Below are positions 1-64,000 of a DNA stretch of 64,000 nucleotides, one piece after another. The position numbers and the translations under genes are program-made. Under the pieces are notes generated by a model. The model was given only the letters and a program-made list of their open reading frames with translations, made no database searches and had not been told where the DNA came from. The stretch's first letter is position 1, and each line of letters begins with the position of its first letter. The stretch covers positions 95,356,001-95,420,000 of the forward strand of contig OX597818.1 in the NCBI GenBank assembly GCA_951406725.2, written 5' to 3'. This DNA is from Octopus vulgaris. Its lineage: Eukaryota.

Positions 1-93
1 TAACCCAGTCCCAGAATCAAAATTACATTCTTACGATCATGACTTCAACACCCTAACCACTAAACCACACACTTCCATCCATAATCATAAGTT

Positions 94-159
<66 letters not shown>

Positions 160-178
160 CACACACACATACACACAC

Positions 179-500
179 ATCATCATCATCATCATCATCA
201 TTTAGCGTCCGTTCTCCATGCTAGCATGGGTTGGACGGTTCAACTGGGGTCTGTGAAGCTGGAAGGCTTCATCAGGCCCAGTCAGATCTGGCAGTGTTTC
301 TACGGCTGGATGCCCTTCCTAACGCCAACCACTCCGTGAGTGTAGTGGGTGCTTTACGTGCCACCCGCACAGGTGCCAGACAGAGCTGGCAAACGGCCAC
401 GAACGGATGGTGCTTTACGTGTCACTGGCACGGGGCCAGGCGAGGCTGGCAACGGACACGAACGGATGGTGCTTTTACGTGCCACCAACACGGGGGCCAG
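179..500 (-). repeat. Copy of the RTE-tail repeat family (ggaagggcatccagc / gtgccggtggcac)
   Basis: Reverse complement of about 40130-40445; (CAT)n end. Confidence 0.9.
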
Positions 501-612
501 ACATAAAATGTAAAAATGTTCTGCTCAAATATGTCCTTCAGTGCTTGAATGGATTTGAACTTAGAATCTATGCACTGGTAGATGAATATATTATCTACTC
601 AGTCTTTTCACT

Positions 613-649
<37 letters not shown>

Positions 650-878
650 CACTTTGATCACCTTGACCGACCAGTCCGTCGGGCATCCATTTGACACCGC
701 TGGTCACAGCACACTGTCCACTCCTCACTGGATCGCGCCTTTCTCATCCACATGATCCCAATCGTCCTCCTGAAATCATAACTCCACCATCGTGGAGGCC
801 TTCCCAGTGGTCGTTTCCACTCATGCAGGTACCACTCAACAACTGCGTGGGTCCACTGACAACTGCGCGGGTCCACCA
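650..878 (-). mobile_element. 3' fragment of an RTE-type LINE
   Basis: WTHAVVEWY..WKRPLGRPPRWW..DF....WMRKARSSEEW; lies between microsatellites. Confidence 0.75.
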
Positions 879-970
879 ATTATATATATATGTAATATGT
901 ATGTATATATGTATATATATATATATATATGTATATGTATGTATATGTATATATATATGTGTGTGTGTAT

Positions 971-1019
<49 letters not shown>

Positions 1020-1399
1020 GATGTAACCCAAATTTACTGCAATAAAGACAGATTGGTTCCTCTTGAATTCTTTGTAAACTCTTAAAAATATCTCCTGTGT
1101 ATATATATACTACCAAACAAACTTGATTTTTATTGAACTCCTTATACTTTTTGTTGAATATTTTCTTGTAAACTGTTTTTAACATTTTCTTATTATTATC
1201 AAAGAATGTATATATGTATTTTAATACTTTTGTGACAACTAGTACTTAACACAACAAAGCTCTACATTTTACTTTTGACAATCTTTTTCTAAAAAAGTGA
1301 AACCGGTCAAGTGAATAAACATCTTTAAAATTGCATTTTCAAACCTTCTTTCATATATATTTCCACTCGTGTGGTTCCTTACAACTTCACTTTGTTATA

Positions 1400-1803
1400 T
1401 ATCAATGGAATTTGTAGCTGTGATACCAGTGCCGGTGGCACGTAAGAGAACCATCTGAGCGTGGCCGTAGCCAGCGCCGCCCGACTGGCTTCTGTGCCGG
1501 TGGCACGTAAAAAGCACCATTCGACCATGGCCGTTGCCAGCTTCGTCTGGTCCCCGTGCTGATGGCATGTAAAAAGCACTATCCGATTGTGGCCGTCTGC
1601 CAGCCCCGTCTGGCACCTGTGCTGGTGGCACGTAAAAAGCATCCACTACACTCACGGAGTGGTTGGCATTAGGAAGGGCATCCAGCTGTAGAAACACTGC
1701 CAGATCAGACTGGGCCTGGTGCAGCCTTCTGGCTTCCCAGACCCCAGTTGAACCGTCCAACCCATACCAGCATGGAAAGCGGACGTTAAATGATGATGAT
1801 GAT
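1400..1803 (+). repeat. RTE-tail repeat copy with four gtgccggtggcac modules
   Basis: Colinear with 40065-40445. Further copies at ~6320-6760(+), 12270-12870(-), 14400-14650(-), 22920-23165(-), 27125-27625(+), 30600-30845(+), 43440-43782(+), 48665-48890(+), 51012-51200(-), 58620-58830(+) and 60195-60480(-). Confidence 0.9.
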
Positions 1804-2625
1804 ATATACAAACATATATGTAAATACATAGTGAAAATAATAGAAATGAAACTAATATATATACACATAGTGAAAGTATTAAAACTGAGAGTATTATCTC
1901 ACATTACAATAGAGATGTTATTGTTTCACTTTTGACACGTAATACTGAAATAGTGTAAGAGATAAGATATTGCTCTGGGCTAACATTAGGCCAGAAGTTC
2001 AAAATTTTTTGGGCCCATAACAGTGCATGGACCGTAAGTAAAGCATGTGTAAAATTTGAATAAAATCGGTTGGGTAGTTCTTGAATTTCAGTGATTCACA
2101 CACACACATGCATTCTCAGTTTTATATATATATGTATATCTTGAAGAGCATAAGGAATAAAAAAAGTAAATTATTTAGCTTATTTTTCTCAGTCTAATTA
2201 CCAGTAGTTTTACATGTTGCATTTTAGTAAGGCATGGTAAGTTTAACTTGGTAACATATGTAGTCAGGATTTGCCTTTTCTATTTCTTACACTCTTAAAT
2301 TCATATTCACCATAATTAGCAATTTTCATTGCTAAACTGTGAGTTGTATGGAGGCAGTTAAAGAAATTTTCATGTTTTAATATGGAATGAAGTGTATAAC
2401 CTACGATGGTTAATAAACTTTGTTGATCATTTATACTCTGCTTTTTGCCATCCATACAATCCATGTACATGCTTGATACTTACTAACATTCTATAGTAAT
2501 ATCTTTTCATATTATGCTACTCTATCACCACTCTCTTTCTTTCTCTCTCTCTCTCTCTCTCTCGCTCTCACACACACACACACATATCGACATATGCATA
2601 CATACATACACATATATATATACAT

Positions 2626-2843
2626 AATTATAAACAAGGGCAAAAGAAAAAAGATTTCCATGCCAATATGCTAAGAATAGACTTTAAATCGTCAATCACC
2701 ACATTACAATATACATTCACCATGAATACACGTTGTGCTGAAATCGAGGAAGGCAAGCTAACAGAATTGGTGATTGATGATTTAAAGTCTATTCTCAGCA
2801 TATTGGCATAGAAATCTTTTTTCTTTTGCCTTTGTTTATAATT
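2626..2843. repeat. Fold-back inverted repeat (~76-bp arms, ~66-bp spacer)
   Basis: 2626-2701 versus the reverse complement of 2768-2843 differs by 4 transitions. Confidence 0.92.
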
Positions 2844-2989
2844 GTTTATAATTTTCACCTTTAAAGGTATTTTAATATGCTGCCACTTTGATGAAATTTT
2901 TTTTGGAAAAAATTTTATCTTATATTAGAAGTATATATTAATATATTAATATATAATATATTAATATCATTTCAGCATAAAGCAACAGA

Positions 2990-3172
2990 ATGGAAAGAAA
3001 GATTAAAAGCAGTAGTATTCCATTAGCGAATTTTGACCCACAAATTGTGGTAAAACTTCACAAAAATGTGGAAACTGAGGCTGCGAACTGGTTTATTGAC
3101 AAACTGCAAATGGATCGGAAATTTGGTGGTGGAAATTTGATTGTAAAATCTGTTATCAATGAAAAGAAGGAG
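2990..3172 (+). CDS. ANO10: Anoctamin-10 (TMEM16K)-like, first coding exon
   Basis: MERKIK...FDPQIVVKLHKNVETEAANWFIDKLQMDRKFGGGNLIVKSVINEKKE resembles the ANO10 N-terminus (FxPxVV..W..K.GG.L) as recalled. Acceptor tttcag ends at 2975, an in-frame TAA (2978-2980) precedes the ATG, and donor GTAAGT starts at 3173; 61 codons, phase 0. Confidence 0.85.
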
Positions 3173-3363
3173 GTAAGTGAAAATACCACAACATTATTGC
3201 AGTGTCTTTTCTCCTTAATCAGCTATTTTCTCCTCTTATCTAAAAACGATATGTGTTGATATAAAGTTTACTTGGTAATCTTGTGGTTTTGTGTCCTATT
3301 TTACTGAGAGAAGCCTATTGTATATATATATGTATACAAATATATATACATATATATATATAT

Positions 3364-3402
<39 letters not shown>

Positions 3403-3468
3403 GGGAATATTATTCCAAACTTACAGAGAAAAATAAAATTTGGAAATACTAAATCAAATTTCACAAAG

Positions 3469-3500
<32 letters not shown>

Positions 3501-3509
<9 letters not shown>

Positions 3510-3792
3510 AAACCACACCTTTTATCAATTCAATAATGAAAAATTAAATTATACAATCTAGAAAATTACATATAGAAATATTAAATATAAGATAAAACAT
3601 ATAACGATGATTAAGTAATGTGCAAAATAATAAATAAACCAAATATATACGTTTTATTTATTATTTTGCACATTGCTTAATCATGGTTATATGTTTTATC
3701 TTATATTTAATATTTCTATAATATGTAATTTTCTAGATGGTATAATTTAATTTTTCATCATTGAATTGATAAAAGGTGGGTTTTTTTCTAAT
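3501..3792. repeat. Fold-back palindrome (~138-bp arms, ~14-bp loop) flanked by (TA)n
   Basis: attagaaaaaaacc...taaataaa / tttattta...ttttctaat are near-perfect reverse complements. Confidence 0.93.
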
Positions 3793-3930
3793 TTATATAT
3801 ATATAATGGGTAATAAAACAAATGGTTTACACCTGGTAGCTTACTGGTAAAGAATGGTCACATTCACAGTGATTGTTAGGTATATGGCAAATGAAAGATG
3901 GAAGATGGAATATATGAGAATTTATTATTG

Positions 3931-4036
3931 ATCACAACAATTGTTTCGACACATCTATCATCGATTCTTCATGGGTGGGACACTCAACAACTGGTTCAGA
4001 AGTATCCAGTGGTGCAGATGTGTCTCGTCAGGTGAT
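3931..4036 (-). ncRNA. Type I hammerhead-like motif in the left arm of the same fold-back
   Basis: Reverse complement reads atcac-CTGACGA-gacacatct...agatgtgtc-GAAA-caatt-GTT-gtgat; perfect stem I, GUU site. Confidence 0.6.
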
Positions 4037-4311
4037 AAATAAATACAACTCATTAAAATAACTGTTCCGCAATGTAACTTCCCATTTTGTAGAAAGAAAA
4101 GCAGCCAGATGGAGGAAAGATCAAAAATAAAATCACAGATGGCAAAAAGAGAAACAAACATGCAATCCAGCAAGAAAAGTATTTTCGTCATCTGTGATTT
4201 TATTTTTGATCTTCTATATAAATGAAGATATTTCCTCTGTCTGGTGCTATTTTTTCTACAAAATGAGAAGTTACATTACGGAACAGTTATTGTAACGAAT
4301 TGTATTTATTT

Positions 4312-4417
4312 ATCACCTGATGAGATACATCTGCACCACTGGATGCTCTTGAGCCAATTATTGAGTGTCCCACCCATGAGGAATCGATGATAGATGTGTC
4401 GAAACAATTGTCGCGAT
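4312..4417 (+). ncRNA. Type I hammerhead-ribozyme-like motif in the right arm of a fold-back
   Basis: atcac-CTGATGA-gatacatct...agatgtgtc-GAAA-caatt-GTC-gcgat: intact core, long stem II, palindromic stem III (acaattgt) and GUC site; one mismatch in stem I. Confidence 0.65.
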
Positions 4418-4807
4418 TAATGATAAATTCTCATATATTCCATCTTCTGTCTTTCATTTGCCATATATTTCAAGAGTGTCTGTGTGGTAAGTAGCTTGCT
4501 TATCAACCACATAGTTCCGGGTTCAGTCCCACTGCATGGCACCTTGGGCAAGTGTCTTCTACTATAGCCTCAGGCCAACCAAAGCCTTGTGAATGAATTT
4601 GGTAGATGGAAACTGAAAGAAGCCCGTCATATATGTGTGTTCCTCTCCTCCAACTAATGCGAACCATCAAAATTGTTGATGGCCCATCTGGTGTATGAGG
4701 GAATTTTACACTGCTGCCCTCAACTATGTCACGTTGAGCCATTGGTTTGTTTGGTATTGGGAATAGGAGAGTGTCCAGTTTCTTTTTCAAGACGTCCATA
4801 TGTATAT

Positions 4808-4919
4808 ACATTATTTACATTTGACGGATATTTGTCCTCATCTTCTTTGTTGCTAACACAACGTTTCAGCTGATATACCCTCCAGCCTTCAACAGGTGTC
4901 TTGGGGAAATTTCGAACCT
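4808..4919 (-). repeat. Short dispersed repeat with a decayed minimal hammerhead (copy 1)
   Basis: Nearly identical to 33962-34073. The reverse complement contains acac-ctgttga-aggctg...cagct-gaaac-gtt-gtgt. Confidence 0.6.
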
Positions 4920-5249
4920 CATCAGCTTGGACTTCTTAATTTATCTATGTATTTATGCAATTATCCGACTTTGATTTGGGCACCAAGTTGCACCATTATA
5001 TGTGTATATATGTTTTTTTATGTTATGTGTCCGCATGCTTATAATGGCTTATTTATGCCCTCTGTGTTTGATTTGTGTTGGTTTTGATGAGGAGTATTAT
5101 TGACCTTGGAACTTGTCGATTTCAAATTAATACTTTAATTTAATTACTCAATAAATTGAGTCCTATGCTGTTGTTTCTTGAAAAGAGTTTACCTCTATAA
5201 TTTTTCGTTATCTATACACGCACACATATTTATATTTATATATATATAT

Positions 5250-5570
5250 CTCTCTCTATATAAACGGCAGTTTGTCTGTGTGTGTTTCTGTGTGTCTGTT
5301 AGGTTGTACCCTCACCCTGACCACGGCTTTCAACCGATTCTGATGAAACTTGACACACACATAGCCCAATGTCATAATTCAAAACTAACGCAGCGAAAAT
5401 TTTGAAAAGTTCCCCCAGTTCTGAAAAAATCGATAAATTCGACATGGGGTCGAGAATCAGAAACACAAACCACAGACTGTCTAGGGGACGCAACTCGACC
5501 TTTTAACTAAAAAAAAAATTACCATCATTTGTTTTCCATTTTTTGGCTATAACTCTTATATAGTTATTTC
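5250..5570 (+). mobile_element. Helitron/Helentron-associated (DINE-1-like) fragment; a similar element on - at ~1930-2130
   Basis: tctatata..gtttgtctgt(gt)n..caaccgattctgatgaaacttg core typical of these elements. Confidence 0.5.
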
Positions 5571-6769
5571 TTATATTTATATATATATAATATATTTACT
5601 TATACATTTGTACATATATGTAAATACATATACATCTATATGCATATATATATACTAACATATGCACATATTTATGCATGTATATGTGTATGTGTGTGTA
5701 TATATATATATACATATATGCATAATATATATATATATACATACATACATACATATATACATATATATGTGTGTGTGTGTGTGTGTACTATTAAATATGT
5801 TTTATATCCTTGACAAATGTTGGATATATATGATTTAACAAAGTGGAAGTAAAATTAATGTGTTTCTATGACGTACTTTGTGAGACTCCAAAACGCCCTC
5901 TCAACAACTTCTACTGACCCTCATCTCAACCAATGCACTACTCTTTATAAGAGTTTGAATTGTCCATTCTTCCAATCCCCCAGGGGTGTCAATGACTCTC
6001 ACCACAACAATATGCAAGGTCAGACGTCTGTGTCTCCTTTATTCTCATACACAAATTGTGCTCTAAACTAATAGTTAAGGAGAAATAAAACACTGCTTCC
6101 ATTTTATAATTTGATACTTTTTCTCTCCTCTGTGCATATGTATATGAATGAATGTGTTGTAACTGTGTGGGGTTGTGGATATGTAACTTTATATCTGTCA
6201 TGTATGTGTGTAGTTATTCACATATGATGTGCATGTCTGTGTGTATGAGGGAGAGAGAGGGGGTAGAAGTATGTATCTGTGCATATCTAAGAGTACATAA
6301 GTTTTTATGCAATTAAGTGAGGCAAGTGAAATTGAAATCAAATTTGATGACTGGCATCCATGCTAGTGGAGCACTAAGAGCACCATCCGAGCATAATCGT
6401 TGCCAGAGCAGCTAACTGGTATCCGTGCCAGTGGCACGTAAAAAGCACCATTTGAGCGTGATCGTTACCAGCATCGCCTTACTGGCACTTGTGCCGGTGT
6501 GCAGGTGGCACGTAAAAAAAAACACCATTTGGGTGTGGCCGTTGCCAGTACTGCCTGACTAGCCCTCGTGCTGGTGGCACGTAAAAGCACTCACTACACT
6601 CTCGGAGTGGTTGGCATTAGGAAGGGCATCCAGCTGTAGAAAGTCTGCCAGATCAAGATTGGAGCCTGATGCAGCCATCTAGTTCGCCAGTCCTCAGTCA
6701 AATCGTCCAACCCATGCTAGCATGGAAAGCAGACATTAAACGATGATCATCATCATCATTGATGAGTAC

Positions 6770-7700
6770 ATGAGAGATAAAACTTGCCTTGTACAGAAAC
6801 TAGTCACAGCATTTTATCAAATACCTAGGAGAATCCTCAAAGGAAGTAGTAGATAGCTTCTGTTACCTAAATTACCTAATGAGTAGTGGATAAAAATGTT
6901 GTGAAAATATAGTTGCTAGAATATGAACAAACTGAAGGGAAATTTCAGAGAGTTATTACCTCTGTTGGTACCAAATAGCCTATCTCGCAGAGTGACAGGC
7001 AGATTGTATGATGCTTGTGTATGGACAGCAATGCTACATGGTGATGAAACATGGACTATGAATGCAGAGGACATGTGAAAACTATAAAGAAATGAAGCTA
7101 GCATGTTTCACTGGATGTACAATGCCAGTGTGCATATACAACAAAGTGCAAATGTGGTGAGAGAAAAATTGGGTATAAGAGACATTAATTGTAATGTATG
7201 AGAAAGAAGACTACACTAGTTTGGTCATGTGATGTTTATGGGTGAGGACAGATGCATTAAAAAATATTTATCGCTAGATGTTGATGGAGTGGAGGTGCAT
7301 GGCTTAGTGGTTAGGGTGTTGAACTCATGATTGTAAGGTTGTTGTTTCAATTCCTGGACTGGGCGATGCATTGTGTTCTTGGGTAAAACACTTCATTTTC
7401 ACATTGCTCCAGTCCACTCAGCTGGCAAAAATGAGTAATCCTGCGACGGACTGGTGTCCCATCCAGGTGGGGAATTTCTATGCCACTGAAACCAGGAAAC
7501 TAGCCCTTATGAGCCTGGCATGGCTCGAGAAGGAACATTTAAGATGTTGATGGAACTTGTGGAAGGAGAGTCAGGTAGACATGTGACAAAGTAATGAAGA
7601 TCAACCTTGGGTTGATGAGCTTTGTGGAGGAGATAACAAAAGATCAAGCTGATTGGTAATTTGTCATGCTCAAGAAGACTCATGCATTTCAGCAAAAATG
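6770..7700 (+). mobile_element. Decayed 3' RT fragment related to the 36896-40448 RTE, interrupted by a SINE
   Basis: Nucleotide similarity to 39150-39720 (ggcagattgtatgatgcttgtgta, atgctacatgg, agaaatgaagctagcatg). Confidence 0.85.
7289..7541 (+). mobile_element. tRNA-derived SINE family B with a 13-bp TSD
   Basis: tggcttagtggtta A box and gtttcaattcc B box; TSD agatgttgatgga at 7276-7288 and 7542-7554. Other copies at ~1-77(-), 14995-15125, 23990-24152(-), 28010-28310(-), 32750-32995(-), 48350-48430 and 54795-54930. Confidence 0.88.
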
Positions 7701-10648
7701 CAATCCTAGAAGCACATCATTAATATCTATACACCACACTCTATCTGAACCTATCAAACTTTCCACACAACTCATCTTCATAACTCCCAACCTTCCTTTG
7801 CCTTTCTATTGTACTATTTCCTCAGATGCTATAAAAATATAAGAGCAAAACTGCATATATTCCTTCCCCACTTTTCTGCTACCAGTGAACTGTGTCTTTG
7901 GAACTGCTTCCCTTGTCACCTATTCTGCACTCTCAACATCATTCCTTACCACTTTATTTTCTGTTGCATGCTCATTTCTCCTAAACATCCTCTCATATCT
8001 GCCATCAACACCCCACCCACCTTTTTTCCAGCTAACTATATCCATCTCTAAGTGCCTATGATCTCCATCTTTGCTACTTTGCATCTTCTCTCTCTCCTAT
8101 ATTTTACATTACATCATCCTCCTATTCTTATCTGTCCACAGTTTTATTATGCTTTGCCACTATCATCAACCCCTACTATGTGACTCACTTATCTTTCACC
8201 AAACTAAGATTTGCTATTTATTATGCCTCCATGTTCACCATTCACTTCTTCACTGCATTCACTTTTATCTCCATCTATCACCCTCCTTGCATATATTCAA
8301 GAACCTACCAACCAGCCAGACTTGATTCTGTCCCTATTCTCTCTTTATCCACCTTCATGTAGCTTGAAGTATGCCCTGATACTTTATCTTCACCGTCTTT
8401 TCTTCTTTCCCGGCTGGAGTAACAATGTATCTCCTCTACAGCAAATATGTCCTTCTACCATGCTCTCAACTCTTGTTACAAACCCACCTCTCTCATTACT
8501 GTGGCACATCAAGATGTCTTGTCTTGCAAATTACTTAGTGACTTCATTCATGGCAATGTCACAAAAAAATAATAACTCAGTTCTCTCTGTAAAGTGGTTG
8601 GCAGTGGACAAGCAAAAGAAGGTTGCACTCAACACATTTGGTGGCAGTTGAATATATTTTTAAAAACAGTTTGACTTACCTCTGTATGACTTAAAGCTTC
8701 ATGGGCACATAGGATGCAACCGTCTCATTAGATATTAGACCCAAGTATTCACTTATTTTATCGACCTCAAAGGAATGTAAGGCAAAACCAGCCTCAGTAG
8801 AATTTGAACTCAGAATGTAAAGATGAATAAAATGCCACTAAGCATTTTCCCTGGTGTGCTAACGACTCTGTCAGTAGCATCACACTACATTCTCATTAAC
8901 TTGGTAAATAGATGGTTTTCACAAAGGTCACTAGTATCCTTAACACTATTAATGTGGAAATCAGTCATACTCACTCAAAATTTTATTACTGCAAACAGTA
9001 CAAAGCAGTTTTATATACCAGTTTATCTTTTGTTGAGATATTTCCCATTAGAACTATCTTTTGTGAGTTATGTCTCATGTTTATTATGAGGTGATAGGAC
9101 TTGCAGAAAATAGCAATTCTATTTTTTGATGGATAACTAACATCATTAGGGGGAATGACCTTGGAATTTAATCATACAATCAATGAGTTAAACCTAACAG
9201 TATATTTGACTAGATCCTTATTAACTTGGTTAATGAATGTTTAATACAATGTTCAGCAGTATAATTAAATGTAACATCATATCTGCCTAAAACCAACAAC
9301 TTGATTAATGAATGTTTGTCACAATGGTCAGCAGTATCATTAAATCTAACAATGTATTTGAGTAGATCCTCCTTAACTTGATTCATGAATGTCTTTTTCA
9401 CAATACTTCTCCAACATGATACAGTTCTGTGAACTCAATTTTTGTGATTCAGCAGAGTAGCCAGTGGTACATTTGGTCTTCTCAAAATGTCCCATAAATA
9501 TTAATTTTTCTATTGTAAAATATTATCAACTGAAAGTCTGTATTCCTTCATCAATAATCCATTCATTATTTTATTCTTAAAGGTCATCAAGCTGGCAGAA
9601 TCATTATCATGCCAGACAGAATTCTTAGTGGCATTTCTTCCGGTTTTACACTCTGAGTTCAAATTCTACCATTGTCGACTTTGCCCCTCATCCTTTCTGA
9701 AGACGATAAAATAAGCACCACAGTTGAGCATTGAGGCCAGTGTAACTGACTAATATCCTCCCTCAAAATTTCAGGAATTATGATTATAGTGAAAACAGTT
9801 ATTTTACTCTTGAGAAGTACTTGTGAAACAATGGGAGTACAGCAGACAGATGTGCCTGTTAGAAATCTGTATTTATTCTTTCAAGAAAATTAATTCCAAT
9901 TACAAAACATAAAAAAGAGTAAATGTCAAACATTTATTTTTTCAGTTAATGTTTCTGTTATTGTCCATTCCCTACAACTATCAGAACTGTTTCATAACAA
10001 CCCTTATAGAGTAAAATTTTAATTCTTTCTCTGATGGAATGATCTCAAATAAATTAGAATTTGCATGCTGCCAGCCATGTGCATCTTCCTCTTGCTCCTC
10101 CTCCTCCTCCTCATCATCATCATCATCATCATCTACATCGTCATCATCAACATCATCATAGTCATAATCATATCACATCCACTTTCCATGCTGGCATTGG
10201 ATGGACAGGTTGACACAGTGTGGTGGTCATATGTACCCATTTGGCTCGGCTTCCATGGCTGGATGTTCTTATCACCTGCTGTTTTACAGAATTTACTGGC
10301 TGCATTTTTTTAGTGACACATGTGTGGCAAGACTATACTTTCTCCTTTCATTTGCCAATCACTCTAGAAGAGTGTGCCATATTATAGCCAAAGAAGCAAA
10401 ATCAGCAACAATGGGGAGTTGAGCTCTTAAAATGCCATATATGATAGTGGGGTTTACAATGCCAATAAACATTATTTTTCTTGTTCATTAATTTTTAGAT
10501 CCACTTCTATAAATGTAATTTCAAAACTTAACAGTTGTATTTGAAGTACCATGGAGTTATTTAAAATTGATGCACGTGTATACAAACATAGCATACACTT
10601 ACACTCATACATACACATAAACATTCAAAATTCTGTGCAGTACAGTCT

Positions 10649-10715
<67 letters not shown>

Positions 10716-11730
10716 CTATCTCTTTCTCTCCCTCTCCATACACACATAAGCCCATTTTAGTGAACTACATACTACAAATTTTCTCTAGCTCACCGCTCTC
10801 CCTCTCCTTTGCTGACTCTTTCTCTTTCTCACTACATGCACATAGTCATACACACACACACAACATATATACACACTGTACTGCACAACTTTATATCTAA
10901 ATGCTGACACAACACAGTAAGATGAGAAATCAAAATAACTAAGCAACTTTTGCAAATGAATAAGAAAAACAAATCATTTGATCCTGGAGTGGTTAGATTT
11001 GTATCTACGTTCATACATTCTTGACATATTAGAGGTAATGTAATAATTTAGCTGACAAGTGACATCATAACTTAGGTGTAATTATTATATCAAGACACCA
11101 TAGACAATGTTTAAACAATTATTCAGTTGACTGGCCTGGGAGCCTGGGAGTTACACACAGTATAGAGTGAGGCATTGTTATTTTTAACTGGAAAATTTGA
11201 AAATGATAGTTTGAGTTGAAAGTTTGACCTTCTTTGACTGTATGTCATTGAACTGTCCTTTGTAAGTTTATACTTCAGTTTTACTTATACATACAACGGT
11301 CTATAGATGTCCTCTATCTCTTGTATTTTTTTAACCATATTAGTGTCCAGAAGGCATCTGATTTCCACAACAGAACATATCTTTTCCTTGTGGTCTTACA
11401 CAACAATATCTGGCTGGTTGTGTTTTATCTTGGAGGCTGTTTTAATTTTTAAGTTGTACATGTGTATATATGTGTGTGTGTGTGTGTGTTCTTGTTGTGA
11501 CTTCATGTGATGATTGTAAATAAACATCACAGTCATGCGAGCAATATCCTTCATTTCCAGTCTTCCTTGTAAACTGGTCAGGCCATAGCCATACCCTTGA
11601 GAAAATATTGCCTTGTTAAGAAACAAATCAGGGTTGGCAACCTGAAAGGTTGTGGAAAAATCTGCCTCAACAAATTTCATCTGAATGTTAAATGATGAAG
11701 ATGATGTTCTTTCATACACACACACACATA

Positions 11731-12262
11731 TACAGAGTCCCAATAGTCACTGATGGGTTTCAATTTTTAATAACTCCCTTAACTTTACAAATAAATGCAT
11801 GAAATTTTGATACAATATAAAAGACATAATGGAAATTAATATACACAAGACAAATTTTGCAACACCACTACATTACATATGAAAAATGATATCGCTTAAA
11901 TGGCAGCCATTTTCAGCTTCACACATCCATACCCTTTCCAAGACTTGCGCCTTAACACCCTCAAGAGTTTCAGACCCCACTTCTCTGATTTCTCTATTGA
12001 TCTTCTCCTTCAGTTGCACCAGGGTCTCTGGTTTGTTGACGTAAACCTTCTTTGACAGGTATTCCCACAAGAAGAAGTTTGGGCTAGTCAAGTCTGGGGA
12101 ACATGATAGCCAGTTGATATTGCCATAGCAGAAGATTATTCTCTCTCCAAAGCACTGCTGTAGCAACTGCATTGTTTCTCTTGCGTTACGAGCAGTTGCC
12201 CCATCTTGCTGGCACCATGCATGAAGTCTACTTTGAATGGCCTTGAATGACTTCAAAAAACA
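11731..12262 (-). mobile_element. Tc1/mariner-superfamily (maT/rosa-like) transposase C-terminal relic
   Basis: WCQQDGATA...FGERII..NW..SPDLTSPNFFLWEYL..KVY..KP.TL..LK...NGCHLSDIIF; TIR-like end reading ...ttgggactctgTA on the minus strand. Confidence 0.85.
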
Positions 12263-13085
12263 AATTATATCATCATCATCATCATTTAACATCTGTTGTC
12301 CATGCTGGCTTGAGTTGGACAGTTTGACTGGACAGTCATGCTGGAAGGCTGCACCAGACTCCAGTCTGATTTGGCATGGTTTTCCACGGCTGGATGCCCT
12401 TCCGAATGCCAACCACTCTGAGAGTGCAATGGGTGCTTTTACATGCCACCAGCATGGGTGCCATTTGTGTGACACCAGGGTGCATTTATGTGCCACTGGC
12501 ATGGATGCCAATTTGCATGACACTGGTATCTGCCATAACTGCAGCTTTGCTCAGCTTGATGGGTCTTCTCAAGCACAACATAATGCCAAAGGTCTTGGTC
12601 ATTGCCTCTGTGAGGTCCAACACTCGAAAGGAACTCAGCCACTTTGCCTCTGTGAGGCCCATTGTTCAAAAGATGTTCTTTACATGCCACTAGCATGGGT
12701 GCACTTGGCTTGATGGGTCCTCTCAAGCACAGCACATCGCCAAAGGTTTCGGTCACCAGTCATTGCCTTTGTAAGGCTTTGTAAGTTCAACGATCATGCT
12801 TCACCACCTCGTCCCATGTCTTCTTGGGTCCACCTCCACCACAGGTTCCCTCCACAGTTAGAGATTGGCACTTCTTATGTATGTATGTACAGGGTTATGA
12901 AATTTTCCACTTTCAGAAATTGCCAAGAATGTCCACTAGTTTCAGGAAGCAGTCTTTAATTTGCCTTGACAGAAACTTGGATAATTTTTTTAAATTTAAA
13001 GGCTATACTTTCTTCTTAGTGAAAATAGCTGCTTCTCTGTATATTAGCTGAGATAAAAGTAGTTAACAATTTGAAAAACTTTAAT

Positions 13086-13122
<37 letters not shown>

Positions 13123-14121
13123 TCTAAACACTTATTGAGTATATGTGGAATTTTTCACTGGGAATATTTGTGTATGTATTTGTGCATATTTTTTGAGTTA
13201 CAATAAATTTCTATGTAGGTATGTAGGTAGGTAGGAAGGTAGGTAGGTAGGTAGGTAGGTAGGTAGGTATGTATGTAGGTAGGTAGGTAGGTAGGTAGGT
13301 AAACTCTGAAATGAAACTCTGAAGTCAATGTCAGTTCAGTTTACAAGAACTGTGATACTTGCCCACTAAACCAGGCACGCATGGTTGGCTCAGTCATCTA
13401 TGAGGTCGAGGTCACCTCTATACTGAAGGATAAAATACATTGGCTGGTGCAAAAGTGGCTTCAAAATGACATTCACATACCACCAGTCTTTTTCAAGCAC
13501 ATAGACAAAAGGTAAAGCCCAAAATTAGCAAGCTTTATCTGGAGCTTGAAGGGCAGTAGTATGCCATACACCATCAAGTGGAACACTGTACAGAGATCTA
13601 GTTCATTCATTAATGGGTCAAAAAAGTGCAGGCTTGGTATAGCTGAAAGAACACACACCCTTATCAGATCAAAGAATTTAACCAGCCTTCTAAACATGAG
13701 GTCAGAAATTTGTACAAGACATAGGCATCTCAACAAATTTCTGTTATTGAACTGGAAGACCAGATTAGAGACACTTTAATGCACTTTAGCATTTTCACCA
13801 TTTGACTACCTTTACTATGTAGTTGGAAACATTTCACATGAACAATGTTCTTCATCTAACATGTTAAAGGAACATAACTTTTATACCCATTTTTCTTTAA
13901 CACTTTCTTGTAATTTTACCTCATGATTTTTTTGTCTAGTTATTTTTCTTCCATTTCCTCACAGTGTGGACATGTAATTTGAAGCTGAACAATTACTAGA
14001 CCATGCATAGTACACTGTACTAGTCTGTCTGATTACTGCACTATTGATCAGGAAATTTGAAGTAGCTCACTCTTGTATTCATTAAACAATTGTGTGTGTG
14101 TGTGTGTGTGTGTGTGTATGC

Positions 14122-14155
<34 letters not shown>

Positions 14156-14669
14156 ACACACACACACACACCATAATTGAGCAGAACATGTTGCAAAGTT
14201 CAGACTACAAGTAAACTCATGTAGTTGTCCAGTGGTTTCCAAGAGATTGAAAGAGAACACTCAGGAGAACCTCCAAGATCATAGGAAGATGACCGAGTCA
14301 AACAATTTGGACCAAGATTTGGAAGTGAACTGAGGCAAGCAATGTATAAGGGCATACGGACATCTGATAGTCTGGTCACCAAAGAAATAGACAATGCATA
14401 TCATCATCATCATCATGTAACATCCATTGACCATGCTAGCACAGGTTAGACGGTTTGACCAAGACTGGTAAGCTGAGGGGCTGCACCAGACTCTGGTCTG
14501 ATTTGGCATGGTTTCTATGGCCAGATGCCTTTCTTAATGCCAACCACTCTGAGCATGTAATGGGTGCTTTTATGTGCCACCGGTATGGGTGCTAGTTGCA
14601 TGACACCAGTATCTACCATGACTATGATTTTACTTGACTTGATAGATCTTCTACTCAAGTATCATGAGT

Positions 14670-14708
<39 letters not shown>

Positions 14709-14904
14709 CCATGGATTGAATTATTATTATTAATACTTATTATTATTATTATCATTATTATTATTATTATAACCCCATAAAACTGCTATTGCCTGTTGGT
14801 ATCCTTAGGCCATAGCCAACATAATAAAATAGCAGCTTTTACATGTGTACTCAAAAACATTTCCTCTAAACAAATCTAAAAGATATACATATATCTTTAT
14901 TACA

Positions 14905-14976
<72 letters not shown>

Positions 14977-16121
14977 TATATACATATATATATAAAGGCC
15001 CATGGCCTAGTGGTTAAAGTGTTATACTTACGATCACAAGATTGTGGTTTTGATCAGCAAAATGCTTCATTTCATGCTGCTCCAGTCCACTCAGCTGTAA
15101 ATGGGTAACCCTGCAACAGATTGACGTGTGTGTGTGTGTGTGAATGAGTAGTAGTGCAAAGCAATGTTGGAAAATATACAAACTTTATGTTCAAATATGT
15201 TTGGGATATTTCGACTTCTAAAGACAATTTCACTGCTGTTTTTACCATGGTGAAACAGTTCTTGCTTTAGGTAAAAAGGTGTAAGGACTGCATTATCAGT
15301 ACAAATCAGTAAATAGCATTAAACGATTTCTGATAATGCTAAAGCTTTCAGTTAGCTCAGAGTTGCTTCTCTCGGTATATGTTACTGAAGACACCTAAGA
15401 ATCCAGAAATGCATCTAATGGTTCACAAAGGGCACTCTGAGCTGATAATGTTGTCCTTACACTTTTTGGCCTAAAGCAAGAATTTTTTCTCCACAGTAAG
15501 CTGCCATGAAATTACCTTTAGAATTTGAAATAAATTTGAACTAACCTGAAGTTTGTTTATATATATATATAACGGTGGATAAGGCTGGCCTATGGGATTA
15601 CCCTAGATTTCATGTCCATAAAGCGCTTAGCTTTACAGCATAAGATCAAACCCCAAAACCTGTAGGTACATGGCCTCAGAGAGGTCATGTGTTCTATAGA
15701 TACACTGTTCTATATATACTGATATACTGCTCTATAACTTAGAAGGTGCTTCTTTTTCGGATTCATGATTTACCAATGATATTTATATATAAGAAGCTTG
15801 CTTCCCAATCATATGATTCTAGGTTCAGTCTCAGGCTGACCAAAGCCTTGTAAGTAGATTTGGTTAATGGAAACTGAAAGAAGCCCATCGTGTGTGAGTG
15901 TGTATGTGTGTTTGTGTCAGTGTTTGTCCCCAACTCCACCCTGTGTCAACCAGTATTGATGTATTTACATCCCTGTAACTTAGCAGTTCTGGAGACAAGA
16001 CTGATAGAATAAGTACCAGGCTTTAAAAATCTAAGTACTGGGGTCAATTCATTCAACTAAACTTCTTCAAGATAGTGCTACAGCATGGCCACAGTCTAAT
16101 GACTGAAACAAGTAAATATGT

Positions 16122-16156
<35 letters not shown>

Positions 16157-16182
16157 TTTACCCAAAATGCATACACGTCTAT

Positions 16183-16222
<40 letters not shown>

Positions 16223-16277
16223 ACACACACATACACACACGCACATACATACATACATACATACATACATACATACA

Positions 16278-19200
16278 TGATGCCCATCCACTCATCACTG
16301 ACCTTTAGGAACATTGTGTACTCTAGGACTAACTTATATTTTGCATTTGTGGCTCCATTAATGTCTAATGAGCCCTGCTCTTGACAAGCATATACAACTG
16401 CAGACATTACAAACCAAGCTTTCCTCATTCACTACACCAGCAGTGCGCTTCCAAGCAGCACGCTTAAATTCTTCGTGTAGAATACGTGCTCTCTCAAAAG
16501 TATTGACCCCTCCTTAACCAGCTTCCTCCATCTGTGGCAATGACAGGCATTGCTCTCCTAGTTAGTCTCCTACCTATCACAGGCCTTTAACAAGGACTTG
16601 ACTCAGTCCTTAAAGCCTTGGTTTCTGCTAAGGTCTCTTTCTACTAACAAGTTCCCCATATAGTATCTGTTTAAGGATCCTGTTACCCTTCATTCTAATA
16701 AGGTGTTCAGCCCAATGTCATTGGTGCTTGTGCACCATCACCTCAATACTCAAGATATCAGCTTTCCTCAGGGCCTGTGTGTCTTGAGTTTTTATGGTCC
16801 AGCCAACATTCAGAATGTGTTTCAGATATCTCTGATGAAAGCGTTCAAGGCCTTTTACATGACGTTTGCAGAGGGTCCATGTCTTACATGAGTATACCAT
16901 GCACATGTATAGTATACAGCAATTTTTGTTTGCCTTGTGAAAGGAATCAGTTGCTCTCTGCAGCCTGAAAGATATTTCATCATCCAAGGAGGAAGAACAG
17001 CTGAGTGTGCTGCCCAGGTAGACAAACCTGTCTACACTTTCAGTATTGTTCCTTCAACCAAAATAGCTGGTTCTACATATGGATTTCCTGGTGCAGGCTG
17101 GAACATTACAACAATCTTGTCTGGGCTAATGCTGAGTCCAAATGCCTTACAAGAAGCAGAAATATGATTCATAAGTATTTGCATATCATCCACTGTATGA
17201 CTGACTAAATCACAGTCATCTGCATAAAGGAGGTCACAAATAAGAGACTGGAAAAGTTTTGAATTGGCAGAAAATCAGCACAGATTAAAGAGGTAGCCAG
17301 AAGATTGATACCTGGCATACATTCCCAGAGAGCTAACCTTAGCAAAAGCATGAGTAAAAGCAGCAGCCAAGTACAAAGAAAAGAGAGTTGGAGCAAGGAT
17401 GTCACACTGCTTGACACCATTCTCTACAGGAACGGATCCCACCATGCCACCACCAACATTGACTCAAGCCTCCATCCCATCATGAAATGATTTAATTATA
17501 GAAAGAAAGTGATCCAGACATCCAAATTTGCCAAGTATTTTCCATATCAAGGCCCTATTCACAGTATCAAAGGCTTTGGTTAAATCAATGAATACCTGGA
17601 CAAGATCCATATTCTGGTCAGAGCACTTCTCCTGCATCTGTCTTGCTGTGAAAATAATGTCCATTGCCCCTCTACCAGATCGGAAGCTACATTGAGATTC
17701 AGATAGGACATCATTTATGAGATACCCATTCAGGTGGGTAAGAAGAATATTTGCCAGAACCTTGCCAGCAGCTGATAGTAGGGCAATACCTCTATAGTTA
17801 CCACACATTGTTCTGGCTTCTTTTCCTTTACAGAGAGGAAGAGAGATTTCATCCTTCCAGTCCTTAAACATTGCACCATCCCGCCAGACTATGCTTATAA
17901 GTTCATGAAGGGACTGTATGATGTAATCACCACCAAATCACAAGACCTCAGTACAAATTCCATCCCTTCCAGGTGCCTTACCAAGATTCAATTTACTTAT
18001 TTATGTCATTACCTCATCTTTTGAGGGTGTGTAATTTAAGGATCAATGATAAATCTTTGTTGCATAGTATCAATCATTGTTTCATCCACAACTGACTCAT
18101 GGTTTAGGAGTTCAGAGAAGTGTTCAATCCGGCGACCTGTGATTTCTGTTGATTTAGTAAAGAGAGTAGAAGAATCCTTAGAAAGCAAAGAAGCTGATGC
18201 AGAGCTCTGAGGCCCATAAACTTGCTTCATAAGATTGTAAAGCATCTTGCTGTCATTTGCATCAGCAGCAGCCTGAACATTAACATCCTCCCAATAAGTG
18301 CTCTGCATCTTCCTGAGAGATCGCTGCAGTAGTGATTTTACACTGGGCAAGTGCTAGATTTCACTGCACAGCTGAAACGTCTCTGTGCAGCAATACATTG
18401 TAGGCATGGTGCTTTACAACCAGTAGTCTCTGAACTTCAGCAGCATGTTCATCAAACCAGTCTCTGTGTCTGGCAGTAGCATATCCCAGTGTTTCAGCAG
18501 CACATTGAAGAACCTGGTCTCAAAAATCTTCTCATACTGTAGTATTTTCAATGCTGGACAAGCAAGTCTGAAGTTCTTTCCTCAACACAGCATCATATAT
18601 CTTATTGACATTCAGGAATGCCAACTGAGAAATGCCAACTGGCCCTCTTCTCTCTTTCAGTCTCATCATCATCCGGAACTTTGCTCACACCAGACTGTGG
18701 TCTGTCCAGCATTCTGATCCATGAAAGGACTTGACATTACAAATGTCATAGATGTCACGTTTGCAGATGATGACATAATCCAGCAAGTGCCAAACTTTAG
18801 ACCTTGGATGCATCCACGTTGTTGTGTGATCACCTTTGTGCATAAAATGAGTGCTTGCAATGTAAAGTCCATGTTCATCGCAAAGCTCCAGCAGCATGAG
18901 ACCATTGCTATTCATTTTCCCTACACCAGAATGTCCTAGAGTTCTGTGTTTGCCAGTCTGTTCCAAACCTGGCATTGAAATCCCCCAGTAGAATGACTTT
19001 ATCAGAATTGGGATTTTCCTAAGTATAGCTCTCAGCTGGGTATAAAAAATAGTTTTATCTTCATCACAACTAGTCAAAGTAGGTGCACAGGTACTTATTA
19101 CAGTAGCAAGCTGCCCACCTTTCAGGTACAATCATAGTCATTAGACATTCATTTATAGGAACAAAAAGCTTCTCCAACTTCTAAATGATATCAGATCAAA

Positions 19201-20384
19201 CTGCAAAGCCAACACCAGCCTCTCTGTGCTCCTCCTTCAGCCTCCCTTTCCAAAAAAGGTACATGCACTTTCTATTTCCTCAAGCTGACCATCACCTTCT
19301 ATACGAGTCTCAGAAAGTACAGCTATATCAATGTTATAGTGGTTCAGCTCGTGAGCAACATATGCAGTGTGTCTTTGGGGCCTACAATCACTCTTGTTAT
19401 TCAACAGAGTGTGCACATTCCAACATGTAATGTTAAAGTTCCATCCAGATTTTGTGAAAAGAAAAGTTTCTGTTTTTCAAACGCAGGGTGGACATCTGCC
19501 AGTCACACTAAACTGACCAGATATAGAATGACAGGCAATTTTTGGTTCACCTTTTCTAGACCCTCCCCTGCCTCTGGCTGAACAGTGCCCTCTCCAAATG
19601 GAGCTGCTCAGACACCCATGCAGCAGCCAAATCCTATCGCTGTCTTGGGCTACAAGGAGGCAACTTTATATCTAGCATGGGCCGCCTACATGCAGGTTGC
19701 TGACTGCATGCTTCCAACCCGTCAGGTCTGCATGCTTCACCACCTTCCCATCACCACAGAATAAGAATAAAATAAATATATACTAATAAAAATAAAGATA
19801 CATATATATGCTGAAAAAATATATATATAGGGGGAACAAAAAAAGCAGCACATATCAAGCAGAGGTCAACAATGCCTGTGCAGAGTTTTAGATCCAATAA
19901 GGCTTGCATGACACCTCATAGACCCTCTCCACTCTATTGACATTATCCAAAGATAAGCCAGAGCGAGATGTCTGGAGCCAATATGAGTCACAGGCTCAGG
20001 GATATGGGAGTGCCATGATCCCTAGCACAAACCAAAGATCCCCAAAATGTCCAATGCTATTCCCTGCATATCTGGTTTTATATCAGAGTGACCTTCCCCT
20101 AGAGACATGCTTCATTCCCAGCAGTCTTCTAGCTTGCCAGACACCATCCCGGAATTTCTGCATACCCGTGCTATTGCTAGATAGCCGTTGAGCCTGCACT
20201 AGGTTCATCCGACCTTTCAACAGGTCTTGTTTTTAATCCTGCTGGATTTCTAGCAACCCTCCTCATCAGGGTAGCCTGGTAGGGGTGCCAGTTTAGTTAC
20301 CGACAACCCGACCATGCAACAGGTTGTATTGGATTCCATGTTACCAGTAGCACATGTGAGAGCCTCATAAGTGACCTGACATAA
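16278..20384 (-). mobile_element. Degenerate near-full-length RTE (BovB-like) LINE
   Basis: Minus-strand fragments: APE (APTL, GKMNSNG, TTWMHPRSKVWHLLDYV, WTDHSLV), RT (CGNYRGIALLSAAGK, RQMQEKC, FIDLTKAFDTVNR) and C-terminal pieces, with many stops and frameshifts. Flanked on both sides by (TACA)n. The 5' limit is approximate. Confidence 0.88.
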
Positions 20385-20988
20385 CATACATACATACATA
20401 CATACATACATACATACATACATACATACATACATACATACATACATACATACATACATACATACATACATACATACATACATACATACATACATACATA
20501 CATACATACATACATACATACATACATACATACATACATACATACATACATACATACATACATACATACATACATACATACATACATACATACATACATA
20601 CATACATACATACATACATACATACATACATACATACATACATACATACATACATACATACATACATACATACATACATACATACATACATACATACATA
20701 CATACATACATACATACATACATACATACATACATACATACATACATACATACATACATACATACATACATACATACATACATACATACATACATACATA
20801 CATACATACATACATACATACATACATACATACATACATACATACATACATACATACATACATACATACATACATACATACATACATACATACATACATA
20901 CATACATACATACATACATACATACATACATACATACATACATACATACATACATACATACATACATACATACATACATACATACATA
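20385..20988. repeat. ~600-bp perfect (TACA)n microsatellite
   Basis: Uninterrupted tetranucleotide run. Confidence 0.97.
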
Positions 20989-21320
20989 AATAAATAAATA
21001 AAAGAGTTGTCTTTGCTTTTCAGCTTTTCATTACTTAAATAAATAAACCAAATACTGAGATTGATCTAATAGGCAGTGTCACTCTGACCTATCAAACCTA
21101 CCATGAAAAAGAAAAAATCAAGAAATTTCTAGCATTGTGCTTACGCTAGAAACTATTTTTGTTGATGTTGTTGTTGCTGATGCTCCTGCTACAGCCAAAA
21201 AAAAAACATAAAACTAAATTCTGGTAAGCCTGAACTCCTTGTCTTCATAAATTAAGTCCTGGGATGAATTTAATTTGTTAACCTGGCCCACAAATGTCAC
21301 CTTGTCTGAATATAAGAAAC

Positions 21321-21359
<39 letters not shown>

Positions 21360-21983
21360 CGTTGTTGTTGTCGTCGTCGTCGCCGTTGCTGCCACCGCTG
21401 CTGCTGCTGCTGCAGTTGTTTTTGTTAATAGTTAACTAATGGAGTTGCCAAAATGACAGTGTGCTGGACTGAGTATTTTTCAATATTGAGTTGGACATTT
21501 TTGTATTCTCAGTTCAGATTTCAATAGAACTGGCTTTGTTCTTTTACTACTTTGTGATCATCAAAATAGTTAAGGGGCCATTTCAATAAACTGTACAACT
21601 TCCCCCTCCCATAATTCTGAGGCCTTATGCCAATGTAAGAAATATTTTATTGAGGATGTTTTATCCCATTTCAGTACTGACTCTGCAAGCCTATGATCAA
21701 TAAACATTCCAGCCATGGCCATCGTATCTGTTAACCTTAATGTACTTAGGGCCATATTATTCCAAAGTGCCAGATAAAGTGCTTTATGGCATTTCTTCAG
21801 CCTTTACATTCTAAGTTCAAATTCCATTGGGGTCAACTTTGCCTTTCATCCTTTTGGGGTGATAAATTAAGTACCAGTCAAGTGCTGGGGGTAATAAAAT
21901 CAACAAGTCCCTCCTGCCAAATTTCAGACCTTGTGCCTGTTATAGAAAAGGTTATTCCAGTGTGTCCTTTTTGTATATCAACA

Positions 21984-22444
21984 TCTATAAAGCTGAAATA
22001 CGAAAAAGTTGTTTGATTTCTTGGTTATTTGTCTCATTTTGGGATGGGAAACGGTTTAAGGAGCAGTAGATGGGGTTGGATTGGCGCCAAAATTTACACT
22101 GGGGGGTAAAATGGGGTGGGCAATGGTGTGAGGAGGGTTGCAAATCACTCGGGGCTACTGTTTGGTTGCCATGGTGAGGAATATGGGAAAAATTGAGTTT
22201 TATGGGATAGACAGGTTGCGCTGTTTGAATAATGGTGGCTTTTCGTGTTGCTGCAAGGGCTAGAGGCGGTTATCTTTAATTGTGGGTGTAAAAATTTGGG
22301 GGATTTTGGAAAGGGAGATAAAGAAGGCAGCAATAAAAAGAACCAGGCAAAGAAGACGAACAAAAGAAAAAAGGGAAAAGGAGACAACACGCACAAAACA
22401 ACATACCACCAAAACCCGAGTGAAGCACAGGTCAAAATAGCTAG
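21984..22444 (+). mobile_element. Possible non-autonomous Helitron
   Basis: A|TCTATA start, imperfect hairpin acccgagtgaagcacaggt, CTAG|T end. Confidence 0.5.
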
Positions 22445-23572
22445 TATATATATATTTTTTAATATACGAGGATGTGATTTATGTCAAAGCATGTGTTTAA
22501 CTCAGGATCAGAACATAGCATGTTCAATTTCTAAACACACAGGGTATAGTGTGTCCTTGAGCAAGTTACCTCATTTTATATTGCTAAGTAATGGTATGGC
22601 TCTCTCATTCAACTATCACATCATGGATGTTTTGTTGAGTCATGGATGATGGGCGGGGGGAGAAAGTGTCTATGACTGCTCTCATCTACATAAACATCTG
22701 AAACAATAAACTAAACCATGATCATCCCTTTACCTGTCGTTTCTGCCTGTAGCAGAATGTGCACTAGCATGAAATAGTTGCCTGCATAGTATGGATCTAC
22801 ATAGTTTCATCAACCATACTCTTCCATGCTGGTTTAGGGCATGTTGATAGAGGGTATTAATTTTGAACTTTATCTTCTCTTAGATTGATTGCTTTCACCA
22901 CAGCTAAAGAGCTCAATCTACATCATCATCATCATCATCATCATTTAATATCCATTGTCCAATCTGGCATGGGTTGGACAATATGACCAGAGCTGGCAAG
23001 CCAGGGTGCTGCACCAGACTACAGTCTGATTTGGCATGGTTACTACATCTGGATGCCCTTCCTAATGCCAACCCCTTTAGGGAGTGTGCTGGATGCTTTT
23101 ACGTGGGGCCGCACGGGCACTTTTACATGGCACCACACAAGCAGTTTTACATGACACTGCACCAGTAAAAGTCTGTTCAATCCACAGATGGGATCTTCAC
23201 AGGTTCTACCATTGTGGGTGAGAATGGTAAAGCTTGGTACATCTTACTAAACCATACTCACTCATAAGTGACGGTTGGCTACACTTGTACTAGAATTTGA
23301 TTTGAGGGAAATTTGACTGCTATTGCTTGGCACATTAAGTGATTAAACATCATGCAGGTATTAAACTAACACCTGGGTCTTTGGGTTTGCTACATATTGT
23401 ATTCTTTGGCAACAACATGCATTAATTCCCCCACATCTCTGAACCTTCATTTAGCTGTAGTTAGGTCCTATGATATAAAACAATATTTATAGGATTTTTT
23501 TTTCATTTAAATAATGAACAAAATTTAATATAAATCTTCAGCTGACAACATTAAAGTTCCCACCCTCCATCT

Positions 23573-23648
<76 letters not shown>

Positions 23649-23704
23649 ATACATCAAATATCTTATTTCAGGTTTAGCAACTCCATCAAAACTGCATGCT
23701 CTTG

Positions 23705-23754
<50 letters not shown>

Positions 23755-23905
23755 TTATATATATATAAACGATGATGATGATGATATATATATATATAGG
23801 TGAATAGATAGATAGATAGACGAATGAATAGACAGCTGGGCGGACAGGTAGGTAGGCAGGCAGATACATATACATGTCTGTGTATGTATATGAGTATGCA
23901 TGTAT

Positions 23906-23939
<34 letters not shown>

Positions 23940-24159
23940 TACTTGTTTCAGTCATTCGACCGCGCCATGCTGGAGCACCGCCTTTAGAGTGGTGAAAGAG
24001 TACAGCAGGGATCACCACCATCCCCTGCCGGGCCTCGTGGAGCTTTTAGGTGTTTTCGCTCAATAAACACACACAACGCCCGGTCTGGGAATCGAAACCG
24101 CGATCCTCCGACCGCAAGTCCGCTGCCTAACCACTGGGCCATTGCGCTCCACGTATGTG

Positions 24160-24191
<32 letters not shown>

Positions 24192-24201
<10 letters not shown>

Positions 24202-24452
24202 TAGTTTTAGAGACAGAACCACCTTCAACTAAATCAACACTGAAAGATTTTATACCCAACCACTCCATAAAATGTTAGATATTAAATCTTATAGTAACTA
24301 TATCTATTCTGAATTCCGGAAAATACAGAATTCAGAATAGATATAGTTAGTATAAGATTTAATATTTAACATTTTATAGAGAGGTTAGGTATAAAATCTT
24401 TGAGTGTTGATTGAGTTGAAGGTGGTTCTGCCTTTAAAACTACTTTTATATA
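24192..24452. repeat. Fold-back palindrome (~125-bp arms, 11-bp loop) next to (TA)n
   Basis: tataaaagtagtttt...ctgaattc / gaattcag...aaaactacttttata. Confidence 0.92.
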
Positions 24453-24579
24453 TACGAATTAAACATTGAGAGATGTTCATTTCAGCACATCTAATTTGAA
24501 TATCTTTTTCCTGTGTACTTGGAAGTAATATTCCCTAAAATTACTGCATCAGCATGGCCGCAGCTCTGAGCTCAAACTA

Positions 24580-24630
<51 letters not shown>

Positions 24631-25124
24631 CATACACATATTCATATATATATATATATATAAAGTACAGCCGTGGTTGTGTGCCATAAGACATTTTTCC
24701 ATATAAATATTTTGTTTATTCTGTGTTCCTCCTTTGTGGTGGAAGCATTTAGCATGATACAAAAACATGTGTGTTTACATACAAACAAAGTTTTGATTTT
24801 TGCTTCTACACTGAAAGAAGTAACATATAATATTTGTATCACATTATGTATGCATGTGTGTAATGAGAACAGTCATTTTGAGAATGTGTGTGGGATAAAA
24901 CCTCTTCGTTTACGAACCATATATTTTGTGTCGAGATGAATAGATATGTGAGTTGCATGTGGAGCTGCAGAGAAGACATGTGTCTTTGACCAAAGCCTGG
25001 CAGGAACTGAGGTTGTTTCTACAGTGTAGCTCAGAACAAGGCTAGTGTCTCAGAACGAAGCTACTGTATCGAAGCAAGGCTAGTGTATTAAAGTGAGGCT
25101 AGACATCTCATCTGCTGTGCAAGT

Positions 25125-26202
25125 CGACTCACATATTACTATGTAATATGTAGCTCTGCTACAAGTTCAATAAAGGCAAAAACACAATGGAAAGTGCAAG
25201 GAATATTAATACAGTATATGAGGATCAGACAATAAGCATAAGCCAGTGTCAACAGTAGTTCCAGAAATTCTGAGCCAGAAACTACAGCCTAGAAAACGAG
25301 CCTTGTCCGGGAATATCTGTAGACATCTTGCAAACCCTGGTGGAACAAAATCTCATCGTAACTCTTGAGAAACTAGCAGAGAAGCTTGGATTTGGTCATT
25401 CAACCATTCATCGACACCAGCATGCCATCAGAAAAGTTATTAGATAGGGTTAATGAGTTCCTCACAAACTTTTTAAGAGAGTGAATGTGTGCTCTTCTTT
25501 GCTGTCATGTCTCATAAATGGAACCTTTTTGAACCGAATAGTGACTGCTGAGGAGAAATGGGTTCTCTATAAAAATGTCAAGCACTGAAGACAGTGGGTA
25601 AGGAAAGGAGAAACATCGGTACCCCTGGTTAAAGAACACCTTCACCCATGTAAGGTGCTGTTATCTGTTTGGTGGGATGTGAACAGTTTAGTCCACTTTG
25701 AACTTTTAAACCCAAGCCAAATGATAACAAAGGAGATGTACTGTGAGCAGCTTGAGTGGCTTAAGTCAGCACTTGCAAAAAAAAAAGACCATTTTGGTTT
25801 CAAGGCAAAAGGTTTTCTTCCATCAGGATAATGCTCAGCCACATACAGCGAGGATGACATTCCAAAGGCTGGAGCAGTTTGAATGGGAAACAATGCCCCA
25901 CCCACCATATTCGCTAGACATTGCCTCATCTGATTATCATTTATTCCGTAGTCTTCAAAATCATTTGGACAGAAACAATATGAATTCTGTAGACGTGGTC
26001 AGAACAGTACTGGAGGAGTAGTTTTCGTCACGGACAAGGTGAATTTTGGAAGAAGGGCCTTGTAGTCTACCAGATAGATGTAAGAACATTGTCGAAAATG
26101 AAGGAGAGTGTATTTTAGATTAAAAAAGAACTTTGTTAATCTTAATTTTGAAGAACAAAAGAAGTATAAGAAAACCGCATTATTTATGGGATAACCCAAT
26201 AT
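25125..26202 (+). mobile_element. Mariner (DD34D-type) transposon relic with right TIR
   Basis: HQDNAQPHTA and HPPYSLDIASSDYHLFRSLQNHL; ends gcattatttatgggataacccaata; frameshifted. Confidence 0.9.
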
Positions 26203-26317
26203 ACATATATATATACCTCATAGTCTGTTTGTTTCCCACGGCTACCATTCAATGATTAAAACAAGAAACACGTTCAAGATAGAGATAAAAGATATCTCTA
26301 TGTATATATATATACAT

Positions 26318-26369
<52 letters not shown>

Positions 26370-29096
26370 ATACATACAATTATGCATACATACATGTGTA
26401 TGTATGTACACATGTACGTTCATATGTACATAGGTAACATAGGTATGATATGTATGTATAAAATGGTTCAATTAACTGCTATGTCTTTCAATGTAATATG
26501 ATGTTAAAATGAAATGAATTATTTCATGTTCACTTGAGAGTTTATAAATTCTTGTCATCCGCATAATTATATACACAAATTTGAGACTGAAAAGAGAAAT
26601 GATCCCATTGACGTCAGAATCTTGAGATCTGACCTCACTGTACCTTTCCACATTTTCTTTATTATTCTTCTGCCCCAGATATCCTCTACCAATATCAAAC
26701 GCCACCTCTTTTCCCAATAGTCATTGTTTATTCACACCATACATCTGTACAAATATGATATTTAAATAAAATATTGTTGCAGATATAATGGGTGTGTGAA
26801 AGTTTATTCCAAAAGACACTAAATCTCAGTGAATATTCTGCAAATTCTCTTCCTGTAACCCTTTTGACACCATCCTACACCTGATTCTGCAATAGAAACT
26901 TCCTACCTGTTTTAAAGTGATTCTAATTAAAACCTTCTATCAAAATTTCATGTTTTTTTTTTCTTTAGGTCCTAAATACCAGCTTAATAATGAAAAAAGT
27001 TAATTTTGTAATTTCTTCCAGCATGGCCACAGCTTTTGGGTTGAAACACATAAAAGAATGAGAGAATTATTTTGAAAATTATTTGAAGCAAAGTCTGTAT
27101 ATTTCAACAGAAATATTGCAACAAAAAGGTGCCGGTACCACTTAAAAAGCGCCCATGCTGTTGCTGTCTTAACATATCCATGCTGGTGCTGCATAAATGT
27201 ACCCATGCCAGTGGCATGTAAAAAGCACCCAGCACACTCTGTCATTAGGAAGTGCATACAGCCATAGAAACCATGCTACATTTTGCCCGTTAGCACGCCA
27301 GGCGAAATGCTTAGCAGTATTTCATCAGCCACTGTGTTCTGAATTCAAATTCCGCCGAGGTCGACTTTGCCTTTCATCCTTTTGGGGTCGATTAAATAAG
27401 TACCAGTTATACACTGGGGTCGATATAATCAACTTAATCTGTTTCTCTGCCCTTGTTTGTCCCGTCTGCATTTAGCCCCTTGTGGGCAGTAAAGGAATAA
27501 TAAACCATGTTACAAGAGACAGTTGGAGTCTGGACAGCTCCCTACTAACCAGCTCCTTGTTAAACCATCCAACCCATGCCAGCATGGAGAGTGCTGGCAT
27601 GTATTAAACAATGATGATGATGATGTTTGCGACTGTACATTGTTTAAACACATATTTTCCATGTAGTTCATGAGTGGTTGTCATATTTCATTCAAATCTA
27701 ACAAAAACATCAAACTATATAAATTATGTATCACATAAATTCTACCTGTAATATGATGGCCCAAATTTATCACATAGTTTCTGACTGAACCTGGAACCAT
27801 GAGGTTGGGAAGCAAGCTTCCTACCACACAGCCATGACAGTCTTCTTTCCGTTGCTTTCTATCCATTCACAAGGCTTTAGTCAGCCTATGGGTTATTGTA
27901 GTAGACATTTGCCCATGGCTGAGAGAAATTACCAGACAATGCTCACCTACCTGGTGGTTGGCTGCCAGATATTATTGCAGTACACAACACTATTATGTTT
28001 GTTGTTGTTTGTTCTTTCTCAAGCCATGCCTGGCTCATAAGGGTTGGTTTCCTGGTTTCCTTGGCATATAGGTTCCCCACCTGGATGGGACACTAGTCAG
28101 TCACAGGTGAGCTGCAAGATGCAGGAGGAAAGAGTGAGAGAAAGTTGTGGCAAAAGAGTCAGCAGAAGATCCCCATTACCTTCTGCTGGAGCCGCATGGA
28201 GCTTAGGTGTTTCATTCATAAACACACATATCGCCTGGTCTGAGATTCGAACCCACGATCCCTCAACTGTGAGTCCGCTGCTCTAACCACTAGGCCATGT
28301 GCCTCCACCCTTATTATGTACTGAATTAAATGTGCTGTGATTAGTCATGCCATACCCATTCGGAATGTACTACGTCCATCACTGCAGCCCACCTACCAGT
28401 GTCCAACTACATCTGCTGCCAACCATTTTGTTGATTTCGGAAATCCACCGCAACAACTTCTCGGTTGTCATTATGGGAGATGGATGGTAATTTACAGGGT
28501 ATTTTTTACTGAAAAAGTACATTTTCCATGCTGCAAATATGAATATCATGAATAGTTAAAAGTGGATGGGGTGGGGTGACTAATTGTAAATATGAATGGT
28601 GCAGAGATGATAATAAATTAATTACAGCTGCACAAATCAGTAGATTTCAATAATTTGAAATGTATAAGTTGCTAGATTAGTAATTTTTATTCAAATTAGA
28701 TTTATTGATTTAACATGATTTAATTCAGTGGCTATAACCAGCTGCAACCTATATGTATCTTTTACTGGGCAGAGAAAGTGGGATATGTGGCTTTTATGGA
28801 AAGTTCATCCAATGGACTGGAAACTAGTCAAAATAGTCCCTCTTTCCATGTCTATAGAAAGATCAATATTTTTTATTTTTCACCTTCTACTTGTTTCAGT
28901 CATTAGACTGCAACCATACTGAGGCACTGCCTCAAAAAGTTTTTAGTTAAATGAATTGACTCCAGTACTTTTCTTCTTAAGCCTTGTCCTTATTCTATCA
29001 ATCTCTTCTTCTGAACTGCTAGATTACAGTGATGTAAACACACCAACACTGGTTGCCAAGCAGTGACAAACAAAGACACAAAGACACACATGCGTA

Positions 29097-29706
29097 TATT
29101 AGTTCATCCCATAAATAATACAGTTTCTTCAACTTCATGAGCTAAATATCAGAGTGGGACGAGATAAACTACCTGCTATACGAGATAAACAACTTGCTAT
29201 AGAAACAGGTAGTAATTTTACCTTGTACTTATTCTTAGTGCAAGTTTTGAAGAGTGCAGTTCGATTTTGAGTTATTTTTTCAAAGCTATAATGGCAGTGA
29301 CAAAGGAACTCATTCAGCATATTTTGCTTTATTGATTCAATAAAGGCAACAACGCAACAGAACGTGCAAGGAATATTAATGCAGCATATGGGGATCACAT
29401 GCCCCACTCACCATATTCGCCAGACAATACCCCATCTGATTATCATTTATTCTGCAATCTTCAAAATCATTTGGACGGAAACAATATGAATTCTGTAGAT
29501 GAGGTCAGAACAGTACTGGAGAAGTACTTTTCTTCATGGACAAGAGAATTTTGGAAGTGGGGCCTTCAAGTCTACCAGATGGATGTAAGAGCATTGTAGA
29601 AAATGACAGAGAGTATATTTTAGATTAAAAAAGAACTTTGTTAATCTTAATTTTGAAAAATAAAAGAAATATAAAAAAACTACATTATTCATGGGATAAC
29701 CCAATA
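29097..29706 (+). mobile_element. Internally deleted mariner derivative with both TIRs
   Basis: Left tattagttcatccccataaataatac, right attattcatgggataacccaata; PHSPYSPDNTPSDYHLF; same family as 25125-26202. Confidence 0.88.
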
Positions 29707-29949
29707 TATATGACAAAGCTTTCATTGATCTGAGGCTATAGTAAAAGTCACTTGTCCAAGGTGCCATGCTGAGGAAGTGAACCCAGAACCATGTGGTTAG
29801 GAAGCAAGCTGCTTACCAGATATCCACACCTGCACCTATATAAAGACATTTTAGAGATTTGTGTATGTTCATTGCACAAATTACAGCAATGGCTAGGTAT
29901 ACCTAGATATATTTTGAGATTTGTGTGTGTACACACACACACACACACG

Positions 29950-29982
<33 letters not shown>

Positions 29983-29986
29983 ACAA

Positions 29987-30019
<33 letters not shown>

Positions 30020-31284
30020 CGCTCCATACACATTTGTAACTTCCACCCAGCCACATTTCTTGTTTTCAGCCTCAACTCACTTCTTACCTTGTACTTTGAA
30101 AGCCTGCCCTGACACCCCTTCACCACTATTTTTATCTATCTTCTTCAGCTCCACCCTGGTTCCTTCCATCCTCTCTTCTGTAATGTGAATAACCATGTAG
30201 CTCTTGTACCACAATAAACTTGTTCTTGTTCCTTCTTTCATACTTTAACTTCTCATCTTCTAGCATAAAAATCATCACCCTCACTACTTTAACCCTGCTC
30301 AAACTGTCAACTGCTTGGCAATCTCTCTAGTGCTGGTCCCATGATAAAATGCATCCTGCCATAGGAACCAAAACTAGGGCAAAACATATGAATGAGGTCC
30401 TCTTAGTCATCTAAGGCAATTGTCACTCCAAATAAGAATAGACTTGGACCATGACAGCTAACCTAAGTCATACTTAAATGGAAAGCAAGTGTAAAACAGT
30501 GGTACTGATGAGGATGAAATATATGCGTGTGTGTGTGGTGGTGGTTTGTTGTGCTTGAAAAGACATGTCAAGCTTAGTAAAAGCACAGCTGCCCTTGCAT
30601 TCAGGCTTGTCCTCTACAACCCTCTCCAGCTGAGCATCCTTAATCTTGTGGGCTTGTAGGTGCTGGTGCCATGTAAAAAAGCCTGCATAATAGCATCCAG
30701 CACACTCTGTAAAGCGGTTAGTGTTAGGAAGGGCATCCAGCCATAGAAAACATGTCAAAACAGGCAGCCCTTCAGCTGGTCAGCTCCTGTTAAACCATCT
30801 GACCTATGCCAGCATGGAAAACAGGCATTAAATGGTGATGATGTTTATGGTACATACACACACATACATACACATATTTGTTGGTTCACCTGAAGTGATA
30901 AATTACAGGACTCAATACAAATGTAGTATGTTCTTTAATACATTATAAATGAAAGGCTCTGATTTCCATTACTCAAAGTTACTCATTTCCAATAATCAGC
31001 TGATAAACTGAGCCTGGTTTTCTTTTGAATATCCACTGTGCTTTTTGAAATATGAGCTGAAAGTTTGAAGAAAACACTTATCTTTATGATCTTTCATTTA
31101 AAATTTTTGTGAACAACATGTGTAAAAACAGCTTCAAGCTCACGCTTTTTATTTCATTTCTGGTTCTTGTTGGTAATATTACTATAAATGTCATAAATTC
31201 CATAAAATCAAAGTCATGAAATTGCTATTTATATAATGTTCCAAAATAATAAATAAAATAATAAATAAAATAATAAATAAATGT

Positions 31285-31790
31285 GTCCTTTTAAAGCCTA
31301 GCCAGGTTCATGGGCCTGGTTTCCTGGTTTCTATGGTGTTTGTATTCCCCAGCTGGATGGGACGCTAGTCCATCACAGCGTTACTCATTTTTGCCAGCTG
31401 AGTGGACTCGAGCAACATGAAATGAAGTGTTTTGCTCAAGAACACAACGCGTTGCCTGGTCCAGGAATCGAAACCACAATCTTATGATCATGGTGCTGAC
31501 ACCCTAACCACTAAGCCACGCGCCACCACAAAAATATAAATGCGCCCTTTTAAAGCCTAGCCAGGCTCATGGGCACGGTTTCCCAGTTTCTATGGCGTAT
31601 GTGTTCCCCAGCTGGACGGGACGCCAGTCCATCGCAGCGTTACTCATTTTTGCCAGCTGAGTGGACTGGAGCAACATGAAATGAAGTGTTTTGCTCAAGA
31701 ACACAACGCGTCGCCCAGTCCAGGAATCGAAATCACAATCTTAAGATTATGGTGCTGACACCCTAACCATGAAGCCACGCACCTCCGCTT
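31285..31790 (-). mobile_element. Head-to-tail tandem dimer of SINE family B
   Basis: Two ~250-bp near-identical copies, 31285-31530 and 31543-31790. Confidence 0.9.
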
Positions 31791-32014
31791 CCAAAACAAT
31801 ACTTTTAAATAATACTTTTTATTAATGCTTTTAATTAACGTTTTTAAAAACAATGAGTGTGTATGCAGGTGTTCATTTTGCATGGAGATAAATATGATTC
31901 ATTTCAACTAAATGTTATTGATTGGTTTAATATGGGAGATGTATGCAGCCTGATCAAATAAAACAGCTGCCAACTAATCAATGTAATAATATTAATAAAA
32001 ACAATTCTTTCTAA

Positions 32015-32443
32015 TTTTTGGCACAAGGTTAGCAGTTTATGAAGGGAAGAGGCAAGTTGATTACATTGCCCTAGTACATGACTGGTACTTTATTTTATCA
32101 ATCCAAAAAATAGGAAAAGGCAAAACTGACCTTGATGGAATTCAAAGTTCGACCCCGGCAGAATTTGAATGCAGAACATGAGGCCTTGGAAATTTTGGGG
32201 AAGGGGACTAGTTGATTACATCGACCCCAGTGTTAATTTATCGACTCTGAAAGGATGAAAGGCAAAGTTGACCTCGGTGGAATTTGAACTCAGACTGTAT
32301 AGGCAGACAAAATAGCACTAAGCATTTCACCTGGCTTGCTAATGATTCTGCCAGCTCACTGCCTTGAACACAGAACATAATGAGTTGAAAAAATATTGCA
32401 ACTCATTTTTCCCAACACTCTGACAGTTTTGCCTGCTTGCCTC

Positions 32444-32484
<41 letters not shown>

Positions 32485-33350
32485 TTCTTCTATCACAGGC
32501 ACAAGGCCTGGAATTTTATAGTTAGTGGGGGCTAGTCAATTACATCAACCCCAGTGCTCAACTGGTATTTATTTCATCAACCCCCAAAAGGGTGAAAGAC
32601 AAAGTTGACCTCAGTGGAATTTGAACTCAGAACGACAATGATGATGATGATGAACATAAAGAGACAGAAGAAATATTACTAAATATTTCATCTGACATGC
32701 TAACAATTCTGTCATTGAAGACGATGTATGAGCATTCAACTTTTTGCCGAACAACCTGCACGAATGATTTGTTTATAGTGATCAAACATTCATGCTGCAC
32801 ATTAACTCACTCTCTCCATCAAATCAATGTTGCCTGAACAGATGCACTATGTACCTCAGGTGTCAAAGTGATCACTGAGCAATGTGAGATGAAGTGTTTT
32901 GCTCAAGAACACAATGCCCCACCCAATCTAGGAATTGAAATCATGATCACCAGATTGAGAGTGCAACACCCTAACTACTAGGTCATGCATTCTCATACTG
33001 GTACTTATTTTATGAACCCTAAAAAGTTGAAAGGCAAAATCAACCTCAGCAGAATTTGAGCTCAGAATGTAAAGATAGATAAAATGCCTCTGAACATTTT
33101 GCCCAGCTTGTTGCCGTAAATAATTATAGTAATAATAATGATTTCAAATGTTAGCCCAGGCCTGAAATTTAGGAGTAGTGGGTAAATCAACTATGTTAAC
33201 TCCAGTGTCTAACTAACTGGTGCTTATTTGATTGACCCCCTAAAAGGACAAAAGGCAAAATTGACATCGGCAGAATTTGATCTCAGAACATAAGCATACA
33301 AACGATTCATTTTGCCCAGCATACTTATAATTCTGCTTGCTTGTTGCCTT
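32015..33350 (-). mobile_element. Cluster of SINE family C copies separated by (AAT)n
   Basis: Repeated gaaaggcaaagttgacctcggtggaatttgaactcag. Also at 51205-52160(-, three copies), 8740-8875(-), 9583-9790(+), 21745-21955(+) and 27285-27500(+). Confidence 0.85.
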
Positions 33351-33509
33351 AAATAATAACAATAATGATAATGATAATAATGATAATAATAATAATAATA
33401 ATGATAATAATAATAATGATAATAATAATAATGATGATGATAACAGATAAAAATCAAATCATGCCTCCTCATTTATATGAATGCCCCAATCATCAACATA
33501 AATGTATCT

Positions 33510-33930
33510 ATCAATACTTACCAAAAACTGAGCATGTACAAAGGTCTTGAAATAGAAATTTGCAAAATGTGGAACCTCAAGACTAAAACTATACCAGTTG
33601 TCATTGGTGCCCTAGGAATGATTGCAAAAGGAGCTGATTCCTACCTAGCTCAGATACCAGGAAACCCCAAAATGGCAGAAATTTAAAAGACAGTGCTCAT
33701 GGGGACTGCCATATCCTACGAAAAATAATGTCTATGTAATCTCAACTTCTAAAACAAACTTATAATTTTCTTGTTTTCTTAAACATCCTCTAGAACAATA
33801 CTATGTACAAAACCAAATATATGACACTCTAGGCATAACACCAACATGGACTTCTAACTTGTCTTTTGAGGACTCTGGGTGAGACTTGGGGCCAACTTGT
33901 ACAAATACAAAGCAAAAGTCAGACATATAA
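33510..33930 (+). mobile_element. 3' fragment of an R4/Dong-like (restriction-like endonuclease) non-LTR element
   Basis: KLSMYKGLEIEICKMWNLKTKTIPVVIGALGMI...IPG.P; flanked by (TAA)n-like tracts, the usual Dong target. Confidence 0.75.
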
Positions 33931-33961
33931 TGATAATAATAATAACAACAATAATAATAAT

Positions 33962-34100
33962 ACATTATTTACATTTGACGGATATTTGTCCTAATCTTGT
34001 TTGTTGTTAACACAACGTTTTGACTGATATACCCTTCAGCCTTCATCAGGTGTCTTGGGGAAATTTCGAACCTGGGTTCTCATTCCTACGGTATTTTTCA
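33962..34100 (-). repeat. Short dispersed repeat with a decayed minimal hammerhead (copy 2)
   Basis: The reverse complement contains acac-CTGATGA-aggctg...cagtc-aaaac-gtt-gtgt. Confidence 0.6.
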
Positions 34101-34643
34101 ATGTTATTATTATTATTATTATTATTTAGGTCACTGCCTGGAATCAAACTCGGAATCTTGGGGTTAGTAGCCCGTGCTCTTAACCACTACGCCATATGCC
34201 CATGTTTTATATTGATAAGTAAGGTAGCTGGGAAATGTATATAATGGACTATAACCCTATGTCGTTTGTCATTGTGCTTTGTTTACCTATCACATTGTTT
34301 TCCTATCTTCTTTTCTATCTTGTTCACATTGTTTACTTTTACAAACATACATATACATTCATACACAAATGCATCCATATACATACATACCCACACACCC
34401 AAATACACACTTATGAATGTATCTATACATGAGCATATATGTGTGTGTCTGTATGTATACATACATATATATATGTATGTGTGTTATATGTATATATAAT
34501 GTACACATGTATGTGTGTGTGTATATATATATATATATATTTATACACACATATATATATGTATGTATACACACATACACACACATAAATGTATGTATAT
34601 TAATATATATTTGTATATCATATAATAATGATATATATAAAGG

Positions 34644-34681
<38 letters not shown>

Positions 34682-34895
34682 ATATTTCGGAATGGTCATA
34701 TTGCCAGTTTAGCCAATAAAAACACACGCACTATATATTTGGTGTTATTTTGCTTTATTTGATAATATATTATGTAATGATAGGAATGGGATTTGCCCAC
34801 TCTATAGGAACAAGTCATGGAACACTATAGAAAGGACAAAAAAGAAAATAGGGAAGGCCAACTCTTGGTATGATAGCCATAAATACCAGAGTGTC

Positions 34896-35429
34896 ATGTT
34901 CGTTGACACCACCCCTGGAGGTGAACTGGCGTACCGCTTTAGAAGGACCCTAGATAAACTTAAACTAAGAATTAAGGTTGTTGAAAAGCCAGGCAACCCT
35001 ATCAAATCTATAATTGGTAGAACCTATCCTTTTAGTAGAACCCTCTGTACGGATAACTATTGCACTGTATGTAGATTTAGCCCACAAACAAACTGTAAAG
35101 CCAGAAATGTAGTCTATAGTATAAGATGTATAGAGGGACGATGCAGTAACAAGACAGTAACATACGTAGGGGAAACAGCAAGAAGCATAGGAGAGCGGGT
35201 GAATGAACATTGGAGACAACTCAAGGAAGGTAAAAGCTCATCGATTCTGTACCAACACGCCGAACAGGAACACGGGGGATCAATCTATAACATAGAGATT
35301 AAGATATTGTCCACACATAGAACAGATGCAACAATTAGACAAATTACAGAAGCTACACATATAATAGAAAATAAACCTAGCCTGAATAGAAAACTAGAAT
35401 GGGGCAATAGCACACACCACAACATATGA
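34896..35429 (+). pseudogene. C-terminal part of a PLE protein (linker, Cys cluster, GIY-YIG endonuclease); RT missing
   Basis: CTDNYCTVC..NCKARNVVYSIRC..C...TYVGETARSIGERVNEH...HAEQEH...EATHI...PSLNRK. Confidence 0.85.
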
Positions 35430-35528
35430 CGATAGAGGATCCCGAAAACATAATAAATACACAGATAAATAAACAAATAGAAATGAATAACTATATATAT
35501 GTATATATGTCTATGTATGTATATGTAT

Positions 35529-35560
<32 letters not shown>

Positions 35561-35952
35561 GTGTATATATGTGTGTATATGTATATATATATATTTTTTT
35601 TTTTCGATTAGATTTTCTTTTTCTTTTTCTTTTTTTTTTTCGATTAGATTTATTATTATTATTATTACTAATATTGTTGTTATACATACATACAAGCATA
35701 TGTAATGGGTGGATGTAAACACATGAACAAAATTAGAACAAAAGCAACAACAACAAAAACAAAATACAAATTACATGAATGTATATAAACAGAAGATACA
35801 AATATTACAGGCATCCCCCCACACACACACACTAAATAAACATAGACGCACATAGAGATATAAGCATGCGCAAATGAAGACATACAATAGAAATACAAAA
35901 TGGCTGACGGTTAGTAAGGAGAGACACAAATAAGTGAGAAGAAAACAAAGGA

Positions 35953-35992
35953 CCACTGATGCGGTCACAGGAGTGTGATGAAAGAACTCTGG
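35953..35992 (+). ncRNA. Variant minimal hammerhead-like motif in the PLE 3' region
   Basis: cca-CTGATGCG-gtcaca-ggag-tgtgat-GAAA-gaa-CTC-tgg: stems I and II form, but the core deviates from CUGANGA. Confidence 0.4.
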
Positions 35993-36169
35993 CCGAAATA
36001 AGATTAAGATTAATGTAAAAAATAAATATCACTGAAGCAAAATAACACCAAATATATAGTGCGTGTGTTTTTATTGGCTAAACTGGCAATATGACCATTC
36101 CGAAATATAACAATACCTGTTTCAACACACGACTTCACATAAAAAATCTTGCACAACAAATATTTAAAC

Positions 36170-36228
<59 letters not shown>

Positions 36229-36741
36229 GTATATTATATATATAGCAGTATATTATACAATATATATATATATATAAATGCATACAAACATGTATATGTA
36301 TTTATGATTTTGTGTGTGTGTGTGTGTGTGTGCGTGCATGTGTTTGTGTATGTATATATTGTCAAAGTACATTAATTTTCCATAGGAACCGGGGTGGACA
36401 ATGCTGACTCTCCCATTTTTTTACTTTAACACAGCTTGAATAATTACAACTCTCTATCTCTCGCACCTGTACGCTTTTAATTGCTGCACATTTGTAAATG
36501 TGTGATCCTGCCAAGCAGGATTGGTCAGGATTTCAATTTGAATAACTATTTACTTTGAATCAAAGCATGAAAACATATGAAATGTTTAAATAACATTTTA
36601 ATATCGTTTCAATGAAAACCACATTGTACAATGTACATACAATAATGTCTCGAATTCATTTATTTACTTATTTCTTTATTTGATGGGAGGTGTAGCAAGA
36701 CAGTGTGTGTGTGTGTGTATACGTGTGTGCATGCACATGTA

Positions 36742-36777
<36 letters not shown>

Positions 36778-36849
36778 TGTATGTATGTATGTATGTATGT
36801 ATGTATGTATGTATGTATGTATGTATGTATGTATGTATGTATGTATGTA

Positions 36850-36893
<44 letters not shown>

Positions 36894-36895
36894 CA

Positions 36896-39800
36896 TGGTA
36901 CAAGATTTTCTGGGCAGGGAACACTGACGGGGTTGGTGGCGTGGGTATACTTATCGCTGAGAAATGGGTAGATAAAGTAATTGAGGTAATCAGAGTATGT
37001 GACAGAATACTTAAGATTAGATTAGTGCTTCATCATAGTTTAGCAACCATTATATCAGCCTATGCTCCTCAGTCGGGGCTACCCGATGGAAAGAAAGACC
37101 GATTCTATGACACTCTACTGCAGACTACCTCATTGACGAACGACAGAGACCTTATCTTTGTGGCTGGTGACTTCAATGGTCACGTTGGACGACATGCTGG
37201 GGGCTTCCATGGCGTACATGGAGGCTATGGCTATGGCTCCCGAAACGAGGAGGGAACCAGGCTGCTGGAGTTCTGCGATGCAAATAATCTTATGATTTGC
37301 AACACTAACTTCAGGAAACCTACCAGCCACCTAGTCACTTACCGATCGGGCCAACATACCAGCCAAATTGACTACATCCTTGCAAGGCAAAGGGAGAGAT
37401 GGCTGCTTATAAATGCCAAAACCTTCCCAGGTGAAGAATGTACCCCACAACATAGACTGGTAGTTAGTGACTTTAGGATCAGGACTAGGAGGACAACCAG
37501 AAGACGACCAATATAGAGAAGAAGGATCTGGAAGCTTAAAGATCCTGCAAATGGACAGAGATTTAGAGACATATTACTTGAAGCCTCTGACGAAGTAGAA
37601 GGGGATAGAGCATCACAGGGGGTAGAAGACAGCTGGACGTTTCTAAGGGACAACCTGCTGAGAGCCACTGACCAGATCTGTGGCTGGTGCAAAGTCCCCT
37701 CTCGACCTAGAATAACGTGGTGGTGGAACAATATTGTAGACAGGGCTATTAGAGAAAAGAGACAGGCTTGGAAGGTCTGGAAAAATGGGGGTAGCAGGGA
37801 ATTGTATCAGACTGCCAAAAGAGAAGCTAAGAGACAGGTTTATTTAGCCAGAGGGGAAGCAGATAAGAAAAAATTTGCCAATGTTCTGCGCCGTGAGGAC
37901 CAAAGACTGGAGGTGTTTCGCGTTGCAAGACAGTGTGTGAGAGAGAATCGTGATGTGGTAGGAGAGAAGTGTGTTCGCATGGAAGATGGTTCACTTGCGC
38001 TAAATGATGATGCAAAGGTTTGGAGATGCCACTATGAAAGTTTGCTGAATAAAGAAAATGAATGGGATAAAGAGAGTCTGCCGAATGTTGACCCAACAGA
38101 GGGACCAGCTATCCAAGTTGATAGTTCCGTGGTAGCTAAGGCAATTAGAAGCATGAAGACAGGAAAAGCCCCAGGCCCATCAGGAATCACTGCAGAGATG
38201 CTCAAAATGTCTGGTAGTGTCGGCTATAGCCTAGTCACCCATATAGTTAATCAGGTGATACACAAAGGAGTCATACCCAATGACTGGTGTAGCAGCATAA
38301 TAGTCAACTGCTACAAAGGTAAAGGTGATGCCCTAGATACAAATAACTACAGAGGTATCAACCTGTTGGATCAGGTGATGAAGGTTACGGAGAGGGTCAT
38401 AGCCCAACTAATTAGAGAGAGAGTTAGTTTGGAGATGCAGTTTGGGTTTGTGCCAGGGAAAAGTACTACTGATGCTATATTCCTGGTAAGGCAGCTGCAG
38501 GAGAAATACCTAGCCAAAGATAAGCCCCTGTACCTGGCTTTTGTTGACATGGAGAAAGCCTTCGACAGGGTCCCCCGATCCCTTATCTGGTGGGCAATGA
38601 GGAAACTAGGGATAGATGAATGGTTAGTGAGAGCTGTGCGGGCCATGTGTAGGAACGCTGCTAGTAGGGTGAGGGTTGGAAACGAGTACAGTGAAGAATT
38701 CCGGGTAGAGGTAGGGGTCCACCAAGGCTCAGTACTCAGCCCCCTCCTATTTATCATAGTCCTCCAAGCAATAACGGAGGAATTCAAGACAGGATGCCCT
38801 TGGGAGCTCCTCTATGCTGATGACCTTGCTCTAATTGCTGAGTCGCTATCAGAACTGGAGGAGAAGTTTCAGGTATGGAAACAAGGATTTGAATCGAAGG
38901 GCCTCAGAGTCATAATCAGTAGGAAGGTAGACAAATCACAAACGCCTTCAGGTAGATGGCCCTGCTCGATCTGTAGAAAAGGTGTAGGTAGAAACTCTAT
39001 AAGATGCACCAAGTGTAAGCTATGGACACATAAGAGGTGCAGCAATGTCAAAGGAAGGCTAACTAGGAAGATGGTTTGTGTATGTGGCAGATGCTCAGGA
39101 ACAATAAACACTGAAAATGCTCTGAGACCAACTTCCGTCACTTTCCAGGGAGAAAAACTAGAAATAGTTGATAGTTTCCGTTACCTAGGTGACCAAGTCA
39201 GCAGCGGGGGCGGGTGTGCTGAAAGTGTAACTGCTAGAGTAAGAATAGCTTGGGCAAAGTTCAGAGAGCTCTTACCTCTGCTGGTGACAAAAGGCCTCTC
39301 GCACAGAGTGAAAGGCAGACTGTATGATGCGTGTGTACGAACAGCCATGCTACATGGCAGTGAAACATGGGCCGTGACTGCTGAGGATATGCGTAAGCTT
39401 GCAAGAAATGAAGCCAGTATGCTCCGATGGATGTGTAATGTCAGTGTTCATAATCGACAGAGTGTAAGTACCTTGAAAGAAAAGCTGGACCTAAGAAGCA
39501 TCAGTTGTGGTGTGCAAGAGAGACGTTTGCGCTGGTATGGTCATGTGGCGAGAATGGATGAAGATAGTTGTGTGAAAAAGTGCCACACCCTAGCGGTTGA
39601 GGGAACCTGTGGAAGAGGCAGACCCAGGTGAAGCACGACCTTCGAACTTTAGGTCTCACTGAGGAAATGACTAGAGACCGAGTCCTCTGGAAGTGTGCTG
39701 TGCGCGAGAAGACCCGGCAGGACAAGTGAGTCCATAACCCGTGGCCTTCTACTTGGGATGGAGCCAGCCTACGTATGCATACCTTCCCTTCTTGGGACAC

Positions 39801-40445
39801 AAAACTCTACTTGTGAAGACCTGTTGAGGCAAGTGAGGATCAGAATCGAAATCGATCAATGGAAATTGCAGATGTGTTACCAGTGCCGGTGGCATGTCGA
39901 AACTCTACTTGTGAAGACCCGTTGAGGCAAGTGAGGATCAGAATGGAAATCGATCAAAATCGAAATCGATCAATGGAAATTGCAGATGTGTTACCAGTGC
40001 CGGTGGCATGTCGAAACTCTACTTGTGAAGACCCGTTGAGGCAAGTGAGGATCAGAATGGAAATCGATCAATGGAAATTGCAGATGTGTTACCAGTGCCG
40101 GTGGCATGTAAGAGAACCTTCTGTTTCGCGACCGTTGCCAGCACCGCCCCGTTTCGTGTCCGTTGCCAACCTCGCCTGGCCCTTGTGCCGGTGGCACATA
40201 AAAAGCACCATCCGTTCGTGGCCGTTTGCCAGCTCTGTCTGGCACCTGTGCGGGTGGCACGTAAAAAGCACCCACTACACTCACGGAGTGGTTGGCGTTA
40301 GGAAGGGCATCCAGCCGTAGAAACACTGCCAGATTTGACTGGGCCTGATGAAACCTTCTGGCTTCACAGACCCCAGTAGAACCGTCTACCCATGCTAGCA
40401 TGGAAAACGGACGCTAAACGACGATGATGATGATGATGATGATGA

Positions 40446-40448
<3 letters not shown>
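36896..40448 (+). mobile_element. RTE-clade LINE, 5'-truncated and nearly intact (APE endonuclease + RT + PHD-like insert + modular 3' tail)
   Basis: APE motifs (SAYAPQ, GDFNGHVG, SQIDYIL, QHRLV) and RT motifs (KAPGPSG, YRGI, QFGF, AFVDMEKAFDRV, GVHQGSVLSP, YADD, FRYLG). ORFs 36680-37516 and 37802-39631 are in the same frame, separated by one TAG at 37514. Ends in (GAT)n and lies within (TA)n. Confidence 0.95.
39802..40108 (+). repeat. Three tandem ~98-114-bp units downstream of the RTE ORF
   Basis: Units start at 39802, 39900 and 40014 (aaactctacttgtgaagacc...ccagtgccggtggcatgt). Confidence 0.92.
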
Positions 40449-40489
<41 letters not shown>

Positions 40490-40648
40490 TATTAAAGTAT
40501 AAGCTTTACAGAAAATTATTTTATTACATACTTTGTGACTGAATTTGGTTGACAGAAACAGTGGAAGCCTGTTATGTGTACATTCATACATACATATATA
40601 TATGTATATATATGTATATATGTATATACATATATATATATATTATTC

Positions 40649-40817
40649 AAAACAGTTTGGTTCGGCTCCATGCAACTATAAGTTTTGTGGGCCTCTGACA
40701 GAAATCCTTCTCTTTCAGGCTTACGTTACCAATTCAGTATTCTATGCCTGAAAGAAATAGGCCACTGTCAAAGGCCCGCGTATCTTTAAGCCACAAGGAG
40801 CTGAATCAAACTGTTTT
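40649..40817. repeat. Degenerate fold-back next to (TA)n
   Basis: aaaacagtttggttcggctcc..gggcctctgacag..tttcaggc / gcctgaaa..ctgtcaaaggccc..ggagctgaatcaaactgtttt. Confidence 0.75.
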
Positions 40818-40958
40818 AATTAATGCCTGTAACATCTAAATGTGTTGAATGCCTTTTTCTCTTTTGTTCTTCCAATCACTTATAAAGATATCATCATCAT
40901 TATCATCTTCATTTAACATCTGCCTTCCATGCTGGCACACACACACACACACACACAC

Positions 40959-41027
<69 letters not shown>

Positions 41028-42900
41028 CACACATACATATATACATATATATATAATCCCAAAAATGGAACAAGAATGCAACAGACAACAATAAAAGTTC
41101 CAGTCGGATAGACGATACAATGACAGACAGGAAAAACAACAAAAAGACGGACAAGAAAAAAACAAGGATGGGTCATTCATGGCCTTCTCTCCTCAGTCAA
41201 ATTTCCAGATTATCCTTAAAGTTTTGGCCAGTTACACTTCAGACTATTCAAATTGGCTGGCCCCAAAAATATAAGCATTGAATATTTTGGGAGAAAGCAA
41301 GCAAATATATATACAACATCAAAGACAAAAAAAAACACAAAATCAGAGAAAATGTTACACAATTACAAATACAAGCAGCAAGAAAATAACAACAAATGTC
41401 TTTTGACTAATAGAGATGGCTGAAGTTGAACTGGTGTGTGTAGAGTGAAAGCCTTGAGGCAGAAACATAGATGAACATAAGAAATGAAAATCATGAGAAA
41501 GGAATATAAGAAATGCTTCATGGCCAGCAATCAAGCCAAGAAAAAAAGAGCATGCTTGGCCAACCACTGATCACATAGAAGGAAAGGAGAAAAGTAAGAG
41601 GCAGAGGGATTGAAAAGGTAGGGTAGAAAGAGAAAGAGAAAATATCAAAGGGACATAAAGAAGGTACAAGGGAGATAAACAAAGAAAAATAGGTGGATTA
41701 AAGAAAGAGAAGGCCAAGAAATGTGGGAGAGGAGGAGCGAGAAAAGGAAAAGAGGAAAGAAAGAAGAAAGTATGAGGGGGACCAAAAGAAAGAGTCGTAC
41801 AGAATTTAGATACATACTTACTTTCAAAGTGAGCAGAATGTTGATACACAACAGCAAAGGGAAAAAATAGTATTTCAAACTTCATGCAATAAGATTCCTA
41901 AATAATACAGTTCTACTGTCTTTGGTGTGAAAACGTTCAAATAGCCTTCAACGTCTTTTTGCTCACTTTCTTCTTTGCCATTCTTTGTTACTAATGTTCC
42001 AAGTAAAATACATGGGTACTTCAGCATCAAGCAATGATTTTGCAAAGTCATCATTGATGCACAATGAAAAGAATTATCTCAATGTTGTTTTCATATGTCG
42101 TTCATTGACAGCCATATATCCTCATTATTTCTGAGCAATATATTTTGTTCATCCAGAAGATGAACTTGCAGTTTCAATATTGCAGGTGTTCTTTCATGAA
42201 TTTAAAATCCTAAAATGGATGCAACTGCTTTGGATGGTCCACTATACCTACCAAATAGATTTTGACTAATTTTGATATTATTGAACAGCAGCTATTATTG
42301 ATATTATTTGAACTGCAGCTTGATCATTTCCTTTCAGCGTGTACTCAGTAACATACTTAATTGACCTCACTGAGGCAAGGATTTCAACATTCCAGTGGCA
42401 TTTGAATGCTCTTAAAAGAGTTTCATTATAAGGTACAACCCATTTGTTGTTTTTTTTTTTCCCCCATTCTTATGAGATTCAAATCCTCCCATTGCAACTG
42501 GTCTTCATCTATAAAGAGATAGTTTCTTTGTCAGTTTTTCTGGCTTTTGATTAATATCTTATTTTAAATAAAATAGTAACCTTCCCCTTTAAGAAAAAAA
42601 TCAAGTACTCATGAATCAAAAAAATCTCATAAAAAATAGGGAGAATTTCTCTTTCAGTCCAGATCACTTGAGATTTGTATAACTGATTAAGGGAAGAAAC
42701 AAGAAAGTCAGAAAAAAAAGGACTGACAGCAGTAGCTACCGATGGCTCTTTGAAATGTCAACATTTTCAACTTGATTTTTTTTTTCCGTAAAGGGGGAAA
42801 TGACTATTTTATTTGTAATCTTTATCATTTTAATCAAATGGCAGGAAAACAAACTTTGAGTTTTAGTCTTATATATATATACATACACATATATATATAT

Positions 42901-43317
42901 ATGGTGGCTGCCCCCTCGTTATCGAGTATGGCCATTGCACGAAGCTTAATCCATGTTGTTATTGTGCAATGCCTGTGCAAGAGGATTTTTTTTTAAAGTG
43001 AGGAAAGGCTGTGCACTGAGTCAATCCCACTCACTAAGCAACAGCAGCCAGTTACGTGAGTTACATTCTCCTAGAAGGATGCCCTAACAAAGGCTAGGAG
43101 TCCTTCACTCCCAATGGTTTAACCGCACGATCAGGTATTCAGTCCAATTATTTCTATGTCCCCACGCATGATACAACCGTAAGACATTTATTGGATGGCC
43201 GTTGACTCTCAAGAGTTCCTCCGCTCTTTGACAGGTTTTGTTTTTCATCCCGCAGGGTGTCCAATAAAAACCCTCCTCACCAAGCAAGCTTAGTGGGGTT
43301 GCCGGTTTAGTCGCCGT
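42901..43317 (-). mobile_element. Non-coding bipartite RTE derivative (5'UTR-like part plus RTE-like 3' end)
   Basis: 43240-43317 resembles 20230-20305 (accctcctca...ggggt.gcc.gtttagt.ccg), and caatgcctgtgca is shared with ~19870. Flanked by (TA)n. Confidence 0.55.
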
Positions 43318-43777
43318 ATATATACATATATATACATACACACATACATATGCACATACATATATATACATATATATACTTATATATACACACATATATG
43401 CACACACACACATGCACACACACACACATATATATATATGTGCTGGTGATTGTTGCCAGTGTTGCCTTTCTGGCACATGTGCCAGTGGCATGTGAAAAAC
43501 AACATTCAAGTGCGGTTGTTGCCAGTACCGCCAGACTGGCTCTCATGCGGGTAGCATGTAAAAAAACACCTTTTGAGTATGGTCGTTGCCAGAACTGCCA
43601 ACTGGCACATAAAAGCACCCACTAAACTCTTGGAGTGGCTGGCATTAGGAAGGGCATCCAGCTGTAGAAACTTTGCAAGATCAGATTGAGCCTGGAGCAG
43701 CCTCTGGCTCACCAGTCCTGAGTCAAACCGTCCAACCCATGCAAGCATGAAAAGCAGACGTTAAATGACAATGATGA

Positions 43778-43908
<131 letters not shown>

Positions 43909-43929
43909 GGATAAAAATAGTTATCGCCA

Positions 43930-44140
43930 GTTTGTAGGGTTACCCATAAAGCACTTAGCTTTACAACATTTTGTCAGACCCTAATGGATAGTCGCCTATA
44001 AACTCTTCTCAAACCCCACTCTTTTGAAGAGAGGTTATAAACCACCGACTATTAGAATATGACAAGACATTGTAAAGCTAATGCTCTATAACTTAGAGTG
44101 TGCTTCTCTTTTGGATTCATGAATTACTAATGATATGTGT
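43930..44140. repeat. Dispersed (TA)n-flanked element with an imperfect internal fold-back; relatives at 15572-15790 (+) and ~48205-48265 (-)
   Basis: Shared gggattaccc/cataaagcgcttagctttac and gctctataacttaga..gcttct..ggattcatga..aatgatat blocks; internal inverted repeat ttagctttacaa/ttgtaaagctaa. Confidence 0.65.
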
Positions 44141-44335
44141 CTATATATATATATATGTATATTTTGCTTAGGCATTGTTAGAATGATAACTTGGTGTAGA
44201 ACTTAATTTACATATGCTTCAGAACAAAGAACTGGTTGAGTACAGAGTGGTGATAAGAAAATAAGATAACAAAGGAATAAGTGATTATCTTATGAACTTC
44301 ATATGATAATCATTTATTCCCTTGTCCTTTAACTG

Positions 44336-44383
<48 letters not shown>

Positions 44384-44418
44384 ATGTATGTATATGTGTA
44401 TGTATACATATATATGTG

Positions 44419-44501
<83 letters not shown>

Positions 44502-44697
44502 TATTTTTCCCTTGTTTTCAATTAGCATGGAAAAAATAGATAAACAGTTATCAGGGTAGCAAAAAATCGCACAAGTGAAAAAGGGCATAACACCTTGTTT
44601 TTAAAGGTAGAAACTCCGGGTTTATGTGAAATATTTTGTATAATATATATAAATAAATAAATGGAGTTAAATGCAGGTGTTATTCAAATTCTTTTAC

Positions 44698-44782
44698 TCC
44701 CGACACATGTTTCGAAGATATCATTGGTATTATTCCAAAGGAATAAAATGGTGTAAAACAATGTAATCTTCTCTTCAAGGAA
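44698..44782 (-). ncRNA. Degenerate hammerhead-like motif in a probable PLE remnant (about 44500-45140)
   Basis: Reverse complement reads ttcc-TTGAAGA-gaagattacattg...caatgatatcttc-GAAA-catgt-GTC-ggga; the first core C appears as T. Confidence 0.5.
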
Positions 44783-45149
44783 ATGAAGAAATAAACTTGT
44801 CAATAAGACATTTTGACAGAATATGATGGATATGTATAGTGATTAACTGAACACTATTAAGTTATTTTTAAAAAGACATTAGAGGATATAACGTCAAAGG
44901 TAGCCTATAGGAAAAGGAGGGGTAAAGGAAAGAAAAAATCAGAAACCAAATAAATAAGAAATATAAAATGATATGTGAATTAAATAAAATCCTAAAGTCT
45001 TAGAAAAAGCTATATCTAGTGGAAGTGTAATGTATGAAGAAAATCAATGTTTAAATTATATGTAATGGTAGATATCACTTATATGAACTAAATATGTGTT
45101 TCTGCCAATGTTTACATTGATAAGCATGCTCTATAACTGTGTTTCAATA

Positions 45150-45440
45150 GTCAATCTTATGTGATTCGCTTTTGGTGAAGAAGGGAATTTGATACTGCTG
45201 CCCTCTTTGAGTTTCCTGCCTTGATATAGGTTTATCTGCGACCTTGGATAGCAGAAGGTCAAGTTGTTTCTTGAAAACATCTTCCCCTACTCTATGAAGA
45301 TCCCTCAGGTATGCTGGCAAGGTATTAAATACCTGTGGGCCTTTGAATCCCAAGCTATTGCAGTACATGGTCCTTGCTCTTGGCAGGATAGCTGGGACCT
45401 TTGGAACAGTGCAGTGATGCCCAGCTTGGACATCACTGCA
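45150..45440 (-). mobile_element. 3' fragment of a CR1/L2-like LINE
   Basis: RTMYCNSLGFKGPQVFNTLP..LRDLH....FKKQLDLLLSKV.D.P. Confidence 0.7.
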
Positions 45441-46405
45441 TATATATAAACACACACATGCACCCACACACACACTGTTAATCCAGAAATGTTTATTTTT
45501 CTCTTCATTTCCTTTCCTCATTCCTTTCTGTTGAAGAGCATAGGCTCAAAATGTCACTGACATTTCCATTTTTCCTGATTATCAAACTAATACACCTTCT
45601 TTTTTTTAAGCCTAGTACTTATTTTATCCATCTCTTTTACTTAACTACTAAGTTATGGGGTTATAAATACACCAACACCGGTTCTCAAGCAGCGGTGGGG
45701 GACAAACACAAAGACATACACACAGACATACATACATACATACATACATACATACATACATACATACATACATACATACATACATACATGTATATATGTG
45801 TGTGTGTGCACATACGACAGGCTTCTTTCAATTTCCATTTACCAAATCCCCTCACAAGGCTTTGGACAACCCAGGGTATAGTAGAAGACATTTGCCCAAA
45901 TTGTCATGCAGTGGGACTGAACCCAGAACCCCATGGTTGGGAAGCAAGTGTTTTACCACACAGTCACACTTGCGGCTGTGTTTAAACTCAGTTATATCAT
46001 CTTACGTCATATAAGACAAACATATACAAGGCTCAAAATACTATTAAGACAAGGCTGTATTCAACACCTCTATGTTTTTCTAACACAAAATAAGAAAATA
46101 AATATATTGTTGTATGTGTGAATGTATATGTGTGTGTCTGTGTGTGTCTGTGTGTATCTGTACCTGTGTGTATCTTGCTATTGTTTATTGTTCTAGTCTA
46201 ATGTAAATATAGACATAAGAAGGATTTGTATGCACCTGGGAGACGTAAAAGTTTTTCTGTAGGTGTATGTATGCATGTGTAAGTATATGTGTGTGTGTGT
46301 ATGCGTGTGTGTGCAAGGAGTGTGTGCATGTAAGTGTATATACACATGTATGTGTGTGTATGTATACATATAGTATACATATGTATGTCCACATGCATAT
46401 CTATA

Positions 46406-46446
<41 letters not shown>

Positions 46447-46515
46447 GTATGTACACAGACATACACAATATATATACATATATGTATGTATGTCTATTTT
46501 TTAAAAATCATCATA

Positions 46516-46905
46516 GGCGCAGGAGTGGCTGTGTGGTAAGTAGCTTGCTAACCAACCACATGGTTCCGGGTTCAGTCCCACTGCGTGGCATCTTGGGCAA
46601 GTGTCTTCTGCTATAGCCCCGGGCCGACCAATGCCTTGTGAGTGGATTTGGTAGACGGAAACTGAAAGAAGCCTGTCGTATATATGTATATATATATGTG
46701 TGTGTGTGTGTTTGTGTTTGTCCCCCTAGCATTGCTTGACCACCGATGCTGGTGTGTTTACGTCCCCGTCACTTAGCGGTTCGGCAAAAGAGACCAATAG
46801 AATAAGTACTGGGCTTACAAAGAATAAGTCCCGGGGTCGATTTGCTCGACTAAAGGTGGTGCTCCAGCATGGCCGTAGTCAAATGACTGAAACAAGTAAA
46901 AGAGT
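46516..46905 (+). mobile_element. tRNA-related SINE family A, full copy with an internal microsatellite
   Basis: A-box-like tggctgtgtgg and B-box-like ggttcagtccc. Other copies at ~4470-4632, 15790-16115, 27780-27915(-), 28885-29835(-, split), 45605-45978(-), 47770-48170 and 49035-49420(-). Confidence 0.85.
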
Positions 46906-47424
46906 ATATATGTTTGTATATGCACACTCACATACACACACACACACTCACACACACACACACACACACACACATGCGCATGCATACCTGTACACAGGTG
47001 TATCTATCTTCACCATCAACAATAACTTCCTTATGATATATCATGAATCTTTATAACTGGAGTATTTTCTGTTGTCAGTATCAATGTCTGATCCTAATCT
47101 CCTCATGTTACAATTAGCCATATACTTTATACTCCTAGGCAGCTGTGGTTAGGATATTTATTTTAACCATCAAGTTTCTTTGATTCTTTGTATTCTTTCA
47201 GGCATACCTGGACCACAGGAGATTTCATTACACCGATATCTTTTTCATACTAGAGAGCTTGGTTTTCTCTAGAGTAAAGGTGTTCCTGACCTTCTTTTTC
47301 ATGAACTGTTCATGATCAATTTCAGGTATCATATTCTCAAATCATGCACTCTAGTATTTTGTCCATGTTGTACTCCACTTGGACTAACATATATCTCTTG
47401 TTCCACAATTGTTCTCTAATATAC

Positions 47425-47478
<54 letters not shown>

Positions 47479-48272
47479 TTAATGGGCAATATATAGGATT
47501 TAACTAATCCAGTGCTACTCATAAAAAAGTTCCTTTAATGAATCAGGCTTTAATGAATAGTAAAGCAATTGGTGAAATAATTTTTTTCATTTGAGACCTC
47601 CTCTCTTTCTTTTGGTCGCACCAGTTGATCCTGTTTCCTCTTATCACCCATGAACTTCTCCACTGGACTTTCTACCTTTCTACCCTTTTCGGATTCTCTT
47701 TTGGACATTTTACACTCCGGCTCCACCTCTCCTACCTATGGATTACTCTGGACTCTACTTTTTATATATATAAGAAGCTTTCTTCTCAAGCACATGGTTC
47801 TGGGTTTAGTCCTACTGTGTGGCACCTCGGGCAAGTGTCTTCTACTATAACCTCAGGCCAACCAGAACCTTGTGAGTGGATTTGGTAGATAGAAACTGAA
47901 AGAAGCTCATCATATATATGTGTGTGTATATATTTATGTATATGTGTCTTTGTGTCTATATTTGTCTCCCCATCACTGCTTGACAACCGATGTTGGTGTA
48001 TTTATATCCCTGTAATTTGGTGGTTCAGCAAATGACAATGATAGAATAAATACTAAGGCTTACAAAGAATAAGTTCTGGGATCAATTTCTTGGACTAAAA
48101 AATAACTTTTTAAGGCAGTGCTTCAGCTTGGCTACAGTCAAATGACTGAAACAAGTAAAGAAATAAAAGAATGTGTGTGTGTGTGTGTATTCTTTTAACA
48201 TCATAAAGTTAAACCCTTTATGGATGGGAAACCCAGGGTAACCCCATAGACTGGCTTTCACCAGGAAAAAAA

Positions 48273-48317
<45 letters not shown>

Positions 48318-49818
48318 CAGAGAGGGAGAGAGAGAGTGTGTGTGTCTGTGGAAGGGCATAGTTTCATGATTAGACTGTTGCACTCATGTTCACAAGATTG
48401 TGGTTTCCATTCCTGAACCAGACAATGCACAAATTATATAGCTAAATCAAATGTCCTTGTCAAGTCTCACCAAACTATTTACTTTTTAATTTCTGCTTAA
48501 ATTTATACCTGCCAATTCAAGGGGAAGCTACTTCTAATCACTTTAGAAAAGGCAGTCACAAAATCACAATTTCAGTTGCAGTTCACATTGGAGTCTTAGT
48601 GGCATACCAATTTGAGCACTCAGCACATACCTATTAGCTTGAGTCACCCTGAGCAAAACCTGGAATGTAAAAAGCACCAGTTGAGCATTGGGCCTCATGG
48701 AGGCAATGCCAGTGGCACATAAGAGAACCCATTACACTCTTGGAGTGTTGGCATTAGGAAGGGCATCCAGTCATAGAAACCATGCCAAATCAGACTGGAG
48801 TCTGGTGCAACCTCTCAGCTTACCAGCCCTGGCCAAACCATCCAACCCATGCCACCATGGACAATGGACTGTAAATGATGATGATGATATATATATGCAT
48901 GTGTGTATGTGTGTGGTGTGTGTGTATGTATATAAGTATGTATGTATGTATGTATGTATGTATGTATGTATGTATGTATGTATGTATGTATGTATGTATG
49001 TTTACATGTATATATATACATATATCTTTTATCTTTTACTTGTTTCAGTCATTAGACTGTGGCCATGCTAGGGCACCACCTTCAAGAATTTTTGGGGGGT
49101 CAAATGCATTAACCCCAGTACTTATTTTTTTAAAGTTTGAGACTTATTCTATTGGTCCCTTTTGCCAAATCACTAAGTTACAGAGACGTAAACACACACC
49201 TCCAGTTGTCAAGCAGTGGGAGGGGAGACAAGCACAGACACACACACATATTTATGTATATATGCCAGTCTTCTTTCAGTTTCTGTTTACCAAATCCGCT
49301 CACAAAGCTTTGGTTGACCCAGGGTTATAGTAGAAGACACTTGTCCAAGGTGCACACATTGGGACGGAATCTGAGACCATGTGGTTGGGAAACAAACTGC
49401 TCACCATGTAGTCATGCCTGCATCGATCTACAGATATTTTTATCCAACATTGTGTGTTATGATGCATGTAAACATATGTATATATATATAAGGCAAGATG
49501 TGTGTGTGTGTACATGATTGTAGTTTATGCACATCCACAAATTAGCACTATATCACTCAAATTTTAGGAGGACATTCGTCAACATCCTATCTGGGTTTTG
49601 TCAACTTATTTTTTTCCCAAGGCACCCATGGATAGCGGTAAAAATCTATTTTCAGCCATAGCTTTTAGTGGTAAAAATCTATTTTCAGCCATAGCTTTTT
49701 GACGGCATCTAACAAAAAAAAAAAAACAAGATAAAGAAAAGTGGAAGAGAGGCAGAGAGTTTTGCGGGAAAAACAAAGTGAGAGAGGGAGAGAGAGAGAG
49801 AGTAAGTGATAACATTCA

Positions 49819-50181
49819 TCTCTATATATACAAATGGCAAAATGTCTCTGTGTGTGTCCTTTATACAAATGCACAATATTTCAGTTAGAGGGCTTGCACT
49901 TTCTATGGTCATTCAAAACTGTCCAAGGGTGGTTGTGCACATCTTTACATTTCCCTAGTCACCCCGCAAGGCCATTAAAAATCAATAGAAGTGACTTTTT
50001 TGTGAATTTTCTATCCAAAACCCAATCAAAATGCTTGAAACTTGATACGCCAATTGAATGCCAGCTAGCTGTATGTGATTGGTCGGAGATTTGGACAGTA
50101 CTCACATGTATGTCTGCATGCACGCAGCTGTATATGCATGCACTAGCACTATGACCCAGTAACGCTGGGTCATAGTTCTAG
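49819..50181 (+). mobile_element. Non-autonomous Helitron
   Basis: A|TC start, 12-bp subterminal hairpin actatgacccag-taacg-ctgggtcatagt, CTAG|T end. Confidence 0.8.
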
Positions 50182-52749
50182 TAAAAAATAAAATGTAAAA
50201 TGTTTTGTTTTTTCTTAAACACAAGATATAGTGTTCAAATTCAGGATGTTTTTGAAAGACATTATATTTTATAATCATAGTATATATACTTTCTCACACA
50301 ACAATTACAATATATTTATTTTAAATCATTCATCTTTCTCCCTCCTCTCTCTCTCTCTCACACACATTACTTTGGGTGCAAAAGAGTTTTGTTTTTATTT
50401 TACGCCGAGTAAAAAAGTGTTTTGTTGAGAATTCATTTATTTAACAACAAAGAAACAAAAAGGGTTTTGTAGCATATTAGGAGGCCAGAGTAGTTGATTC
50501 TATGCAAAAAACCAATTTTTTTTCTATGTGAAAATCATGTGAGCTGTTAATCTACAAATTTAACAACATTTTTTCCATTCATTTCTGTTTATGAACATGT
50601 ATGCATGCACAAAACATCAATAGGTGTATGTACGTACGTGTGTGTATGTGTGTTCGTGTCTGTTGCCCATATATATTTATATTATATTATATTATATTAT
50701 ATATATAATATATATATATAATATATATAATATATGTATAATATAACCAATTTCAATGGATTTTGCCCAAATTTGACGTCGATATTACTTAGTTTGGTTT
50801 GAAATAAAGAACTTGATTAGCTTAATAATCATAACTTAATCCCGGGCAAGGCCAGGTTATACTGCTAATTACATCTCTTATACCTTGTATGTTCATGGAC
50901 AGAAAAAGAAAGAACAGCTGTACATTTCACAAATTTCGACTTCTTTGTCAGTAGTTGTGCACTTTCTTTTACTATCCATGAGCACATTGCTTACAAACCC
51001 AATGATGATGAACATCATCATCATCATTTAACGTTTGTTTCTCATGCTGGCAGAGGTCAGACAGTTTGACAGAGGCTGACTAAGCAGAAGACTGCACCAG
51101 GTTTCATTGTCTTTTTTGGCAAGGCTTTTATGGCTGGATGCCCTTCCTAATACCAACCAACTTACAGAGTGGACTGAGTGCTTTTTACTTGGCATCAGCG
51201 CTGATATTGGTTTCAAATTTTGGTGCAAGGCCCACTAGTTTGGGAGAAGGAGTAAGTCGATTACATCAACCCCAGTATTCAACTGCTACTTATTTTATCA
51301 ACCTTGAAAGGAAGGAAGGCAAAATCAACCTCAGTGCAGTTTGAACTTTGAATGTAAGGACTGTTGAACTGTTTAGCACTTTGCCCAGCATATTAATGAT
51401 TCAACCTGCCTGCTGCCTTTATAAATCCTCTGATATTTCTACTCTAGGCACAAGGCCTCAAATCTTTTGTGGGGTAACAGTCGGTTAGATCAACCCCAGT
51501 ATGCAACTGGTATTTAATTTATCGACCCCAAAAGGATGAAAGGTAAAGTTGACCTTGGTGGAATTTGAACTCAGAATGTAAACGCAGACAAACTACCGCT
51601 AAGCATTTTGCCCAGTGTGCTAACGTTTCTGCCAGCTCCCTGCCTACCAACCCACTGATATTAGTGGCTAAACTAAGCTGGATTGACCAAATGAGATGAA
51701 AGAGCAGTTAGACTTTAAATATATCAGCTAAAGTGTGCATAAGGATATAACTGTGACTGTATGGACCTGTAAAGAGTGTGTGCATATTGTCTGTAACTGT
51801 GTATATGATTGTGTGTAAATGTGTGTGTGTGTGTGTGCATATGTGTGTTTGGCTATGTGTGCATGTATGTGTAGCTGCTATATGTAGCTATGTGTATATG
51901 TGCATATGTTTGCTAAAATGTATTCATGCATCCGTATATCTTTCTTATTTCTATACTGCCCTCAAGGGGCTACACACAGAGGGGACAAACAAGGACAGAC
52001 AAACGGATTAAGTTGATTATATCAACTCCAGTGCATAGCTGGTACTTATTTAATTGACCCCGAAAGGATGAAAGACAAAGTCAACCTCGGCGGAATTTGA
52101 GCTCAGAACGTAGCGGCAGACGAAATACTGCTAAGCATTTCGCCCGGCCAGCTCGCCGCTTTGTGTATATCTTTCTTTGTGTGTGTGTGTGTGTGTGTGT
52201 GCGTGTGCGTGCGTGTGCGTATGTGTGTGTGTGCGTGTGTGTGTGTGTGTATGTTTGAGCATGTGTTTAAGTGCGTGCATGTGTGTTAACTATAAAGCAA
52301 AACATATGAAAGCTATTATTTACCTTTTAAGAAGTTGGTGATGCTATAGCAGTAACTATTGTTATTGTTGCTGGTGGTGGGGTGGGGGAGGGCAGCGTTT
52401 GTTGTCATCATCCAGGCTGTCAAACTGTTCTAGTAAAACTCCACAATGATAGATACTACGTCTTCAATCACCACAACCACCACCTAAGATGGCTATTGTA
52501 ATTAATTTCTCCAGACTATTGTTTAATCAGCCAGACCTTGTAAATCCAGTGTCACTGGTATTGTCGTTGGTATTGTTGTTGTTGGTGGTGGTGGTGGTAG
52601 AATTAGTATTATTGCTTCTAGGTTTGATTATGTTATGATAGAGGTAAAGTTGGTATGTTATTGATGTCATTGATAGTCTTTATGTTATCGTGTGCACATG
52701 TGTGTGTGTGTTTTTGCCTCTCCTTGTCTTGACATTGTACAGTATTTGT

Positions 52750-53217
52750 GCATCAAGATCTTGATGCAGTCTCAGCTTTGCTGGGCAGGGCACATACCTC
52801 ATATGTCAGATAATCGATTACCAAAAAGATTGCACTTTGGCGAGCTGCAAAAGGGAAAGCGCTCACAAGGCGGCCAGAAGAAGCGCTTTAAGGACACACT
52901 GAAAGTCTCACTGAAAGCCTTCAACATCAACCATGACACTTAGGAGCAGTCTGTTCTAGACAGAGAAGAGTGGCGATCAGCTGTCCACAAGGGTGCCAAC
53001 ACATGCGAGACCAATAAGATCATTGCTGCAGAAGACCGCAGACAAGCCAGGAAGAACAGAGCTAACAACCCTGTGGCAGATGCTACCATTCACTGACCAC
53101 ACTGTCAAAGACTCTTTCGAGCATAGATTGGCCTCACTAGCCATCTGTGGACTCACAAAACAAGCCCACCCCTACCCCAGGATGACTAGATGACCTTTGT
53201 CGCATCGACGGACAAAC
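52750..53217 (+). mobile_element. 3' fragment of an RTE/BovB-like LINE with a 12-bp TSD
   Basis: QSQLCWAGH..M.DNRLPKRL.FGEL..GKRSQGGQKKRFKDTLK plus a C2H2-like remnant; TSD tacagtatttgt at 52738-52749 and 53218-53229. Confidence 0.9.
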
Positions 53218-55554
53218 TACAGTATTTGTAAACAAACACCACCATCATGCCAGTGTTGTTGTTTGTTTCCAGTCTTCCTTGAAAACATGTCAGGTCATAG
53301 GAAAATACTACCTTAGTTGGTAACATATATGGATTAGGCCATAGGAAGGGTATCCATCTGGAGAAAATCTGACTCAACGAATTCTGTCTGACTCATACAA
53401 GCATAGGAAAGTAGACATTTAAAACAATGATGATGATAATGTTGGTGATGGTAGTAGTTAGGACATCTAGCAATAATATTAAAATATTTAATATTTGTGA
53501 TTATGACATCTTTTAAATGTGTTACATCTGTTGGTGGCATGACAATGTTTGTGAATAGTGTTATATTAGTAGCATTCTGATATTAAAACATCTGTTCATT
53601 GAGAATATGACATCTGTTGATTGAGTTAATAAATTTATCACTGGCTTTCAGTCATTTTTTAGTATGAGGAAAAACTCATTGATAATGGTAAATGCTTTGT
53701 CATTGTAATTAAAGCATTTTCTAAAGAATAAGACATTTATTATAAGATATTAGGATAAAACCTCTCTCAACAACCCAAAGATACAGTAACTACACAAATC
53801 TTGGAAACAATATGGTACCTCATCCTCTTATCATGGAAACCGCATTTACAATGCTCAAATGCTTAAATATTCCACAAACACCAGGCCTCACAGGGTTTAA
53901 GGATATCTTATGGTGATCCTACATATATATAACTCTACCAAAGCTCCACCACAAAGACTCAGACACCTCTACTGAACCAAGAAACATTGAATTCCTGGTC
54001 ATTTTCTGATCTTCTACAAAGTAACATCTACATTGTTGTACTACTCACATCTATGAAATACCTCTACTGTTGAGCTACGCACAACATCCAAGACCACAAC
54101 CAAAAAAAATTCATTCAGTTGACTGGTAAATATACTTCCACCAACGGACTACAACTATTGACTTACAGAGGGGTTTGTGTCTTGGCTCTGTTTCTTCTGT
54201 TGCTACTATAATAACATATATTAAATGTGGGATGCCAGCTATTAATTTGTTGTCAGTTATGTTCCTTTATACTGGTGTAGTGAGGCACAAAGAAGCCAGT
54301 GCTATTTTGAAACTGCGAGATCTTGCCTGCAACCATTGCCACACACAAGACAAAAACAAGATCTTGCCTGCAACTATTATTTAAGGAAAAGACATTTTCC
54401 CTCTCATTCTTCTCATGTTGACGCCAAGCAAGACTTTGAAGCTAGGAGCTCACAGTGGACTTTTGTACCGCTGTGATACCACACGCATTGTCTCCAGAGG
54501 TTATTGAACCTCACATGTATGGGATAGAAGGCTAACTATGCACTGCTGTGAAGATGGTTACTGAAAGCAAACCCCTTGTACGAAGCACCTGTGAATAAAC
54601 AGTTATTGAATTTACTCTACCTGAGAGCTTCATTCTTTGTATTTCCAGCTCTTTGAATCAACAGAATAATTATAATGGAAGAAGATACCCCAAAAGTATC
54701 ATAAAAACCTTCCTTCTATTATACAGGCATCTGATCTTCCAATGGCTTGTAGGGCTGTGTCTGACTGAATATAAATGCTGTCAATACTATTTGTTGGTCT
54801 AGTTGTTAGGATGTTGCACTCACAATCACAATTCCCAGACTGACTGGGCATTGTGTTCTTGAGCAAAACACATCATTTCACATTGTTCCAGTCCACTCAG
54901 CTGTATATGGGTAACCTTGTGACAGATTGACATACAAGGGTGAGATTGGGACCCAGGAAAATCATCCAAATAGAGGTCTCATGGGCCATGTTTTGTATTC
55001 GGCAGTTGAAAGGATGAATAGTACAACCTAACTGATTGGGATTGGTTGTTCGACTATGTCGATGATCAAAAGACAACCTGTGATCAGTGGGCAGGAAGTA
55101 TTAAAATACTAGAGTTGGCTTTTTATTATAAATCTTATGAATATGGGGTTACGTACTCAACTGTAGAGTAACAGAGAGCCAGGGCAGTTGAACATAGGGT
55201 CCAAGGAATTGCACCCCATCATGATTTTGTAGGGTTGTTGATCATATTGTTGCAAGCACTTCTATCTTTGTCTTTTAGGTGTGAATCTTGAAACTGAAGT
55301 TTCCACATGACACCTCATGTCCTCTCTATTGTATTACACAAAATACATGTCTTCACTATTGGAAAAACTTTGAACTCTGACCTAGTATAACTCAATATTT
55401 TTCACAAATGTTGTACTCAATCCTTAGTCAAGACACTTGGGTCTACTTAAACTTGATTTGTTGCTTATTGTCATTATTATGTTCCTATCTCCTTTGATAT
55501 TTTATATGAAGATGTGAGAAAACAATAACGAAACCTACTTTTTGTTTATTGCAG

Positions 55555-55690
55555 AAAACGATGCTTTATTTGAGTGCTGCTCCAGATAAATTATTACTTG
55601 GGGCTGAACTGTTTGACTTGAAGAAGAAATACAATGATGGTTATTACAGAGATTTCAACATTGATGACCTGGAGAACTTCCAAGGAGCAG
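55555..55690 (+). CDS. ANO10: Anoctamin-10-like, second coding exon
   Basis: Acceptor tttgtttattgcag ends at 55554. KTMLYLSAAPDKLLLGAELFDLKKKYNDGYYRDFNIDDLENFQGA matches the ANO10 LLGAE..L.K..ND..R.F....NF.G motif. Phase 0 in, phase 1 out; donor GT at 55691. Confidence 0.9.
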
Positions 55691-58600
55691 GTACCAGGAA
55701 ATGTTTAATAATCATATATTTAAAATACTATTTTCTAACTATGATGACAATTTGGTATTGGGGGTTAATGTTTAGATAAGTGTTCAACTCAAACCACGCA
55801 TTTAACCTTGCAGCCAAGATTGTTTTGTTTTTTCATTTTCTTTTTCCATTTTAGTCAGGAAGAAGTGGTACTGCTCATAGCTTTTGCAGGCTTTTCCAGG
55901 ACTGATGAAGTTGATACTATTGATGTTCACATTGACTTATTGTAGGCTGATGTCTGTAGAAAAAATGTAAACAGAAACGTAAAACCTATCTAAGCAGTAC
56001 CATGGTAAAGTTACTGTAATACAAAAGAACACAGGCTAGACTGAATTTTTAGTAGATAGCCTTTCTTGAATTTGAACCTTGAATGTTTAAGCTTGAAAGT
56101 CAAAACCACTAGCAAATAAATACTATATTTGTTAATGTTACCCAGAGATAATTGCCAATACTGATTAATATATTCACTAAATATTAACCAGAGTTAATTT
56201 TGGTTATATCACTGAGCTCTGTTTTAACACCTGCTGACATTGTTTTCCAAGCCAGTTGCTTTTAACACCAGTTTTGGATAGGTGTTGACAGACAAAAAAG
56301 AAAATTTGATTTTTACACCAAAAGGGCCCATGGAATATTCTGGAACTTTTTAGTGAGGTTATAGAAAGGCTGGAGTTCAGCTCCCCATTGGAATTTTTCG
56401 CATTGCAGTTGGGGCCAAATGTCTTTAAACCCACTTTTAATAAAATAATTTTCATCCCTCAACTTTCTCTCTAAGAAATTATTCTTGTTGTAACCAGGGA
56501 CTGTCCTGTATTTATATGAAATCATTGAATTCTCATCTTACAGCAATTTCACAATTTCTTATACACACATATCACACATAAAACAAACTGTACCTATATA
56601 TATATAAATGTTAGGTTGTTATTAATAAACATTGTTGAAGGTAATTCTTTCTTCTCAACCTGTTATTACAGATTGAAATGTAATTCAAAATGAAGGAATT
56701 ATTTCCTTCCTGCCACTAGCCTGAGTTTTCATTTTGTCCAAACAATTATTGCACACACAACCTTTAACTTTCACAAAATAAATCACAATAAGATCCTAAT
56801 TACTGTCAAGGACTTGATTTCAATGCAGTTCCTGTTGAACATGTCACGGTGTCAAAGAGACTTTGTAATGGATAGCACTACAAGAAACCGGCTCAGACAG
56901 GTACATTTCTAGCCTCTAGACCAGAGTTCTTCAACTAAAGTACTGTAACATACTTGCATCCTACGTATATCATGAGAGTGTGCAGCATGGTTCTGTGGGG
57001 AGTTGGAAAATGCCATAATATTTGAGTGTGTTTTTATACCATGCACTGATGCATGTGTTCTTCTTTGAGGCTAAGTTGAACACATGCACATAAGACGGTT
57101 TTAATACTTTTTCCTTTACGTTGTAAAACTTCTTAATAGCTAATGGTGTGCTGTTACACTTTTAGTACCTTACTCCATGTGCTGAAGATAAAAAAAATTT
57201 TTGAAAAATCAATGCTTTATACAATGTTCTAATTATGGCATTACAGCATAGGATTAAGTTGAAATTTAACAGACTATTTTTGCTTATGCTAATTTCAGAA
57301 TGAAGGACAGAGTTGATGGTTTGTTGCGTGCAAAGCAACCATACCTTTGACTCCTAAGTAGGTTATTATTCAGTGGAAATACAGGAAGAGATGTTTGGAT
57401 GGGTTGATATATTGGAGGTGTTGATTTTTTGTAAGTCATTGATGTGAAAAAAAATGTAGAAGAGGCATAAAGAAAGGTCTGGAAACAAGTTATGGTGGAA
57501 ATGAAGTATTTTCATATTTATTTTTCAACCCTGATGTTCTATCAGAAATATTGGAACAAATCTCCCATTAGATTACATACTTTACTCATCCTAAATATTC
57601 AGAGGTTTGCTGGATTTCTTTTTTTTTTTTCCACATTATTTTTTCATATAAAGCAGGTGACCAACGAAAATTCCATTTGGACAGAAATATTTTAATTAAA
57701 TGCAAATTTAAAGGAGTGCTTAGTTATGCCATAAATTACCAATGGTGTTGGCCTTTACTTCCCAAGATCTGCCAGATGTCACATCCTTGATTATTGTCTA
57801 TCATTGTGTTAGCTATTTACATGACATTGGTATATATAGGGCATTTTTTCTGTGCGTATACAAGACTAACAGCAATACAATCACCCTGCTCTATTCACTG
57901 TCTATTGTCTTCATTGTCAATTTGTGTGTAATTTTGCTTTACTTTCCCACAAATTTTTCTATTAATTTCCCTATGCAGTGTTAACTTTGTCACAGGTTAC
58001 ACAAATAAATTAGCAAAACAATGTGGTATTTAGAAGTATTTAGAAGTATTTTGAAGTACCTACCAGTAAGGAACATCTAAGATTTAGTCAATCATTTATT
58101 GTCTTAGGTTCCTTTTGGTGAAATCTTAACAGCATATATTATATTTTTTAATTTTTATAATTACATCATGAAAGAGGTATTTTAGCTATTTAAAAACATA
58201 CAAAAACATACTAATCATTTTCAAACATTTGTTTTTTAGTACATTGTACAATGAAGTGTCAAAATAAAGTTTCATCATGCTTCAGCAACCTAGTCATTAA
58301 CACACTTCCACTGCATCACAAATCACTCGTCAAACAAGTACAACTGTGAAATATTTTAATCATGTTTAGCTGATTAACTCCAATACAAAGACACAACAAT
58401 AAACACAAGAAAACACTAGAACATGGAAAAAAAACAATGGAAATACAAGACTTAAAATAAAATTATACATCAACTGACTGAAGCAAGTAAAAGAATAAAA
58501 GAGTAAGAGAATAGTATTCTGTTGATGTCATACGAATTTAATTAACTTTCAAGAGACTGTAAACTTATTCTTTTGTAAAAATATTTCGAAACATACACGT

Positions 58601-58789
58601 ACAGCTATATATAATAGCATAAGCACCCATTACACACTTGGAGTGGTTGGCATTTGGAAGGGCATCCAGCTGTAGAAACCATGTTAAATCAGACTGGAAC
58701 TAGATGCAGTTCTCTGGTTTACCAGTTCCAGTCAAACCATCTAATCCATGCTAGCATGGAAAGCAGATCCTAAATTATGAGGATGATGG

Positions 58790-58829
<40 letters not shown>

Positions 58830-59952
58830 CTGTGCGCTTTGAGATATTCCAAAAAGGAATTAGTATACAATTGTATACATTACTACCACAAACTTCACTC
58901 ACAGTTTTGTACATCTACAGGTTTGAGTTTAGATTGAATAAGTGAAGTTAACAATGATACCTAAACTCACTCTCATAAAACCCTGTCAGAGAGGTTGCAT
59001 AAAAAGATATTTTGTGCATATATTTGTACAATACACATGGTTTGTAAGTTATTTACTATACATACTGCTCTCTCTTTCTCTCTCTTCCTCTCCTCTCTCC
59101 TTTCTCCTTCTCTCTCTCTCTTCCCCAATGACCTATTGTGGTTAAGCATCCAATTGCTCTTGAAACATCCAATGCAGAATTTCCAAACAACCACACAAGA
59201 ACTAATGATATATACTTGTGTTTATCTCTTACATTATTTCTCTGTATCATAACTAGTAATACTGCTGAGTATAGTAGTTGCTTAACTACTGTACTGGAAG
59301 CAGACTAGATGATGATAATCAACATGGAGCATGGAGCTCTAAATTAAATCATGTCAATCATAAATCAATTTGCACACACAGGCTATGCGCACATATATGC
59401 ACACGCACTCACAGATATTGAAAGTAGGCCACAACATTTCAGATACCATATTTGAGTATTTGAGGAGCTCTCTGGATGTGGTTGTAGGTGTTAGTACATT
59501 GATGTATAGATTGGATACAGGATCCTTTAGAATCTAGGCATATCAACAAGAAGTTAGTGAAGAGACCATCTTCTAGTTTTATCTTGCCTGTTTATACATG
59601 TTTAAAATTTAACCTGAAGATGGTGGACCTATGCTATGATGTAATTTATGAATGCATCAATAAAATGCTACCAAATTTCAAATCCCACATGTATTCTTCT
59701 TACACAGACACACACACACACACATACACACACACATGCACACACACACACACATACACACCAAGGAAGTCATATCCTAATTAGGGATTATATAATTCAA
59801 GGTATTCCACTGGTTTAATCCATATCATATAATGCGAAAATCATTGGTATATATTTAGGATTATTGAAATTATCAATATTGGGGGAAAAAGAAGAAGAGA
59901 GTGGAGAATAAATAGATGTAATTACTAATTCATTTCCTTCTTGTTTTTCCCC

Positions 59953-59993
<41 letters not shown>

Positions 59994-60143
59994 CATATAT
60001 AAATATATATTATATACATGCATATATGTGTGGTATATATATATATATATATATAACAGAGTGATTCAAGGTCTGAGAGTTTCATGCATTGGCACTTATT
60101 GAACTAGTCACAGGTTGAAGGCCTGTGAGTTTATATACCTATA

Positions 60144-60239
<96 letters not shown>

Positions 60240-60489
60240 TATCATTATCATCACCACCTTTGTTGTCTAATGTTTCTTTTGCCAAGCTGTTACAGTTGGA
60301 CACTTCTACAGTTACCAACAAGCCAAAGGTCTGCTCTGAGCCCCAGTGTCTGCTTTAGCATGGTTTCTCTGGCTGGATACCCTATCCAATGCCAACTACT
60401 TTACAGAGTGTACTGGGTTCTTTTCTGATCATGGCATTGGCATTAATGAAGTCACCAAGTACTTGCAAGCCAAGACCCTCTCATGTGAC

Positions 60490-60870
60490 TAGGTTATAGT
60501 ACTGAAGGAGATAAAAGTATGATAGAACAGATGTCTTGCTGAAGAGGGGATACATGGCTCTGATGTAGCCTGGAGAGCTATAATACATAGAAGACTGATA
60601 ACTGAACCCTGATAAACTCCTACTTGCACTCTAAATTCATCACTGTACTCATCATTAACTCTCTCCTTACTGACAACATCCTTGTACAGGGCTTGAAATG
60701 CTCTCACCAGTCATTCATTTATGAGCCTAGCTTTCACAACGAACACTAGATCAGGATGCAAGGGACAATGGCAAAGGCTTTCCCCAGATTGTTGAATGCC
60801 GAATTACAGTGGTTTACTTTTGGCTAAATACTTCTATAATCCTGTAGCAACTTTACTAGAAAGATAACAT
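60490..60870 (-). mobile_element. Decayed RT fragment of the same RTE family
   Basis: EYSDEFRVQVGVYQGSVIS.L.II.LQA matches the 37802 ORF. Confidence 0.8.
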
Positions 60871-60951
60871 CAATAGTACTTTCCCCAGCACAAAAACAGC
60901 CTGCACTCCATCTCAGCTAACTTTCCTATGCATAGACACACACACATGCAT

Positions 60952-61026
<75 letters not shown>

Positions 61027-61360
61027 AACACACACAAACACACACGTATGCACATACACACACTCACACATACACATACACACTCATGTGCGTACATTCA
61101 TATACATTAGTGAGTGGATGAAAGCAAAATAAGCTTTGTATAACTAACACAGAACAGTGCTCAAATGAATGGGGACTTAAAACTTCAGCCTCTTCATCCA
61201 GGGCCATCACCTCTGCATTGAAAGTTAGCTAACTTTACATAATTCTGTTCTTTTTTCTGTAACCTATATTTTGTGCTCCATGTAAACATACATCTCATGC
61301 CTACCTGTATTTATCTGGCCTTTCTACCTACATATAAATTAAATAAATACATATATATAT

Positions 61361-61683
61361 ACTTAATTTTTGTATCTGGTTTGCAAGATTCTTTATGTGA
61401 ATTTGTGTTTTGAAACAAATTTTGTTGTGTCTAGAGAGAGTCATCATGCCAATATAATTAACACATGCACTGGTTCAATTCCACTCATTTATTAAATATC
61501 CCACTAATATTATTATTATTATTATTTTTATTTTTTGTCTTTGTCAAAGCTCTTTACTAAGTCATTGAGACAGTTGCAAAAAGCAATGAAAGAGCTTTGA
61601 CAAAAACAAGAAAAAATTGGATATTTAATAAATGAGTGGAACTGAACCAGTGGTATGATGACTCTCTCTAGACACAACAAAAT
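61361..61683 (-). mobile_element. PLE-derived fold-back element carrying the PLE-type terminal tail
   Basis: Arms ttttgttgtgtctagagagagtcatcat..caaagctcttt / aaagagctttgac..gactctctctagacacaacaaaa. The reverse complement of 61361-61418 resembles the PLE tail at 36116-36172. Confidence 0.8.
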
Positions 61684-62088
61684 ATATCGTTGCTATTATG
61701 CAAAAGTGTTGTAAGTTTAAAACATTGCTTTTTCAGAAAACGAAAAAGTAGTTTCACCATTCTATTTCTTTTTACATTAGCAACAGTTTCAGCTTAGCAA
61801 TAATACTTTGTTGGGTGCATAAAATCGTAACTCCATGCATGTATGATATTTTCAGTCAGAAATATTTTTGCAAAACTCTGATATGTGGGGCTTACTACAC
61901 TTTTGAAAAATGCTAAACTTTGACAATTTCATCTGAAGCAGTTGGAGATACGATAGTTTGACCAAAAGAACTGGCTATTGCAAGCAAAATTAAATATTAA
62001 AAAAAAAAAGCATTTGGCCAAATTTGGACATAGGACAGTTTAACATAATAGCAACTATATGTATCTATGTGTATGTATATATATATGC

Positions 62089-62122
<34 letters not shown>

Positions 62123-62124
<2 letters not shown>

Positions 62125-62255
62125 CTCATGGCTGGCTATATATATATATCATTTAAAAAATGATGATGATGATGATGATATATATATATATATATATCAT
62201 CATCATCATCATCATCATTGTTTAAACGATATATATATATAGCCAGCCATGAGCT
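62123..62255. repeat. Palindrome built largely from microsatellites
   Basis: agctcatggctggc(ta)n..(tga)n(ta)n(tca)n..(ta)n gccagccatgagct. Confidence 0.85.
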
Positions 62256-62703
62256 GTCAACTCACTTTGCTATTTATTCTAAATATACAGTTTTCTAGTC
62301 TCAGATTTTAGTTGAGGATAAGGAGATAAATAAATTGGAAATGGATTACATCCCTATGACCCCTACTGTGTTCCATACTACTCTAAAAAAATTGTAGTCT
62401 GTTCTCTTAGCTATTCCTGCTTCAATAGCAACATGTTAAAATATTTGAGAAAATTATAGTAATGTATCTTATCTGTTGAAATTCCATATTTGTGCAGCTG
62501 AAGATAGCGCTGTATTTAAAAATTGATGTAATGATTGCATTGTTCAATTAAATGGAGCCTCTTGAAATGGTCATGCTGCATTATTACTTGAAATCCTGTT
62601 ACTTATCTTGATTTTATTCACCTTACTTCAAGCTGTGTGGATAATACCAGACTGACTTGTTGCTTCAATTTAATTATATAATTCAACTGAATCTTAATTA
62701 CTT

Positions 62704-62746
<43 letters not shown>

Positions 62747-62769
62747 ACTGTACATATTATATATATATA

Positions 62770-62802
<33 letters not shown>

Positions 62803-62862
62803 CATCATCATCATATATATATATATATATAAATACATGTATACTTATATTGTTTATTGCAG

Positions 62863-63000
62863 AGGACATCAGCTCATTCTTCACCAATACAGAGAAAATC
62901 AAGATAATATATCGCTATCTCTGTGCTCTTCGTGCCCAGCAATCTGACACCCATATCCCTGGATATCCAAATGCAAAACTCTACCCTGGCAAAAGTTTAT
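62863..63000 (+). CDS. ANO10: Anoctamin-10-like, third coding exon (gene continues beyond the window)
   Basis: Acceptor tgtttattgcag ends at 62862. The phase-1 join G+AG=Glu gives EDISSFFTNTEKIKIIYRYLCALRAQQSDTHIPGYPNAKLYPGKSL; IPGYPxAKLYPGKS is characteristic of ANO10. Donor GTAAGT at 63001. Confidence 0.93.
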
Positions 63001-63189
63001 GTAAGTTCTGTATATTTGTTCCAATGTGTTTGTGCGTGTGTGTGAGAGAGAGAGAAAGAGACAGAGACAGACAGATATAGTGTGAAAGAGAGAGAGAGAG
63101 TTTGTGTCTGGATATGGCTATATAGTTACACATACATACATATTTGTATGTGTGTGTGTCTATGAAACTACAGAAGTGTGTGTGTATGT

Positions 63190-63640
63190 GTGTGTGATTG
63201 GTGTGCCAAAACTAATGTAAAAATGGGCTTAATTTTTTAACAAACTATGTGCACATATGATTGTTGTACTTGAAATAAAAGTAGGCCTCACTTTTCTGAG
63301 TGTGTATAATGATTGTACTAAAAGTAATGCATAAATGAGTGAAATTTTTCAGTGTGTGCAAACAGCAGACATCCTGAAAGTAATGCATAAATCAGCTTAA
63401 CCTTTTTGTCTGCACATATAATAGCTGTACCAAAACTAATACAAAACTGGGCTTAACTGTTTAGCAAATTATTGTGAGCGTGTATATATGTGCAAGAATG
63501 CATGTGTGTGTTTGTATGTGTGCATGTGTGCGTGTACAAGGATTGTACCGTAAAGTAATGCAAATGTGGGTTTCACATTGTAGCAAAAGCAATAAAAAAG
63601 TGGGTTTGACTTTTTAACAAACTTTGTGTGTGTTTGTGTG
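63190..63640. repeat. Degenerate ~55-65-bp minisatellite
   Basis: Recurrent gattgtac.aaagtaatgca.aaat.ggcttaac units. Confidence 0.6.
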
Positions 63641-63761
63641 TGTGTGTGTGTGTTGTATTCAAAGAGATATGAAGACTTGCATTTAACAATGGAACAAATG
63701 AATCACTTACAATTGAGACTATCTTGAGCTGTACTTTTATATAATATAATAATAATAAAAC

Positions 63762-63843
<82 letters not shown>

Positions 63844-64000
63844 TGTGTACAGTGCTCAGGTGCACTACAACTCATCTAAAGTGTATATATAATCAGGTGT
63901 AGTTATATAGAGAAAGAGTTTCTCTATCGACAGATGTAACTTGATGTAATAAAAAGCTATGTCCACTTTTGTATTACTTTTGATACGACCTTGTGTGCCT

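Follow-up and report, generated by a model that had tools for sequence, protein, structure and literature searches.

Penelope-like elements (PLEs) of the Hydra clade are defined, in the published description, by a CxCX5C linker, by CxxC and CxH motifs and by the lack of a CCHH motif (Craig et al., 2021, PMC8557442). As characterized there, they carry a GIY-YIG endonuclease C-terminal to the reverse transcriptase (RT), insert at (TA)n targets and bear a 3′ hammerhead with a palindromic stem III. Copies truncated at the 5′ end and joined to an inverted copy, with an optional tail, form a published layout (PMC8557442; PMC3846280), and the supplement to the former source includes Penelope-13_HM, where an inverted 5′-truncated copy leaves a hammerhead on both strands. 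Inverted-pLTR insertions have been described for Pen2a/Pen2 of Adineta (PMC3846280) and Poseidon of the anole (PMC11167929), with unequal head-to-head arms, a short overlap at the junction and a tail on one arm. The minimal or dimeric hammerheads reported for metazoan PLEs are of type I, with a long stem II, a 5-bp stem I and a palindromic stem III, and in Schistosoma opposite-strand pairs lie 100-700 bp apart (Cervera and de la Pena, 2014, PMC4209133).

The locus considered here has a head-to-head layout and hammerhead motifs of this kind. It lies in a 64,000-nt stretch of the Octopus vulgaris genome (contig OX597818.1, positions 95,356,001 to 95,420,000; hereafter the window, whose own numbering is used) and was described in an initial annotation as a long fold-back carrying two oppositely oriented hammerhead motifs. 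It is very probable that the fold-back consists of two 5′-truncated 3′ ends of one family, lying head to head by a TA repeat, most likely placed there by one Penelope-type insertion and decaying without function (Table 1). The locus is thus an ordinary one, a decayed head-to-head stub of a Hydra-type Penelope in a known layout; what is unusual, a hammerhead core mostly with C at position 4 (C4) and a 59-nt loop II, belongs to the family.

Table 1. Features of the fold-back and its host gene, in window coordinates.
Feature	Position	Strand	Basis and details
First coding exon, anoctamin-10-like host gene	2976..3172	+	ATG at 2990; PDB match and contig ends
(TA)6 target microsatellite, left end	3794..3805		Sequence; common to the adjoining palindrome
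Optional family tail, left arm only	3806..3880	-	75 nt; present in other copies
Left arm, inverted 5′-truncated element 3′ end	3881..4183	-	19-nt internal deletion
Left-arm hammerhead motif	3931-4036	-	CUGACGA, GAAA, GUU; stems intact; antisense to host transcript
Head-to-head junction, 2-nt overlap	4182..4183		By eye and from family frame F-N-T-F-L; exact overlap inferred
Right arm, shorter 5′-truncated 3′ end of the same family	4182..4467	+	No tail; ends TATA
Right-arm hammerhead motif	4312-4417	+	CUGAUGA 4317-4323; stem II 4324-4332/4392-4400; GAAA 4401-4404; CAAUUG; GUC with C4412
Next host exon	55555..55691	+	Contig continuation past 3172; after AG acceptor; end from following GT

The inverted arms of about 265 bp that had been noticed in the sequence are real. 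Their ungapped core (3881-4103/4245-4467) is 90% complementary, and with gaps the arms (3881-4148/4182-4467) are 85% identical over 285 columns, with a 19-nt gap on the left. The RNA fold of the whole has an energy of -393 kcal/mol (z -44.7), which none of 100 shuffles equals. The start of the element at 3881 had been placed too far inward: the true start is at about 3806, and the 75-nt family tail at 3806-3880 had been missed. The same tail extension occurs in five further copies (L007, L012, L014, L024, L027), and the full query (q1-377) is matched in three others (L064, L065, L103). What appears to be the loop of the hairpin is extra 5′ element sequence of the left arm. Both ends of the element fall in TA runs, with no readable target-site duplication; family copies typically end in (TA)n, and (TA)n insertion can be seen both in the flanks of those copies and in the left flank of the window copy. 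Compared with the insertions described for Adineta Pen2a/Pen2 (PMC3846280) and anole Poseidon (PMC11167929), the locus differs in consisting of two stubs only, in lacking both an ORF and a readable target duplication, and in belonging to a different clade, while the tail of the octopus family, at 75 nt, is longer than the published 30-40.

Immediately to the left, at 3400-3805, lies a younger, AT-rich repeat family, likewise arranged head to head. It has 1756 genomic candidates, with copies 94-97% identical, and it shows a left-arm extension and (TA)n ends; for many of its copies in the genome, a partner lies on the opposite strand. It looks like a Penelope-type end, and no hammerhead core was seen in it. 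Further short-loop palindromes are found at 2619-2850, 24190-24454, 40642-40824 and 62123-62255, the first two of which adjoin TA repeats.

The link to Penelope-like elements that had been drawn from the motif holds. A first look across the genome gives 2548 candidates for the right arm, and the 40 that were scored are 86-91% identical to it, apart from itself. Longer copies carry decayed GIY-YIG and RT reading frames upstream of the 3′ end, and a 155-aa piece of the family frame has 150 scored matches. In one copy (L076), a frame of 416 aa holds RT motifs and the endonuclease and can be aligned to homologs of 730-760 aa; 30 related proteins measure 729-953 aa (best E 8e-52), and RVT_1 is recognized at E 0.00086 in one of the six related proteins scanned. 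In the family's own frames, Pfam finds only a weak RVT_1 (E 0.02) and no GIY-YIG match. The linker appears as CSCRxKSKC in L081 and L083, a CxCX5C pattern, the CCHH cysteine pair is missing between GIY and YIG in the family alignment, and CxxC and CxH stand beside the conserved E and N. The RWK and DKT motifs of the N-terminal RT region, likewise marks of the Hydra clade, are seen only in the aligned homologs, this part being absent from the family ORF recovered; none of the 59 long loci examined is a full-length intact copy. Because these motifs match the published Hydra definition, the family probably belongs to the Hydra clade and is, judged from its sequence, an abundant, decayed RT and GIY-YIG retrotransposon with Hydra-clade Penelope features.

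Two other placements were considered. A first reading had put the family in the Neptune clade, and neither the CX2-5CxxC linker nor the CCHH motif was found. A non-LTR retrozyme was rejected as well, since the family extends into coding sequence for an endonuclease and RT, and since its two copies here are inverted and do not form a head-to-tail tandem of non-coding units. Within the Hydra clade, Hydra-1_Obim is a separate family according to the supplement of PMC8557442, with a hammerhead sequence unlike that of the octopus family. In every Hydra motif given in that source the core is CUGA and loop II measures about 10 nt at most, whereas those of the octopus family mostly have CCGA and a structured loop II of 59 nt. 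The metazoan PLE hammerheads described in PMC4209133 likewise differ from the octopus motif, with its C4 core, very long loop II and lack of an Rfam match. The literature, as far as it was covered, holds no description of the octopus family or of a CCGA/C4 core in a Penelope element.

How common is the head-to-head layout within the family? Such pairs account for 8 of the 29 loci selected through the motif core, 9 of the 47 selected through protein and 5 of the 28 selected through DNA, where the protein-picked set comes from 59 loci examined, 12 of them with no match to the 3′ end, and the three sets overlap slightly. Both arms include the span of the motif in 4, 2 and 1 of these pairs, respectively, and exactly one arm bears the tail in 6/8, 7/9 and 4/5. 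These counts bear on the idea that one inserted copy was later duplicated locally in inverted orientation to give the palindrome, or that the palindrome is mobile as a whole, like a MITE. In favor of this idea, some derived sites are common to both arms, yet the arms end exactly at the two alternative 3′ ends of the family, one with the tail and one without, the 5′ breakpoints vary among all paired loci, most family copies are single, and there is neither a common palindromic unit nor a target duplication, so that the probability left to this origin is close to negligible. A different arrangement is seen at L098/L045, where the tails of two long family copies face each other across about 100 nt and one of these copies also carries, at its 5′ end, an inverted piece that includes the tail.

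Insertion from both sides of a break is the preferred origin, and its steps can be outlined by analogy with the anole element, whose protein is reported to cut and extend both strands, to prefer AT-rich DNA and to use two internal RT start sites that define the tail (PMC11167929). The element protein would have cut both strands at (TA)n, a step suggested by the anole in vitro work. Reverse transcription from two alternative internal start sites would then have given two cDNAs, only one of which had the tail, primed from opposite sides of the break in (TA)n. Both cDNAs would have stopped after some 300-380 nt, and their 5′ ends would have been joined through the 2-nt overlap. Alternatively, the same product could be reached by self-priming on an antisense template, as proposed in PMC3846280. 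Why does each arm carry a hammerhead? The motif sits 50-155 nt from the element end, so even short cDNAs would include it. The prediction for the host pre-mRNA is that the two arms pair and that the ribozyme is inactive, both as side effects.

A single insertion event for the two arms is likely. They have six derived sites in common, one of them rare (4390A, found in 3 of 103 others), and these sites would fit descent from one parent. The copy closest to the right arm lies elsewhere on the same contig, about 2.2 Mb from the window (L004), at a distance of 0.069 and so slightly nearer than the left arm at 0.075, a point that tempers the single-event reading, and it has five of the six common sites, including 4390A. 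The window locus and this copy possibly form a small CUGA-core lineage or result from local hopping.

Both arms have the type I core of CUGANGA, GAAA and UH, together with stem II, the palindromic stem III and a GUC or GUU site, much as the initial annotation had described them. The atcac/gtgat stem I given there for each arm is found on the left only: ATCAC/GTGAT is intact in the left arm, while the right arm has ATCAC/GCGAT, with an A-C mismatch at the second pair (4315/4414). The right-arm motif has a 9-bp stem II and a 59-nt loop II that contains an internal hairpin; if active, it is predicted to be cut after C4412. This sense copy had been credited with an intact core, and it does keep every invariant core letter; it is also predicted to misfold when taken alone (z -0.73), with pairing probabilities of 0.00 for stem I and 0.02 for stem II and a hammerhead shape 7.8 kcal/mol above the optimum. 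Predicted pairing is 0.96 and 0.99 for the same stems in the left arm, and 0.86 and 0.99 in the family majority motif; stem III is favored in no monomer fold. Among 108 arms four are fully canonical, and the left arm is one of the four; 16 of the 108 combine a C4 core with intact stems. The better-preserved motif is therefore that of the left arm, which is antisense to the host gene. The proposed covariance-model check failed to recover either motif, as Rfam gives no hammerhead match at the gathering threshold in the whole window, nor at E<=10 around the element, where only generic hairpin families appear. The 59-nt loop II may be the cause.

The CUGA of the two window motifs is a minority state in the family. 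Among the 100 matches listed (18 further ones exist), core position 4 is, by a hand count, occupied by C in 78, by T in 19 and by G in 3, and in the older subfamily C is found in 11 of 15. Because C4 predominates among the copies, also in the older subfamily, CCGA is taken as the ancestral core. Positions 4-5 read CG in 27, TG in 9, CA in 10 and otherwise in 7 of 53 protein-picked arms, a spectrum resembling that of ten other CpG sites. CUGA is thus likely to have arisen by CpG decay, either in each arm or in their parent. Since octopus transposons are reported to be weakly methylated (PMC9476566), we only infer the cause of the CpG excess. Among the matches listed, T4 and T7 occur together above chance (10/19 vs 10/78), an association that both shared decay and a small lineage could explain. 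The idea that CUGA comes mainly from a T4 subfamily was set aside, the T4 copies being scattered over a non-CpG tree, itself weak, star-like and built on a short alignment; a small T4 lineage including the window locus and L004 is possible. A canonical core in a single copy can therefore be a product of decay, and caution is needed when one is read as a sign of function.

Was the motif under constraint while the family was active? Of 20 differences between subfamilies, only one falls within 47 motif positions (p 0.04) and it keeps the pairing, the groups having been drawn by eye on a weak tree. Subfamilies differ at the variable positions N7 and H17, and of the three changes in the hairpin of loop II, two preserve pairing and one breaks it. 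Conservation is 0.925 in core and stems vs 0.899 in matched columns (p 0.03), with p 0.19 for the core alone, and no two-sided compensatory change occurs among the subfamily majorities. Together these figures are modest evidence that the motif may have been constrained while the family was active. A viroid hammerhead with U4C, cited in Perreault et al. (2011, PMC3088659), is reported to be slower in vitro and sufficient in vivo; in that source C4 is a rare natural variant, whereas in the putative octopus hammerhead it is the majority state of a high-copy retroelement family. It can be proposed tentatively, and with somewhat less than even confidence, that a Hydra-clade octopus family spread to thousands of copies by means of a working hammerhead whose core has the non-canonical C4 and whose structured loop II is 59 nt long, and that CpG decay turns dead copies into CUGA, so that some old intronic copies could out-cleave their parent. 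The drift of dead copies to CUGA would follow because C4-G5 is a CpG. The value of the family is modest: motifs that combine C4 with a long loop II would escape Rfam and CUGANGA descriptors, and the copies form a natural series for asking whether Penelope hammerheads must cleave at all.

A more elaborate meaning had been given to the fold-back in the initial annotation, that of a ribozyme packaged with its own antisense lock. In its selective form, the proposal is that the left arm has been kept to stop a sense intronic ribozyme from cutting the host pre-mRNA. The thermodynamic part of the claim stands, as the sense/antisense duplex is very stable (-178.7 kcal/mol) and, in the whole fold-back, the hammerhead shape lies 143 kcal/mol above the hairpin, which excludes it. 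The retention of every invariant core letter in the sense motif speaks for the lock as well. Folded alone, however, the motif is predicted not to take the hammerhead shape either, and its stem I carries a mismatch. Moreover, the 2-bp stem III needs a second sense copy, and none is present elsewhere in the window. Metazoan PLE hammerheads are described as cleaving weakly as dimers or as needing the element protein (PMC11167929). In the plus-strand fold the arm mismatches comprise 14 G-U, 11 A-C and 18 others, and selection for pairing has left no trace in them. The transcription of the antisense arm first is uninformative as well, because any head-to-head pair is antisense-first on either strand. 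With unbiased decay and a layout that is common in the family, a packaged device finds no support, and selection for a lock is very unlikely. The mirror-image motifs are most likely a by-product of insertion, not a purpose-built RNA lock, because the head-to-head layout is well known for Penelope-type elements. More generally, mirror-image ribozymes of which the antisense is transcribed first follow from insertion geometry, and should be treated with caution.

The host gene had been taken to be ANO10, and this identity is confirmed: anoctamin-10 is the sole PDB match of two exon-derived peptides (E 0.048 and 0.00031), while a Pfam search of the host exons recognizes no domain. Contigs of four runs presumed to be RNA cover 2972-3172, starting at 2972-2976 and stopping at 3171-3172. 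In two of the four runs they continue upstream of the exon, beyond 2976, into other sequence, and in two of the four they continue downstream of 3172, a continuation located at 55555. The upstream continuation in run X11 has an exact match 62.5 kb upstream, before a GT donor; X11 comes from a related organism (6 differences in 199 nt) and its upstream continuation is the only one mapped. That of run X4 has no match within 110 kb upstream at <=1 mismatch. A genome pattern search for the spliced junction gave no match, as junctions should. The first coding exon is thus spliced to a non-coding exon upstream. The differing upstream continuations in the two runs suggest alternative first exons.

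The intron that holds the fold-back follows the first coding exon and spans 3173-55554 (52.4 kb). It had been called the first intron; because RNA contigs show an exon upstream of 2976, it is at least the second. A long dsRNA in the pre-mRNA would be a plausible ADAR substrate, by analogy with inverted repeats, described as standard editing substrates in animals (PMC9989829), and a predicted duplex of about 270 bp in a transcribed gene raises the question of whether the hairpin matters to the host as dsRNA, for editing or for small RNAs, whatever its origin. Repeats are commonly edited, and such editing may have no function; the hairpin sits well inside a 52-kb intron, some 630 nt away from its donor; besides it, the window has five or more short-range palindromes or inverted pairs; and pairing is under no visible selection, so that a functional substrate of this sort is extremely unlikely. 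On the element itself, the contigs of the four presumed RNA runs are dominated by other family copies. The same intron also contains, at 36602-39631 on the plus strand, nearly intact LINE-like endonuclease and RT frames of 304 and 704 aa, recognized from translation only.
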